Source of the DNA: Acidobacteriota bacterium
GTDB lineage: Bacteria > Acidobacteriota > UBA890 > WLXD01
Assembly (NCBI GenBank): GCA_963666055.2
Contig: CAXWPH010000007.1
Location: forward strand, 96,001-160,000
Direction: 5' to 3'
Length of the DNA: 64,000 nt
The notes under the pieces were generated by a model that was not told the origin of the DNA, made no database searches, and saw nothing but the letters and a program-made list of their open reading frames with translations. Position 1 is the stretch's first letter, and each line of letters begins with the position of its first letter. Positions 1-64,000 of this stretch are shown here, piece after piece. The translations under genes and the position numbers were made by a program.

Positions 1-2
1 TT

Positions 3-131
3 CTGGGCGCCTGCGAGCAGCACCAGATTCCTGTGGTTGTGGTGCTGGCGGGCGGCTACGCGCGCCGTATCGAGGACACTGTAACGATTCACGGCAACAC
101 GGTTCGAGCCGCGGCGCAACTGTGGGCGTAG
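3..131 (+). CDS. Histone deacetylase family protein, C-terminal fragment (runs off window start)
   Basis: Frame 3 reads ...IPVVVVLAGGYARRIEDTVTIHGNT...*; LAGGY matches the HDAC-family C-terminal motif. Confidence 0.65.
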   Translation: MGACEQHQIPVVVVLAGGYARRIEDTVTIHGNTVRAAAQLWA

Positions 132-140
132 CCCTGGGAA

Positions 141-518
141 TCAGATCCGGAAAGCGTCGCGAACCCACTCCGATCGCAGGCTGCCTCGCCCATCGGTCAG
201 CAAGGACACGACGTCGAACCGGGCTGATTGGTAGGGGCGCTCGTATTGGCGTAGAAACGCTCCGGCGGCACGCGCCAGGCGACGCTGTTTGCGACGATCG
301 ACCGCCTCCAGGGGGGTTCCATAGCGATCCGAGCGGCGCGCCTTCACCTCGACGAATATCAGCCCTCCGTCGTCGTCGAGGGCGATCAGGTCGATCTCGC
401 CTCCAGCCCTGCGGAAACGGCGTTCGATCACCCGCAAGCCGGCCCGGGTGAGCAACTGCTCTGCATGGCGCTCGGCGGCGCGACCGAAACGACTGCGCCA
501 GGCGCGGTGCTGTCCCAT
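141..518 (-). CDS. yraN: YraN family (UPF0102) putative endonuclease
   Basis: G-x-x-A-E, GEIDLIA, FVEVKAR and RFDVV motifs; start placed at MGQHRAW. Confidence 0.9.
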   Translation of the reverse strand: MGQHRAWRSRFGRAAERHAEQLLTRAGLRVIERRFRRAGGEIDLIALDDDGGLIFVEVKARRSDRYGTPLEAVDRRKQRRLARAAGAFLRQYERPYQSARFDVVSLLTDGRGSLRSEWVRDAFRI

Positions 519-537
519 GTGCAAGCTATGGAGACGG

Positions 538-2019
538 TCAGCTATCGGCGACGCTCCCCGCTGACACACGCCGCCAGCGCACCCCCTCGGCGGTATCCTC
601 GACTTCTACACCCAGCTCGCGGAGCTGTTTCCGTAGAGCGTCAGAGGCCTCGAAATCACGCGCCATGCGTGCCCTCGCACGCCGCACGATCAGCGCCTCG
701 ACGTGCGGCGGAACCACCGGACCGCTGGCGCGGATGCTCGTCCCCTCGTGATCGATATCGAGCTCACGCCGCTCAACGTGCGGCAGGATGCCCCACAGCG
801 AATCTACATCCACGAGCCACTCGGTCACCGCGTCGAGAGTGCTGCGATCGACCCCCTCTCGGTCGAGGGCGCTGTTGACCCGGCGCACCAGGCTGAACAC
901 ATGGCCCAAAGCCCCGGCGCTATTGAGGTCGTCGTCGATGGCAGCGCCGAAATCCCGTTGAGCATCGAGCAAAGCGGCACGCACCGATGAGGCGCGCTCG
1001 GGATCGTAACTCGGCAGACGCTGTGATCGCTCCTCGATTCGTGCCAACAGCTCGTGCACCCGGCCGATCGACGCCGCGGCCTGCTCTATGGCCTCGAAGG
1101 TGAAATTGAGCGGGCGACGGTAGTGTACCGAGGCGAGCAAGTAGCGAATCGCCATCGGATCATGCCCGGCCTCGAGCAGCTGGACGAGGGTGTAGAAGTT
1201 CCCCAGCGACTTGGACATCTTGGTGCCGTCAACGATCAGATGGCTGCAGTGCATCCAGTAACGAACGAACTGCACTCCGGTCGCGGCTTCGCTCTGGGCG
1301 ATCTCGTTCTCATGATGCGGAAAGATGAGGTCGGCGCCACCAAGATGGATGTCGAAGGTCTCGCCCAGGTACTTCATGCTCATCGCCGAGCATTCCAGGT
1401 GCCACCCCGGCCTGCCTTCGCCGAACGGCGACGGCCACGAGGGCTCACCTTGGATGGCGGCCTTCCACAGGGTGAAGTCGCGGGAATCCTCCTTCGCCAG
1501 CCGGTCGCCCTCGACGCGCTCCGTCGATTTCATCGCCTCTGGATCGAGCCGCGCCAGCTGGCCGTAGGAAGCGAACGACCCGACTCGGAAAAAGACGTTG
1601 CCATCAGCGACATAGGCATGATCGTTGGCGAGCAGCCGCGAGATCAGGTCGATCATTTCCTCGATGTGGTCGGTCGCCCGCGGGTAGCACGCCGCCGGAC
1701 GCACTCCGAGCACTTCAAGGCCGCTGAGGAACTGCTCGACGAACGGCTCGGTGTGCTCGCGCAAGGGCACCCCGGCTTGTAGCGCACCGGAGATGGTGCG
1801 GTCGTCGATGTCCGTGATGTTCATCACCAGGTTCACGTCGTAGCCGCGCCACACGAGGTAGCGGTGCACGAGGTCAACCCAAACGAAGAAGCGGTAGTTG
1901 CCGATATGAGGTGTGTCGTAGACCGTGGGGCCACACGAGTAAACACACACTCGCGGCGGTAACAGTGGCTCGAACGGTTCCTTGCGGCGTGTTGAGGTGT
2001 TGTAGAAGCGCGTTGACAC
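538..2019 (-). CDS. cysS: Cysteine--tRNA ligase
   Basis: [23 protein letters not shown] and KMSKS motifs. Confidence 0.98.
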
Positions 2020-2022
2020 TAG

Positions 2023-2096
2023 CAGGCCGTGGTGAAGGTGTGATGGGTCTGGTTACGCCGCCAAGGACACAGGTGCAAGGAGCAGCGACGCAAGCA
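2023..2096. repeat. Truncated, diverged left-end copy of the adjacent MITE
   Basis: CTAG (2019-2022) followed by caggccgtggtgaaggtgtgatgggtctggttacg, similar to sequence from 2101; ends at another CTAG (2097-2100). Confidence 0.75.
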
Positions 2097-2100
2097 CTAG

Positions 2101-2371
2101 CAGGCCGTGGTGAAAGTGTGGCGGGCCTGGTTACGGCGAGTTGGGGCCAGATGCAAGGCGGTCTGACGCAGGCGATGCCCTAGCCATCGTCCAGGAAGGC
2201 CAACGCCGCAGATGGCCCCAAATCGCCGTAACCCTCCGGGCGATAGGGGGTTGCGCGCGTATGCTGCGTCGTTCCTCGTCAACGATGGGGTAACCATCGC
2301 CTCCTCCTTTCTCCTTGCCTCCCCCTCGCAAGACCCTGTCGCCAGGCCCGCCACACTTTCACCACGGCCTG
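2101..2371. mobile_element. MITE-like non-autonomous element with 30-bp terminal inverted repeats and CTAG flanks
   Basis: caggccgtggtgaaagtgtggcgggcctgg (2101-2130) has a perfect reverse complement at 2342-2371; CTAG on both sides; no transposase inside. Confidence 0.85.
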
Positions 2372-2656
2372 CTAGACGCGGCACGAAACCGTGTGCGATT
2401 CGGCGCCCACGGCATCGAGACCGATGGTCACGTCGATGCCGTCGGTGACGACGATCAACCGAGCACGAATCACAGCCGCCGACGTTTTGCCGATATCGTC
2501 GAGCGCCTGTCGAACATCGGCCTCCAGTCGAGCGCTATCGCATCCGGCAGCGCCGGCGGCGGTCATGAAAGACTCAGTGGCGTTGACGACCAGACGGAAC
2601 ATCTCGGGGGCTGTCCCGGTGAGGGTAACCTCCTCGCCAACAAGCTCGTGGTTCAT
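2372..2656 (-). CDS. Small hypothetical protein
   Basis: MNHELVGEE... ORF co-oriented between ribF and cysS; its TAG stop lies in the CTAG flank of the MITE. Confidence 0.5.
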   Translation of the reverse strand: MNHELVGEEVTLTGTAPEMFRLVVNATESFMTAAGAAGCDSARLEADVRQALDDIGKTSAAVIRARLIVVTDGIDVTIGLDAVGAESHTVSCRV

Positions 2657-2762
2657 GATCGCAGTGATCGCCTTGTGGCCCGTGGACGCGGCGCCCGAAC
2701 CGCGCAGGGTGGCAGTATAGCTCACCCTATCTCTTGCGCCGGGCCGGTCGGATGCGGCGGTC

Positions 2763-3701
2763 TCAAGACGATGTCGGCCGTGTTTGGAAATACTGTCGGG
2801 TGGCTCGAACGTCGTCCTGGATCTGTGCCGCGAGTGCCGCGCCATCCGGAAACGCGCGTTCCTCGCGAAGCATGCGCAGCAGCGCAAGCTCGATGTTACG
2901 ACCGTAGATCGGCTCGGCGAAATCAAGCAGGTGGGCCTCGGCAACAAGGTCTCCGTGGGCCTCGAACGTGGGTCGACTGCCAATATTCGCGACTGCCTGA
3001 TGGGTGTCGCCACCGAGCCTCACCTCGGCCACATACACGCCGCGGCGCGGCGTGCAGATATTGCCGAGCTCGAGATTCGCCGTCGGGGCCGCCAGCAACC
3101 GACCGCGGCCCTTTCCGGAGACAACTTCCCCGGCGAGTGTGTAGGGCCTGCCGAGCAACGCTGCTGCCGCCTCGATCTTGCCCTTGCGGATGAGCTCACG
3201 GACGCGCGACGACGAAATCGGCTCGCCATCCACGACGACCGGTGGAACGCGCTCGACGCTGAACCCCGCATCCTCCGCCCGGCTCTCCAGGTACGCGGTG
3301 CGGCCGGCGCGCTCGCGACCGAAGGAAAACCCCTCACTGACGTGCACCGACCCGACGTCGAGCTCGGCGATGAGGAAGTCGTCTACGAATCGCCTTCGGC
3401 CTATCGCTGCGATCTGGCGATCGAAAGGGATCACCACCGCCACGTCGACACCGACGGCCTCGATCGCCGCAATGCGTTGTTCGGTGGTCTGCAGTGGCGC
3501 CGGGGGATTGTCCGACAACACCGCCATGGTGTGGGGATCGAAAGTGCACACGACAGCCTTCGCGCCTCGCTGGCGCGCCCCGTCCGTCGTTCGGCGCATG
3601 ACCTCCTGGTGCCCCAGGTGCACGCCGTCGAAGTTGCCGATGGTCACCGCAGGGCGATCGAGGTGAAGATCGAGATTGCGAAACCCGCGTACTACGCGCA
3701 T
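2763..3701 (-). CDS. ribF: Bifunctional riboflavin kinase/FAD synthetase
   Basis: IGNFDGVHLGHQ, ISSSRVR, PTANL and EAHLLDF motifs. Confidence 0.97.
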   Translation of the reverse strand: MRVVRGFRNLDLHLDRPAVTIGNFDGVHLGHQEVMRRTTDGARQRGAKAVVCTFDPHTMAVLSDNPPAPLQTTEQRIAAIEAVGVDVAVVIPFDRQIAAIGRRRFVDDFLIAELDVGSVHVSEGFSFGRERAGRTAYLESRAEDAGFSVERVPPVVVDGEPISSSRVRELIRKGKIEAAAALLGRPYTLAGEVVSGKGRGRLLAAPTANLELGNICTPRRGVYVAEVRLGGDTHQAVANIGSRPTFEAHGDLVAEAHLLDFAEPIYGRNIELALLRMLREERAFPDGAALAAQIQDDVRATRQYFQTRPTSS

Positions 3702-4498
3702 CGGGATCGCTCCGGTATCGGCAGCTCGATGGTGAGCTCGTCGTGCGCCACGTCGACGCCGTCAGGGAGGGTCTCCTGGACGGCCGCGTGTTCCAGGTCG
3801 TGGCTCAAATGAGTCAGGTAGGCTCGCCTGGGTTGCAGCCTTGCCACCTGCTCCAGCGCCTGTTCCACGGTGAAATGCGATCGGTGTGGTTTGCGACGAA
3901 GCGCGTCAATGATCAGCACATCGAGGCCGCGCAGCCGGGCGGCGGCATCAGCGGGAATCTCGTTGCAGTCCGTAGCGTAGGCAAAGTCGCCGATGCGGAA
4001 TGCCCGCACGGTCCCCTGCCCGTGCGGCAAAGGGATTGCCTCGACCGTCAACCCGAACAGCTCGAAGCAATCACCGATCTCTACAGGTGTCAGCCTTGGT
4101 ACGGCGATGGCGTCAGGATCGAAGGCATACTCAAACATTCCCTGCAGCGCGGCAAGCGTTTGACCATCACCGTAGAGCGGGATCGCTCGTCGGTGGACGA
4201 AGTTGAAGATTCTGAGCTCGTCGAGCCCCAGAACATGGTCGGCATGAGCATGCGTATACATCACCGCGTCGACCCGGTCGACGCCCGCTCGTAGCGCTTG
4301 CTGGCGAAGATCGGTCGCAGTATCCACGAGTACCTTGACCACCTCCCCATCGGGTGTGGACCATTCCAGCAACAAACTGGCACGCAGGCGTCGGTTGCGA
4401 GGATCGGCAGATGTGCAAACATCGCAGCCGCATGTGATGACAGGAATCCCTGCCGAGGTGCCCGTACCCAGAAAGGTCACCCGAAGTCCGTCAAACAT
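3692..4498 (-). CDS. MBL-fold metallo-hydrolase (PhnP-like phosphodiesterase)
   Basis: LGTGTSAGIP-x3-C-x-C-x2-C, THAHADH and THLSH motifs. Confidence 0.92.
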   Translation of the reverse strand: MFDGLRVTFLGTGTSAGIPVITCGCDVCTSADPRNRRLRASLLLEWSTPDGEVVKVLVDTATDLRQQALRAGVDRVDAVMYTHAHADHVLGLDELRIFNFVHRRAIPLYGDGQTLAALQGMFEYAFDPDAIAVPRLTPVEIGDCFELFGLTVEAIPLPHGQGTVRAFRIGDFAYATDCNEIPADAAARLRGLDVLIIDALRRKPHRSHFTVEQALEQVARLQPRRAYLTHLSHDLEHAAVQETLPDGVDVAHDELTIELPIPERSRCA

Positions 4499-4651
4499 GG
4501 TCAGTTGGAAGGTCGCGAGCGGAGGGCGCCGGCACGCGGCGCCAGCGAACAGAGGCGGCGAACGGCGGCCGATCTTACCACGGCATACGTTCCTTGACTC
4601 CGGACTCTAGTGGCCCGTAACAGATGATCGTTGCATATCATGGTGGAGCCA

Positions 4652-4936
4652 ATGTCCGAGCTGCTGTTGGTGCTTTACAGTCGCCCCGGTTGCCACCTTT
4701 GCGATGAGGCCAAGGAGGCCCTGGCGCCACTTGCAGCCCGCTACGCCCTGCGTGTCGAGGAGCGCAACGTCGAGCTGGATCCACGCTGGGAGCGCCAGTA
4801 CGGCGCGCAGATACCGGTGGGGGTGCTGGCCGGCCGCAAGGTGTTCAAGTTCCGGCTCGACTCGAGCCGCCTGGAGCGCTCCATTCAAGCGTACTTGCGA
4901 GCCAGAAAGGAACCTGCGACCGGTGCCGCAGGATGA
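4652..4936 (+). CDS. Glutaredoxin-like protein (DUF836 type)
   Basis: YSRPGCHLC motif and IPV cis-proline motif. Confidence 0.85.
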   Translation: MSELLLVLYSRPGCHLCDEAKEALAPLAARYALRVEERNVELDPRWERQYGAQIPVGVLAGRKVFKFRLDSSRLERSIQAYLRARKEPATGAAG

Positions 4937-5002
4937 CCGGCGCGACGATCGCTGTGCTAACCTCTAGCTTGTTTCTCGGCACGAATTGCACGGAGCGATT
5001 CC

Positions 5003-5452
5003 ATGGGGATTCGACGCAAAGGGATCGTGATCGCGGGGTTGGTCGTGGCCACGGCGCTCGGCTACCTGATCGTTACCGGCATGCGCGATACGATGGTGTT
5101 CTACTACACCGTCAGCGAGGTCACCTCGCAGCGTGAGGCGCTCAGCGACGTCCCGCTGCGCATTGCCGGCAAGGTCGTCGCCGGCACGATTCAGGTGTCG
5201 GACACGAATCATCTCGATCGGCGATTCGTGATCCAGGAAGGTGGTTTCCAGATTCCGGTCACTTATCACGGCATCACGCCAGACACACTGGTCGACGGTG
5301 CCGACGCCGTGGTCGAAGGCAAACTGGGTGCCGACGGCGTGTTCCACGCCACCTTCGTGATGGCCAAGTGCCCCTCGAAGTACGAGGCCGAGACCGACCT
5401 CTCCAAGTACCGCGAGGCCGGCGTCGCGCCCCGCACCCAGACCTCGCCCTGA
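5003..5452 (+). CDS. ccmE: Cytochrome c maturation heme chaperone CcmE (CxxxY variant)
   Basis: N-terminal anchor, YY-T-V-S-E, VVEG and AKCPSKY motifs. Confidence 0.93.
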   Translation: MGIRRKGIVIAGLVVATALGYLIVTGMRDTMVFYYTVSEVTSQREALSDVPLRIAGKVVAGTIQVSDTNHLDRRFVIQEGGFQIPVTYHGITPDTLVDGADAVVEGKLGADGVFHATFVMAKCPSKYEAETDLSKYREAGVAPRTQTSP

Positions 5453-5477
5453 TCACGGGCAGCGGAGCTTCCCGCAG

Positions 5478-7439
5478 TTGATCGTTCTAGGTCACAGCGC
5501 CCTGATCGCGGCGTTTGCCACGGCGGCATACACAATCGCTGTGGCGATGCTTGGCGTCCGACGCCGGCAGCCCAACCTTGTGGCAAGCGCCCGCAACGGT
5601 GTGTACGTAACCTCGGGCCTGGTATTCGTTGCCGTAGGGTCGCTTCTCTGGTTGATGGCCAACGATCGCTTCGTCGTTCGCTACGTCGCCGAGAACTCGC
5701 GTATCGACCAGCCGCTCATCTACAAGATTTCGGCGCTCTGGGGCGGAATGGCGGGGTCGTTGCTGTTGTGGACCGTGATTCTGTGCATGTACTCGTCGCT
5801 GGCCGCGTGGATCAATCGGCGCCGGCACCCGGAGCTCATGCCCTACGTCTATACCGTATGCATGACGACGGCGTTGTTCTTCATCGCGCTGCAGCTGTTC
5901 GCTGCGGATCCATTCGAGACGCTGCCCTTCACGCCGCTGGATGGGCGTGGCCTGAACCCGCTGCTGCAAAACCCGGCGATGGCCATCCACCCGCCCAACC
6001 TATACCTGGGCTTCGTGGGGTTTACGATCCCGTTCGCTTTCGCCATCGCCGCGCTGGCTAGCGGACGGCTAGATACATCGTGGCTCCACGCTATTCGACG
6101 TTGGACGATCGTTGCCTGGTTCTTCCTGTCCATCGGCATCACGCTGGGAGCGCAGTGGGCCTATGTCGAGCTCGGCTGGGGAGGCTACTGGGGCTGGGAC
6201 CCGGTGGAAAACGCCTCGTTGATGCCCTGGCTGATAGCGACCGCCTATCTGCACTCGGTGATGATCGAAGAGAAGAAACAGATGCTGCGCGTATGGAACA
6301 TGCTGATGGTGATCGCCACCTTCGCGCTCTGCATCTTCGGCACGTTCCTCACCCGCTCGGGAATCGTCTCGTCAGTACACGCATTCACCACTTCGAACCT
6401 GGGCCCGCTGTTCGCCATCTTCCTGGCGGTCATCCTTGCGGTCAGCCTGGGCCTGGTGGCGTGGCGGCTTCCCGACCTGCGGAGCGAGAATCAGCTCGAG
6501 TCGGTGTTGTCGCGCGAGTCATCGTTTCTGTTTAACAACCTCGTCTTGGTAGTGTCCTGTTTCGCGGTGCTCTGGGGCACCATGTTCCCGGTGATCAGCG
6601 AGGCGGTAAACGGCGTCAAGATCACCGTCGGGCCGCCTTTCTTCAACCGCGTGAACGTGCCGATCTTCCTCTTACTCCTGGCGCTGACCGGTATCGGCCC
6701 GCTCATCGCCTGGCGGCGGGCCTCGTGGCCCAGCCTCCGTCGGGCATTCGTCTGGCCAAGCATCGCAGGGCTTGGCACGGTGATCGTGATGTTGGTAATG
6801 CGCGTCGGCGGTGTCTACTCACTCATGTCGATCGGCCTGTCGGCGTTCGTCGTTGGTACCGTTGTCCAGGAGTTCTGGCGCGGTACTCGGGCACGATCCT
6901 CTGCCAACGGCGAGTCGTGGCACCAAGCACTGCTCGGCCTCACGATGCGCAACAAGCGTCGCTACGGCGGCTACATCATTCACGTAGGGGTGGTCCTGAT
7001 GGCCATAGGTATCACCGGATCTAGCGTGTTCCAGCGCGAGGTAGAGGCGACCCTGCGCCCAGGCGAAACCGTCGATATAGGTAGCTATCGGCTCCAATAC
7101 GAGGAGCTCAACCACTTCCAGGTGAGCGGCGTAGAGGTGAGCTCGGCTTCGCTGATCGCCTTTGCTGGAGGCCGCCCTCGGTTCCGGCTGGTGCCGCAAC
7201 GGCACTTCCATCCGGCGCAGGACAATCCCACCACGGAAGTAGCGATTTGGAGCAGTCTGCGCCACGATCTATACATTGTGCTCGCTGGTTGGGATGCGCA
7301 GCAAACGGCGACGTTCAAGGCGTATTTGAATCCACTGGTGAAGTGGATCTGGATCGGCCTCGCGGTGCTGGCGTTGGGCTCCATTGTGGCGATGTTCCCC
7401 GACCGACGGCACAGCCAGGTCGGAATTCCCAACTACTGA
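5478..7439 (+). CDS. ccmF: Heme lyase CcmF
   Basis: WGGYWGWDPVENASLMPW WWD motif, HPP, SVHAF; many transmembrane segments. Confidence 0.97.
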   Translation: MIVLGHSALIAAFATAAYTIAVAMLGVRRRQPNLVASARNGVYVTSGLVFVAVGSLLWLMANDRFVVRYVAENSRIDQPLIYKISALWGGMAGSLLLWTVILCMYSSLAAWINRRRHPELMPYVYTVCMTTALFFIALQLFAADPFETLPFTPLDGRGLNPLLQNPAMAIHPPNLYLGFVGFTIPFAFAIAALASGRLDTSWLHAIRRWTIVAWFFLSIGITLGAQWAYVELGWGGYWGWDPVENASLMPWLIATAYLHSVMIEEKKQMLRVWNMLMVIATFALCIFGTFLTRSGIVSSVHAFTTSNLGPLFAIFLAVILAVSLGLVAWRLPDLRSENQLESVLSRESSFLFNNLVLVVSCFAVLWGTMFPVISEAVNGVKITVGPPFFNRVNVPIFLLLLALTGIGPLIAWRRASWPSLRRAFVWPSIAGLGTVIVMLVMRVGGVYSLMSIGLSAFVVGTVVQEFWRGTRARSSANGESWHQALLGLTMRNKRRYGGYIIHVGVVLMAIGITGSSVFQREVEATLRPGETVDIGSYRLQYEELNHFQVSGVEVSSASLIAFAGGRPRFRLVPQRHFHPAQDNPTTEVAIWSSLRHDLYIVLAGWDAQQTATFKAYLNPLVKWIWIGLAVLALGSIVAMFPDRRHSQVGIPNY

Positions 7440-7441
7440 CG

Positions 7442-7972
7442 ATGGGTTACACCATGGGTGGAACGCGCCACGAAAACGGCACTGGAAAGCTATTCGTGCT
7501 GACTGCCGTCGTGGCGGCCGCAGTGGGGTTGGGTGCGGCGTGGTGGATGGCTCAGCCGGACTACAGCATCGACTCGTTCACTCGCCTGTCCGGTGAGATC
7601 GGCTGCCAGTGTGGAACCTGCCCTCTGAGACCAATCGCTACCTGCGGATGCGGCTACGCTGACGGCATGCTCGCCGAGCTCCACGAGCTGCTCGATTCCG
7701 GCCAATCCGATGAACAGGTCATGACCACCCTCGTGGCCCGCTACGACGGGTCGGTGCGCATCAAGCCCGAGGGCACCGGGCTCGGTTTGGCCGCCTGGGC
7801 AGCGCCCATCCTGCTGTTGACGGTGGGCGCCGTCGGTGTCGGATCGGTGCTGGCGCGCTGGACTCGACGCAATGCCGACAACAGCGGCGACGAGGCGGCC
7901 ACACCAGGCCGTGACGACGACGCCAGGCTACGCGAGATCGTCGAGCGCGAGCTGAGCTCGCTCGAAGACTGA
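7442..7972 (+). CDS. ccmH: CcmH-like cytochrome c biogenesis protein
   Basis: Follows ccmF; Cys-rich CQCGTC...CGC motif, G-x-S-D-E-Q-V...RY and a C-terminal AW-x2-P TM helix. Confidence 0.75.
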   Translation: MGYTMGGTRHENGTGKLFVLTAVVAAAVGLGAAWWMAQPDYSIDSFTRLSGEIGCQCGTCPLRPIATCGCGYADGMLAELHELLDSGQSDEQVMTTLVARYDGSVRIKPEGTGLGLAAWAAPILLLTVGAVGVGSVLARWTRRNADNSGDEAATPGRDDDARLREIVERELSSLED

Positions 7973-8487
7973 TGGACGTCGTCATTCCCGTGGCGGTGGC
8001 GCTGCTGGCGGCCCTCGGGCTGCTCTATCCGTTAGTGCGACCCCCGTTGCTGGCTCTCGATGACGGCGGCGGACCATGGTCAAAGCTCGCCGCCCTCGAG
8101 GAGCGCAAGCTGTTGATCTACGGAGCGATCCGCGAAACGAGCTTCGACTTCCGCACCGACAAGGTCGGCGAGGAGGATTACCGGCACGAGATCGAGTTAC
8201 TGAAGAATCAGGCGATCGAGGTAGTGGCGGAGATCGAAGCGTTGCGCAACCAGGTGCCACACGCCACGAAGTCGCTCGAGAAGAGCATCTCCACGGCGCG
8301 GCAGCGCCTATTGCAGGCGGAGCGCGACGCATCAGAGGCAGCGACCGATCATGCCACCCCTGCGGGCCTGACGGCCGCCGGCACCACGTCCGTGGCGGCG
8401 GCCAGTTTTTGCACCTCCTGCGGCCACGCTACCGCCCCCGAAGATCGCTTCTGTGCCGCCTGCGGAGCCGGATTAAAAGCCACCTGA
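7972..8487 (+). CDS. Membrane-anchored zinc-ribbon protein in the ccm operon (CcmI-like N-terminus)
   Basis: N-terminal TM, D-x3-D-K-x4-D-Y segment and C-terminal FCTSCG...FCAACG. Confidence 0.75.
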   Translation: MDVVIPVAVALLAALGLLYPLVRPPLLALDDGGGPWSKLAALEERKLLIYGAIRETSFDFRTDKVGEEDYRHEIELLKNQAIEVVAEIEALRNQVPHATKSLEKSISTARQRLLQAERDASEAATDHATPAGLTAAGTTSVAAASFCTSCGHATAPEDRFCAACGAGLKAT

Positions 8488-8489
8488 CA

Positions 8490-9665
8490 ATGCGCTGGAA
8501 GGGAGGTGTGGCCTGCAGCGCGATCGTCGTCCTGACCACCGGTGGCATGGCCCCGGCGGCACCGGCCCAAGACGAGACCACCTCGGTAGAGGCCCGCGCG
8601 ACGCTCCCCGACGGCTCCCGAGTAACACCACTCATGCGGCTGGAAGTACACGACGGCACCGACATCGTGTTTTCGGCGCGGGCCGATGCAGACGACACCG
8701 GCACCGTCCGGTGGGATTCGGTACCGGCCGCGCCGGGCATGCACGCCACCGTCAGCGCCGAGTACGACGGCGCCACCTATCGATCAGCAACCGCCACTAT
8801 GAGCGCCGGGACGGTTCTCCAGGTCGACCTACCGGTGTTCCCGGTGACCGCTGCCGGAAACCCGATCCACATCGACACGCTGCATGTGATTGTCCAGGCC
8901 GATGACCCCAACATCTACCGCGTCCTGCAGTTCATGACCGTCAGCAATGCCGGCCGCGCCGCCTACGCCGGTGGGCCGCTGCTCGACGATGGGCGACCGG
9001 CCGGATTGATGATTCCACTACCCGCTCAAGCGTCCGACGTCAGCCCTGCACCCTTCCCGACACCGGAAGACGCCCTGCCGCCAGCCGACACCGAGATCGA
9101 GCCCGGTCGAGTACTGGATGCGCGCCCGGTACCTCCCACCGGACGCCAGGTGGCGGTAACCTACACGTTGACTGCCGACGACAACCGCATGTCGTTCAGG
9201 CTCGATCTCCCCTACCCGGTACAAACCGTCAGTGTGATGCTGGGCGGGGACGCCGTGACGGGCCTCGAGCTCACCAGCACCACGCTGCAGCAAGACGAGC
9301 CGCAGGATATCGGCGGTCAACTGTACGAACTATGGACGGCGCAGGCCCTTTCACCGGGGACCGAGTTGTCGTTCGAGCTCGGCGCTCTCAGTGTCCGATT
9401 GCTGCCAACGCACTGGGCGCTGATCGGGCTCGCGATCGCCATGGTGTCGGCCGTATTGGCATCGCTGCATGGTGGAGGGTCGGTGCAACATGCTCGCCAG
9501 CTCCACGCTCGTCTGATCGATCAGATAGCGCGCCTCGACGTCGAACATGAGCGCGGCGAGATCGCCGACGCCCATTACTTCCGAGAGCGCGGCCAGGAGC
9601 TGGAGCGTCTACACCTACTGGAGCAACAGGCGAAGTCGGCGCGAGCGACGCGCGCGACCAGCTAG
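8490..9665 (+). CDS. Hypothetical exported/membrane protein in the ccm operon
   Basis: Signal peptide, beta-rich body, C-terminal TM, then an IARLD...G-x-I tail; tightly coupled to neighbours. Confidence 0.75.
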   Translation: MRWKGGVACSAIVVLTTGGMAPAAPAQDETTSVEARATLPDGSRVTPLMRLEVHDGTDIVFSARADADDTGTVRWDSVPAAPGMHATVSAEYDGATYRSATATMSAGTVLQVDLPVFPVTAAGNPIHIDTLHVIVQADDPNIYRVLQFMTVSNAGRAAYAGGPLLDDGRPAGLMIPLPAQASDVSPAPFPTPEDALPPADTEIEPGRVLDARPVPPTGRQVAVTYTLTADDNRMSFRLDLPYPVQTVSVMLGGDAVTGLELTSTTLQQDEPQDIGGQLYELWTAQALSPGTELSFELGALSVRLLPTHWALIGLAIAMVSAVLASLHGGGSVQHARQLHARLIDQIARLDVEHERGEIADAHYFRERGQELERLHLLEQQAKSARATRATS

Positions 9666-9672
9666 GGCGGCC

Positions 9673-10383
9673 GTGCAAGCCACCATCGTTGCCCGTGGGC
9701 TCGGGAAACGGTTCGGCCGGCACGTCGGCTTGGCCGGCGTCGAGCTCGAGGTTCCGCGAGGCGAGTTCCTTACCATCTTTGGGCCCAATGGTGCCGGTAA
9801 GACAACCCTCATTCGTTGTTTATCGACGCTGGCGCGTCCCACCACCGGCACCGTCGAGATCCTCGGAACCGGGCTGGTCAGCGCCAGTGCCAAGATCCGT
9901 GCACGGATCGGCGTCGTATCGCACGAATCATTCCTCTATGGACAGCTCACGGCGCGCGAGAACCTGCTTTTCTACGCCCGAATGTTCGGCGTCGAGCAAC
10001 CTGAAACACGCGTGCGCGCCGTTGCCGACATGATGCAGCTCAGCAATCGTCTCGATGATCAGGTGCGAGCCTTCTCGCGTGGGCTAGTACAGCGATGCTC
10101 CATCGCACGCGCCTTGGTACACGAGCCCGACGTGCTGCTATTCGACGAGCCGTTCTCCGGGCTCGACCCTCTCGCCGCCACACGCTTGGTGGACATCTTG
10201 CGCGCCGCCCACGACGCCGGTGGCACCGTCGTCATGACCAGCCATGACCTTCGCCGCGGCATCGAGCTGGCCGACCGCGTGGCGGTGCTTCGGCGAGGCA
10301 AGCTAGCTCATATCCAGCCGGCGAGCACCGCTGACGATTTCGAAGCCATTTACTACGGCCTGGTCGCGGAGGGTGGCCGATGA
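9673..10383 (+). CDS. ccmA: Heme ABC exporter ATP-binding protein CcmA
   Basis: GPNGAGKTT Walker A, FSRG signature and LLFDEP; upstream of ccmB and ccmC. Confidence 0.9.
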   Translation: MQATIVARGLGKRFGRHVGLAGVELEVPRGEFLTIFGPNGAGKTTLIRCLSTLARPTTGTVEILGTGLVSASAKIRARIGVVSHESFLYGQLTARENLLFYARMFGVEQPETRVRAVADMMQLSNRLDDQVRAFSRGLVQRCSIARALVHEPDVLLFDEPFSGLDPLAATRLVDILRAAHDAGGTVVMTSHDLRRGIELADRVAVLRRGKLAHIQPASTADDFEAIYYGLVAEGGR

Positions 10384-11057
10384 GCGCCGCGCGCCACATC
10401 GCACTGATCGTCGCCAAGGACCTGCGCGGCGAACTGCGCACCAAGGAGGCCTTGACGTCGACTGTCTTCTTCTCTCTGCTCGTGCTGCTGGTCTTCAACT
10501 TCGCGTTCGATCCCGGTACCCGAGACCTCAGCGTCGTCGGCGCCGGAATTCTCTGGATAGCGTTCCTGTTCGGTTCCATTCTGGCGATGAACCGCTTGAT
10601 GCTCGACGAGAGGGAGGACGCCAGGCTCGAGGGGTTGATGCTCTGCCCTATGGAGCGCACCAGCCTGTATATCGCCAAGTGCTTGAGCATGTTCTTGCTG
10701 CTCTCGGCCACCGAGATCGTGACCCTGGTGCTGTTCGTAGTCTTCTTCAACGTGCCCCTCGACGGCCAATTCGGGGCACTCGCGCTTGTCGTGGTACTCG
10801 GCACGATAGGTCTGGTGGCGTTGGGGACAACGCTCGCCACCATGTCGGTTCGGACACGAACGCGCGAGGTGATGCTGCCTCTGTTGTTGATACCCTTCGC
10901 CGTCCCTCTGCTGATCGCCTGCGTCGAGACAACCGGTTCCATCCTGGCCGGCCGCGGTCTCGCTGAGGAGCTACACTGGCTGAGATTGCTGATTGCCTTC
11001 GACGCTCTGTTCCTAGCACTCGGATACCTGACGTTCCCTGCCCTACTCGAGGAGTGA
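10380..11057 (+). CDS. ccmB: Heme exporter protein CcmB
   Basis: KDLRGELR, GILWIA and LPLLLIP motifs; six TM segments. Confidence 0.93.
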   Translation: MSAARHIALIVAKDLRGELRTKEALTSTVFFSLLVLLVFNFAFDPGTRDLSVVGAGILWIAFLFGSILAMNRLMLDEREDARLEGLMLCPMERTSLYIAKCLSMFLLLSATEIVTLVLFVVFFNVPLDGQFGALALVVVLGTIGLVALGTTLATMSVRTRTREVMLPLLLIPFAVPLLIACVETTGSILAGRGLAEELHWLRLLIAFDALFLALGYLTFPALLEE

Positions 11058-11061
11058 GCAC

Positions 11062-11787
11062 GTGAGTGCCGACCAAGCCGACACCCGCTCGAGCGGTGGC
11101 ATCGACTCCCTTGGCACGCTCGTACCGATCGGTTTTCTTGCCGCGCTCATAGCGCTCTGGGCCGCTTTCCTGTATGCGCCGACCGAGCGGATCGAGGGCA
11201 ATGTGCAGCGCATCCTGTACATGCACGTGCCCGCGGCCATGACGATGTACGTCGCCTACAGCCTCGTGTTCCTGGCCAGTGTGATGTACCTGACGCGACG
11301 TGATAGCCGCTGGGACGAGCTGGCGGCGGCGTCAGCCGAGGTCGGTACCGTGTTCGCCACCACCGTGCTGATAACCGGTCCCATCTGGGCCAAGAAGGCG
11401 TGGGGAACGTACTGGGTCTGGGACGCGCGCCTTACCACGACGCTGCTATTGTGGCTGATCTTCTGCGCCTACCTGATGTTGCGCACCTACGGAGGCGCCG
11501 GCGAACATGTAGCCCGCTACTGTGCCGTGGTCGGCATCATCGGCTTCGCCGACCTCCCCATCATCCACTATTCGGTGCAGTGGTGGCGCACACTCCACCC
11601 GGAGCCCAAGGTCATGACACAGGGCTCTATGGGCGGGGGAATGGAAACGTCCATGTTCCTCGCCTTGGCGCTCGGTACCGTGGCAGCGCTCATGCTGTTT
11701 GCCGTCTTGCTGCGGCTGCGCCTGCGTTTGGAACGTATGGAGCGGCGTCTCGAGGTGGCCGGGCAGCTTCTTCGTTCCGAGGGTTAG
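11062..11787 (+). CDS. ccmC: Heme exporter protein CcmC
   Basis: YMHVP, WGTYWVWDARLT and WWRTLHP motifs. Confidence 0.96.
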   Translation: MSADQADTRSSGGIDSLGTLVPIGFLAALIALWAAFLYAPTERIEGNVQRILYMHVPAAMTMYVAYSLVFLASVMYLTRRDSRWDELAAASAEVGTVFATTVLITGPIWAKKAWGTYWVWDARLTTTLLLWLIFCAYLMLRTYGGAGEHVARYCAVVGIIGFADLPIIHYSVQWWRTLHPEPKVMTQGSMGGGMETSMFLALALGTVAALMLFAVLLRLRLRLERMERRLEVAGQLLRSEG

Positions 11788-11826
11788 GCACGTCGGGCGG
11801 TATGCAATACAGAAAGGACGACAGCG

Positions 11827-11970
11827 ATGAGTAACCTGGGGTTCTTGTTTGCGGGATTCGCCGCCGCATGGGCGATCACCTTCGGGTATCTCTGGTACCT
11901 GGCACGGCGCACCAAAGACCTGCAGCGCCGGCTGGATAATATCGAGGACCACATCGAGCCGGACGCCTAG
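11827..11970 (+). CDS. ccmD: CcmD family protein (47 aa; absent from the ORF track)
   Basis: MSNLGFLFAGFAAAWAITFGYLWYLARRTKDLQRRL...: single TM plus basic coiled tail directly after ccmC; AAGGA upstream. Confidence 0.85.
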   Translation: MSNLGFLFAGFAAAWAITFGYLWYLARRTKDLQRRLDNIEDHIEPDA

Positions 11971-11999
11971 CCGGGCGCGCTTGATCAGCGGCCCCCCGA

Positions 12000-13187
12000 T
12001 CAATTCAGCGCGTCGAGAAACGATTCGCCGTCGCTAGGCGCATCGACTCCGAAGTTGGCAAGAATCGTCGCCCCGAGATCGGCGAAGGCGCGCGCCCCGA
12101 GTGATACGGGCGGAACGCGATGCCCGACGGCCAGCAGTGGCACGCACTCTCGGGTGTGGTCGGTGCCCGGCCAGGTCGGGTCGTTACCGTGGTCGGCGGT
12201 CAACACGAGCACGCCCTCATCGGGCAGCGCTTGCAGCCAAATCGGAACGGCCTGATCCAACTCCTCCAACGCAGCTGCGTATCCGACGGCGTCGTTGCGA
12301 TGGCCGTACAGGGAGTCGAAGTCGACGAGGTTGGCTATCACGAACGGCTCGGTCTGGTCGATCAGAGAACGTCGGATCGCCTCGATCCCGTGGGCGTTGT
12401 CCGCGATCTTCTCGTAGGCGCTGATACCGCGGCCCCCGAAGATGTCGTTGATCTTGCCGATGCCGCGGGTGCGCACACCAGCCACAAGGAGATGCTCCAA
12501 CGCCGTCGGCCGCGGCGGGGGGAGCGGGTAGTCCTTGCGTTGCGACGACAGGCGGACGAAGCGGCCGGGGCCGGACCCGGTGAACGGACGGGCAATTACC
12601 CGACCCACCGCGTGCTCGCCGCTCAGCAACCGGCGAGCCTTGGCGCAGAGTTCGTAGAGGTCGTTGACGGCAAGCACACCCTCATGGGCGGCGAGCTGAA
12701 ACACGCTGTCGCCCGAGGTATAGAGAATCGGCTGGCCGGAGCGCATGTGCTCGACTCCGAGCTCGTCGAGCACGGCCGTGCCCGAGGCCGCGTAGTTGCC
12801 CAACACCTCGTAGCCGGTAGCGGTACGGAAGGCCCGGACGATCTCCTCCGGGAAGCCCTCGGGATAGATCGGACCTTCCTGCTCTGCCACCACCCCCATG
12901 AGCTCCCAGTGCCCCAGCATGGTGTCCTTGGCGGGGCCATGTTCGATCAACCGACCGTAGGCCGCCTGTGCGGCCCTACTTGGCGCGGTCAACGGTGGGA
13001 CTCCGGGAATCCGATCCAGGCCGAGGGCTGCGAGGTTGGGCAACGACGGCGATGCAGACTCGATGACGTGGGCGAGGGTATTCGCACCCTGGTCACCGAA
13101 GTCGGCAGCATCGGGCGCCAGGCCGCAGCCCACGCTATCGCAGACAACGACTACGAATGGCTCGAAAACTCGCCGGCTAGCGACCAA
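12000..13187 (-). CDS. deoB: Phosphopentomutase
   Basis: DSVGCG, KDT-x2-GHWE, NLVDFDSLYGHRND, TADHGND and HTRE motifs. Confidence 0.96.
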   Translation of the reverse strand: MVASRRVFEPFVVVVCDSVGCGLAPDAADFGDQGANTLAHVIESASPSLPNLAALGLDRIPGVPPLTAPSRAAQAAYGRLIEHGPAKDTMLGHWELMGVVAEQEGPIYPEGFPEEIVRAFRTATGYEVLGNYAASGTAVLDELGVEHMRSGQPILYTSGDSVFQLAAHEGVLAVNDLYELCAKARRLLSGEHAVGRVIARPFTGSGPGRFVRLSSQRKDYPLPPPRPTALEHLLVAGVRTRGIGKINDIFGGRGISAYEKIADNAHGIEAIRRSLIDQTEPFVIANLVDFDSLYGHRNDAVGYAAALEELDQAVPIWLQALPDEGVLVLTADHGNDPTWPGTDHTRECVPLLAVGHRVPPVSLGARAFADLGATILANFGVDAPSDGESFLDALN

Positions 13188-13211
13188 TAAGATACCGCCG
13201 TAGCAGGCCTG

Positions 13212-13976
13212 CTAGGGCTCCGCGTCCGGGTTGAGACCAAGCGTAGCGGCTAGCTCATCGGCACGCGTTTTGGCGAACTGCGCGTATACGGAGCCTGCGT
13301 GACCGTCGACGATCCGCTGATAGGCGAGCATCGCCTCCTGCGTCTGTCCGGCGGCCTCATGTGCGCGCGCCTTGGCAGCGAGCGCTTCCTCGATGGGGAA
13401 CCCTAGCGGCGGATCGCTGATTGTTTGATCGAATATCTCGATAGCATCAGCGTAGCGCTCCTGCTGCGCGAACAGTCCGCCGAGCCGAAGGAGCGACGCT
13501 GCGCGTGGTAGCGGTGCCACCGCCTCAGCGCCGTCCCGCAGACTCGCTTCGGCGGCCTCCAGGCGACCGAGGCGCGCCAGGCTGGTCCCCAGGTAGAACG
13601 ACGCGGCACGACCCGAGGGGTACGTGCCATAGGCATCGATAACCGCCTGCAGAGGCGGGATCGCCGCCTCGAGCTTCGCTTCTTCCGACTCGTACGCTGG
13701 CCCGGCCGGAGAGCTGGCGGGTATGGTGGTCGGGGCACCGGCGATCTGGGCGTTGAACGCCTGCAACGCTACCGCGAGCATTGCGGCAGCGTTCTGCTCC
13801 TGCCGGGTTCGATACGAGCGCACACCAGCCAGGACCGACAGTCCAGCCACGACGACAAGAAGCACCAGTCCGATGCTCTTCCGCCGCTGCATGACCCAAG
13901 AGACCGCGGCCGTGGCTCCACGCTGGAACTCATCGGACTTCTTGAGATCTTTACGGACGACATGATCTGCGGACAT
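13212..13976 (-). CDS. Membrane-anchored tetratricopeptide repeat protein (YfgM-like)
   Basis: RKDLK-x2-DEF N-terminus, one TM and TPR-like helices. Confidence 0.8.
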   Translation of the reverse strand: MSADHVVRKDLKKSDEFQRGATAAVSWVMQRRKSIGLVLLVVVAGLSVLAGVRSYRTRQEQNAAAMLAVALQAFNAQIAGAPTTIPASSPAGPAYESEEAKLEAAIPPLQAVIDAYGTYPSGRAASFYLGTSLARLGRLEAAEASLRDGAEAVAPLPRAASLLRLGGLFAQQERYADAIEIFDQTISDPPLGFPIEEALAAKARAHEAAGQTQEAMLAYQRIVDGHAGSVYAQFAKTRADELAATLGLNPDAEP

Positions 13977-14012
13977 CAGAAAATCTTAGCACGGTGTCCG
14001 GTTTGCACTTGC

Positions 14013-14495
14013 TCAGTCAGAGGCCTCGATGAGATCAGGCCCCTCAACCCAGAACGCCCCGTCGGGACCGGTTTCACGCTTCCAAATCGGCGCCTCTTTC
14101 TTGAGCGTGTCGATAACGTACCGCGATGCCTCGAAGGCCGCTGCGCGGTGCGCTGCCGACACCGCAATCGCTACCGAGACCTCCCCGATCTCCAGCCGTC
14201 CGAGACGATGATGCACCGCCACCGCCTCGATCTCCCAGCGCCTGCAGGCGCGCTCGGCGATACTCAGGAGCACGGCCTCCGACATCGGCACATAGGCCTC
14301 GTACTCGAGGAAACTGACCGCCTTGCCTTCGTGGTGGTCCCGCACCACGCCCTCGAACGTTGCGATGGCTCCAGCGCTGCGCGAGCCCACCTGCTGTGCC
14401 AGGGCCGCTGCCGAGATGGCCTCGGTGCCGACCCGCACGTCGACCACGCCGGTGGCTCTGGTCGCCTGCGGCCCTTCGTCCGCCAATTCCCTCAC
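14013..14495 (-). CDS. moaE: Molybdopterin synthase catalytic subunit
   Basis: GAIATFEGVVRDH, LEYEAY, HRLG and PIWKRE motifs; GTG start overlaps the moaD stop. Confidence 0.95.
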   Translation of the reverse strand: MRELADEGPQATRATGVVDVRVGTEAISAAALAQQVGSRSAGAIATFEGVVRDHHEGKAVSFLEYEAYVPMSEAVLLSIAERACRRWEIEAVAVHHRLGRLEIGEVSVAIAVSAAHRAAAFEASRYVIDTLKKEAPIWKRETGPDGAFWVEGPDLIEASD

Positions 14496-14737
14496 CCGCC
14501 GCTGACCGGCGGGATCATCGCCACCACGTCTCCATCGCTCAATCGCGTATCCCACCCGGCATAGCACTCGTTCACCGCCACCAGTAGGCGCTCGTGCATC
14601 GATTCGAGCGCTGGCGCACCGGCGACCAACTCAGCGAAACAATCGCCTACCGTGGCACCATCAGACAGCTGCAGCTGCACGCAGTCGCCGCCGCAGATCT
14701 CACGTGCGCGAGCAAACAGCAGTACCTCCACCCGCAA
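14492..14737 (-). CDS. moaD: Molybdopterin synthase sulfur carrier subunit
   Basis: C-terminal IPPVSGG. Confidence 0.95.
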   Translation of the reverse strand: MRVEVLLFARAREICGGDCVQLQLSDGATVGDCFAELVAGAPALESMHERLLVAVNECYAGWDTRLSDGDVVAMIPPVSGG

Positions 14738-14749
14738 GATGCTGCTGCC

Positions 14750-15763
14750 TCAGCCGCCGATCGCCGACATCGTCCTGGCCGGCCGCACGAAGTCAGAGCT
14801 GTTGATCAGGTGGCCCTCTTCCTTGCGCTGCCACGCCCCGCTGATGAGCTCGAGTAGCACGTCATCCGGCGCGCCGGCACGCATGGGCTCCTTCAAGTCG
14901 ACCTCGGTGAGCGAGAACAGGCAGGTACGTAACTTCCCGTCGGCCGTCAAACGAGCGCGATTGCAGGCGCCGCAGAACGGCCGCGTGACCGGTGAGATGA
15001 TGCCGATCTCCCCGACGCCGTCAGCGAAACGAAACCGCTCGGCGGTTTCGGAAGGGTGGTTGGGGTCGACGGGCACGAGGCCGCCCCATTCACCCTCGAA
15101 GGCAGCGCGGACCTCTCGACCCGGAACCATCAGCTCCCTACTCCAGACGTCGCCCGCCTCCAGCGGCATGAACTCGATGAAGCGCACGATCACGCCCAGC
15201 TCGCGTGCCAGGGCTCCGAAGGCGACGAACTCATCGTCGTTGAAGCCACGCATCGGTACCACGTTGACCTTGACAGGCCACAACTCCGCCTCGCGGGCAG
15301 CATTGATGGCATCGAGCACTTTCGACAATCCGCCGCGGCGCGTCAGCAGCCGGAAGCGCTCGCGGCGTAGGGTGTCGAGGCTGATGTTCACTCGCTGTAG
15401 GCCGGCAGCAAGCAGGTCGTCGAGTTGCTCTCGCAGGAAGATGCCGTTGGTTGTCATGGCGAGCTCCCGAACCCCATCAAGATCGTCGAGGGCCGCCACG
15501 AGGCGGTACAGCTCGCGGCGCAACAGCGGCTCGCCGCCCGTAAGTCGAACCTTGGCCACGCCTAGCTGACAGAACAGCCGTACCAGCCGCTCCATCTCCT
15601 CGAACGTCAGCAGCTCGTCGCGCGGCTGAAACTGAGGTGCCTCCTCCGGGATGCAATAGGCGCAGCGGAGGTTGCAGCGGTCGGTTACCGACAGGCGCAG
15701 GTCGCCAACCGGGCGTCCGTAGCTATCAGTAACAGGGGCATCAGTGGGAGCACGTTCAAGCAC
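14750..15763 (-). CDS. moaA: GTP 3',8-cyclase
   Basis: CNLRCAYC radical-SAM motif, FCGACNRAR and C-terminal MSAIGG. Confidence 0.97.
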   Translation of the reverse strand: MLERAPTDAPVTDSYGRPVGDLRLSVTDRCNLRCAYCIPEEAPQFQPRDELLTFEEMERLVRLFCQLGVAKVRLTGGEPLLRRELYRLVAALDDLDGVRELAMTTNGIFLREQLDDLLAAGLQRVNISLDTLRRERFRLLTRRGGLSKVLDAINAAREAELWPVKVNVVPMRGFNDDEFVAFGALARELGVIVRFIEFMPLEAGDVWSRELMVPGREVRAAFEGEWGGLVPVDPNHPSETAERFRFADGVGEIGIISPVTRPFCGACNRARLTADGKLRTCLFSLTEVDLKEPMRAGAPDDVLLELISGAWQRKEEGHLINSSDFVRPARTMSAIGG

Positions 15764-15837
15764 CTCTACAGGCTAGCCCGGTGTCACGGCGTCGGTCAAT
15801 CACGTCGTGGTAGCATCCGCCCTCCGGGGCGAAATCA

Positions 15838-16305
15838 ATGAGCAAGTTGCAGGGCTACGGGTGGCTGATAGTGGGGGCCGCGCTTGCCATAGTGGTGCCG
15901 ATCCTGGCAATCGATCAGCTAGTGGTCGAGTTCCTTGAGGGGCTCCTGCCGCTTCCCTGGGCGCGCCTGGGAGTCGGAATGCTGATCTTCTGGACCACCG
16001 CGGTTCTTTATTTCCGTAGCCATTGGTCGGCGACGCTGGGATTGCTGGAAACCCAGCACCGCCAGCTCGGACGGGCGGCGAAACAGCTCAAGAACATCGC
16101 CGCCGATGCCGAGCGATCTGCCTACCTGCTAACCGACAACCTCGAGGAGATTCACCTCGGCGACACCGCCGGCGAAATGCAGGCCCTCTACCTCGACGGG
16201 GCGCGAGCCCACGCGGCCAAGCTCGCTCAGGTCGGACAGCGCTGTCGAGCGGTTAGCAGTGAGCTCACCAACCGCCAGCCTGCGACCATCGGAGATAGCG
16301 AATGA
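15838..16305 (+). CDS. Hypothetical membrane protein
   Basis: Two N-terminal TM helices; ATGA overlap with the downstream NUDIX gene. Confidence 0.65.
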   Translation: MSKLQGYGWLIVGAALAIVVPILAIDQLVVEFLEGLLPLPWARLGVGMLIFWTTAVLYFRSHWSATLGLLETQHRQLGRAAKQLKNIAADAERSAYLLTDNLEEIHLGDTAGEMQALYLDGARAHAAKLAQVGQRCRAVSSELTNRQPATIGDSE

Positions 16306-16727
16306 GCGACGTCATCGAGGTCGTCGCGGCGGTGGTCATGGAAGGGGATCGCGTGCTGCTGTCTCAGCGTCACGACGGCGAACATCTGCCCCTCTTGTGG
16401 GAGTTCCCAGGCGGCAAGATCGAGCCCGGAGAGACGCCGCGGGCGGCACTACTGCGCGAGCTTCAAGAGGAGCTCGGGGTGACATCGCAGATCGGTCGTC
16501 AGCTCGCCGAGGCACGGCACACCTACCCCGAGAAGCGCGTCTGGCTGCGTTTCTTCGACGCCAAGATCGCCGGCATGCCAAAGCGATGCGTACACCGTCA
16601 GCTGCGCTGGATTCCAGTGGGCGAGCTGAGCAACTACGATGTCCCCCCACCAAATGCCGCGCTGGTGACGCTGCTAAGAAGCGGTCACATTGGGCGCGGT
16701 GACGTCGCTCAAATGTCGATCTCGTAG
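16302..16727 (+). CDS. mutT: MutT-like NUDIX (deoxy)nucleoside triphosphate pyrophosphohydrolase
   Basis: WEFPGGKIEPGE...RELQEELG NUDIX box. Confidence 0.85.
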   Translation: MSDVIEVVAAVVMEGDRVLLSQRHDGEHLPLLWEFPGGKIEPGETPRAALLRELQEELGVTSQIGRQLAEARHTYPEKRVWLRFFDAKIAGMPKRCVHRQLRWIPVGELSNYDVPPPNAALVTLLRSGHIGRGDVAQMSIS

Positions 16728-18082
16728 TCGCCGGTGGAGCAGTCGACCGACACCGAGCCGTTGGCGAACTCGCGACTGAAGCTCATTCCGTTTGCCGAGA
16801 CCGTCGGCGGCCCCAACGGCGTCCCGCTAACCAGGTCGTCGTAAATCTCGTAGTACGGCCAGCTTACGTCGAACCAGCCGCCGCCTTCGGAATCCGACTC
16901 CATGTCGGAGAACCCGAAATAGCTCCCCTGCCCCATGGCGACCAGGAACGCAGCGATGCTGAACTCGAGGAATTGCCGCTCGTTGAAGCGACGCTTGCTG
17001 CCGTTGCCCGCGATGCAGCCTTCGAGGCAGCCCTTCCCGGACGGGAAATAGGGCGTGTGCAAGATCATCGGTATCCCGAGCTCGGTCTCGCGGATTCCGT
17101 TACGGATCTGCGCCGAGCAGGTATCGGCCAGATTCCACATCCAGAACTCGTTGTTGCGCGCGAACGGGACCCCGCCCAGCGCCTCCACGAGGTCGTCCTC
17201 CGGCGCCGGACAGGCGTTCTCGAACGGCAACAGGTTGCCGATCCCGGCGAAGCTGTTGGTGGTGGAGATAATGGAGTACTTGCCCGCCTTGTGCAGCCGC
17301 GCGGCTGCATCGGCGTGGACGGCGAGCGTGCCCTTCGCAAAGTCGGCGCGCTCAGCGTCGGTGAGCATGCTCAGGTGTTGCGCCTCGTCGCAACCGACGC
17401 TCTGGGCGTTGTCGAAGAACACTCCGAAGATGGGCTTTTCTTTGGCCGCCTTCCCGACGATGCGCCTACCGTAGAAGCCACGCGTCGATTTCTTGCGGAA
17501 ATCCCAACGACAGAAGTCGTAGCCGATGTCTTCCGGTGGATCCCCTTCGATATCCAATGGGTAATCTGTGAACCCCTGGCAGAGCCTGGCATCACGCAGC
17601 ATGAGCTGCTGCTTCTTCAATGCCTTGAGCTGCTGCTTGTACATCGAGCCTGCCCACATACCGCTGCGATACACCAGGCACGGGGGCGTGTCGCGTGCCG
17701 AGGCCCCAAGCCGTCGACACTGCTCCTCGGAGAAAGCCTCGGCGTTTCCGTTTGCCCAATCGCCGGTCGTCTCCTCGGCGACGAATTGGCCCATCCGGAA
17801 CTCGAGAATCACCAGGGAAAAATTGCGCATCTTGGCGAGCTGCGCAGCGCTGTGATAACCGTCCGCCTCGGCGGCAAAATACAGGGACGGGAACTTCTCC
17901 CAACCGGTCCACGGCCAGGGCTGCTCGGTTGAGGTTTGGTTGTTGCGCAATGCCTGAGGGCTTCCGACCGCGTCGCCCCCGGCGGTGATCGCCCCGACCG
18001 CAATCGCCGACAGTATTGCGACGACGAGGCCGGCGATGGGTCGGCGACTGGTTGCAGTACGGTCGAGCCGCTCGACTGTCAT
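16709..18082 (-). CDS. Exported putative glycoside hydrolase (GHL15/GH168-like)
   Basis: Signal peptide; WDFR, GVFFDN, AAFLVAMG-x2-SYF and G-x-PLGP...REFANGSV motifs recalled from this family. Confidence 0.6.
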   Translation of the reverse strand: MTVERLDRTATSRRPIAGLVVAILSAIAVGAITAGGDAVGSPQALRNNQTSTEQPWPWTGWEKFPSLYFAAEADGYHSAAQLAKMRNFSLVILEFRMGQFVAEETTGDWANGNAEAFSEEQCRRLGASARDTPPCLVYRSGMWAGSMYKQQLKALKKQQLMLRDARLCQGFTDYPLDIEGDPPEDIGYDFCRWDFRKKSTRGFYGRRIVGKAAKEKPIFGVFFDNAQSVGCDEAQHLSMLTDAERADFAKGTLAVHADAAARLHKAGKYSIISTTNSFAGIGNLLPFENACPAPEDDLVEALGGVPFARNNEFWMWNLADTCSAQIRNGIRETELGIPMILHTPYFPSGKGCLEGCIAGNGSKRRFNERQFLEFSIAAFLVAMGQGSYFGFSDMESDSEGGGWFDVSWPYYEIYDDLVSGTPLGPPTVSANGMSFSREFANGSVSVDCSTGDYEIDI

Positions 18083-18253
18083 CGGCTACCTCCGGGTCGT
18101 CTCGCGGAGAAACTGGCAACGGCACCGGGACGCTATCACGTGCTTCGACTCGCGCCCCGGTAGCCAGACGGAGCAGCTCACGACCACTCGCCCGCCGGGT
18201 AGCCCGCCTTGTTCTGTTCGCGGCACGTCGCCTAACACCGAATCAATCGTCCG

Positions 18254-18724
18254 CTATTGAGGGGCTCGCCATAGCAAATTCTCCTCGGCGTCGAAATACC
18301 AGATCCCAGCGGGGCCCATCGCAGTGCGCAACCGCTCGTTCTCATCGAAGGTGGCAATACCGGCAGCACTGATCGTGGCGCGGTTCCTCTCGTCAAGATC
18401 GAAGTAGCCGATTCCCCTCGAGCTAATCGCGACGCGCAACTGTTCGTATTCGTCAAAGTAGGCGATCGCGGTGTCGTTAATTTCGACCCGCTGTTTCGCG
18501 TTCTGATCGAACACGGCAATGCTGGCCGCCTCCAACCTGACGCGCACGTTCCCGTCTTCGCCGATTACGCGAAACGCCCGTGCTTCGATCACGTCGGGAA
18601 TCTCCCGCAGCATGAGCGTAAGGACAAGCGCAACGGCCAGCGACACCGCCACCGCGACACCGCCCGTGATCTTCAACCACCGGTTCTCCCGCTCCAGTCG
18701 CTCGACTCGCCGTTCAAGGTCCAT
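18254..18724 (-). CDS. Hypothetical membrane-anchored protein with ~20-aa beta repeats
   Basis: Coiled coil LERRVERLERENR, a TM, then five I-x-x-F-D-x4-R repeats. Confidence 0.75.
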   Translation of the reverse strand: MDLERRVERLERENRWLKITGGVAVAVSLAVALVLTLMLREIPDVIEARAFRVIGEDGNVRVRLEAASIAVFDQNAKQRVEINDTAIAYFDEYEQLRVAISSRGIGYFDLDERNRATISAAGIATFDENERLRTAMGPAGIWYFDAEENLLWRAPQ

Positions 18725-18875
18725 GCGCCGTACCTCGCGTGTTGTGCTGATCCCGGGCACACTGTGATCCGGGAGCCGCGCCGACCACAAGGGCGGAACC
18801 GTCGAGCACCCGACTTGCTCAAAGTGCGCCGAGCGGGGACGCCTGCGCATCCACGATCGCGGGCACGAGGGTGGC

Positions 18876-20114
18876 TTATGGCTGGATCAGAAACGGGTCC
18901 GATTCGTCCGGACACTCTGATGCCATGACGACGAGCAGCGGCCTGAGGGTGTGGAGCACCTCGATGGTTTCACCCTGCGCAGCGAGAACATCGGGCAGCC
19001 GTCGGTAGGCGAGCGGTGATTCGTCAAGGTCGCCGCCGAAGACGAACACCTCACGAGCCTTGATCCACTCCATGACAGAGTCGTAGTCGACGCGGGGCTC
19101 GCTCTTCTTCTTGCCCCGACGGTTGCGTCCCGTTGCGGCGGTCCTGGACATCACCCTGCCGGCACCGTGGACGGTCGAAAACATCGCCGCCTCCATCTCT
19201 CGATAAACGGAGTCGTCCTCCTGGTCGGCAGCGCTTCCCCCCAGGATCACGGCGTCATCGCCCATGCTGCCACCGACGAACCCGCGCTGGCCTGGGTAAG
19301 CGGGAGTTGCCCCCTTGCGGACCACCACCAACTCACCTTCCTCTTCGATTTGGGTTTCCCGCCACGCAAAGTTGTGGTTGTTGTGGACCACGTCAAGAGT
19401 TCCAGCACCCAGCATCTTCGCCACAGCTCGACAGACCCACTCCCGGCCAGCGTATGCGTACTCGCCCGCGAGTTGCATCAGATCCCAATAGTCCTGGCCC
19501 GCTTGCGTGTCGAGCGAAAGGAGCGCCGTACCCGTCTCGCCTCGCTCGCCCCAGCCTTTGCCGTCAGCGAGCGCCAGCCCCGCAGTGGCGATCTGATAGC
19601 CGAACCCGCGCGAGCCGAAGTGCACCCCGACCCACATGTAGCCGTCCGAGGCGCGGAAAACGTCGACATAATGGTTACCGCTGCCGACAGTTCCGAGCTG
19701 GCGCCGAGCCTTGGACCGGAGACCTTTCCGGGTCCAGGTGCGTTTCTTGGTTCTGACCGTCTCGGGCACGATGTTCCATCGATCGTCATGGAAGATCGGG
19801 TGGGCAACCGGCGCGTCGCGATGGCTGTTCTGGCCACCGACGCCGAAGCAGATCGTGTCGCGGATCTCCTTTCCGAGCTCGTACAGTGACCGGCGGCCGG
19901 GTTCGTTGATGTCGAGCCGCATCGCGCAGTTGCCACACGCGATGTCGTAGCCAACCCCCGCTGGGCTCACCTGATTCCGGAACGCCGCGACCCCTCCCAC
20001 CGGCATGCCATAGCCTAGGTGGCCGTCCGCCATGAGGGCGGTGCGCTCGGCGATCGCATCGAACGTCTCAAGTTGGTCGAGCGTGCCCTTCTCGTGTTCC
20101 CCGAATACCTTCAT
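18876..20114 (-). CDS. rtcB: RtcB family RNA ligase
   Basis: MADGHLG, GYDIACG, GSGNHY, HFGSRG, HNF, GGSMG and HGAGR motifs. Confidence 0.95.
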   Translation of the reverse strand: MKVFGEHEKGTLDQLETFDAIAERTALMADGHLGYGMPVGGVAAFRNQVSPAGVGYDIACGNCAMRLDINEPGRRSLYELGKEIRDTICFGVGGQNSHRDAPVAHPIFHDDRWNIVPETVRTKKRTWTRKGLRSKARRQLGTVGSGNHYVDVFRASDGYMWVGVHFGSRGFGYQIATAGLALADGKGWGERGETGTALLSLDTQAGQDYWDLMQLAGEYAYAGREWVCRAVAKMLGAGTLDVVHNNHNFAWRETQIEEEGELVVVRKGATPAYPGQRGFVGGSMGDDAVILGGSAADQEDDSVYREMEAAMFSTVHGAGRVMSRTAATGRNRRGKKKSEPRVDYDSVMEWIKAREVFVFGGDLDESPLAYRRLPDVLAAQGETIEVLHTLRPLLVVMASECPDESDPFLIQP

Positions 20115-20360
20115 CGCTCCACCCTAACGTCCGTGTCGGGCCATGGCGCGAGTAGTTGTCAAGAGTTGCAGCTAGCGAGCTGCAGCACGTCGAGGGTGTT
20201 CGCCTCGAAGCGCTTCCTACACCGGCGCCAAGAAAAGCGTCCGCGCGATTCTTTCAGGTAATCGATCCCGACACCGGTCGGCCGATAGTCACGTCCCGGT
20301 CGAGGGGCCACGCGGGGGTTCTTGCGCCTGTGCTCCGGCACCGATAGCCTGGCGCGCGGC

Positions 20361-20606
20361 ATGCCTGAGGACAAGTACGCTATTCGCGGCGGTGAGCAGG
20401 GCCGCGAGTGGCTTCGATTACTGAGCCGCATCATGGAGCCGAGCACGAACGCCCTCTTCGACCGCCTGAAGCCCGGGGCGGGCGCATCGTGTCTGGACAT
20501 CGGCTGCGGCGGCGGTGATGTGACTCGAATGCTCGCGGGACGCGTGATCCCGGGTGGCCATGCGGTGGGCATCGACTTCGATCGAAGTCCCATTGGGTAC
20601 AGATAA
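20361..20606 (+). pseudogene. Truncated class I SAM-dependent methyltransferase (N-terminal part only)
   Basis: CLDIGCGGGD motif I and VGID motif II, then an abrupt end. Confidence 0.75.
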
Positions 20607-20778
20607 GCAGCGCAAGGGCGAACGCAATGGGTTCCTTGAGTCCTTTGTCCTTGAAGCGGTCGATAAAGACCCGGTGCTCGAACAACAGCGCCAGGGTGCG
20701 CGGGGAGCGCCGACACAACAGCGACCGCGGCGAGCACTTCGAAGGTACGGTCCCAGTCGAGATGGAACAGATTGGGTC
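20580..20778 (-). pseudogene. Frameshifted fragment of a small membrane protein
   Basis: PNLFHLDWDRTFEVLAAVAVVS, then a frame change to LALLFEHRVFIDRFKDKGLKEPIAFALALLICTQWDFD; both ends missing. Confidence 0.5.
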
Positions 20779-22792
20779 AGGGAAAATCCAGGAGCTCGCG
20801 CAGCCTGTGCGTCAGCGCGCCCGGCGTGAACGGCTTCTGAAGCAGAGCCCTCCCCTGATCCGACAGGCCGCGATCGGCGAGGACCTCTTCCGCATAGCCC
20901 GATATATACAGCACCTTCAGCTGCGGGCTCAGCGTGGTCAACCGCTCCGCCAGCTCAAGACCGCTCATTTTCGGCATGACCACATCAGTCAGCAGCAGGT
21001 TGATCGGCCCCTCGTGCCGCTCGGCGATCTCGATAGCCTCTGGGCCTCCCGGCGCCTCCAGAACCCGGTACCCGTTCCTCTCCAGGACCGTGCGGACCAG
21101 CGTGCGCACCGGCTCTTCGTCTTCCACCAGCAGCACGGTCTCCGTGCCCTGCAGCAGCGTGGCTGGCGCACTACCGGGTTCGAGCGGCTCGGTGATCTCA
21201 TCGACCCGCGGCAGGTAGATCTTGAAGGTCGTGCCATGCCCAGGCTCGCTGTCAACGTTGATGAACCCGTCGCTCTGCTTCACGATCCCGTAGACCGTCG
21301 ATAGTCCCAGGCCGGTTCCGGCGCCCGTGTCCTTGGTGGTATAGAACGGCTCGAAGATCCTCTCCCGGGTCTCCTCGTCGATGCCGCGACCCGTATCGCT
21401 CACCACCAGCATCACATAGCGGCCCGGCACGATGGCCTCCTGCGAACGCGGATCGGCCTCGTCCACATCCAGGTTCGCCGTCGCGATCCTGAGCTGACCG
21501 CCGTCGGGCATCGCGTCCCGGGCGTTGATTGCGAGGTTCATGATCACCTGCCCAACCTGTGCCGGGTCGGCCTTCACGCTGCCCAGCGCAGAGTCGAGTT
21601 CGGTGATCACCTCGACGTCCTCGCCGATCAAGCGGCGGAGCAACTTCTGCACCTCGGCCACGGAGGCGTTCAAATCGAGCACCTTGGGCGTCAGCATCTG
21701 GCGACGGCTGAAGGCCAGGAGCTGCTGGGTCAAAGCGGCGGCACGTTCCGAGGCTTTCAAGATCTCCTCGACCTCTTCGCGCTGCCGGTCAGCGAGGTGC
21801 AGGTCGTCGCTCAGCAGAAGCTCGGCGTTACCAATGATGGCCGTGAGCATGTTGTTGAAGTCGTGGGCCACGCCTCCGGTCAGTTGGCCCACCGCCTCCA
21901 TCTTCTGAACCTGGCGGAGTTGCGCTTCGACCTGACGCTGCTCCGTGATGTCCTGAACGATCCCCGCTTCTCCGAGGGGCGCCCCCTCCTCGTCGACCAC
22001 CGCCTCGCCAACTTCGCGGACTAGGCGCACCTCCCCGTCCTGGCGCACAAGGCGGTACTCGACCTCGTAGCGGCCTTCCGGTGTGAGAGTCTCGAGCTCC
22101 ATGACGAGCTCCTGATCGTCCGGGTGGACGAACTTCGTCACGAACTCGTCATACGGAAAGACACCGTCCTCGCCTGCCGGCAGCTGCAGAATCTTCATGA
22201 GGCCTTGCGAGATCGTCAGCTGATCCTCGGCCGGGCTCCGGAAGCAGAAGCCGAGGTGCGCAATCTCGTGACACTGCCTGAACAGCAACTCGCGCTTGCG
22301 CAGCTCGGCCGTGCGCTCGGCGACCCTCTGCTCGAGCTCTTCGTGCGCGCGGGCGAGCTCCAGCTCGGCCAACACCCGTTTGGTGACATCTTGGACGAAA
22401 CCCACGGAACGGACGTATGAGCCATCTTCCTCCTGGATCGCCACCTCCGCTTCGCGCACGTGGACCATAGGCCCGCGCGCCGGCAGCATTCGGTACTCGA
22501 TGACGGCTTCAGGACCCCGGCCCAGGAGGCTGCTGGCCCAGTGACGGTAGCGCTCACGGTCGTCGGGATGGACGAACTCCAGATCGGCTTCGAGCGACGC
22601 CACCCGCCGCATGTACTCTTCAACGGAGAGGCCGTGGAGCCTGGCCAGCTCCGCAGAGCAGTAGAGGCACTTGTCCTCGACCAGGTCCCATTCCCAGTGA
22701 CCCATCCTGGCGAGGTGCTCTGTCTGTTCCGAGAGGGACTGAACTCTCCGGAGGTCATCGACAGAATCTCGGGCTCGATCGTCTGAGGACAT
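20777..22792 (-). CDS. PAS-domain hybrid sensor histidine kinase/response regulator
   Basis: Two PAS_3-like VHPDD domains, AHDFNN H-box, NARDAM, GTGLGL and a C-terminal receiver (LLVEDE, TDVVMP, KPF). Confidence 0.95.
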   Translation of the reverse strand: MSSDDRARDSVDDLRRVQSLSEQTEHLARMGHWEWDLVEDKCLYCSAELARLHGLSVEEYMRRVASLEADLEFVHPDDRERYRHWASSLLGRGPEAVIEYRMLPARGPMVHVREAEVAIQEEDGSYVRSVGFVQDVTKRVLAELELARAHEELEQRVAERTAELRKRELLFRQCHEIAHLGFCFRSPAEDQLTISQGLMKILQLPAGEDGVFPYDEFVTKFVHPDDQELVMELETLTPEGRYEVEYRLVRQDGEVRLVREVGEAVVDEEGAPLGEAGIVQDITEQRQVEAQLRQVQKMEAVGQLTGGVAHDFNNMLTAIIGNAELLLSDDLHLADRQREEVEEILKASERAAALTQQLLAFSRRQMLTPKVLDLNASVAEVQKLLRRLIGEDVEVITELDSALGSVKADPAQVGQVIMNLAINARDAMPDGGQLRIATANLDVDEADPRSQEAIVPGRYVMLVVSDTGRGIDEETRERIFEPFYTTKDTGAGTGLGLSTVYGIVKQSDGFINVDSEPGHGTTFKIYLPRVDEITEPLEPGSAPATLLQGTETVLLVEDEEPVRTLVRTVLERNGYRVLEAPGGPEAIEIAERHEGPINLLLTDVVMPKMSGLELAERLTTLSPQLKVLYISGYAEEVLADRGLSDQGRALLQKPFTPGALTHRLRELLDFP

Positions 22793-23001
22793 GAAGCTCC
22801 GCGCCCGCGCTATCTGACGGCGCAAACCTCAGGCTTCAAGCTCATCCGCAAACCGCTGTTCGAGGGCGGATATGAAGATCTTCTCGTAAACCTGATCGAC
22901 AACGCTTCGGAGAGCGACGACGTGCGACTAGCCGCCGCCAGTTCCAACTCGGGGTGATTTGGGCTACCTAACGCGACACTCCGACCCGCCTCAATCACTC
23001 G

Positions 23002-23024
23002 GGGGTCCACATAGGGGTCCACAT
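23002..23024. repeat. Tandem GGGGTCCACAT direct repeat, possible integrase arm-type sites
   Basis: 11-mer at 23002-23012 and 23014-23024, about 100 bp beyond the tRNA-Phe 3' end. Confidence 0.5.
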
Positions 23025-23128
23025 TTGAGGCAAAACAGTGGATTCAGGTGAGAAACAGTGAAGTCACTGTCGCGTGAGCGGATTCGCTCAAACGCTGAAA
23101 ACAGGCCATGTAGCCTGGTGTTATTAGG

Positions 23129-23201
23129 TGGGCTCGGGCGGAATTGAACCACCGACGCAGGGCTTTTCAGGCCCTCGCTCTACCGACTGAGCTACGAGCC
23201 C
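23129..23201 (-). tRNA. tRNA-Phe (GAA)
   Basis: GGGCTCG/CGAGCCC acceptor stem, D arm TAGCTCAGTCGGTAGAGC, anticodon loop CTGAAAA, T loop GGTTCAATTCC; CCA not encoded (followed by CCT). Confidence 0.96.
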
Positions 23202-23406
23202 ACCAGAAGACGTTTGGCGGGCGTCTGCGGTCCGGGCGCATCGGACTCGATGCAGCGCGATCTTACTCACGGACCGAAACCTTATAGCCCGTGCCTTCTG
23301 ACCAGTCAAACAGGTTTATTTGCTATAGTAGCCGACGATCTCGGGACGACAAAGCCCCGTTCGGGGCCTGAATTCTCGGCGGTTTTTGCGGTGCAGGAGC
23401 CTGCGC

Positions 23407-24990
23407 ATGAGTGACAACAGAGAACGCTGGGGTACCAGGGTCGGGTTGATTCTTGCCATGGCGGGGAACGCCGTCGGGCTGGGCAATTTCCTGCGCTTCC
23501 CGGTCCAGGCGGCATCGAACGGCGGCGGCGCCTTCATGATCCCCTACTTCATCTGCTTCCTGCTGCTGGGCATCCCGTTGATGTGGGTGGAGTGGTCGAT
23601 CGGGCGCTACGGCGGCCGCTACGGACACTCCTCGACGCCCGGCATGATGGCCAGGATCTGGGACCATCCGGCGGCAAAGTACGTCGGCGTGGCGGGCTTG
23701 TTCATGCCTCTCGTGGTGATGATCTACTACACCTATATCGAGTCGTGGTCGCTCGGCTACACGATCTTCACTGCCACGGGGTCGTACTGGGGTGCGGCCG
23801 AGTACGAGCCCATGGTGGCCTTCTTGCGCAGCTATCACGGCATCCCCATCGACATGGGCGATCCGGCGGTGTCCGGCGCCGGGCTCACCTATTTCACCTC
23901 CATAACGTGGGCCTGGGTGTTGTTCCTCGTGACCCTGTGCGCCAACGTTTGGATCCTGTCAAAGGGCGTGTCGGGCGGCATCGAGGCGATCGCCAAGATC
24001 GCCATGCCAACGCTCTTCGTGTTCGCCATCGTGCTGGTGATCCGGGTGCTCACCCTGGGTACTCCGGATCCGGCGCTCCCCGACTACAGCATTGCCGCCG
24101 GCATGGGGTTCGTGTGGAACCCGGTGCCAGAGCTCCTCACCAGCCCCAGCGTGTGGCTGGCGGCAGCCGGACAGGTGTTCTTCACCCTCAGCCTCGGGCT
24201 GGGATCGATTCACTGCTACGCCAGCTACCTGCGCGAGAACGACGACATCGCCCTGACCGGCCTGGCAACCGCAGCCACCAACGAATTCGCCGAAGTCGTG
24301 CTCGGTGGCACGCTCGCGATCCCGGCCGCGGTGGCATTCTTCGGGCTCGAGCGCACCCAAGAGCTGGCCGGCAACGGCTTCGACCTGGCCTTCGCGGTCA
24401 TGCCGACGCTCTTCCAGCAGATCCCGGCGGGGCAGTTCTTCGGCGCGATGTGGTTTGCCCTGCTTTTCTTCGCCGGTATCACGTCGTCGCTCGCCATGGG
24501 TCAGCCGATCATGGCGTTTCTGCAGGAGGAGTACCGCATGACGCGGCAGAAGGCCGCGTTGGTGCTCGGCGCAATGGTGTTCATCGGCTGCCAACCGGTG
24601 ATCTTCTACAACCAGCAGGGCTTCCTGAGCGAGTTCGACTTCTGGGCAGGCACCTTCGGCCTGGTGGTATTCGCCACCGTCGAGATCATCCTGTTCGCCT
24701 GGGTATTCGGCATCGACCGGGGCTGGAAGGAGCTCACCACCGGCGCCGACCTGCAGGTGCCGGTGATCTTCCGCTTCATCATCAAGTACGTGACGCCGAC
24801 GATGCTGCTGGTGATCCTCGGCGGCTGGTTCATGCAGAACGCCCTACCGCAGCTGCGCTACGAGGGCGTGAATCCGGACTACGTGCCCTATGTGCGCGCC
24901 GCCCGTCTGACAATGATCGGCATCTTCGTCGCCTTCTGCGTCGCCGTTTCCTACGCCTGGCGCAACCACTCGACCGCTGACGCGGCCTAA
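23407..24990 (+). CDS. Sodium-dependent transporter, NSS/SNF (LeuT-like) family
   Basis: RERW...GNAVGLGNFLRFP, GGGAFMIPY and GQVFFTLSLG motifs. Confidence 0.96.
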   Translation: MSDNRERWGTRVGLILAMAGNAVGLGNFLRFPVQAASNGGGAFMIPYFICFLLLGIPLMWVEWSIGRYGGRYGHSSTPGMMARIWDHPAAKYVGVAGLFMPLVVMIYYTYIESWSLGYTIFTATGSYWGAAEYEPMVAFLRSYHGIPIDMGDPAVSGAGLTYFTSITWAWVLFLVTLCANVWILSKGVSGGIEAIAKIAMPTLFVFAIVLVIRVLTLGTPDPALPDYSIAAGMGFVWNPVPELLTSPSVWLAAAGQVFFTLSLGLGSIHCYASYLRENDDIALTGLATAATNEFAEVVLGGTLAIPAAVAFFGLERTQELAGNGFDLAFAVMPTLFQQIPAGQFFGAMWFALLFFAGITSSLAMGQPIMAFLQEEYRMTRQKAALVLGAMVFIGCQPVIFYNQQGFLSEFDFWAGTFGLVVFATVEIILFAWVFGIDRGWKELTTGADLQVPVIFRFIIKYVTPTMLLVILGGWFMQNALPQLRYEGVNPDYVPYVRAARLTMIGIFVAFCVAVSYAWRNHSTADAA

Positions 24991-25005
24991 ACCAGGGACA
25001 CGCTC

Positions 25006-25164
25006 ATGGGCATGAACGCGGCAGGCTGGACATTCCTGATCCTCGCCTGGGCCTTCATCTTCGGCCTGGTGATCTTCTGCTTCCGGAAGGTGTTCTCAAC
25101 GGGCGACTCGACGTTCGAGCATCCCGAGAAGACTGCAGGACCCGGAAGCGCACCAGGCGCGTAG
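25006..25164 (+). CDS. Small membrane protein following the NSS transporter (MetS-like)
   Basis: MGMNAAGWTFLILAWAFIFGLVIFCFRKVF... single TM directly downstream of the transporter. Confidence 0.7.
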   Translation: MGMNAAGWTFLILAWAFIFGLVIFCFRKVFSTGDSTFEHPEKTAGPGSAPGA

Positions 25165-25181
25165 CCAGCAGGAGGGTCCTG

Positions 25182-26312
<1,131 letters not shown>

Positions 26313-26336
26313 TGAGACGGCAGCCCCACCACCGTT

Positions 26337-27233
26337 TCAGGAAGACGACAGGTACAACGAAAACACTTGCAGGCCCAACTCACGATCGTCCTGCGAGCTC
26401 GCCTCGATCTCTTGCGGCACCAGAACTGGCGTCACCTCGAGGTTCAGCTCCACCCACTCGTTGTCGCCCATGGCCGAGGCCGGGATGACGATGCGCTCGA
26501 GAAACTCGTCGGCGCCGTTGACCGCAACGTTCGCCACCTCGTTGTCGCCGATACGCAGCACCACTACCTGCGCGCCGACCTCGTCGAACGGCCCATGTGC
26601 ACGCAGATGCAACACCGCTTCCCGGCGTGGGTTGGTAAACACGGCGCGGGATTGTGCCTGACTCCAGCGCCACTCGCGTGGCTCCGGCTCGGTCGCCTGC
26701 TCGGGCGGGTGCCAGCCCTCCATGTAGAGCGGAATCCCCGAAACGTCGTCGGAGCGCACCGTCATCCGATGCGCCTGCACACCCTCTGCCCAGCTGCCAT
26801 CGGCGTCACGGACGCGAGTCCGATTGTCCGGCGAGTACAGACCGACTACGAAGTCCAGGTACTCGGCTTCGAGCGAGTTGGGCGGATAGTACCAGCGCCT
26901 GTACTCCTCGGTCTGACCTGCACGCCACTGGCTTGTGGGCTGCGGTGGGTAGTGATCGTCCTGCAGCAAGATATTGCCGTCAGGATCGATCATGTGGACA
27001 AACACCTTGTAGTCGTCCGCGGGGGCCTCGAACTCGCTGGCCGGCGTCCATACGAACCCGATATCCAGCGGCTCTCCCAGCGGTACGCTCTCCGGGAGAT
27101 CGAGCTGTACCTGAAGGTCCATCTGCGGCGTCTCGTCCTCGGCACAAGCAGCGGAGGTCAACGCAACGACGAGAGCGACGGCGAAGACGATCCGTGCTGG
27201 CCGCGGGCGCTCACGGAACAACGATGTGGGCAT
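26337..27233 (-). CDS. Hypothetical lipoprotein
   Basis: Lipobox-like SAAC; YKVFVH...QDDH-x-P and beta-rich C-terminal domain. Confidence 0.75.
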   Translation of the reverse strand: MPTSLFRERPRPARIVFAVALVVALTSAACAEDETPQMDLQVQLDLPESVPLGEPLDIGFVWTPASEFEAPADDYKVFVHMIDPDGNILLQDDHYPPQPTSQWRAGQTEEYRRWYYPPNSLEAEYLDFVVGLYSPDNRTRVRDADGSWAEGVQAHRMTVRSDDVSGIPLYMEGWHPPEQATEPEPREWRWSQAQSRAVFTNPRREAVLHLRAHGPFDEVGAQVVVLRIGDNEVANVAVNGADEFLERIVIPASAMGDNEWVELNLEVTPVLVPQEIEASSQDDRELGLQVFSLYLSSS

Positions 27234-27485
27234 GAAACTCCTCCGAAAAGTATCGCGGTCGCGGGGAAGCCAGAGCGGTGGTGGCCAGTCGGATCCCGCG
27301 CGTTTACGACCTCCCGTCCCCACAGGCCGTGGCGGCCCAGTCTACCGCTAGGAGCATTCCCATGCTACCTTCCGGCCGTTCCGGCAGGTTGGAGTCGCGC
27401 TCCGAGCAGGCCGCGGGTTCACGGGCTCGACGAAGCCGGGAACATACGGGGGGCCAGAGGGGGCGGACCTTGCACGGAGTGACGC

Positions 27486-27794
27486 ATGTCAATTTCCTAC
27501 GAAGCGCTGGGCATGGTGGAAACCCGGGGTCTGATCGCCTCGATCGAAGCTGCCGACGCAATGGTGAAGGCGGCGAACGTACAGCTGATCGGGCGCGAGC
27601 AGATCGGTGCCGCATTCGTCACCGTGATGGTGCGCGGTGACGTCGGGGCGGTGAAGGCTGCCACCGACGCCGGAGCAGCCGCGGCGCGGCGTGTCGGCGA
27701 GCTGGTGGCCGTCCACGTAATCCCGCGACCGCACGATGAAGTCGAGAAGATCCTGCCGGCAACCGAACTGCAGCCGGACCCGAAGAAGAAGTAG
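27486..27794 (+). CDS. Bacterial microcompartment hexameric shell protein (EutM/PduA-like)
   Basis: [26 protein letters not shown] and VIPRPH motifs. Confidence 0.97.
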
Positions 27795-27863
27795 CCGACC
27801 CGGAGTCAGGCCTCAAGTGATACGGGGGCGCCTGAACGGACCGTCGGGGCGTAGGCCTCGTCA

Positions 27864-29696
27864 ATGAGTCTGCCGGACCTGGATCGCGACCTGCGATCAA
27901 TTCACGAGGTGCGCGCGCTGACCCGTGCCGCCGCCGCCGCACAGGTACAGCTAGAGCAGGACTCGCAGGAACAGGTCGACGCGATCGTCGAAGCAATGGG
28001 CTCGGCAGGCCTGCGCGAGAGCGCCCGCCTGGCGGCGATGGCGGTCGAGGAGACCGGCTACGGCAACGTCGACGACAAGATTGCCAAGAACAACTTCGTG
28101 CTCGAGCAAGTCGTCGAGGCAATGCGTGGCATGCGCACCGTCGGGGTGATCCGCGAGGACTCGGCAGCGAGCGTGCGGGAGATCGCCGAGCCGGTCGGTG
28201 TGGTGGCGGCGATCATCCCCACCACGAACCCCACATCGACGGCGATGTTCAAAGCTCTCATCGCCTTGAAGGCACGTTGCGGCGTGGTGCTCTCACCGCA
28301 CCCCAATGCCAAGGCGTGCATCAAGTCTTCCGCCGACGTGATGCACGAGGCCGCGGTTGCCGCCGGGGCTCCTCGAGACATTATCGGCTGCATGACCGTG
28401 ATAACGATGGAAGGCACGCGCGAGCTCATGCACGATCGCAACATCAACGTGATCCTGGCAACCGGCGGCATGGCGATGGTGCGTTCGGCGTACTCGGCCG
28501 GCAAACCGGCATACGGCGTCGGGCCTGGCAACGTCCCCGCCTACATCGAGCGCAGCGCCGACGTCGAGCAGGCGGTCGCAGACATCATTGCCGGCACCAC
28601 ATTCGACAACGGTACGCTGTGCTCTTCGGAGCAGGCGATTATCTGCGACCGAGGCATACGCGACCGCGTCGCCGCCGCGCTGCAGGTCAACGGCGGACAC
28701 TTCCTGTCGCCGGACGAGTGCGAGCAGCTGGCGTCGGTGCTGATCACCGACAAGCTGCTCGTCAACACGACGCTGGTGGGCCAGACAGCGGAAACCATCG
28801 CCGCTGCTGCGGGCGTCGATGTTCCGGCGGGAACGCGGGTGCTGATATGCCCGCAGGACGGGGTCGGACGCGACTATCCGTTGTCGCACGAGAAGCTCTC
28901 GCCGGTGCTGGCGTTCTACGAGGTCGAGGACTGGAAGGAGGGCTGCGAGCGCTGCCGGCAGCTGCTGCAGTTCGGCGGCCAGGGACACACGATGGTGATC
29001 CATTCCCAGGATGACTCGGTGGTGCTGGAGTTCGGTCTGCACAAGCCGGCGCATCGTGTACTGGTGAACACCGTCGCCGCGGTCGGCGCCGTGGGGCTGA
29101 CCACCGGGTTGTTCCCGTCGATGACGCTGGGCTGTGGCTCCTGGGGCAACAACATCACTTCCGACAACATTGGCCCCCAGCACCTGATCAACATCAAACG
29201 CCTGGCGTACGGGAACCGACCGTTCCGCAGTTCCTCGTCCACCGTACCGCGAGCCGCTGCGCGGCAGCGGGAGGCTGCACCCGAGGCGACCGCAGCGGCA
29301 GCACGCCACGACGACCTGGAGGGGCAGGTCGGTGAGTTTCTGCGCGGCAGGGGTATAATCGCTCCGGCAACCAGTATCCCGGGCGTGGGCAAAGCCGCCG
29401 CCCATGGGGACAGCTGCGGTTGTCCTATATGCCAGCACGGTGACTCTGGAACCGTGGGCAAGACGAGACCAGAGTCATCGCGTCGGGCGTACGCGGCGAC
29501 TCCGACAAACCGACCGATGGATCAGGAGCGGGAGGCGGGAAGCGCAACGGTTGCTGCACCTGTCGACTTCGTCGCGGAAGCGGACGTACGACGTGCGCTG
29601 GACCGCGGCGAGACCATACGCATCGGCCCACAGACCATCATCACTCCCCTGGCATACGAATTTGGTGAAGAACACGACCTGTTCCAGCGGCGTTGA
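27864..29696 (+). CDS. CoA-acylating aldehyde dehydrogenase (EutE/PduP-like) with long C-terminal extension
   Basis: PTTNPTST, ATGG, GVGPGN, FDNGTLCSSEQ (catalytic Cys), EKLSP and LGCG motifs. Confidence 0.94.
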   Translation: MSLPDLDRDLRSIHEVRALTRAAAAAQVQLEQDSQEQVDAIVEAMGSAGLRESARLAAMAVEETGYGNVDDKIAKNNFVLEQVVEAMRGMRTVGVIREDSAASVREIAEPVGVVAAIIPTTNPTSTAMFKALIALKARCGVVLSPHPNAKACIKSSADVMHEAAVAAGAPRDIIGCMTVITMEGTRELMHDRNINVILATGGMAMVRSAYSAGKPAYGVGPGNVPAYIERSADVEQAVADIIAGTTFDNGTLCSSEQAIICDRGIRDRVAAALQVNGGHFLSPDECEQLASVLITDKLLVNTTLVGQTAETIAAAAGVDVPAGTRVLICPQDGVGRDYPLSHEKLSPVLAFYEVEDWKEGCERCRQLLQFGGQGHTMVIHSQDDSVVLEFGLHKPAHRVLVNTVAAVGAVGLTTGLFPSMTLGCGSWGNNITSDNIGPQHLINIKRLAYGNRPFRSSSSTVPRAAARQREAAPEATAAAARHDDLEGQVGEFLRGRGIIAPATSIPGVGKAAAHGDSCGCPICQHGDSGTVGKTRPESSRRAYAATPTNRPMDQEREAGSATVAAPVDFVAEADVRRALDRGETIRIGPQTIITPLAYEFGEEHDLFQRR

Positions 29697-31731
29697 CTCA
29701 GCGGGTCGCAAGCCGGCCATTGCCCTACTCGTTCTGCTTGCCGCCATCGCGGCGGGTTGCTCCAAGGCCACCGCACCGCCGCCGGAACTGGTGCCGCCAA
29801 CCGCCATCGAAGCGCCCCCACCCACCGTGGAAGAGCTCCGCGTCGAAGCCGACCGCCACTACAGTCTCGGAGCCGACGCCCTTCGCGGCGGCGATGAAGT
29901 CGCCGCCCAACAACATTTCGACGCCGCGCTCAACGTTTTCATGGAGGCCGACATTCCGCTGGGCGACGAGGCAGAGTTCCGCAGCGCCTTCAACAGGGTG
30001 GTCAACCGGGTCGACGCGCAGCAGCTCGACGTCTACCTGATCCCGGTCGAGGCCAGAGCGCCCGACCTCCCCAGCGAAGAGATCCCCGTACTCAGCAGCG
30101 CCGAGATCGATATGCTCCGGGCCCGCCTCGCCGACACGCTACCGGCGCTGCCACGCTTTACGATCCCGGTGCCAGCCGACCACCCGCGCGTCATCGAAGC
30201 GGTGAAGTTCCTGTCGACGCAGCGCCGTGAGGTCATCCAGGGCGGCCTCGAACGCGCCCAGCGTTACCTACCATTGATCCACGAGACCTTCGCCAAGGCC
30301 GGCGTGCCCGGCGAGCTGGCCTGGATCCCGCTCATCGAAAGCCTCTTCAAGCCGGTCGTGCGCTCGCGAGCCAGTGCCGTGGGGCTCTGGCAGCTGATGG
30401 CGCCCACAGCGCGTCTCTACGGGCTTCGCGTCGACTACTTCGTCGACGAGCGGCGTGATCCGGTGAAATCGACGGCGGCCATCGCGCGCTTCATTCTCGA
30501 CTACCACGCGGAGTTCGGAGATTGGCACCTGGCGATCGCCGCGTACAACGGCGGTAAGGGCCGCGTCGCGCGAGCCCTGCGGCGTACCGATACGACCGAC
30601 TTCTGGAGCCTGGCCGCTACGCGGGCGCTGCCGCGCGAGACGCGCGAGTTCGTTCCCAAGATCCTCGCCGCCATCCTCATCGGCTCGGACCCGGGTCTCT
30701 ACGACTTCATGATCGAGGAGCAGCCACCGTTCGTGTTCGACGAGGTGACCATCGACTCGATGACCGATCTGCAGGTCATCGCCGAGGCCGCCGGCACGAC
30801 GCTCGAGATTATCCAGCAGCTGAACCCACAGCTGCTACGCCGCACCACGCCCAGGATTCCGGAGTACACCCTGAGGGTCCCCGCCGGCCGGGCGCGCGAC
30901 TTCCGCGTTGCCTATGCTGCCATCCCGGTCGAGGAGCGCGTGCGCGTTGTCGAGCACGTTGTCAGCCGCGGCGAGACGCTGTCGGAGATAGGTGACGACT
31001 ACGGTCTGTCGTGGCGCGCCGTCGCCGACTACAACGGCATCCGCGACCCGCGGCGGGTTCGCGCCGGCACCAAGCTCCTGATTCCGGTTGCACAGGCAGC
31101 GGGTAGCGTCGCGGCGCCGAACAGCGTACGCCCGGAGCTAGTGCGACGCTCGGGCGTGACGCGCGGCGACAAGATCGTGCACACCGTGCGCCGGGGCGAG
31201 AGCCTGTGGCTGATCGCACGCGCCTACGACACCAGGGTGGCCGACGTGAAGCGGTGGAACGGGCTCCGGTCTGATCGGCTCAGTCAGGGCGATACCCTCG
31301 ACATCTACTATGGCGGTGCTACGAGCAATGCGCCGGCCGTGGCCGCCAAGCCTGCTGATAGCGCGGCCACCCCGGATCGTGCAGCCTCCTCGAGTCCAGC
31401 CAGCACACAAGAGCTCGCCTACACCGTGCGCCGCGGCGATACTCTCGACTCCATCGCACGCCTGCACGGAGTGTCACTGCGCGACCTACGCGCCTGGAAC
31501 GGCCTATCGTCGAGCCGCATCTATCCCGGCGACAAGCTGACCCTTCACACCGACGGCAGCTCGATCGCGACTACCTACACGGTGCGCCGCGGTGACACGC
31601 TGGGCCGCATCGCGCAACGCTTCGGCGTGACGGTAGCGAAGCTCTGCGCCTGGAACGGCATCGCCACCAACACGACGCTGTTCCCCGGTAACCGGCTGAT
31701 AATCCGCAACACCGTCAACACCGGGCAATAG
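29665..31731 (+). CDS. mltD: Membrane-bound lytic transglycosylase D-like protein with four LysM domains
   Basis: Lipobox AAGC, IES, GLWQLM and AAYNGG SLT motifs; four V-x-RG-[ED]-[TS]-L LysM repeats; start uncertain. Confidence 0.88.
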   Translation: MKNTTCSSGVDSAGRKPAIALLVLLAAIAAGCSKATAPPPELVPPTAIEAPPPTVEELRVEADRHYSLGADALRGGDEVAAQQHFDAALNVFMEADIPLGDEAEFRSAFNRVVNRVDAQQLDVYLIPVEARAPDLPSEEIPVLSSAEIDMLRARLADTLPALPRFTIPVPADHPRVIEAVKFLSTQRREVIQGGLERAQRYLPLIHETFAKAGVPGELAWIPLIESLFKPVVRSRASAVGLWQLMAPTARLYGLRVDYFVDERRDPVKSTAAIARFILDYHAEFGDWHLAIAAYNGGKGRVARALRRTDTTDFWSLAATRALPRETREFVPKILAAILIGSDPGLYDFMIEEQPPFVFDEVTIDSMTDLQVIAEAAGTTLEIIQQLNPQLLRRTTPRIPEYTLRVPAGRARDFRVAYAAIPVEERVRVVEHVVSRGETLSEIGDDYGLSWRAVADYNGIRDPRRVRAGTKLLIPVAQAAGSVAAPNSVRPELVRRSGVTRGDKIVHTVRRGESLWLIARAYDTRVADVKRWNGLRSDRLSQGDTLDIYYGGATSNAPAVAAKPADSAATPDRAASSSPASTQELAYTVRRGDTLDSIARLHGVSLRDLRAWNGLSSSRIYPGDKLTLHTDGSSIATTYTVRRGDTLGRIAQRFGVTVAKLCAWNGIATNTTLFPGNRLIIRNTVNTGQ

Positions 31732-31766
31732 GACGGGGCGCCGTCGCAGACGGCCCGCATCGCGGC

Positions 31767-32201
31767 TCAGCCAGCGGCTCCTTCGATGGCGTAGATCTGC
31801 GCAACCAGCTGGCGCTCATTCGCGTACGTGAGACGTGAGACGGCCTGCGCCGGCGACAGCCAACGTACTGCATCAACCTCCGTGGCATCGATGTTGCCGA
31901 CGGCGGCCAAAGCGACCATGCGGATGAAGCAGACTGCCTTCGGCTTGCCGGCTACCAGGTACTCGACGGTGAACGACGGCCCGACGATTTGAGCCCCGTA
32001 GCCGGTTTCCTCGGCCACCTCACGCAAGGCTGCCTCCTCGAGGCTCTCACCCTCCTCGATCTTGCCCTTCGGCAAGACCCAGTCCCCCGACGATCCGTCG
32101 ACGTGCTGGTAGCGCGTGCGGTGGACCAGGGCAATCTCGGGGCCCGCCGCGCCCGGGCGCTCGAGCACGCCCCCGGCGGCGGTCACCTTGCTGGGTTTCA
32201 T
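31767..32201 (-). CDS. NUDIX hydrolase
   Basis: [17 protein letters not shown]...REVAEETG. Confidence 0.9.
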
Positions 32202-32325
32202 TGTCCCCTCAACCACGAAATCGCTCCGACCGGCGAGAAACCAGCCTACGCTGCCCGTCTCCTGGCGGGGAACCTTGCCGACCGAGACGCGAGACAAGAC
32301 CCGGCCTACACCCTCCAGGAAGCCT

Positions 32326-33393
32326 GTGCAGAACAACGATCGGGCCGCCCTCTCGCGCATTCGATCCGCCGTGATCAGCGGCGTACACGCCACCCTCATC
32401 ACGGTCGAGGCGCACCGCGGCAAGGGTCTCCCGCGGCAGACCATCGTGGGCCTCCCAGGCAGCGCCGTACGCGAGAGCCTCGACCGCGTCCACGCTGCTT
32501 GCAGTCACTGCGGATTGGCATTGCCACCACGGCGCACGACCATCAACCTCGCCCCTGCCGGAACCCGCAAGAGCGGCTCGGCCCTCGACCTACCGATCGC
32601 CTTGGCGCTGCTGGTAGCTGACAACACCGTGCCAGTAGGTCGCTTCGAAAGCGCGCTCTGCCTGGGAGAGCTCTCGCTGGACGGCCGCACACAGCCGGTG
32701 CCGGGCGTTCTCCCGGCCACCATGGCGGCACGTACCGCCAACCTGCGACGGGTTCTTGTTCCGGCCGCCAACGTCGACGAGGCCCGCGCCGTTCCAGATA
32801 TCGAGGCGCTGGCAATCGATTCTCTCGACGAAGCGGTGGCCTGGGCCCGTGGCGAGCTCGAGCTCACGGTCAGCAATAGCTCCGCGCCAGCGACGCATCA
32901 ACAGCCAGTGGACATCGATCTCGCCGACGTGAAGGGGCAGGAAGTAGCGAGGCGAGCCCTCGAGCTTGCCGCAGCGGGTGGACATCACCTCCTCATGAGC
33001 GGCCCGCCGGGCGCCGGTAAGACGCTGCTGGCCCGCGCGCTGCCTGGACTGCTCCCACCGCTCGACTTCGACGAAGCGCTCGAGGTGAGCGCGGTGCACT
33101 CCGTAGTGGGTGGACTTCACGGCCGCGGGCTTCTTCAAACGCGCCCGTTTCGAGCCCCCCACCACGGCATCACCCCGGCCGGTCTGATGGGTGGAGGTAC
33201 CCCGCTGCGCCCGGGCGAGATCAGCCTCGCCACCCATGGGGTGCTGTTTCTCGACGAGCTACCCGAGTTCCGACGCCACGCCCTCGAATCGCTGCGCCAG
33301 CCTCTGGAACAGGGCGAGGCTCTCATCGTGCGCGCCAGCGAGACTTGTCGATTCCCGGCACGCTTCCAGCTCGTAGCGGCGATGAACGAGTGA
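32326..33393 (+). pseudogene. comM: ComM/YifB Mg-chelatase-like AAA+ ATPase, 3'-truncated
   Basis: VGLP, NLAPA-x2-RK-x-[16 protein letters not shown] and LFLDELPEF motifs; ends LVAAMNE* where MNPCPCG and the C-terminal domain are expected. Confidence 0.9.
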
Positions 33394-33397
33394 ACCT

Positions 33398-33823
33398 TTG
33401 TTGCCTTTTGCACATATCGAGATCTGCGTTCCTAAGCCGATTTATGGCTACCCACAGTCACCAAGACACATCGGGGAGCACATCAAGAGGCGCAGGATCG
33501 AACTGGGCCTGCGTCAGAGAGACGTTGCTGAACAAATAGGTGTCTCGCCATGGACCGTCCTCAATTGGGAGTCAGGCGAGACGGAGCCTGCCGTCCGGTT
33601 CGGCCCGCAGGTCGTGAAGTTCCTCGGATACGACCCCCTCCCCGAGCCGACTGACTTCGGCCAAGAAGTATGGAAGCTCCGCTGGCGACGGGGTCTCACT
33701 CAGCGCGATCTGGCAGCCCAGTTACACACGGACGATAGCGTCGTGCGCGACTGGGAACGAGGAGAGCATCTGGCGGGAGACAAGCTACGCCCTCGGCTGG
33801 AGGCGCTGATGCGGGAGTCGTGA
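33398..33823 (+). CDS. XRE-family protein with two HTH domains
   Basis: IKRRRIELGLRQRDVAEQIGVS...NWE and LRWRRGLTQRDLA...WERG. Confidence 0.85.
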   Translation: MLPFAHIEICVPKPIYGYPQSPRHIGEHIKRRRIELGLRQRDVAEQIGVSPWTVLNWESGETEPAVRFGPQVVKFLGYDPLPEPTDFGQEVWKLRWRRGLTQRDLAAQLHTDDSVVRDWERGEHLAGDKLRPRLEALMRES

Positions 33824-34095
33824 ATTCCGAATTGTCGAGTATCGACCTGTACTAGACCAACTCGGTCGCACCGGATTTTGAATCCGGATTACCGGTAGTT
33901 CAGGGGCTGGCAGTAACCCGCTGGGAACACGCTATATCGGCGGATTCTCCATACGCACCAACGACCTGCGCCGGTGCAGATCGTTGCAGGGTGTGGGTTT
34001 CTGTACAACGTAGTTGCGGGCAATGCGGTGCAAGAAGTGGTGCTACCGAGAAAGGAGCTTGGCCAGCCAAGATGGCCCCCGATTGAGTTCCGGCC

Positions 34096-34147
34096 GCTCG
34101 TCGGGCTCATAACCCAAAGGTCGTAGGTTCGAATCCTACCCCCGCTA
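34096..34147 (+). pseudogene. 3' two-thirds of an initiator tRNA-Met(CAT), probable att-site remnant
   Basis: gctcgtcgggctcataacccaaaggtcgtaggttcgaatcctacccccgcta: GGG/CCC anticodon stem, CAT anticodon and T loop present; 5' acceptor strand and D loop absent. Confidence 0.85.
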
Positions 34148-34157
34148 CTTAGGTAAG

Positions 34158-34204
34158 TCCCGGTGGCTCAGCAACTTACATCCACGTGCTGGCCACCGGG
34201 ATTT
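34158..34204 (+). terminator. Inverted repeat after the tRNA remnant
   Basis: tcccggtggc...gccaccggga followed by ttt. Confidence 0.5.
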
Positions 34205-34477
34205 ACTGCGTCTGGCCCGAAATGCCACGTACGTGCCGCGATTCGGCTCCTCTCGGGAATGGGCCCCGCTCCCTGCTTCACGGGAAGCGCCAGCGTCATC
34301 ATTCGTACAGGGACCTGCCGATGGATCGGTAGCGTCGTAGGTCAGTCTCACGAAACGGCATCGTCCGTGGACCCTCGCCCGCCCCGGCGATAGGCTTCAT
34401 GCGCTGAGCCACCCCTCTGTGGTAGCGCCATGGACCTTGCGTGGCTGCGAGACAACCTGAACCCCAAGGAGGCGCCA

Positions 34478-36415
34478 ATGTTGAGGCGATTCATCGTTTC
34501 GTTGGGTGTCGTGATGTTCTTCGCTGCGAACGCTCTGGCGTGGCATTCCCCCCTCTCGATCGCGTGGGGACAGTACTCACCGGTGGTCGGCAACTCGCCG
34601 GCGAGCATGCGGTCGGGGTTCGAGGGACGGTGCGCCACCTGCCACGACAACACCGCCGCCGGCAACCGGGCGCCAAGTCGGGAAGCCATGGCGGCGATGA
34701 CAGCCGAGCGAGTGCTCGAGTCGATCACCACGGGATCGATGGCTATCTATATCGAAGGGTGGAACGAGGAGAACCTGCTCGCTTTGGCCGAGCTGGCGGC
34801 GGCCAAACCCTTCGGCGACGCCGCCGACCGCACCGCCGCGGCGATGAGCAACCCTTGCACCAGCCCGTTGACCCTGCACGACCCGTTCAGCCGGCCGCGA
34901 TGGAACGGCTGGACCCCCGATCCTGGTAAGTCCCACCGGTTCCAGCCGGCGGAAGCGGGCGGACTTACCGGAGCACAGGTGTCGCAGCTGAAGCTGAAGT
35001 GGGCGTTCGCGATTCCGGATGCGGCTTCCGCATCCTGGGCGCAGCCGACGGTCGTGGGCGGGGCGCTGTTCATAGGCAGTGACAACAAATTCGTCTACGC
35101 GCTCGACGCCAAGACGGGCTGCGTGCACTGGTCCTACGAGGCAAGAGGACAGGTGCGCACCGCGGTCAGTGTGAGCGAGGTGACCGATGTACCCGAAGTC
35201 CGCTACATAGCCATGTTCGGGGACTACAGGGGTTACGTCACCGGCGTCAACGCCGAAACCGGCGAGGAGCTCTGGGTCATGCGTCCGGACGAGCATGCGG
35301 CAGCCAAGATCACCGGCACACCGGTGCTCGATCCCTCGGCCGGAGGTCATCTGTACGTCGGGGTCGCATCCTGGGAGGAGCTCCCGAGCGGAGATCTGTT
35401 GTACGAGTGCTGCCAGTTCCAGGGCAGCGTCGTCGCAGTGGATGTGAGCACGGGGCAGACGGCCTGGAAGACATACTCGATGTCCGAGCGTCCTCGCCCA
35501 TTGCGCAAGAACTCGGCCGGCACACAGATGTACGGGCCCGCCGGTGCCTCCGTATGGAACGCACCGACGCTCGATATCGATCACCGCACTCTCTACGCGG
35601 CCGCCGGCAACTGCTACATGACCGAGTTCTTCGAGCAACACGTCGGGTTCGACGACGGCACTTGCGCCGCCGTCACGGCGTACGACATGGATACCGGCGA
35701 ACGCCTGTGGTGGAGGCAGCTGGTGGCTCTCGAGAGATTCGGCGGCGGCTGTGGGCGGCAACCGGAGGAGCGGCGAATCAACTGTCCAGGCCTCGTCACT
35801 GGCCGTAACGATGATGCCTCGGGCTCGCCGGTGCTGCACACGCTGGAGGATGGTCGCCGAATTCTGATTCAAGGACAGGAGAGCGGCCGCATCACCGCCA
35901 TGGATCCCGACAACCAGGGTGAGATCCTGTGGGTGGCGCAGGCCGGCAACGAGCTGGCGATGCCGAGTGCCGGCTTCGGCGGCGCGTTCGACGGGGAGTA
36001 CTACCTGAAGCCGTTTCCGCTCGAAGATGGCAGAGGCGGCCTCGCGGCGCTACGGGCCGAGGACGGCTCGCGTGCCTGGTACACGGAGGTGCCGAAGCCG
36101 AGCGACTGTGAAGATCCCGAATCGGCGCAGACGTGCCACTCGGGTCACTGGGCGCCCGCGACCGCCATACCCGGCGCGGTTCTCGCCGGCTCCCGTGACG
36201 GCGTGATGCGCGCCTTCTCGACCGAGGACGGCAGCGTGATATGGGAGTTCGCCACACAGCGCGACTTCGAAACCATCAACGGCATCGAGGGTTTCGGGGG
36301 CGGGTTCGGTGGCGCCGCGCCAACGATCGTCGACGGCATGATGTACGTCGGCTCGGGTTACGCAATCCTCCGCGGTGCTCCGGGCAACGTACTGCTGGCG
36401 TTCGGCCTAGATTAG
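34478..36415 (+). CDS. Quinohemoprotein PQQ-dependent dehydrogenase (polyvinyl-alcohol dehydrogenase-like) with N-terminal cytochrome c
   Basis: Signal peptide, CATCH heme motif, LKLKWAF, repeated A-x-D-x2-TG-x3-W PQQ propeller motifs and vicinal CC. Confidence 0.88.
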   Translation: MLRRFIVSLGVVMFFAANALAWHSPLSIAWGQYSPVVGNSPASMRSGFEGRCATCHDNTAAGNRAPSREAMAAMTAERVLESITTGSMAIYIEGWNEENLLALAELAAAKPFGDAADRTAAAMSNPCTSPLTLHDPFSRPRWNGWTPDPGKSHRFQPAEAGGLTGAQVSQLKLKWAFAIPDAASASWAQPTVVGGALFIGSDNKFVYALDAKTGCVHWSYEARGQVRTAVSVSEVTDVPEVRYIAMFGDYRGYVTGVNAETGEELWVMRPDEHAAAKITGTPVLDPSAGGHLYVGVASWEELPSGDLLYECCQFQGSVVAVDVSTGQTAWKTYSMSERPRPLRKNSAGTQMYGPAGASVWNAPTLDIDHRTLYAAAGNCYMTEFFEQHVGFDDGTCAAVTAYDMDTGERLWWRQLVALERFGGGCGRQPEERRINCPGLVTGRNDDASGSPVLHTLEDGRRILIQGQESGRITAMDPDNQGEILWVAQAGNELAMPSAGFGGAFDGEYYLKPFPLEDGRGGLAALRAEDGSRAWYTEVPKPSDCEDPESAQTCHSGHWAPATAIPGAVLAGSRDGVMRAFSTEDGSVIWEFATQRDFETINGIEGFGGGFGGAAPTIVDGMMYVGSGYAILRGAPGNVLLAFGLD

Positions 36416-37004
36416 CGGCCCCGTTCGAGCTGCGCCCGCCACCAGGGTGCCCTGCCTGGAGAGATGGCCACTACCGGCCCCGGACTGCGTCCGCGGACCG
36501 CAAGCACGCAACGCGCCGACCATTGAGCCAAGTGGGCCCCATCGTGCTTTCGATTGACCCTGTTGCAAACCCGGTCGCTGATTCCTCCGCACCGCCGAGC
36601 CGCAACTCGGCCAGGTATTCTCTTTGCATTGCGATGGCCGGCTTGGCGTGTGTCGCTGTCGCGGACAGGTCAGCGAGGGCTGCATCGGAGAAACGACCGG
36701 TCGGTCCGCCGGCTCCAACAACCTCTTGCCAGCACCGATTCTATGAGTTACGAAGTGGCCTCAACACTTGGGGCAGGTCAGTCTTTGCGGGGCTCTACGA
36801 TGGGCTCGACGATCGTTCTCTGACCGCGAAGATGACATACGCGTTCCAGTGGTAGCCACCGCTGCCGACTGATGTGGCGGCCTCCCGACAAGTCTTTACA
36901 ATCTTCCCACTCCCTCTCCGTTGTAACCCCCGCTGGGATTGTGATATGCCCATACTGTCTAGTGGAAGGAACATCAGTCCCCGAATTGACGGACGGAGGG
37001 CGGC

Positions 37005-38513
37005 ATGAGCAACCAAGACAAAGGTGGCGTGGATGGTGCAGAGACCAAGCTGAGCCGGCGCACCTTCGCCAAGACATCGGTCGCCGCGGGTACCGCTGCC
37101 GTCACGCTGCCGAAGACGCTGCTCGGCGCCCCGTCGGAGGCTGCGGCGACCAAAGCAACCTATGGTCGTGTGAAGCGCGTCGAGCTGCCGAACGACGGCA
37201 TCGGCTACGGTGGCACGGGCGCGCCCCTCTTGAAGGGCCCGCTACCGAAGCGGCAGAGCGTCAACGGCTGGAAGGAAGGCACGACGATCCCGGCCGAGTA
37301 CTACCTGGAAGCGAAGCACTTCGACGCCGACGAGGCGTTCGTGGCGGAGAACTTCTGGCAATACACCGACCAGGCGAGCCGGATTCCCAACCCCGGGGAC
37401 TTCTACGTGTTCGAGTTCGGGCGCTCCGAGTCGATCCTGATCGTGCGCGGCCAGGACAACGAGATCCGCGGCTTCTACAACGTTTGTCGCCACCGCGGCT
37501 CGCGTCTGTGTCGCCACGATGCGGACTCGATTCCCTCGGACCCGCGTCTGTCCGTCAAGCAGCTTGGCCAGACGGGCAACTCTCCGGTGTTCCGGTGTCC
37601 GTACCACGCGTGGACCTATGACACCGAGGGCAGCCTCATCTATGCCTATGGCATGCAGGATGATTTCGACCCGGCCGACAACGGCCTGCTTCCGTGCCAC
37701 ACTCGGGTGGCGGCAGGGCAGGTGTTCGTAAACCTGTCGAAATCCGATACGCCGCCGGATTTCGACGCCGCCGTGAGTCGCCTGCGCGGTATTGCCGACA
37801 AGTACAGCCTCGCCGATCTGAAGGTCGGGGCACGCGAGTACTACCCGATCAACGCCAACTGGAAGCTGGCGCTGGAGAACTTCAAGGAGTGCTACCACTG
37901 CGGGCCGGCCCACACGCCGCTGGTGACCACCCACAACTGGAGCAACGAGGTCACCGCAGAGCAACGCAAGGAGCGTGCCGCGGCGGTCGCGGCGTGGGTT
38001 CCGGAGAAGGCATGGCGCGACCGAGGTCCCGCCGCGGGCATGGGCAGCCAGGGCATGGGAGACGATGAGCCGGAATACAGCTTCGGCGGGATGCTCAATC
38101 CCGGCTTCGTGACCGGCTCGATCGACGGCAAGGCAACGTCGATCCTCTTGCCGAACATCGATGGCTGGAACAACGAGACCAACGTGGTCACGACCGCCGA
38201 GTCGACCGGCTACTGGCAGTGCTACGACGACCACGTCGCCGTGGCGCGGTTCACGCCCCGGACGGAGAAGTTCACCGACTGCGAGATTGTCTGGCTCGTG
38301 CACCCGGATGCTCGCGAGGGCATCGACTTCGATCCCGACAACGTCAAGGCGCTCTGGCACGTGACGATCCAGGAGGACATCTGGATCACCGCCAACAACC
38401 ACGCCGGCATCGAGTCCGCGGCCTACACCGCAGGTCGATACTCCAGCCACGAGGGCGGCTGCTCCGGTTTCATCAGCCGGTACATGAAGGAGATCGTCAC
38501 GGCTGGGGACTAG
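37005..38513 (+). CDS. Rieske non-heme iron oxygenase alpha subunit with twin-arginine signal
   Basis: SRRTFAK; Rieske CRHRG...CPYHAW; NWKLALENFKECYHC-x3-H; QED iron ligand. Confidence 0.92.
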   Translation: MSNQDKGGVDGAETKLSRRTFAKTSVAAGTAAVTLPKTLLGAPSEAAATKATYGRVKRVELPNDGIGYGGTGAPLLKGPLPKRQSVNGWKEGTTIPAEYYLEAKHFDADEAFVAENFWQYTDQASRIPNPGDFYVFEFGRSESILIVRGQDNEIRGFYNVCRHRGSRLCRHDADSIPSDPRLSVKQLGQTGNSPVFRCPYHAWTYDTEGSLIYAYGMQDDFDPADNGLLPCHTRVAAGQVFVNLSKSDTPPDFDAAVSRLRGIADKYSLADLKVGAREYYPINANWKLALENFKECYHCGPAHTPLVTTHNWSNEVTAEQRKERAAAVAAWVPEKAWRDRGPAAGMGSQGMGDDEPEYSFGGMLNPGFVTGSIDGKATSILLPNIDGWNNETNVVTTAESTGYWQCYDDHVAVARFTPRTEKFTDCEIVWLVHPDAREGIDFDPDNVKALWHVTIQEDIWITANNHAGIESAAYTAGRYSSHEGGCSGFISRYMKEIVTAGD

Positions 38514-38553
38514 GGCGTCCGAATCGTGTCGTGACGGTGTCGGGGGCAGCCAG

Positions 38554-38700
38554 GTGCTGCTGACCACGGAGGGCAGCAACGAAGTCCCCGTTTGGTCGCC
38601 CGATGGAGAGTGGGTCTTCTTCAGGTCGAATCGGGGTGGCAATAACGACATCTGGAAGCGGCGGGCTGACCGGAGTCTGGAAGCCGAGCTAGTAGCCCTG
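38554..38700 (+). pseudogene. Fragment of a TolB-like/PD40 repeat protein
   Basis: PVWSPDGEWVFFRSNRGGNNDIW: a single PD40 repeat with no recognisable rest of the gene. Confidence 0.6.
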
Positions 38701-39073
38701 CAAGTTGTGGATGTTGAACAGATGAAGCCCAAACGGAGGCGATTCGGCCGACTAGAGCTGCTGATCGCCAATCAGCATGACCCCCTGGAAGCGACCGATA
38801 TCAAAGGCGATTCCGCGGCCGGGGTCAGTCGGGGTTCGCGGAGAGATAACGCAAACGACGCCGTCCGCAGCCTCCGAACCGAACGGGGTCGAAACGGCCG
38901 TTTCGGCACCGGTGGTTTTGGAACCCCCGGGCACGGCCCTCTCGCCTCATAAGGGGGGGTACCCCCACTGGCGGTGGGCTCGATGTCGGCAAAACGCCGA
39001 CATCGACAGGCCCGTTTGCAGCTCATCGGTTCATACCGCGACTGTTGGCACGTCGTAGGGTCCGCTCACGCTC

Positions 39074-39400
39074 ATGCCCTTGTTCATGGGGATGGGCATG
39101 GGTGTCAACTGGAACCTAGAGGCCGCCGGAACCATGCTGCCCAGCCTCATGGGTCATCTGGTCTACGGCGCAATCCTGGGCGCTGTTTACGCCTGGATGG
39201 GCACAGGACAACGTGCCGATGGGAGTTCTGATTCCGCTGACTTCGAGCCCCTGGATAGCGGGGGTCCGATTCCGTTGGAGAACGAAGATCAAGCACCGCC
39301 GGAGGAAGCCGCCTCGAAGAACGGCGAGGGCGCGAAAACTGGTAATGGGGCCGAGCGACCGAGCGGGCCGAGAACGGCGACGAATAACATCCTGGACTAG
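39074..39400 (+). pseudogene. C-terminal fragment of a membrane protein
   Basis: LMPLFMGM...SLMGHLVYGAILGAVY; upstream frames are broken. Confidence 0.5.
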
Positions 39401-39543
39401 GTAGCCAGCGAGGCTCCGGAGGCTGCGGCGCGTTCCCGCGGGAAGGCGGAACGTGGGATGAGACTAGACCGGCTCCATTATCAAGGAGTGGAACCGGCGC
39501 CCTTACTGCTACGATGTCGTCAGCCCCCTAGCAGCCCGACGGA

Positions 39544-39801
39544 GTGCCAGTGCCCCGCGCCCGTTTGAACCGCGTTCGTGCTGAGCAACGAGCCTTTGAT
39601 TCGCAGATTGAGGGTCTGCTCGACGAGCATGCCGGCGAGTTCGTGGTCTTCCACGACGAGCAGCCTGTAGCCTTCTATCCGACCCATGCGGAAGCCTACG
39701 CTGCCGCGCTCAAAGTTTATGGCTCTGAGGGTGTCTTCCTCGTATCTCAGGTGAAGAAGCGCTCCCCGCGCTTGTCACAGCGGCTGCGCGCCCACACGTA
39801 G
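39544..39801 (+). CDS. Small DUF5678-like protein
   Basis: LLDEHAGEFVVFHDEQPV...EAY...YG pattern typical of these small proteins. Confidence 0.6.
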   Translation: MPVPRARLNRVRAEQRAFDSQIEGLLDEHAGEFVVFHDEQPVAFYPTHAEAYAAALKVYGSEGVFLVSQVKKRSPRLSQRLRAHT

Positions 39802-39974
39802 GCCCGCGGCAGACGCGGGTGGCGGTTCGGCAGATCCGCATAGTGCCCGATGCTCGATCTGATCTGCCTCCCCAACCTCCCTCGCAGATCGCCCGGCGCT
39901 CTCCCGTGGTGAGAGCCGACCTATTCCGCTAGGCTGAGCAGCCGCGCTGAGCACCGCCGACGGCCGGACGAGCT

Positions 39975-40762
39975 TGGCCGTCGTTGACCGGCTACCCGCA
40001 TGTTCCCCCTCAACCCCTGGACACCACGGCCGGGAAAGGCCACAGTGCGCCTGCTACGGTAGGTCCCCACCTCCAAAGCGCTCGGGCCGAAGCGTTTCTG
40101 CTTCGGCCCGAACTGTTTCTGGTGATCCCACCAACTGCTCTCGAGCTCGGTACGCGTTCCGGTCCTCCTGGTGGTGGCCTCCTAGTGCCCGCCGCTGCCG
40201 CCCGGAGATAGCTCGGGGAAAACCACCCCAAAGGCGGCTGTCTCCCGTGGTGAGAGCCGATCTATTCCGGAGGTCCCTCCCGACGTAGGGAGAGTAGACC
40301 TGCTCCTGGACCCTCTCGCAGCCCGGGACTCCTAATGCTCCCGGTACCCCCCTTGCGTCGGTCGGTTGCTTCGCAAAGACTGCCCGCACGGTCGTCATTC
40401 CTCACAGGAGGGGTGCCCCCCATCGGAGCGCAGACCGAGAATCTGCAGTGATGCCAGGAGCCTGGCCGTCGTTGACCGGCTACCCGCATGTTCCCCCTCA
40501 ACCCCTGGACGCCACGGCCGGGAAAGGCCATAGTGCGCCTGCTGAGGGATGGTGGTCCCCACCTCCCAAGCATCGGGCCGAGGCGTTTTCTGCTTCGGCC
40601 CGAACTGTTTCTGGTGATCCCACCAACTGCTCTCGAGCTCGGTACGCCTTCCGGTCCTCCTGGTGGTAGCCTCCTAGTGCCCGCCGCTGCCGCCCGGAGA
40701 TAGCTCGGGGAAAACCACCCCAAAGGCGGCTGCTCTCCCGTGGTGAGAGCCGATCTATTCCG
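39975..40762. repeat. Two diverged ~300-bp non-coding direct repeats (39975-40269 and 40463-40762), each ending in the 36-bp repeat
   Basis: Near-identical by eye, with several substitutions and one short replaced segment; multiple hairpins. Confidence 0.92.
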
Positions 40763-40865
40763 CTAGGCTGTGCAGCCTCTGCGGAACTGTACCCCGGAGC
40801 AATCCGGTGAGAAGCTGCCGGGTCCGCGTGTGGCTGGCGCCGAGCGATCTCGACAGGAGGTAGCG

Positions 40866-41501
40866 ATGGCACTCATTGCGTGTTCGGAGTGCGGGCAACA
40901 GCTATCGGACGGAGCGGCGGCGTGCCCGCACTGCGGGTGCCCCGTCGGTGCGCAGCACCCAGCTTCCAAGCCCGCAGCGTCAGCGCCGGTCGTGGAGCCG
41001 CCCGTAGCGGCTACACGCGTAGCGCCGAGGATGTCGCTGCCGAAAGGAAGAAAGCAACCAACACCGACCTGGGATTTCTGGTCGTCATACATACTGTTCA
41101 CGGTGGGATTAATCTTCTACGTTGGCTCTTCTCAGCCGAGCACCGCCGCAGACGATGCCGCCGCAGACGATGCCGCCGCAGACGATACCGTCGCAGACAA
41201 TGCCGCCGCAGACAATGCCGCCGGAGCTGTTGCTGCTGTAGCTGAGTATATCGCCGGTAATTCCCTCGGCATCCGCAGTGAGCATCTAGCTGCACGGCGA
41301 AACCCTGACGGCGAGGGCACCTTCGTGTACGTCCAGCGTTCGGGAGCGCCGACGATCAGGTCCACGGTCTGGCTCGTTCTCGATAGCTACCCGTATCCGC
41401 TTAACGGACCTGCGAAGAAAGTGACCCCATCGCTGCCCTGGCCACGCGAGGTGCCGGAGCATACCTGGTCAAGGACGGGCCTCCAGCTGCGACCCGGGTG
41501 A
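40866..41501 (+). CDS. Zinc-ribbon domain membrane protein
   Basis: AGGAGG RBS; MALIACSECG...ACPHCG zinc ribbon; TM; (AADDA)n linker. Confidence 0.8.
   Translation: MALIACSECGQQLSDGAAACPHCGCPVGAQHPASKPAASAPVVEPPVAATRVAPRMSLPKGRKQPTPTWDFWSSYILFTVGLIFYVGSSQPSTAADDAAADDAAADDTVADNAAADNAAGAVAAVAEYIAGNSLGIRSEHLAARRNPDGEGTFVYVQRSGAPTIRSTVWLVLDSYPYPLNGPAKKVTPSLPWPREVPEHTWSRTGLQLRPG
41143..41223 (+). repeat. 15-bp coding tandem repeat, about 5 copies
   Basis: ccgccgcagacgatg units encoding AADDA/AADNA. Confidence 0.85.
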
Positions 41502-41803
41502 GAGGCCGCTGCAGCACCACCCCCCGCCCCCTCGCCTACCCCCGCTGCCAGTTCGGCAACTACCTTGGCGAGCTGATCGACGCGCACCCGACCGCGAGGG
41601 AGACGCTAGCCGAGCGCATCGGAGTGTCCGCGGGGAACCTCAGCAACTACCGCCACGGCCGGTTTCTCCCGCCGGACCGCAAAGCCATCGGAGTGATCGC
41701 TCGAGTCCTTGCACCGAGCAGGGCAAAGCAGGCGGCTGTCCGCGCGGAGCTCACGCGCCGCTGGATCGCCGACCTGCTTGATGCGGCTGCTCTCCCGTGG
41801 TGA
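41498..41803 (+). CDS. XRE-type HTH protein
   Basis: ETLAERIGVSAGNLSNYRHGRFLP helix-turn-helix; TGA stop falls inside the fourth 36-bp repeat. Confidence 0.7.
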   Translation: MRGRCSTTPRPLAYPRCQFGNYLGELIDAHPTARETLAERIGVSAGNLSNYRHGRFLPPDRKAIGVIARVLAPSRAKQAAVRAELTRRWIADLLDAAALPW

Positions 41804-41819
41804 GAGCCGATCTATTCCG

Positions 41820-42023
41820 CTAGGACAGACACCGTGAACACCCATTGCGCTTGATGACGTTGCGGATGGCATCGACCGCGTACCAGAGCCGGCCACAGTT
41901 CTCGCAGATCGTCCACAAGTAGACGCGGCCGGGGTGCTGCTTCTGCACGTAGACGATTCGGCCGGGAGCCAGGCGCATTATCGGCGCTGCCTGCGGATCC
42001 CGCGCAATCTGCCACTTGTCCAC
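41820..42023 (-). CDS. Small putative zinc-binding protein
   Basis: CENC...CSRC; TAG stop supplied by the CTAG of the fourth repeat. Confidence 0.45.
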   Translation of the reverse strand: MDKWQIARDPQAAPIMRLAPGRIVYVQKQHPGRVYLWTICENCGRLWYAVDAIRNVIKRNGCSRCLS

Positions 42024-42554
42024 AACCCCCTAATTGTCGCACACCCGCCACGGGATACCCGGACGACTCGCCTAGCTCCGTCCTTCGAGCGCACAACGGA
42101 GGCTCGTGTCGCGGCACTATCCGGCTGGGGCGCTGTGGGTCTAGGATGGGTGCAAGCCCCTTGGCGCGGGACGAGACATAGAAGAGCGGCCGCTGCCGGG
42201 CAGCCGCGCGCTAGCTATCGATATGCCTGGCCGTAGACCACAGCGGCGCCAGCGTCTCGCGTTGAGGGGTGGGGCCGCGCATGCTCGCTCGAGGATGTAG
42301 CCCACCCCGAGCTCGCGTCGCTCCCCCTGGTCCCCCTCCGCTGTCGGCGCATCCCTGCGTTGCTTTCACAAGCAATCGACCGACAGAGGGGTCGGGGGTG
42401 GGGGAGGTCTAGCGGAACCTAGCGAGCGAGAGGGCGTACCCAACGCACATGTTGTTAGAAAATCCCGAGAAATACGGGCTAGGGGAAAGCTGCTTTGCAG
42501 CACAGCCAACCTCCGATAAAAAGCACTCTAATGAGCTTTTTGTAGCTAATTGCA

Positions 42555-42691
42555 CTACGATACGGGACACCGTGCGGATGGCAGAGGCGCCCTACTACCG
42601 CGAGTCGATCATTACCTACGACAACACCGGCACCGGGTCCGAGGACTACCGGGCACTGGCAATCGAATTTGAACGGAGGGCAAGGAGATGA
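42555..42691 (+). pseudogene. parA: ParA/Soj family ATPase, C-terminal remnant
   Basis: TIRDTVRMAEAP...IITYD...GSEDYRALAIE matches the ParA C-terminus; Walker motifs missing. Confidence 0.75.
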
Positions 42692-43086
42692 CGGCACGCC
42701 GTGTCGGGCTTCAACCACACGCTGTCGACGAAGCTGAGCTAAGGGCCGCAGAGAGAGTCATCGCCGCCACCAAGAAGAAGGCGAGCACCAGAGCCGCGAC
42801 CCATGAAGAGGGCGAGGCACCCCCGCAGACGCCGTACTCGTTCCGACTGACCCCGGCGACCGTCGACAGCGTTCGCGATGCCGTGGTCTACCTCGAGACG
42901 TTGACGAAGGCTTCCGCGGCTGGGCTGACCGACAAGAAAGCACCGAAGAAAGCGTTGGGCATGAGCGAGTTTGTGGACGCTGCTCTCGTCGACTACGTGA
43001 ACCGGATGGCGAAGCGCTACAACGGGGGCGAAGCGTTCCCGGCTCGATCTGCTAACCCGAAGCCGGGTCGCCGAGTCGGACAATGA
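42688..43086 (+). CDS. Putative plasmid partition/centromere-binding protein
   Basis: ATGA overlap with the parA remnant; SFRL...VRDAV...SEFVDAAL...YNGG-x2-FP-x-R ribbon-helix-helix-like pattern. Confidence 0.6.
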   Translation: MTARRVGLQPHAVDEAELRAAERVIAATKKKASTRAATHEEGEAPPQTPYSFRLTPATVDSVRDAVVYLETLTKASAAGLTDKKAPKKALGMSEFVDAALVDYVNRMAKRYNGGEAFPARSANPKPGRRVGQ

Positions 43087-43563
43087 GCGACCAGGACGTT
43101 AGCGAGTTGGTCGCCAGGGTAGGGCAAGCTAGAGCGCGACAACAAGCGGTTGAAGCTAGCCGGCGGTGGCGCGGTGGCGGTGCTGCTCGCCGTTGCGCTG
43201 GTCGGTGCGGTGATGCCGCAGGAGATTCCCGACGCAATCGACGCCAGGATATTTCGCGTGTTCGATGAGACCGGAAAGATGCGCGCTGCGTTGTCCGCTG
43301 ATGGCATCTGGTTCGACGATGAGAGCGGGACGCGGCGAGCCTCGATGGACACCGACGGCATCCGCTACACCGACGAGAACGGCACTACGCGCAGCACGGT
43401 GGGCGCGTTTGGCTTCGACTACTTCGACGAGAACGGCAAGACGCGGGCTCAACTTGGCCGCACCGTGATCGTCACGACATCAACCGGAGCAGAGACTACC
43501 TACCCGGCAACGATGGTCCTGTACGACGCCGAGTTCAAGGTCATCTGGCAGGCACCTCGGTAA
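43083..43563 (+). pseudogene. Paralog of the 18254-18724 protein, with a +1 frameshift near 43120-43125
   Basis: MSDQDVSELVARVG, frame change, KLERDNKRLKL-TM-QEIPDAIDARIFRV...; same repeats and a WQAPR end. Confidence 0.7.
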
Positions 43564-43633
43564 GAAAAGCTATAAGCGAGACGACAGCGTACCGACGCGC
43601 AAATAAGCCAACGAACGATCCCCTTGAGGAACG

Positions 43634-43735
43634 ATGACCATGCGACGCCCTGATATCGTCGAGATCACACCCGTACTGATATTGATAACGCCGCTCGTAC
43701 TGCTCGCCGGACTGCTGCTACGGCACCTCGTATGA
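43634..43735 (+). CDS. 33-aa hydrophobic peptide
   Basis: GAGGA RBS; MTMRRPDIVEITPVLILITPLVLLAGLLLRHLV*. Confidence 0.35.
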   Translation: MTMRRPDIVEITPVLILITPLVLLAGLLLRHLV

Positions 43736-44069
43736 GGCTTCGTTTCTAGCAGGCCGTATGCGCTTTCGAACCACGGGCTGTGCGCAGCGGGGGAATACGT
43801 GCCATCGCCTGACGCGCTGCATGTGTTGCCAGGACCGAACGGGGCCGCAACGCGAGCTCGGGGTGGGCTACATCCTCGAGCTCGCATGCGAGACCCCTCA
43901 ACGCGAGGCGCTCTTCGCCGCTGTGGTTCTCAGGTCGCCAGCGGCGGTGGACCGGCACCGTCAGCGTCCCGCGCCAAGGGGCAACACCATCCTAGACCCC
44001 CCCCCCCCCCCCCCGCACACCGACCAGGTAGTGCCATAGCGAACAGCGTAGCGCTGGCTCACGCTACGT

Positions 44070-44245
44070 CAAATCCGACACCTATAAAAAGGACCTGAGG
44101 CCACAGCTACCGAGCGGCGTAGCGCTGGGCACAACCTTCCAAATTCGACACCCTTAAAAAGGGGGCTCAGTAGCGAAGGGAACCTTTTTCTCTGCTCCGT
44201 CTGCAGCACCCTCACGCTTTGTCAAATTTGACGACATTAAAAAGG
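44070..44245. repeat. Three imperfect 23-bp direct repeats
   Basis: caaatccgacacctataaaaagg (44070), caaattcgacacccttaaaaagg (44140) and caaatttgacgacattaaaaagg (44223). Confidence 0.75.
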
Positions 44246-44361
44246 AGCTCAGCGCGCCCTTCGCTTTGAAGCCTTTACTTCTCAGTGGCTTGGCGGGGTG
44301 CGTCGGTGTGCTGGTGGAATAGCAAATTGCAACTCGCGGGGGGGGGGGGGGGGGGGGGGGG

Positions 44362-45166
44362 GGCACTGTCAAGTTAACTGCGCGACGCTCGGATTTGGGC
44401 AAGTTCTGGCCCTGGAGTTGGGTTCCTTCAGGCGGTGACTACCGCACTCCAGGTCCCAAGAGCACTAGTGCGAAGTACCCGGTAGTCCGCGGATCGTAAT
44501 CGGTGCCGGCTCAGGTTGAAAAGATTCCGGACGACACCGTGTACGGACAGAAACCGTTGAGCTTGAGCCGCAGACTTGAACCTCCGCATCTGTCGTTCGC
44601 GCTGCCGAGTCGGCTGATGTGAGAGCTCTGCACGGTTGTTCGCATAGCGCTTGGTGACGTGCTCCACCGTGGGCATCACACTCCGGTGCGCGGCCCCGTA
44701 GCTTCTTAGCTTGTCGGTGGTCAACCATCGGGGTTCGCTCCCCTCCCCTTTCAGCAACTTGCGGAAGAATCGCGTGGCGGCGTGAGCGTTGCGACGTCGT
44801 TGGACCAGAATGTCGATCACGTCACCGTCTTGATCGACCGCCCGCCACAGATAGTGGCGCTCCCCGCGAATGCTGACGAAGACCTCGTCCAAGAACCAGG
44901 TGTCTCCGAGCCGACCTTGCCGCCGACGAAGCCTCCGGGCGTACTCCAGGCCGAACTTCGTGCACCAGTACCGGATGGCCTCGTACGAGACGGTGACACC
45001 TCGCTTCGCCAGGAGATCTTCGACGTCTCGGAGGCTCAAGCCAAACCGGTGATACAGCCAAACGGCGTGGCTGATGATCTCGGGCGGGAAGCGGTGCCGA
45101 CGGTAGCTCAGCCGATCATTGCTCATAGGCGAACGGTGCCAGGCAGTACGTTAACTTGACAGTGCC
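44362..45166 (-). mobile_element. IS6 family insertion sequence (805 bp)
   Basis: 17-bp terminal inverted repeats ggcactgtcaagttaac / gttaacttgacagtgcc around a DDE transposase; no target duplication. Confidence 0.95.
44428..45126 (-). CDS. IS6 family transposase
   Basis: RHRFPPEII, LSLRDVEDLL, WFLDE, YLWRAVD, TDKL and NNRAE motifs. Confidence 0.96.
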   Translation of the reverse strand: MSNDRLSYRRHRFPPEIISHAVWLYHRFGLSLRDVEDLLAKRGVTVSYEAIRYWCTKFGLEYARRLRRRQGRLGDTWFLDEVFVSIRGERHYLWRAVDQDGDVIDILVQRRRNAHAATRFFRKLLKGEGSEPRWLTTDKLRSYGAAHRSVMPTVEHVTKRYANNRAELSHQPTRQRERQMRRFKSAAQAQRFLSVHGVVRNLFNLSRHRLRSADYRVLRTSALGTWSAVVTA

Positions 45167-45175
45167 TGAGTCCGC

Positions 45176-46855
45176 TCAGTGCTTAGTCAGCTTGCGGTAC
45201 TTGATGCGGTGCGGCTGATCGGCCTCGCGACCTTTGCGGCGCTTGTAGTCGGCCTCGTAATCCTGGTAGTTGCCGGCGAACCACTCCACGTGGCTGTCGC
45301 CCTCGAAGGCGAGAATGTGGGTGGCAACGCGGTCGAGAAACCAGCGGTCGTGGCTGATGATCACCGCACAGCCGGCGAAATCGAGCAGGGCTTCCTCGAG
45401 AGCGCGCAGGGTATCGACGTCGAGGTCGTTGGTGGGCTCATCCAGCAGCACCACGTTGGCGGCCGACTTCAGCACCCGGGCCAAGTGAACCCTGTTGCGC
45501 TCACCGCCCGAGAGCATCGACACCTTCTTTTGCTGATCACCACCCTTGAAGTTGAAGCTCGCCACATAGGCTCGGGAGTTCACCTCTCGCTTGCCGAGGG
45601 TGACGTAATCCCGACCCTCCGAGATGGCCTCCCAGACGTTCTGATCTGGCTGCAGCACATCGCGGGACTGATCGACGTAGCCGAACACCGCGGTCTCGCC
45701 CAAGCGTAGCTTTCCGGCGTCGGGCTCCTCGCTGCCGGTGATCATGCGAAAAAGCGTGGTCTTTCCGGCACCGTTGGGTCCCACGACGCCGACGATCCCG
45801 GCCGGCGGCAGCTGGAAGGAGAGGTCATCGATCAGCAGCCGGTCGCCGAAGCCCTTCGATAGATGATCGGCCTCGATCACCACGTCGCCGAGGCGCGGGC
45901 CCGGCGGGATAAAGATCTCCACCGTCTCGGGAATGCGCTCATTGCCCTCCTGGCGCAGCTTCTCGTAGGCGCTCAGCCGCGCCTTGCCCTTGGCCTGGCG
46001 AGCGCGGGGCGCCATGCGCACCCACTCGAGCTCGCGGCGCAAGGTGCGCTCGTGGGCCCGGTTCTTCCTCTGCTCCTGCGCCATCCGCAGCTGCTTCTGC
46101 TCCAGCCAGGAGGAGTAGTTGCCCTCCCACGGGATACCGGCACCGCGATCGAGCTCGAGAATCCAGCCGGCGACGTTGTCGAGAAAGTACCGGTCGTGGG
46201 TGATGGCAACCACCGATCCCGGGTAGTCCTTGAGATGGCGTTCGAGCCAGGCGACCGACTCGGCATCTAGGTGATTGGTGGGCTCGTCGAGCAACAGCAG
46301 ATCGGGCTTCTGCAACAGCAGCCGGCAGAGGGCGACGCGGCGGATCTCGCCTCCCGACAGCGTGGTGACGTCGGCGTCACCGGGTGGGCAGCGGAGCGCA
46401 TCCATGGCGATCTCGAGGGTCGATTCGAGGTCCCAGCCGTTGACCGCCTCGATCTTGTCCTGCAGCTTGCCCTGCTCGTCGAGCAGCTTGGTCATCTCGT
46501 CGGGATCGAGGTCGGGATCGGCGAACTTGTCGCTCACCTCGTTGAAGCGATCCAGCAAACCCTTGACGTCGGCCATCCCCTCCATGACGTTCTCGAGGAC
46601 GGTCTTGGAGGGATCCAGCTGTGGCTCCTGTGGCAGGAGCCCGACCGTGGCCTTCTTGTCGAGAAACGCCTGACCGTCGAAATCGGTCTCGACGCCCGCC
46701 ATGATGCGCAGCAGGGTCGACTTGCCGGCGCCGTTGTGACCGAGCACGCCGATCTTGGCGCCCCAGAAGAACGACAGCCAGATTCCCTTGAGAATCTCGC
46801 GATTGGGCGGCACCCGCTTCTTGAGGTCCTGCATGGTGAAGATGATGTCGGGCAT
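45176..46855 (-). CDS. ettA: Energy-dependent translational throttle protein (ABC-F)
   Basis: GAKIGVLGHNGAGKST, two ABC domains, EGNYSSWLEQK and HRIKYRKL C-terminus. Confidence 0.96.
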   Translation of the reverse strand: MPDIIFTMQDLKKRVPPNREILKGIWLSFFWGAKIGVLGHNGAGKSTLLRIMAGVETDFDGQAFLDKKATVGLLPQEPQLDPSKTVLENVMEGMADVKGLLDRFNEVSDKFADPDLDPDEMTKLLDEQGKLQDKIEAVNGWDLESTLEIAMDALRCPPGDADVTTLSGGEIRRVALCRLLLQKPDLLLLDEPTNHLDAESVAWLERHLKDYPGSVVAITHDRYFLDNVAGWILELDRGAGIPWEGNYSSWLEQKQLRMAQEQRKNRAHERTLRRELEWVRMAPRARQAKGKARLSAYEKLRQEGNERIPETVEIFIPPGPRLGDVVIEADHLSKGFGDRLLIDDLSFQLPPAGIVGVVGPNGAGKTTLFRMITGSEEPDAGKLRLGETAVFGYVDQSRDVLQPDQNVWEAISEGRDYVTLGKREVNSRAYVASFNFKGGDQQKKVSMLSGGERNRVHLARVLKSAANVVLLDEPTNDLDVDTLRALEEALLDFAGCAVIISHDRWFLDRVATHILAFEGDSHVEWFAGNYQDYEADYKRRKGREADQPHRIKYRKLTKH

Positions 46856-46982
46856 TAGTGTCCTGAGTGGTGCCTCGGTTGACGTGCCCTCCCGATAACG
46901 GAGAGGCTGGGACCGCACAGCTGTGAAAGCCTAGTACGGGCAGCGATACGTTATTCGCCGAAAACCGAGTGAGGAGCCTTCA

Positions 46983-48722
46983 ATGACGGATATGACTCGC
47001 GGTGCGTTCCTCGGCCTCGGTGCTGCCGCCGCAGCAGCGGCCGCGACGACAATCGGAACGGGCCGCGGCGCCAGCGCCCGTACCAGCGAAGCGAGCGGCA
47101 CAACTACAGGTCAGGGCGCGGCGCCGAGCACAGGGTCGCGCATGAGGCCGGATCTCGTGGTCACCAACGGTCGCGTGCTCACCGGCGATGCGCGGCAGCC
47201 GCTCGCCGAGGCGTTCGCTGTTCACCGCGATAGGTTCGTCGCTGTCGGCAGCACCGACGAGGTCTCCAACCTGATCGGGCCCGAAACCGAGGTGATCGAC
47301 GCCTCCGGCATGTGCGTCACGCCGGGGTTCGTCGACGCGCACTCGCACCCGCTGTGGGGTGGTCTGGCGGCGCTGATCAGCGTCGATACCAACCTCGGGA
47401 GCATTCAGCGCATTCAGGATGCGCTCTCAGCACGAGCCCGAGAGACCGAGCCGGGCGAGTGGGTCGTCGGCTTCATGTACGACGACACCAAGCTCAGCGA
47501 AGGGCGCCCGCTGGATCGCCGCGACCTCGACGAGGCGGTGCCCGACCATCCGGTGTTCGTCGGCCACCGAGGCGGCCACACCGCGGTGGTCAACAGCGCT
47601 GCGTTCGACGCCGCCGGGATAACCGTCGCCACGCCAGATCCGCGCGGCGGCACGATCTATCGCGACAACGGCGAGCTCACCGGCAGGATTGCCGGGCCCG
47701 CCCTCGACCCGTTCCAGGCCTTGCTTCCCGATCCGTCGAGCCGCGAGCAGCGGCAGGCGGCGGTGAAGCTCATCTCCGGGCTGATGAGCGCTACCGGGTT
47801 GACCTCGGTGCACGCCGCCGGCGTCGGGTCGGCTGCTTTCATTGCTTTCCAGGACGCCCGAGCGGCCGGGGAGCTCGGCTTCCGCGCCAACCTGTTTGCC
47901 AACGCCGACGCCTACCCGAGCTTCCGGGCATCAGGCATTCGCAGCGGCCTGGGCGACGAGTGGCTGCGCCTCGGGCCGGTGAAGTACGTCGCCGACGGTT
48001 CAGCCTCGGAGCGCACCATGCGCATGAGCACACCGTACATGGGACGGGCCGACGACTACGGCATCCTGTACATGTCGCAGGAGGAGATCCACGAGGCCGT
48101 GGAGGACGCCCACCGCGCCGGCTGGCAGGTGGCGATTCACGCCAACGGCGATGTGACCATCGACATGGTCCTTCAAGCCTACGAACGCGTGCAGGAGCTA
48201 TGGCCGCGTGACGATGCGCGGCATCGCATCGAGCACTGCTCGCTGGTGAACCCCGGTCTCTTGCAGCGCATCAAGGATGGCGGCGTCATCCCCGCCCCCT
48301 TCTACACCTACGCCCACTTCCACGGCCACAAGTGGGTCGAGTATGGGCAAGAGAAGATGGAGTGGATGTTCGCCCACCGCTCGTTCCTGGAGTACAGCAT
48401 ACCGGTGGCACCGGCGTCCGACTGGACCCCCGGTCCGTTCCAGCCGCTCATGGCGATCCAGAGCATGGTGACGCGCAAGGACTACGACGGCCGTGTCTGG
48501 GGGCCGAGCCAGCGCATCAGCGTCGACCAGGCGCTGAAGATCTGCACCATGCACGGTGCTTACGCCTCGTTCGAGGAGAACCTCAAGGGTTCGATCACCG
48601 TTGGCAAGCTGGCCGATTTCGTGCTGCTCGCCGCCGACCCGCACGACGTCGACCCGGACACGATCAAGGAGATCCCGGTACTGCGCACCGTGGTCGGAGG
48701 GCAGACTCGATGGCGCGCGTAG
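46983..48722 (+). CDS. YtcJ-like amidohydrolase with Tat-like signal
   Basis: TRGAFLG, PGFVDAHSH, K-x2-ADGS, HANGD, RIEHC and GKLADFV motifs. Confidence 0.92.
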   Translation: MTDMTRGAFLGLGAAAAAAAATTIGTGRGASARTSEASGTTTGQGAAPSTGSRMRPDLVVTNGRVLTGDARQPLAEAFAVHRDRFVAVGSTDEVSNLIGPETEVIDASGMCVTPGFVDAHSHPLWGGLAALISVDTNLGSIQRIQDALSARARETEPGEWVVGFMYDDTKLSEGRPLDRRDLDEAVPDHPVFVGHRGGHTAVVNSAAFDAAGITVATPDPRGGTIYRDNGELTGRIAGPALDPFQALLPDPSSREQRQAAVKLISGLMSATGLTSVHAAGVGSAAFIAFQDARAAGELGFRANLFANADAYPSFRASGIRSGLGDEWLRLGPVKYVADGSASERTMRMSTPYMGRADDYGILYMSQEEIHEAVEDAHRAGWQVAIHANGDVTIDMVLQAYERVQELWPRDDARHRIEHCSLVNPGLLQRIKDGGVIPAPFYTYAHFHGHKWVEYGQEKMEWMFAHRSFLEYSIPVAPASDWTPGPFQPLMAIQSMVTRKDYDGRVWGPSQRISVDQALKICTMHGAYASFEENLKGSITVGKLADFVLLAADPHDVDPDTIKEIPVLRTVVGGQTRWRA

Positions 48723-49234
48723 GCTCACGGTACGCCGCGGCGCTACAGAGAATCGAAATTAGATTGAGCCGCCGATACGAGCGTGCAGCGACGGGATCGG
48801 CGCGAACGCGCCTGGTCGCGCTTGCATCGATGGCGACGATGCTCACGGCCTGCGCCAGCCCGGGGCGGAGCGTAAGCGTGCACACACCGACGTGGACGTG
48901 TCCGGCACCTCTCGAGCCTTACCTCCGTGCGGCGCTGTACATGAGTGGTCGCAACACCGACGGGCTCGCGGATGACCGGTGGGAACAGCTCGTCAACGAG
49001 GTTCTCATCCGACACTTCCCGGGCGGCGCAACGGTACTGGAAACCAGGGGTTGGTGGCAGCGGAGCAACGGCGGCGCGGCAACAAGCGCCGGCCGCACGA
49101 TCGTCATCCTGCACCCGCTCGCGGAACGCGATTCGTTCGTCGAGGCCGTGGAGATGGTCATTGCAGAGATCAAGGAGCGCTTCAACCACCGATCCGTTCT
49201 GTGGGAGGAGGCCCGCGTCTGTGCAACGTTCTGA
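48710..49234 (+). CDS. DUF3574-like lipoprotein
   Basis: LTAC lipobox, W-x-x-L...FPGG-x-TV...G-x-W and F-x-H-x-SVL; start uncertain. Confidence 0.7.
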   Translation: MARVGSRYAAALQRIEIRLSRRYERAATGSARTRLVALASMATMLTACASPGRSVSVHTPTWTCPAPLEPYLRAALYMSGRNTDGLADDRWEQLVNEVLIRHFPGGATVLETRGWWQRSNGGAATSAGRTIVILHPLAERDSFVEAVEMVIAEIKERFNHRSVLWEEARVCATF

Positions 49235-49269
49235 GGCTGCTTGCGAGCGACAATGCCCAGGAGGATGAG

Positions 49270-49584
49270 ATGAGAAAGTTGTATCTGGCGTTCGCCATCG
49301 TCGGCGCGGTAATTCCGTACGTCTTCTTCTTCGAGTTCTTCTCGACCCAAGGCACCCGGCTTCCGGACTTCATCGCCGCCCTCTTCGTGAACGGCGCCGC
49401 CGGTGGTTTTTCCGCCGACCTGGTCATCACCTCCGCGGTGTTCTGGGTGTTCATGTTCAAGCAGCAGCAGCGCGGGAAGGGCCCGAATCCGATTCCCTAC
49501 ATCGTCGTCAACCTGCTGATCGGTCTTTCCTGCGCGCTCCCTGGATACCTGTACCTGAGGGAGCGCCGGAACGAATCGGCGTGA
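49270..49584 (+). CDS. DUF2834-like membrane protein
   Basis: GAVIPY, FSADL and GLSCALP-x-YLYLRE motifs. Confidence 0.8.
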   Translation: MRKLYLAFAIVGAVIPYVFFFEFFSTQGTRLPDFIAALFVNGAAGGFSADLVITSAVFWVFMFKQQQRGKGPNPIPYIVVNLLIGLSCALPGYLYLRERRNESA

Positions 49585-49618
49585 CAGCGGCAGGAGTGTT
49601 GCCGCCCGTCGGGGTTGC

Positions 49619-50149
49619 GTGATGCGCGAGGGGCGTGTCTCGCCGGACGGGTCATCGGCACTCTTGATCGAGGGGATGTTGCCGGCTGATTGGGAGGCGG
49701 TGCGCAAGATATACGGCGACGGCATCGCCACGGGCGATGCGACGTTCGAGACCGAGGTTCTGTCTGAGCCCGACTGGGACCGAGCCCATCTGCAGGAGTG
49801 TCGGCTGGTGGCCCGCGCCGACGATCGCGTTGTCGGTTGGGCCGCACTGAGCCGGGTATCCGATCGGCAGGTGTACTGCGGCGTTGCTGAGGTGAGCGTC
49901 TACGTGGCCACAGCGGCACGGGGGCGCGGCATCGGGTTGAGGTTGCTTCGTGCCCTCGTCGAAGCCTCGGAGCGAGCCGGCGTGTGGACATTGCAGGCCG
50001 GCGTCTTTCCGGAGAACGACGCCAGCCTGCGGCTACACGAGGCGTGTGGATTTCGACGGGTAGGCACGAGGTACCGGTTGGGAGAGCTGAGACAACAGTG
50101 GCGCGACGTCGTGCTACTCGAGCGCCGCAGCGAGGTCGTCGGGATATGA
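49619..50149 (+). CDS. GNAT N-acetyltransferase (phosphinothricin acetyltransferase-like)
   Basis: ATFET, VAEVSVYV, RGRGIG, N-x-ASLRLH and WRDV-x-LLERRS motifs. Confidence 0.92.
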   Translation: MMREGRVSPDGSSALLIEGMLPADWEAVRKIYGDGIATGDATFETEVLSEPDWDRAHLQECRLVARADDRVVGWAALSRVSDRQVYCGVAEVSVYVATAARGRGIGLRLLRALVEASERAGVWTLQAGVFPENDASLRLHEACGFRRVGTRYRLGELRQQWRDVVLLERRSEVVGI

Positions 50150-50427
50150 GAAGAACATGGGGTTCGCTCGACGCTTGGATCTTCAGGCCCGGCGCACCGG
50201 CGATGGTGGCGACGCAACCGCCCCTCGACCGACTCATCGAGCACGGATTCGACATTGCTTGCGGCGACTGGCGTGGCGCCGAGCTGACCATGCCCAGCGA
50301 GCATCCGTGGACGCAGCCGCTCGCACAGGCACTTCGTGCAGGACACGCACAGATCGCCGAGCTGCTCTCCGGTGACTTGGAACGGACGCGCCTCCCCGGG
50401 CCAGATTCCGCATCGAGGGAATCGTGA
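50146..50427 (+). CDS. Small hypothetical protein or ankyrin-like fragment
   Basis: Overlaps both neighbours by 4 nt; LIEHGFDI and PLAQALRAGHAQIAELL resemble ankyrin repeats. Confidence 0.4.
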   Translation: MRRTWGSLDAWIFRPGAPAMVATQPPLDRLIEHGFDIACGDWRGAELTMPSEHPWTQPLAQALRAGHAQIAELLSGDLERTRLPGPDSASRES

Positions 50428-51218
50428 GGAGGCCGCTGTCGGAGCGCGTGGCGCTGGTCACCGGCGCTGGGAGCGAGCTCGGCATCGGCTTCGCCTGCGC
50501 TCGGATCCTCGGCGGACAGGGAGCGCAGGTTGCCATCACCTCGACGACCGAGGATCGGATCGCCGCGCGAGCGGCTGAGCTGCAAGCCGAGGGTCTGCCC
50601 GAAGTCGGAGCCTTCGTCGCGGACCTCACCGATTCTGCGCAGGCTGATCGACTCGTTGCCGAGGTCGTTTCCCGATTCGGCAGGCTCGACATCCTGGTAA
50701 ACAACGCCGGGCTCAACTCCATCGGAGCACCCTACCCCGACCGGCCGTTCGTCGATCTGAGCGAATCGGATTGGGACCGCGCCATCGCCATCAACCTGAA
50801 GACCGCGTTCAACGCCACCAAGGCAGCCATCCCGGTGATGCTGTCGCAGGAGTACGGTCGGGTGATCAACATTTCCTCGGTCACCGGCCCGCTCGTGAGC
50901 GCTATCGGATCGCCTGCCTACAGCGCCTCAAAAGCGGGGATGGATGGCCTGATGCGCAGCCTGGCGCTCGAGGTCGCCACAAAGGGGATCACCGTCAACG
51001 GTGTGGCACCCGGTTGGATCGCCACCGGGTCATCATCGGAGGCCGAGCTTGAAGCCGGCAAGTACTCGGCCATAGGCCGACCGGGGCGCCCTGAAGAAGT
51101 GGCTGAGGTGGTGGCGTTCCTCGCCTCCGAGGGGGCGAGCTACGTAACCGGCCAATCGATTGTCGTCGACGGAGGAAATACGATTCAGGAGTACAAGGGG
51201 CCCCGCGACGCGATCTGA
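50424..51218 (+). CDS. Short-chain dehydrogenase/reductase
   Basis: TGAGSELGIG, NNAG, YSASK and DGG motifs. Confidence 0.93.
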   Translation: MRRPLSERVALVTGAGSELGIGFACARILGGQGAQVAITSTTEDRIAARAAELQAEGLPEVGAFVADLTDSAQADRLVAEVVSRFGRLDILVNNAGLNSIGAPYPDRPFVDLSESDWDRAIAINLKTAFNATKAAIPVMLSQEYGRVINISSVTGPLVSAIGSPAYSASKAGMDGLMRSLALEVATKGITVNGVAPGWIATGSSSEAELEAGKYSAIGRPGRPEEVAEVVAFLASEGASYVTGQSIVVDGGNTIQEYKGPRDAI

Positions 51219-51267
51219 CGTTCTATCCTCGCATCGCCACGCAGCCCTGCCCCGAGGAGGCTTCCGC

Positions 51268-52806
51268 ATGAATTCCCGAACAGCCCCGGCAACGACGATC
51301 CGGCCTGCATGTCTTCTCCTTTTGCTGTCGCTTGCGGCCTGTCAGGGCACCACCGCTGACGACGCGGGGGATTTGCCCGCGACCCCTCCTGCCAATACCG
51401 AGGAGCGCATTGCGCGTGCCGCATCACTCGAGCTAGACGGCGAGTACATCGGACCTCCAGGCGATGCTCTGGTGCATCACACGGCGGGCTTTGCCAAGAT
51501 CCTCTGCTCGGCGGTGTTCATCACCGGCCTCGACGCCGACTTCGCTGCCGAGAACATCGGCTACTTCAGCAGTCACTATGCGGAGCGCGCCCAGGTGACC
51601 GAACGCGTCGTCGACATGGAGAAGAAGGAAGTCCACTTGACGCTACCTGACGGCACCGTGCGCACGGCCAGGTACTTGGGCGATCAGGGATGCGTGACGC
51701 TACCGATCGGCGAGGACGACGTGTACTTCACCCCCGTCGAGATACCGAGCACGCTCCCCGATCCGTCGACGCTGCCCTGGCCGATGGGAGACCTGCTATC
51801 GGACGAGCCGTTGCCCTCCGAGATCGATGCCGACAAGGTGCAACAGGCGGTGAACGCCGCGTTCGAGCCGGCGGAAGGGATGACGGCGGCCTTTGTAGTG
51901 ACCTACAAGGGACGCATCATCGGCGAGCGCTACCGCGACGGCATCACCATGAGCACACCGCTCGAAAGCTGGTCGATGGGCAAGAGCCTCACCGCCACCC
52001 TGATGGGGATTCTCATCGAGCAGGGTGTCTACGAGCTACACCAACCGGCGCCAATTCCTGAGTGGCAAGGCGACGACGACCCGCGTGCCGAGATCCGTAT
52101 ATCCGACATCATGCGGATGTCGAGCGGGCTGCGCTTCCGTAACGAGTCCGACCCCGGCTACGACGAGTCGCTGGGTTATCCCGACCACCTGTACGTCTAT
52201 ACCGGGACGGTCAATTCGTTCGAGTACGCGGCCACACGGCCGCAGCAGTACGCACCGAACACCGTGGGGCGCTATCGCAACTCCGACCCGGTGCTGACCA
52301 ACTACCTCCTTCGCCTCGGAGTGGAGGGACGTGGCGACGAGTACCACTCGTTCCCGCAGCGCGAGCTGTTCGACAGGATCGGCATCCGCCACATGGTGAT
52401 GGAGACTGATCCCTACGGGAACTTCCTGCTGCAGGGATACGAGTTCGGTACCGGACGCGACTGGGCCCGGCTCGGCAACCTCTACCTTCAAGACGGCATG
52501 TGGAACGGCGAGCGCATCCTGCCGGAGGGTTTCGTTGAGTTCGTCAGCACACCCGCACCAGGCTGGGTGGCGGACGGTCGGCCCATCTATGGCGGATTCT
52601 TCTGGATCGAGAGCGACAACGGCAACAACGGCATCCCGGCCGAGGCCTACTCGATGCAGGGCGCCGGCGGCCAGTCGGCGACGATCATCCCGTCACACAA
52701 CCTGGTGGTGGTCCGCCTCGGCCACTACAAGGGCAGTCGTGCGGGCGCCGAAGGGCTGCGGAACGCCTTCGCCCTGCTGATGGAGGCTGTGCCGGGTAAC
52801 CAGTAG
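51268..52806 (+). CDS. Serine hydrolase, class C beta-lactamase-like lipoprotein
   Basis: LAAC lipobox, SWSMGKS (SxxK), YRN and QGAGGQ motifs. Confidence 0.9.
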   Translation: MNSRTAPATTIRPACLLLLLSLAACQGTTADDAGDLPATPPANTEERIARAASLELDGEYIGPPGDALVHHTAGFAKILCSAVFITGLDADFAAENIGYFSSHYAERAQVTERVVDMEKKEVHLTLPDGTVRTARYLGDQGCVTLPIGEDDVYFTPVEIPSTLPDPSTLPWPMGDLLSDEPLPSEIDADKVQQAVNAAFEPAEGMTAAFVVTYKGRIIGERYRDGITMSTPLESWSMGKSLTATLMGILIEQGVYELHQPAPIPEWQGDDDPRAEIRISDIMRMSSGLRFRNESDPGYDESLGYPDHLYVYTGTVNSFEYAATRPQQYAPNTVGRYRNSDPVLTNYLLRLGVEGRGDEYHSFPQRELFDRIGIRHMVMETDPYGNFLLQGYEFGTGRDWARLGNLYLQDGMWNGERILPEGFVEFVSTPAPGWVADGRPIYGGFFWIESDNGNNGIPAEAYSMQGAGGQSATIIPSHNLVVVRLGHYKGSRAGAEGLRNAFALLMEAVPGNQ

Positions 52807-52854
52807 TTCCGCGTCAGTCACCCTATGCCGTTGGCAACGACGACACCGCTGTAG

Positions 52855-53814
52855 CTATCGCACGCCCGGCGACCAGGACGGGTACCGGTCATCACCCGGA
52901 CTGTTCGTCAGCCTCGTCTGATCAGAGCCGTCACTTCGCATGCTGTATACGTCCCAATGCCCATGCCTGTTGGTCTCAAACACGATCTTCGCGCCATCCG
53001 GTGACCATCGGGCGTGGCGATCTTCGTAGGCGGGCTGTCGCTCTACCGAGTAGAGCGGTGTGGACAGTTTCCTCTGATGGGTCCCACTGGAGTCCATTAC
53101 GGAGATGCTCATACGATTCCAATCAAAAAGTATCAGGGCGCCGTCCGGTGACCATGACGGAAACCCGTTCGCATCGGAGCTATCCGTCAGCCTCACCAGA
53201 TTCGTGCCGTCAAGGTCGATTGTGAAGATGTCGACGTCGCCGCCCAGGTTCGGATCCGTGTCAGATTCGATGATGAGTCGAGACCCGTCAGGCGACCAGA
53301 CAGGAACTTTTGCGTTGATTACACTGTCGGTTATTCTCCGCTGGTCTGATCCGTCGAGGTCCATGACGTATGTCTCGACATGTCCATCGCGATCTGTACT
53401 GAAGGCGACTAGCGAGCCGTCAGGAGACCAACTCGGGAAATTGTCATCGTAGGTATTGAAGGTCAGCCTGCGCTGCCCCGAACCATCCTTGTTCATCACG
53501 TAGACTTCCCAGTTGCCGTCCCGCTCCGATTCAAACGCCAGCATCGAACCATCCGGCGACCAGGAAGCATGACGATCTGCGGCGCCATTGTCCGTGAGCC
53601 TTCGCTGAGTCGATCCGTCGGAGCTCATCGTATAGATCTCCCAGTTTCCGTCCCGATCGGAATCGAACGCAATCATCGAGTGCTGATCGTAGGCGTGTTC
53701 GGTACGAGATTTCAGCTCGATGCTCGTACTGTCCCAGGCATCGACTTCAGTCTCTGCGTAGGCTGCGATACAAAGAAGCGATAGGACGATTGGAAGCTGT
53801 ACCTTCATCGACAA
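52855..53814 (-). CDS. TolB-like PD40 beta-propeller exported protein
   Basis: Signal peptide and six W-S-P-D-G-type repeats. Confidence 0.9.
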   Translation of the reverse strand: MSMKVQLPIVLSLLCIAAYAETEVDAWDSTSIELKSRTEHAYDQHSMIAFDSDRDGNWEIYTMSSDGSTQRRLTDNGAADRHASWSPDGSMLAFESERDGNWEVYVMNKDGSGQRRLTFNTYDDNFPSWSPDGSLVAFSTDRDGHVETYVMDLDGSDQRRITDSVINAKVPVWSPDGSRLIIESDTDPNLGGDVDIFTIDLDGTNLVRLTDSSDANGFPSWSPDGALILFDWNRMSISVMDSSGTHQRKLSTPLYSVERQPAYEDRHARWSPDGAKIVFETNRHGHWDVYSMRSDGSDQTRLTNSPGDDRYPSWSPGVR

Positions 53815-53815
53815 G

Positions 53816-55171
53816 CTAGCGAATTCTCCAGCCGTTCACCGGCCCGGCGTGAAAAAACACCTCCGGCGTCATCACGCCATCGCGCTTGAACACCTTGCCG
53901 TCGCGCATCACGAAGCGCACATTGCGCAGGGTGTCGATGTCGCGTAGCGGGTTGCCGACCACGGCAATCAGGTCGGCGTAATTGCCGGGCTTGATCGGGC
54001 CGCGCTCGTCATACACCTCGGCACAGCGGTAGCCGGCGATGGTCATCGCCTTGAGGATTTCGGGCGCCGGGATCCTCGCGGCCTTCCAGGTCTCGATGAA
54101 GTCGATGACCACCTCGCCACGCGTCATGCCGGGAATGTAGTAGTCGGCGTCGGTGGAGAAGGTCACCGCCACACCGTTGTCCCAGGCGTTGCGAAGGCCG
54201 GCGACGGTGCGCTCGAACTCCTCTTCCGAGGTGTTGTTGTAGGGCATCGCCGGGGTCTCGGTGCCGGCGCGATAGATGCCCTTCGCCGCCATCGCCTTGT
54301 GTAGCTCGTCGTCGAGGACGTCGGAGTGCGCCAACGAGAACAGACCGGCCTCGATGGCGCGCCGGGCGCCGTCGCGGGTCTGCACGTGGCCCTCGACCTT
54401 CATGCCGGCCTTGGCCGCCTCGCTGACGAAGAGCTGCATCTCGGCAACGGTGTAGCCATAGGGTTTGCAGTCCACGCAGATCTTGATCACGGTGGCGCCG
54501 AAGAGCACGTTCTGACGCACCGCCTTGACGATCTCGTCGTTGGTGTCGGCGTCGAGGTACTCGGGGTAGACGATGTTGTGGTCGATCCCCATCTCCGGCG
54601 TCGGCCAGAACTGCCCGCCCATACCGCCGATGATGATGCCGGAGTTGATGATCGTCGGCCCGGGTACCCAGCCTTACTCGATCGCCTGGCGCAACGCGGT
54701 ATCGGCGTAGTTGCCGTTGTTGCCCATGTCGCGCACGACGGTGAAGCCCGATGACAGCATCTGCATGCCGTTGGAGAACGCCTGAATGGCCCGCAGCGGC
54801 GTCGAGTCCATGACGTAGGTCAGGTAGTAGAAGTTGCTCTCGGGCTCCTGCTTGTAGGTCAGCGCCAGATGGTTATGGGTGTCGACCAGCCCGCCGAGCA
54901 CGGTGAGGTCGGACAGGTCGATAACATCGGCGCCGGCCGGTATGTCGACGCTGCCGGGGGAGACCACCGCCTCGATGCCATCGCCCTGGATGAGGATCAC
55001 CTGGTTCGGGGTCGCAGTGCCGGCCTCGGGATCCACCAGCAGTCCGACACGAATGACCTGGACGGACTCCTCCTGTGCAGTTGCGGGAGTCGGCTGGGCA
55101 AACGCGGAAATCGGAACCATAAAGGCGAGCAATGCGATAGCGGCTGCGGCCACCAGGTTTCTGCGAGCCAT
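53816..55171 (-). pseudogene. Amidohydrolase (prolidase-like) interrupted by an in-frame TAA at 54674-54676
   Basis: Both ORFs are in the same frame: DTHNH, GFTVVRDMG, ...AIE*GWVPGP..., GNYADLIAV. Confidence 0.85.
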
Positions 55172-55358
55172 CGGATCCTCCTGCGTGGAGCATGGGAATA
55201 TGAACGGTGAGCACGGTAAGCTGCATCGTAAACCGCTGCTCACCGTAGTGCGCTTCGGTGAGACAATGGAAGCTGATCGGCTCGTCGACATCGAGGGCCC
55301 CGGGCATCTCGCCATCCGGGAATCCGCGCCCAATGATTCGACGGAAGGAGTTCAGGGA

Positions 55359-56015
55359 ATGGATCGATTCGCCGGCAGGACGGTAGCCGACAGGGCCGAC
55401 GGCCACGCGCTTCTGGAGGAACGCCGACACAATCATCCCCTCGTCGGAGAGCTCAGCCCGGATTTTGAGCTGCAACGATCCGACCGGACCAGCAGCGTCC
55501 GTCTTTCCTCGTATTGGGGGCGTAAGCCGGTCGTGCTGGTCTTCGGGTCGCTGACCTGAGGGCCCTTCTCCCAGGCGTCAGTTGACGTCGTAGCGTTGCA
55601 CGAGCGGTTCGGCGATCGCGTCGAGTTCCTCATGGTCTACATACGCGAAGCGCATTCCACGGATGGTTGGCGCATCGACGACTCGGGGTGGTCGATCCTC
55701 GCCGACGCCCAAAATACCGACGAGCGCAACGCCGCCGCTGCCCAAACCTGCTCGATGCTGAGGCTACCCTTCCCGGTCGTGGTCGACTCGATGGATGACG
55801 CGGTCGCCCAACGATGGAGCGCATGGCCCGAGCGCCTGTTCGTGATTGACACCGATGGCCGTGTCGCTTACGTTGGCGCGCAGGGCCCCTGGGGGTTCTG
55901 GCCGCGTCAGCAGACGCCACCGCACGGATGGGGCGAGGACGATGGCTTTGACCACGGCCAGCCGCTCGATACGTTCCTCGTGAGCTTTCTGGCGCCGCCG
56001 ACCGAGCCCGACTGA
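55359..56015 (+). CDS. Iodothyronine deiodinase-like selenoprotein (TGA at 55557-55559 = Sec)
   Basis: AAGGAG RBS; KPVVLVFGSLT-U-GPF...VYIREAH-x2-DGW...VDSMDD...AWPERL continues in frame across TGA; hairpin at 55574-55589. Confidence 0.85.
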
Positions 56016-56031
56016 TCTTCGAGATTCTCGA

Positions 56032-56934
56032 CTATTCGCCGTAGCTTCCGTCGGGCAGGCGGGTCGGCACAGAGTACTGCGGATCGGTGAGTAGAGCGGC
56101 TACCGCCGGGTCGGTCTCGGCGAGCTGCTCGGCGGTACAGGGGCGCCATTCGTGCGAGATCCGGGCGCAGCGGTCCGCAGCCGCCTGCGCTCCCAGCTGC
56201 GTCGACAGCGCCCAGTAGACATACTCGATCGCCATGCAACCGTAGTCGCAGGTCTCGTCGTCGTAGGTATACCAGGCAGCGCTCGGATACGGATCCGGAA
56301 TCTCCATGAACTGCCCGCCGCGCGCCAGGTCCATGGCGTTGGCGAGGCGAGAGCCAGGATCCGGGCCGAAGGCATCCGGATAGGCGACTGCGTATCCAGC
56401 GAAGCTGACCAGATGCCACACCTCCTCGATCGCGGCGTCGAAGCGGTCGCCGGCGTCTCCTTCCGCACGATCGGTCGGCGTGATGGTCTCGTGGCCCTCG
56501 AGATCCTGACTCTCGTAACGATCGCGGATCCCATCGGCCTCGAACAGACCCGACTCCTCGAGCTCGTCGAAGTCGGCGAACATCACCAACGCGTTGCGCT
56601 CCAGCATCGCATCGAGCACCGCCGGGTCATCGACCGAACCGTCCTCGTCGTTGTCGAGGTACTGCGCCATGACGTGCGCGGCGTGCCGGATCTTGTCGTC
56701 CGCAAGGTCTTCCGTACCCACGATGGGCACACCGAAGACGGTGATCTGCTTGGCGAAGAAGGCGCGCAGCGCCTCATCGCGCACCTCGTGCAATGAGAGG
56801 TCCGGGCCGGACGGTTGGGCCGACACGCCGGCCGGCGGCGGCTCTTCGTCACTCAACGCCTCATCCGCCACACTACCGCAGCCAACCAGGACAACAGCAG
56901 CGAGCGCGCCGAGGAGCCGCACCTGACTACGCAT
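56032..56934 (-). CDS. Hypothetical lipoprotein, possible zincin-like metallopeptidase
   Basis: LVGC lipobox, QYLDNDEDG, EEVWHL and CDY-x-C-x3-EY motifs. Confidence 0.7.
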   Translation of the reverse strand: MRSQVRLLGALAAVVLVGCGSVADEALSDEEPPPAGVSAQPSGPDLSLHEVRDEALRAFFAKQITVFGVPIVGTEDLADDKIRHAAHVMAQYLDNDEDGSVDDPAVLDAMLERNALVMFADFDELEESGLFEADGIRDRYESQDLEGHETITPTDRAEGDAGDRFDAAIEEVWHLVSFAGYAVAYPDAFGPDPGSRLANAMDLARGGQFMEIPDPYPSAAWYTYDDETCDYGCMAIEYVYWALSTQLGAQAAADRCARISHEWRPCTAEQLAETDPAVAALLTDPQYSVPTRLPDGSYGE

Positions 56935-58207
56935 AGCCCAGCAGCCGCGGCACGAACAAGGTGATGTCGGGAAATAGCGTCAACACCAGCAGGCCGGCCA
57001 GCAATACGAGCAGGTAGGGCACCAGCCGCGGTGTCACCGCCTCGATGGAGGTGCCGGCAATGCCGCAGGCCACGAACAAGCAGATCCCGACCGGGGGCGA
57101 AACCATGCCGATGCCGACGTTGGCGGCGACCAGGATCGAGAAGTGTACCGGGTCCATCCCGAGCGACACGGCGACGGGCACCAAGATCGGCATCAGGATG
57201 ATGATCGGCGGCAGCGCGTCCATCACCATGCCGAGCACGATGAACACGACGTGCACGAAGAGCATGAACACCAGCCAGTTCGGCGCTGTGCTGGTGATCC
57301 AGGCAGCGAGCTGGTGGGGAATGCGCTCGAACGTGAGCACGAACGAAAAGACCGAGGCCGAAGCAAGCACCAGCATCACGACGCCCGTCAAGGATGCGGT
57401 GCCCAGCAGTACGTCCGGCAGGTCGGACAGCTTCAACTCGCGATACACGAAGAACGACACCACGAAGCCATAGACTACGGCCACGGCCGAAGCCTCGGTC
57501 GGCGTGAACACGCCGCCGTAGATGCCGCCGAGAATGATGACGATCATCATTAGAGGCAGCAGCCCGTCGCCAATCACTTTGAGCTTGTCGCGCCAAGGCA
57601 TCTTGGGCTCGATCGGCAGCTCGAGGCGAAGCGCATTGACGTACGTAAGCGCCATGATGGCGATCCCTAGCACGACAGCCGGTAGGACCCCGGCGGCGAA
57701 CAGCGCACCGATCGAGATCCCGGCGACCACACCGATGATGATCAGATCGATCGCCGGCGGCACCAGCGTCGAGACCCCCCCTGCCGCCGCGAAGATGGCG
57801 GTGGCGAACTCGACCGGGTAGCGCTTGCGCTTCATCGCCGGCAGCGCCACCGACCCGACCGCGGCGGTGTTGGCGCTGGGCGATCCGGAGATCCCCGAGA
57901 ACAACATCGCCGAGAGGATCACCACCAGCCCCAGCCCGCCCGGAATGCGGCCGACGAATATCAGCGCCATGTCGACGATGCGCCGCGCCATCCCACCCTT
58001 CGACAACAACGATCCGGCCAGCACAAAAAGCGGTATCGCCAGCAGCGGGAATGAGTCGAGACCGGCGAGGAACTTCTGCGGCATGACGATCAGGAACTCT
58101 GGCGAGCTATAGAGCAGCCCGGCCATTCCGGCCATCGCCAGCGCCAACCCTACCGGCACCGACACCAAGAGCGCGATCACGAAGACGAGTGCGACGATCA
58201 GGCCCAT
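56927..58207 (-). CDS. dctM: TRAP transporter large permease
   Basis: FPLLAIPLF, ISGS, GGIYGGVFTPTEA and SPPVG motifs. Confidence 0.95.
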   Translation of the reverse strand: MGLIVALVFVIALLVSVPVGLALAMAGMAGLLYSSPEFLIVMPQKFLAGLDSFPLLAIPLFVLAGSLLSKGGMARRIVDMALIFVGRIPGGLGLVVILSAMLFSGISGSPSANTAAVGSVALPAMKRKRYPVEFATAIFAAAGGVSTLVPPAIDLIIIGVVAGISIGALFAAGVLPAVVLGIAIMALTYVNALRLELPIEPKMPWRDKLKVIGDGLLPLMMIVIILGGIYGGVFTPTEASAVAVVYGFVVSFFVYRELKLSDLPDVLLGTASLTGVVMLVLASASVFSFVLTFERIPHQLAAWITSTAPNWLVFMLFVHVVFIVLGMVMDALPPIIILMPILVPVAVSLGMDPVHFSILVAANVGIGMVSPPVGICLFVACGIAGTSIEAVTPRLVPYLLVLLAGLLVLTLFPDITLFVPRLLGYA

Positions 58208-58210
58208 CTG

Positions 58211-58708
58211 CTAGGAGCCCGTGGTGGAAGTGTGCTCGGCGGGCTCGTCGTCATCACCGCGCCAGGCCTGTCGCAGGATGTAGTAGAGCATCAGCAGGCT
58301 ACCGACGAAGGCCGACGAATAGGGGATGGACATCGACACTCCGGTGGCCGGAGCAACCATCGTCCGCACCTCGAGCGTGAACCAAAACGCCTGCCAAGCG
58401 AACACGGCGAGCAGCACCGCGATCAGCGCGGTGACCAGCCGCGACAGCTGTTTCCGGGGGCCGGGGGGTAGACGCTGAACCGCGAACGTGAGCGCGAAGT
58501 GTGAACGCGTCTTGAACGCGTAGGCAGCGCAGAGCGAGCCGAGCCATAAGAGCAGGAAGCGCGCCAGCTCCTCGGACCATGCCAGCGATATCTGAAACAC
58601 ATAGCGGAAGAGCACCTGGGAGAACGTCACCCCGACCATGGCGATCAGCAGCATGCACAGCACCAGCTCGAGCGGCTTGCTGCGAAGATCAGTAACCGAC
58701 GATCTCAT
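58211..58708 (-). CDS. dctQ: TRAP transporter small permease
   Basis: QVLFRY...WSEELAR; four TMs; start uncertain. Confidence 0.9.
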   Translation of the reverse strand: MRSSVTDLRSKPLELVLCMLLIAMVGVTFSQVLFRYVFQISLAWSEELARFLLLWLGSLCAAYAFKTRSHFALTFAVQRLPPGPRKQLSRLVTALIAVLLAVFAWQAFWFTLEVRTMVAPATGVSMSIPYSSAFVGSLLMLYYILRQAWRGDDDEPAEHTSTTGS

Positions 58709-59690
58709 CAATGACCTCGGCGCCACCGACCTTGTCGGCGGCGTTGCGATAGACGTCGCGCACACGAGCCTGAAACAGGCTGCGATCGACTTCGAAGAAC
58801 TCCAGGTTTGCAGTTCGCTCGAGCTCGGCGAGTGCCTCCCGGGTGGCAGTCTCCATGGCCCGGCGTTGGGCGATCGACGCTTCGCGGCCGGCTCGCAGCA
58901 CCACCTGTTGTACATCGGGGGGCAGGCGATCGTAGAGCTTGCGACTGAAGATCATGCCGGCGGCGAGATACATGTGCTCCGTATTGGAGACATAGCGCGT
59001 GACCTCGTAGAAACGCTCGTACAGAAGGTCCACATGGTCGGTCTCAGCGCCATCCACAACGCCCTGCTCGAGCGCCGAATAGAGCTCGCCGAAGGACATC
59101 GGCGTTGCCTGGGCACCGAGAGCGTCGAAAGCCTCTACCAGCACCGGCGTTCCCATGACGCGGATCTTCAGGCCGCGCAGATCCTCCGGGGTCAGTACCG
59201 GACGCGTGGCGTTCCACATGTTGCGCACGCCCGAGAACCACCAGCCGAGCACCATCGCATCGAGCTTTTCCTCCGTGGCCCGGGCGACACGCTCGCCGGG
59301 TGAGCCGTCGAGCACACGGTAGAAGTGATCCAGGTCACGAAAGATGAACGGCAAGTTGAACGCCTCGGCCTCCGACACGAACGGACCGAGGCCGGCGCCA
59401 GCGCTGGCAGCCGACGCCGCTAGCGCCCCCAGCTTGACCATCAGGCTGGCCTCCTCCTCGGTGCCAAGCTGACCATTCTCGAAGATCTGCACCTGGACGG
59501 CGCCGACGGTCTCACGCTCGACGATCTCCTTGAAGTGCTCGAAACCTGCCTGATACGGGTGTTGGGGACTACCGTTGTGGGCCACTTTGAGAATCAGCGG
59601 GGCATCACGGTCGGCGCAGCCGGCCGTTATGGCCGTCAGCGCAACGACGGCCAGCGCGGCCAAAGCCCGCGAACGGCGCCGCGCCCTCAT
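58689..59690 (-). CDS. dctP: TRAP transporter substrate-binding protein
   Basis: QLG-x-E, LPFIF, DLRGLKIRV and ELYSALEQGVVDG motifs; TAGC lipobox. Confidence 0.95.
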   Translation of the reverse strand: MRARRRSRALAALAVVALTAITAGCADRDAPLILKVAHNGSPQHPYQAGFEHFKEIVERETVGAVQVQIFENGQLGTEEEASLMVKLGALAASAASAGAGLGPFVSEAEAFNLPFIFRDLDHFYRVLDGSPGERVARATEEKLDAMVLGWWFSGVRNMWNATRPVLTPEDLRGLKIRVMGTPVLVEAFDALGAQATPMSFGELYSALEQGVVDGAETDHVDLLYERFYEVTRYVSNTEHMYLAAGMIFSRKLYDRLPPDVQQVVLRAGREASIAQRRAMETATREALAELERTANLEFFEVDRSLFQARVRDVYRNAADKVGGAEVIDEIVGY

Positions 59691-59870
59691 TCTCGAGGTC
59701 CCCGGGCCGTCATAAGTAGCGATCGCGGCACCGCCTCGTCGCTCATCGCCGCCTGTGCCACCAGGCTGGCAATGACGATCGCCGACTGGATCAGGTCGGG
59801 CTCATGGAGATGATCGAAGGTGTCCATGTTGGTGTGGTACCCGCGCCGCTCGAGAGGGTCCTGGAGCTCC
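59687..59870 (-). pseudogene. C-terminal remnant of an M28-family peptidase
   Basis: QDPLE...YHTNMDTFDH...DL-x-Q-x-A...A-x4-A...PR; N-terminal part absent. Confidence 0.6.
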
Positions 59871-59957
59871 TCCGCGCCTTGGTGAGGCGTTTCGGCATCA
59901 TCGTATACTGTATGCAACTCTTGAACAGGTCCATCCGAGACCGCTGAGGCGAGCGTC

Positions 59958-61589
59958 ATGACAACGAGCAAGCTCCTCGCCGCAACCCTGATAATCGCCT
60001 GCAGCGCGGCGGGAGCTGGTGGCCCGCGAAGCGCCGCGGCACAGACTCAGGCATCGAACTATTCCGAGCTGCTGGAGATCTTCGGCGACTTCCGCGCCCT
60101 CGAGCGTCCGCCGGTCGCGAACGGGGTCCCCGATTTCGGCGGCGATGCCATGCGCCGGCAGTATCAGGCGCTCGGACGGCTCCGACGCACGTTCGACGCG
60201 CTTGCCGTTGACGCCTGGCCGGTCGGCCAGAAGGTCGATTACCTGCTGGTCCGCGGCGAGATGAACGGCCTCGATTTTTATCACCGAGTGCTGCGGCCGT
60301 GGTCTCGCGACCCCGGGTTCTATCTGCAGACGATGGGCGGATCGGGACCATCGTGGAGGGGTGTGCGGATCAACGATCTGCCGATGCCGCCAGCCGAGCT
60401 GCCGGCAGTGCTGCAGGCGTTGGAGGCAGTTCCGACACTCCTGTCCGCGGCGCGCGACAACCTGCGCAACGTTCCGGCCGACCTGGTGACGCTGGCGCTG
60501 CATTACCTGCATGAAGAAGTGGCGTTCTTCGAGCGCATTCGTGATACCGCCGGCGGTCACCATCCGGAGCTGGTCGATCCGGCCGAAGCAGCGCGCGGCG
60601 CCGTAGTCGCTTATGGCGAGTGGCTAGAGAGCAACCGCGGACGCATGAACGGCCGGGCCGGCATCGGCAAGGACAACTACGACTGGTGGCTGCGCAACGT
60701 CCAGCTCGTGCCCTACACCTGGGACGACTTTCGCGAGATCGTCACTCGCGAGGACGAGCGCGTGCTCACCTACCTCGAGCTGGAGCGCAATCGTAATCGC
60801 CATCTGCCCGAGCTCGAGCCAGTGGCGACTGCGGAGGAGCACGCTCGCCGAAAACGAGCCGCGCTCGAGTTCGCCATGCGATTCTTGAGCGAATCGGAGA
60901 TCGCTACCATTCCCGACTACCTCGACGCCAGCGGCTATCTGTCGCGCGGGCCGCTGCAGCCTCCAGCGGTCTGGCCGCGCCCGGAGACCGACTTCTTCGA
61001 TCAGACCGGCGACCGCGAGCCGCTGCCCGAGCAGGTGCACGAATTCATCGGCCACTACTTCGACAACCAGCAACAGCAGCGCGACGAGCGCGTTATCCGC
61101 GGTGCCGAGCGGCTGTTCGCCATGGACATGATCCGCCTCGAAGGCTGGGCCTTCGGCCTCGAGGAGCTGCTGATGCACTCTGGCTACCTCGATGAGCGGT
61201 CGCCCCGAGGACGCGAGATCGTCTACATGCAGACGGCTTTCCGCTCCTGTCGCGCCATCGCCGATCAGAACATGCACGCCAACGACTTCACCCTCCAAGA
61301 GGCCATCGACTACTGCTACGCCTGCGCGCCCAACGGCTGGCTGTTACCCGACGGCTACCACGTCTGGTACGAGATGGCGACGAACCTGCGCTTCCCCGGC
61401 TGGCACTCCGGGATGGTCATCGGGAAGAGCCAGTTCATCAAGCTGTTCGGCGATCGCGTGCGCCAGCTGGGCCCTGACTTCGTACTGCGCGACTTCGTCG
61501 ACGAGTTTCTCGCCGCCGGCGGCATCCCGTTCTCGCTCATCCGCTGGGAAATGACCGGGCTCGACGACGAGATCCAGAAGCTCTGGTGA
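59958..61589 (+). CDS. DUF885 family protein
   Basis: Signal peptide, HEFIGH, EGWA-x3-E and GK-x-Q...F-x-D-x-FL-x2-G-x-IP motifs. Confidence 0.85.
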   Translation: MTTSKLLAATLIIACSAAGAGGPRSAAAQTQASNYSELLEIFGDFRALERPPVANGVPDFGGDAMRRQYQALGRLRRTFDALAVDAWPVGQKVDYLLVRGEMNGLDFYHRVLRPWSRDPGFYLQTMGGSGPSWRGVRINDLPMPPAELPAVLQALEAVPTLLSAARDNLRNVPADLVTLALHYLHEEVAFFERIRDTAGGHHPELVDPAEAARGAVVAYGEWLESNRGRMNGRAGIGKDNYDWWLRNVQLVPYTWDDFREIVTREDERVLTYLELERNRNRHLPELEPVATAEEHARRKRAALEFAMRFLSESEIATIPDYLDASGYLSRGPLQPPAVWPRPETDFFDQTGDREPLPEQVHEFIGHYFDNQQQQRDERVIRGAERLFAMDMIRLEGWAFGLEELLMHSGYLDERSPRGREIVYMQTAFRSCRAIADQNMHANDFTLQEAIDYCYACAPNGWLLPDGYHVWYEMATNLRFPGWHSGMVIGKSQFIKLFGDRVRQLGPDFVLRDFVDEFLAAGGIPFSLIRWEMTGLDDEIQKLW

Positions 61590-62548
61590 GCGCCCCACTG
61601 TACGTCGTGATCGGGGTCACCGGGCCCATGGGCGCGGCGGTTGCGCGGCGCCTCATCGAAGCTGGCCGCCGCGTCCGCGGCATCAACCGTAGTGGTCGCG
61701 GCCAGGTGCCAGAGGGCGTCGAGCTGGTCGCCGCCGATATCAAGGACGTCGACGCCGCGCGCGAGGCGTGCTCGGGGGCAAGCGTGCTGTTTCAGTGCGC
61801 CAGCGCCCCATACATGGACTGGTCCGACCCGGACAACCCGCAACCGTTGCGTTGGACCAACGAGACCGAGCACCTGCCGGCGATCACCGAGGGCACGATC
61901 GCCGCCGCTGCCGCTGCCGGCGCGCGCATTGTCTACGGCGACAACTACTATATATACGGTCCCGTCGACGGCCCGTTGACCGAGGACCATCCCTGGAACG
62001 CCAGCGACGAGAAGGGGCTGGCGCGCGTCGGCGTGGCGCGGCGCCTGCTCGACGCCCACGCGGCGAACGAAGTGGCGGTGACCATCGGCTGCGCCTCCGA
62101 CTTCTTTGGCCCCGAGGTGCTCAACTCCACCACCGGCGATCGATTGTTCGTACCGGCGCTTCGCGGCGAGCAGGCGGAAATCCTCGGTGCGGACGACGCC
62201 CTGCACAGCTACTCGTTTATCGACGATGTCGCCACGGGGCTGGTGACGCTCGGCGACCGAACTGAGGCTCTCGGACAGGTCTGGAACCTACCCAACGACG
62301 CGCCCGTGACCCCGCGGCGCTTCTTCGAGATCGTTTACGAGGAGGCTGGGCACGACCCAGCTACCAAGGTGGCCGACGACAGCCTGCGGCGCAGTCGGGG
62401 GTACGAGGCACACCTTCTGGACCGGCCCTTCATCGTCGACCACACGAAGTTCGACGGGGCCTTCGGCGCCCATCCGACGCCGCTACGACAGGCGATACGC
62501 GCGACCGTCGAGTGGTTCCGTCAGCGCCAGCGCGCCGGAGCAGCATGA
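61586..62548 (+). CDS. NAD-dependent epimerase/dehydratase family protein
   Basis: GVTGPMG, NRSG, YIYG, KG-x2-R and DFFGP motifs. Confidence 0.88.
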   Translation: MSAPLYVVIGVTGPMGAAVARRLIEAGRRVRGINRSGRGQVPEGVELVAADIKDVDAAREACSGASVLFQCASAPYMDWSDPDNPQPLRWTNETEHLPAITEGTIAAAAAAGARIVYGDNYYIYGPVDGPLTEDHPWNASDEKGLARVGVARRLLDAHAANEVAVTIGCASDFFGPEVLNSTTGDRLFVPALRGEQAEILGADDALHSYSFIDDVATGLVTLGDRTEALGQVWNLPNDAPVTPRRFFEIVYEEAGHDPATKVADDSLRRSRGYEAHLLDRPFIVDHTKFDGAFGAHPTPLRQAIRATVEWFRQRQRAGAA

Positions 62549-63303
62549 CGACTTCTGACACTGCTGAGGAACGTGTGGCGGTGGTCACCGGAGGCGCCAG
62601 TGGGCTCGGAGCCGGCATCGTGAAGCACCTGGCGGCGCGCGAATTCGGGGTTTGTCTGAACTACCTCACCGAGGACAAGGCGCTGCGCGTCGAGCGTGAC
62701 ATCCACGACGCCGGCCCGGCCCGTCTGCTCAAGTACCGCGCCGACGTCAGCCAGCGCGATCAGGTGCGCGCCATGTTCGATGCGGTGATCGACCGCTTCG
62801 GCCGTGTCGATGTGTTGATCAACGGTGCCGGATTCAACCGCGACGCGCCCTTCATGGAGCTCACCGACGAACAGTTCGACAGCGTCGTCGCCGTGCACCT
62901 GCGAGGCCACTTCATCTGCTCGCAGGAGTTCGTGTTCCACAATCCGGATCGCGATGGGCTGATCTTGAATTTCGCCGCGCCATGCGGTGCCGAGGGTCGT
63001 GCGAACGGCGCCAACTTCTGCAGCGCCAAGGGCGGAATTCTGGCGCTGACCAAGTGCATGGCCCTCGAGCTGGGGCCGAGGATCCGCGTCAACTGCCTGC
63101 AACCCGGCTCGATCAAGACACCCGAAGTGATTGAACGCTATGGTCTCGATAGCAGCACCGGCGTGGAGCGCGAGCTCGCCAAGCTGCCGGTGGGTCGTTT
63201 GGGCGAGCTGGCGGATGTGGCCCACATGGTCGACACGATCCTCGAGGCTCGTTTCACTACCGGCGCCTGCTTCCACGTCAACGGCGGCCAGTTCATGCAG
63301 TAG
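62545..63303 (+). CDS. SDR family oxidoreductase (atypical active site)
   Basis: TGGASGLG, INGAG, FCSAK in place of YxxxK, and VNGG. Confidence 0.88.
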   Translation: MTTSDTAEERVAVVTGGASGLGAGIVKHLAAREFGVCLNYLTEDKALRVERDIHDAGPARLLKYRADVSQRDQVRAMFDAVIDRFGRVDVLINGAGFNRDAPFMELTDEQFDSVVAVHLRGHFICSQEFVFHNPDRDGLILNFAAPCGAEGRANGANFCSAKGGILALTKCMALELGPRIRVNCLQPGSIKTPEVIERYGLDSSTGVERELAKLPVGRLGELADVAHMVDTILEARFTTGACFHVNGGQFMQ

Positions 63304-63360
63304 CCCACCCCCCGACTGGATGAAGATGCGCCTCGATCTGAGCGACCAGGGAGGTACCGA

Positions 63361-64000
63361 ATGAAGCGGACGAGAAAGTCGATGCAAGGACTGCGGCTGG
63401 CCGCAGCTGCCGTAGTCGCCGTTGCCGTAGCCACCGTTGCCCTGGGAGGCACGGCATCGGGCGGCCCCCAGGTCGAAGGCGTGGACGCTCCGTACACTTG
63501 GTTCAATCTCGAGCGCGCCCTGCGTGACTCCCAGGCCCTCATCGACAAGCTCGGACACGACGACAACGGCATGCCGTCGTTCCAGCGTCTGGTCGACCGG
63601 GGCAGCGAGATGCTGTCGGCGCGTTCGGCGTCGCTACGGGAGGTCTCCGGCATCGTCGTCGAGCTCATCGCCTGGCAGTACTTCTTCACCCCCTCCGACC
63701 AGCACATCCCGCCGGTGCCGCTGATCGACACGGGCCACGCGATCGTCGCGCCGCCGCCTGGGGTGCATCCGTTCTACAAGAAGTACCTGAACGCCTACGA
63801 CGACGACTGGACCCAGGGCATCGCCATCATCACCTCGGAGCGCGTTCCGGACCGCGCCCTCCGCAAGGTCGAGCAAACCGTCAACTGGCTGTTAAGCGCC
63901 CGGCCCGACCTGCGTCAGGCGATGAGCTCCAACAACATCCGCGTTGCCGTGCGCGGCGTGGCCGAGGCCCGCGACAACTCCGACCATCCCGGCAATATCG
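63361..64000 (+). CDS. Exported hypothetical protein, runs off window end
   Basis: GGAGG RBS; MKRTRKSMQGLRLAAAAVVAV signal; open to the end, including PFYKKYLNA...GIAII-x-S-x2-VPD-x-AL. Confidence 0.75.
   Translation, partial: MKRTRKSMQGLRLAAAAVVAVAVATVALGGTASGGPQVEGVDAPYTWFNLERALRDSQALIDKLGHDDNGMPSFQRLVDRGSEMLSARSASLREVSGIVVELIAWQYFFTPSDQHIPPVPLIDTGHAIVAPPPGVHPFYKKYLNAYDDDWTQGIAIITSERVPDRALRKVEQTVNWLLSARPDLRQAMSSNNIRVAVRGVAEARDNSDHPGNI

Follow-up and report, generated by a model that had tools for sequence, protein, structure and literature searches.

T4-type phages such as RB49/phi1, PST and nt-1 carry PeSL (promoter-early stem-loop) cassettes; these are described as a σ70-like promoter with a stem-loop that may overlap either promoter box and that mediates shuffling (PMC2839356, PMC4122927). 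The hairpin repeat analysed here is similar in being an intergenic repeat of ~70-100 bp with a predicted σ70-like promoter and a putative stem-loop overlapping the −35 or the −10 box. Like the cassettes, it occurs where the surrounding sequence is hypervariable, and the small orphan genes downstream of it are exchanged at the repeat. It differs from the cassettes in that it is dispersed over a bacterial chromosome (8 and 6-7 loci) and not carried by a lytic phage, and in being GC-rich with non-consensus boxes in the promoter layout of its host, the promoter being predicted from sequence. Where the described PeSL has an AT-rich upstream tract, the repeat has a C-rich arm; where the PeSL module carries a Shine-Dalgarno sequence and a start codon at its 3′ end, the repeat contains no fixed Shine-Dalgarno sequence; and whereas the PeSL stem-loop is a terminator, the hairpins of the repeat lack U tracts and do not show the terminator pattern. 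The defining PeSL features that the repeat has are a −35/−10 promoter, judged from its letters only, and a position upstream of small exchanged genes. We did not file the repeat as a PeSL, as it lacks the terminator pattern, the built-in ribosome site, the AT-rich tract and the phage location. It appears instead to be a chromosomal form of a known, PeSL-like design, the design being known and the family apparently uncatalogued.

Temperate phages have short conserved boundary sequences at mosaic junctions, according to one report (PMC3029335). The repeat resembles these, as they are presented there, in that short shared sequences at gene borders are places where general recombination joins unrelated modules, and it differs in that one linker here is a predicted promoter and in that the modules are distributed across chromosomal islands of two species. 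Phage satellites of the P4 type, with their early promoter and structured leader, are similar to the first repeat copy and the structured unit behind it: ~270 nt of structured sequence, including a terminator-like hairpin, lie behind a predicted promoter, and the copy of this unit on contig C13 is upstream of a DnaB-like gene. In contrast to such satellites, the structured unit has no Rfam match and was found only in the genome of the window (G000).

Integron attC sites have RYYYAAC/GTTRRRY cores. Like attC sites, the repeats are direct and separate co-oriented single-gene modules that are reassorted, but they have neither these cores nor a single long hairpin nor a precise crossover. That the repeats are not attC sites had already been proposed from the absence of the cores, and our scan for the attC pattern agrees, having found none in 38500-45200 while detecting canonical attC sites beside the integron integrase of the congener G002. 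Taking GCTAGGC as the R′ of a non-canonical attC does not work either, given the spacing symmetry and the divergent (type-B) relatives of the repeat.

We propose, with a probability of roughly 60%, that the repeat is a portable promoter located where small gene modules are swapped within patchwork islands, which are probably decayed and phage-like. If this is right, the PeSL design, in which a promoter doubles as a recombination linker, works inside bacterial chromosomes, and a kit of small orphan genes is spread over many loci in two species with a promoter that copies the host layout.

The repeat family and its array in the window

The window is the whole 64,000-nucleotide stretch of DNA that was analysed. 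The original prediction described a local array of four copies; the repeat is instead a genome-wide module of ~70 nt, composed of a C-rich arm, hairpin 1, a near-invariant core, hairpin 2 and a tail. The genome of the window has 18 matches at 8 loci, of which 15 count as independent, C6:1-8030 being a repeat of C13:58156-66188. There are 11 copies in the congener G002 and one in a metagenome contig (L031), while 59 other relatives have no copy. A sequence-only model, R1, built from 30 of the 35 known copies and used with 150 scored candidates per genome, detected the repeat at E 0.001 in only G000 and G002 among 26 genomes of the class, which makes the family a narrow one; five single marginal matches at E 0.005-0.05 were set aside as chance. 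In addition, eight divergent type-B relatives (one in G000 and seven in G002) have the arm and TTRTTCCG in common with the repeat, and their remainder is not shared and has no CTAGG.

Searches outside the lineage gave 0 exact-pattern matches to the core in a collection of 185,579 species from which near relatives were possibly left out, neither a match to the core nor a relative of the commonest cargo gene in viral contigs, 0 matches in 50,697 phage records, and only chance matches of 21-27 nt in plasmids. A description of such a repeat in Acidobacteriota was not found in the literature searched, where most subscription papers were missing. The family is real and lineage-restricted, and it appears uncatalogued. 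Hairpin 1 is intact in 19 of 27 copies and broken in the other eight; its covariation is not above that of slid controls, and alifold did not predict it. A hidden coding frame on the minus strand was rejected, since the type-B relatives carry stops or indels in that frame.

In the window, four direct copies are spaced 341, 493 and 1057 nt apart (Table 1), and a 31-mer of the repeat has four matches at ≤3 mismatches versus 0.00 expected and 0/100 shuffles. Thus, the four direct copies that had been proposed are present at these spacings, but only three of the four are the full 36-bp hairpin repeat; copy 2 has a left arm without one base and ends at TATTCCG, without CTAGG. A CRISPR array, with regular 25-75-nt spacers, does not suit these distances or the gene-sized contents. 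The DUF5678-like, zinc-ribbon and HTH open reading frames assigned to the segments were found, with all Pfam matches below cut-off.

Table 1 Features of the repeat array in the window
Feature	Position	Strand	Remarks
DUF5678-like small ORF, shared cargo module upstream of copy 1	39544..39801	+	Pfam PF18929 E 6.5e-4, below cut-off
C-rich upstream arm of module, common to divergent type-B relatives	39876..39897	+	
Copy 1, full module: hairpin 1, shortened hairpin 2, conserved tail	39898..39963	+	predicted −35 TGGTGA 39907-39912, 17-nt spacer, predicted −10 TAGGCT 39930-39935; DNA fold z 0.82
Structured non-coding unit 1	39951..40237	+	terminator-like hairpin 40082-40111
Copy 2, truncated: −35 present, −10 lost	40239..40269	+	
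Unique ~190-bp piece	40270..40457	+	
Structured non-coding unit 2, 94% identical to unit 1	40458..40730	+	terminator-like hairpin 40573-40603
Copy 3: predicted −35 40741-40746, predicted −10 40764-40769, hairpin 2 40759-40785	40732..40785	+	DNA fold z −2.87
Zinc-ribbon membrane protein gene	40866..41501	+	GGAGG ribosome site 40856-40860
HTH gene, cut at 41785, closed by TGA inside copy 4	41498..41803	+	uncut copies in C13, C14, C2, G002
Copy 4, truncated after CTAGG: −10 lost	41789..41824	+	
Convergent CxxC gene, 3′ end removed, closed by copy-4 TAG	41820..42023	−	7 other homologous stretches in G000

The duplication of the structured unit was confirmed (a ~270-nt unit, 39970-40269 versus 40458-40762), and a third copy lies at C13:62234-62526, ~570 nt upstream of the DnaB-like gene. 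The module tail is the 5′ end of this unit. An Rfam search returned nothing better than E 0.59 in 38500-45200 and only tRNA-Sec at three other island loci, and the hairpin of the unit had 0 exact-pattern matches in the 185,579-species collection, in which its near relatives, too, were possibly left out. Unit 1 is likely the leader or small RNA of the putative copy-1 promoter. Upstream of copy 1, 39052-39897 is 94.9% identical to one G002 island and 39481-39958 is 86.7% identical to another. The unique piece behind copy 2 has no homologue in G000 or the G002 loci compared, where one 33-nt marginal match was the only hit. The zinc-ribbon gene starts 96 nt behind the predicted −10 box of copy 3, and its start is also found behind repeat copies at C14, C15 and in G002. 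The island of the window, which spans a kinase/PD40 fragment to an IS6 transposase, has no integrase.

A 9-mer had been placed exactly 57 nt upstream of copies 1-3. It is present there, at offsets of 57, 56 and 57 nt, and occurs upstream of three of the 27 copies, all in this window, with copies 2 and 3 representing one duplication. The G002 homologue of the copy-1 flank differs at two of the nine 9-mer bases, and the pairing of the hairpin suggested for this flank (gatctgc/gcagatc) is broken in it. Of the 343 pairs lacking a shared 14-mer, two had a same-offset 9-mer, the window pair among them; its occurrence at the same offset is rare, but it is not a feature of the family.

Both stop codons previously located in copy 4 are there (HTH TGA at 41801-41803, convergent CxxC TAG at 41820-41822), because copy 4 cuts both genes. 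The uncut HTH homologue in C13 has 117 aa compared with 101 aa in the window, and the CxxC protein ends ...CLYPGGRKRDQTAA in C15 compared with ...CLS in the window. The internal stops, which had been read as an integron-like sign, are therefore a by-product of truncation. The joins in the window show microhomology with their uncut partners, and the structured unit is joined to copies 2 and 3 via CGGCTG. For genome scans, this would caution that hairpin repeats between single genes, even with internal stops, can be promoters or truncation scars and not attC or HUH sites.

Predicted promoter anatomy of the conserved core

The conserved core has the anatomy expected of a promoter, which the earlier description overlooked. 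A two-box promoter model picks TGGTGA-17-TAGGCT in 24 of 27 copies with a score of 7.5-7.9, which is partly circular because the model, trained on 894 divergent upstream regions of the genome, was seeded with the σ70 pattern TTG/TAnnnT and may have learned kinase promoters that its training set may include. For reference, the 90th percentile of real upstream regions is 7.8 and the 95th percentile of shuffled ones is 6.7; 819 of 11.45 million sites (top 0.007%) score at least 7.85. In the host, 39 of 50 starts of a kinase family carry the promoter-like CTCCCGT(G/T)GA...TAGGCT, with a variable spacer and mostly 39 nt before the ATG, and the CCCGTGG-N20-TAGGCT layout of this motif is that of the repeat core, with the same box spacing. 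This layout has 26 matches in G000, all of them outside called genes, and the same pattern has 0 matches there at spacings of 17-19 and 21-23. The kinase form of the motif is also present in G003 and G004, both of which are without the repeat.

The −35 TGG is kept in all 27 copies and TAnnnT in 24 of them, and in the 23 untruncated copies TGGTG is free of substitutions, as are the T, the A and the last T of the −10 box. The conservation of the spacer may reflect recent copying and not selection. A ribosome site with an ATG is present ≤200 nt downstream of 10 of the 23 intact copies, compared with 128 of 1080 island control points (12%), and on the divergent side of 1 of the 23. Similarly, a start common to another island place lies downstream of 18 of the 23 intact copies versus 0/23, and the three copies without the −10 box have neither a ribosome site with an ATG nor a shared start (0/3). 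Where a following gene start is recognisable, the module always faces it, at 29-190 nt behind the −10 box and with varied leaders. A codon-score test for open reading frames was uninformative, with no enrichment (12 of 23 copies versus 205 of 507 control points, 40%).

A strict scan for the E. coli consensus found 0 promoters in 39000-44500, and the type-B relatives have no TAnnnT in register and score 3.2-6.2. No terminator-like site was found at any of the four window copies. Ribozyme, group II intron, σ54, ECF and LexA-box readings did not fit by eye when compared with their consensuses. The repeat is likely a portable housekeeping-type promoter, as predicted from its two boxes, with two overlapping hairpins.

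In the mechanism that we propose, TGGTGA-17-TAGGCT would be recognised by a σ70 polymerase, with transcription beginning ~7 nt behind it. Illegitimate events guided by microhomology would add new DNA before the −35 box or behind the −10 box, and the joins sparing both boxes would be those kept. General recombination or gene conversion in the shared 45-70 nt would then let copies trade upstream and downstream partners, also from island to island and from one species to the other, so that with each exchange inside the shared core the incoming gene would arrive behind a promoter. A shared core of 45-70 nt is short for RecA, which counts against general recombination. For the window, this would mean that the structured unit is transcribed from copy 1 as a leader or small RNA, that the zinc-ribbon gene is expressed from copy 3 and that copies 2 and 4 are broken by-products. 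The module may once have served an integrative phage-like element as its early promoter, because its tail coincides with the 5′ end of the structured unit, which has a terminator-like hairpin and at C13 lies ahead of a DnaB-like gene.

Swapping of flanks and the islands around the repeat

Among 26 copies, seven pairs share only a long upstream flank, 13 share only the downstream flank and none shares both. These counts leave out the G002 segmental duplicate L039 and the C6 copies repeating C13, and the 20 flank-sharing pairs are not independent, corresponding to about 13 links. At gene-interior anchors, both flanks are shared in 53 of 55 and 10 of 10 pairs. No alignment of at least 150 nt runs through a copy (0/26, both directions counted), compared with 62% at control anchors. 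The proposal that the repeats delimit exchangeable segments is thus borne out, and the same module-repeat joins are present in the second species. Two other island linkers behave in a comparable manner, with both flanks shared in 5 of 66 pairs at linker 1, which lies at a gene start, and in 5 of 22 pairs at linker 2. Linker 1 is a swap point as strong as the repeat within error, and at least three linkers, the repeat included, act as swap points in the islands. The repeat zones hold only 25 of 296 island breakpoints (1.7-fold, p 0.006).

The joins are ragged, with the right side keeping 0-32 nt and the left side 4-32 nt. On the left, the joins are concentrated immediately outside the −35 region or at the poly-C; on the right, the −10 box is spared by 24 of 27. 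All seven upstream-sharing pairs differ in ~10 nt just 5′ of hairpin 1; this difference exceeds what general recombination inside an identical core would leave, and it could come from slippage at a GC dinucleotide run or from imprecise enzymatic joining. A fixed recombination or end site with a dedicated enzyme, as the original prediction had it, does not agree with the ragged joins, with a hairpin 1 that is broken in 8 of 27 copies or with a second linker at 5/66.

The islands consist of a shared kit of 200-500-bp modules in differing orders, including the HTH gene, the CxxC gene, the zinc-ribbon start and an orphan gene matched 11 times in G000, five times in G002 and not at all in 24 other genomes. 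For the commonest cargo protein, 68 homologues were found, and its Atlas clusters are all unnamed and gave no function. Repeat copies within one array are all direct. A tyrosine integrase with DnaB or replication genes adjoins three of the eight G000 loci (C13, C15:2.12 Mb and C2), and at C13 the structured unit is upstream of the DnaB-like gene and of a tyrosine integrase at tRNA-Sec. G000 also has several integrase-helicase-terminase elements, with no capsid gene recognised among the ORFs listed. At the lpdA-GST locus, the island is bracketed by a 9-bp duplication of the GST gene start in both G000 and G002, which carry the repeat there with different cargo, and the locus is empty in G003 and G004, with a ~40-bp gap. 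Four of the eight loci, including the window, have neither an integrase nor an att-like duplication in the stretches examined, and an intact parent element carrying the module was not found. The islands are probably decayed cargo regions of integrative phage-like elements.

Enzymes and alternative origins

The swapping could be assigned to a recombinase or HUH nickase that is dedicated to the module, encoded at another place and unrecognised; it would cut either at TATTCCG/C or 5′ of hairpin 1 and handle the modules as integron-like cassettes with their own promoter. That 0 of the 20 flank-sharing pairs share both flanks would fit such an enzyme, as would the difference in the zone 5′ of hairpin 1 in 7/7 upstream-sharing pairs and the stop at TTCCG of both copy 2 and the homology between type A and type B. 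The hairpin followed by 12 nt and CTAG may resemble HUH substrates, and TATTCCG may resemble IncP-type nick sites. However, the joins are ragged on both sides, linker 1 is equally strong within error and the hairpin shows no covariation above slid controls.

The enzyme searches also count against this explanation, and against the earlier proposal of an enzyme encoded elsewhere. Y1 transposases were found in 0/5 genus genomes (control positive in 6/14), by which IS200/IS605 or REP-RAYT was rejected, and the MOBP relaxase PF03432 and TrwC PF08751 were found in 0/5 (controls positive), by which an oriT or relaxase site of the MOBP or MOBF type was rejected. For an IS91/Helitron-like system, Y2 transposases were found in 0/5 with a silent control, and the repeat ends are ragged. 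IS110 transposases point in the direction of an enzyme in that, among the five genomes, only the two repeat carriers have them (1 and 38 matches); however, four of the 39 IS110 loci were compared and gave no alignment to the repeat at E below 0.5, and none adjoins the repeat loci that were gene-called, by which IS110/IS1111 ends or targets were set aside. Large serine recombinases are present in all five genomes, not at repeat loci, and a reverse transcriptase is present only in G002, with none in G000. The integron integrase IntI is above cut-off in G002, broken in G000 on C10 and also present in G004, which is without the repeat; it is not near any repeat locus, and the attC sites of the G002 integron are unrelated to the repeat. 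Among annealing proteins, RecT occurs only in G004 and neither ERF nor Rad52 was found in the five genus genomes, leaving G000 and G002 with no RecT, ERF or Rad52-type protein, which counts against the general recombination proposed above and not against a dedicated enzyme. We consider a dedicated enzyme of this kind unlikely.

The module might also be inert debris, a former phage promoter or a recent copy that is kept alike by gene conversion and has no present regulatory role. Much of the island cargo is fragmentary or frameshifted, three of 27 copies have no −10 box, two copies precede a mutated start and the family is restricted to two species, all of which would fit. In contrast, the left joins outside the −35 region and the right joins sparing the −10 box are as promoter selection would give, and full-length host-type genes (GST, YHYH and sensor kinase) lie behind repeat copies. 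This explanation is rather improbable in our judgement. We give still less credence to integrase-free chromosomal shuffling on a larger scale, in which a novel enzyme would cut or exchange just 5′ of the −35 box with short variable joins, and promoter-headed modules, namely the island cargo and possibly the 50-copy kinase family starting at the same CTCCCGTGG, would be amplified and reassorted genome-wide.

In comparison with the portable promoter at swap points, one end of a non-autonomous transposon (a MITE or IS remnant) carrying neighbouring DNA is very unlikely. The module is dispersed, lineage-restricted and contains CTAG, as such an end might, but the array copies are all direct and ragged at their ends, no inverted partner end or target duplication was seen, copy 3 matches no MITE copy and the type-B relatives are without CTAGG. 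Finally, the mosaics are hardly assembly artefacts of long-read metagenome genomes: C6 and C13 do overlap by 8 kb, and homopolymer runs and frameshifts are present, but the modules differ by 5-30% between copies, their joins to the repeat recur in the second species and the module is also found in an independent contig.

A second linker and the type-B relatives

Besides the module, a second linker of 22 nt, which starts with ATG, was observed in the islands of the source genome and of G002, the congener that carries the module (for example, L001:9774-9795, in a locus fetched for comparison). It has 12 matches in the source genome and 10 in G002, and none in the module-less genus relatives G001, G003 and G004. 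The linker is found at the head or tail of many unrelated genes and is, like the module, a swap point. The type-B relatives have the upstream arm and TTRTTCCG in common with the module, whereas their hairpin sequences differ, and no σ70 −10 element was found in register in them.

Locations of features in the window, the compared loci (L) and the contigs (C) of the source genome
Feature	Location	Remark
Kinase-family promoter-like motif, one copy	window ~34364	
15-bp tandem repeat encoding DDAAA	window 41127-41241	within zinc-ribbon gene
Long imperfect inverted repeats	window 42110-42327, 43841-44009	
18-nt C run and 26-nt G run	window 43997-44363	
IS6-family transposase	window 44428-45126	adjoins ettA; closing end of island
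Type-B relative	L007:7156-7252	
Type-B relative	L034:18622-18718	
Type-B relatives, two	L036:11951-12047, 13777-13873	
Type-B relative	L037:8665-8761	
Type-B relative	L038:10984-11080	
Type-B relatives, two	L050:1497-1593, 2585-2681	
Integrase-helicase/primase-terminase element	C6:278203-286602	
Integrase-helicase/primase-terminase element	C6:322649-328863	
Integrase-helicase/primase-terminase element	C14:493316-500624	
Integrase-helicase/primase-terminase element	C2:351157-358264	
tRNA-Sec	L001:16091-16188	flanked by two tyrosine integrase elements

Kinase fragments and repeats at the islands

The Ser/Thr kinase-PD40 family is hugely expanded and often fragmentary in the source genome, and its fragments adjoin many islands. 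Most genes of this family have a common promoter-like motif, mostly 39 nt upstream of the ATG (39 of 50 kinase-family starts in the source genome). The mutual homology of the kinase copies starts immediately 5′ of the −35 box of this motif; 260 pairs of copies are alike on the downstream side only and one pair on both sides.

Within the window, the inverted repeats flank a ParA-like fragment, an RHH-like gene and a membrane ORF, and pieces of this region are also present in other islands. Between the C run and the G run, a 23-nt motif occurs three times (44070, 44140 and 44223); these sites may be iterons or arm sites of an integrase.

Other mobile elements and tRNAs

G002 contains an integron with canonical attC cassettes (L129); the matching place in the source genome (C10:48400-50740) holds a shortened integrase that is interrupted by a stop. 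G002 also shows a burst of near-identical 1.4-kb IS110 copies (38 matches, for example, L133), which contain a long non-coding region 3′ of the transposase. The source genome has several integrase-helicase/primase-terminase elements, in which no capsid gene was recognised among the listed ORFs and which appear satellite-like. A tRNA-Pyl is also predicted, at C5:65608, by ARAGORN.
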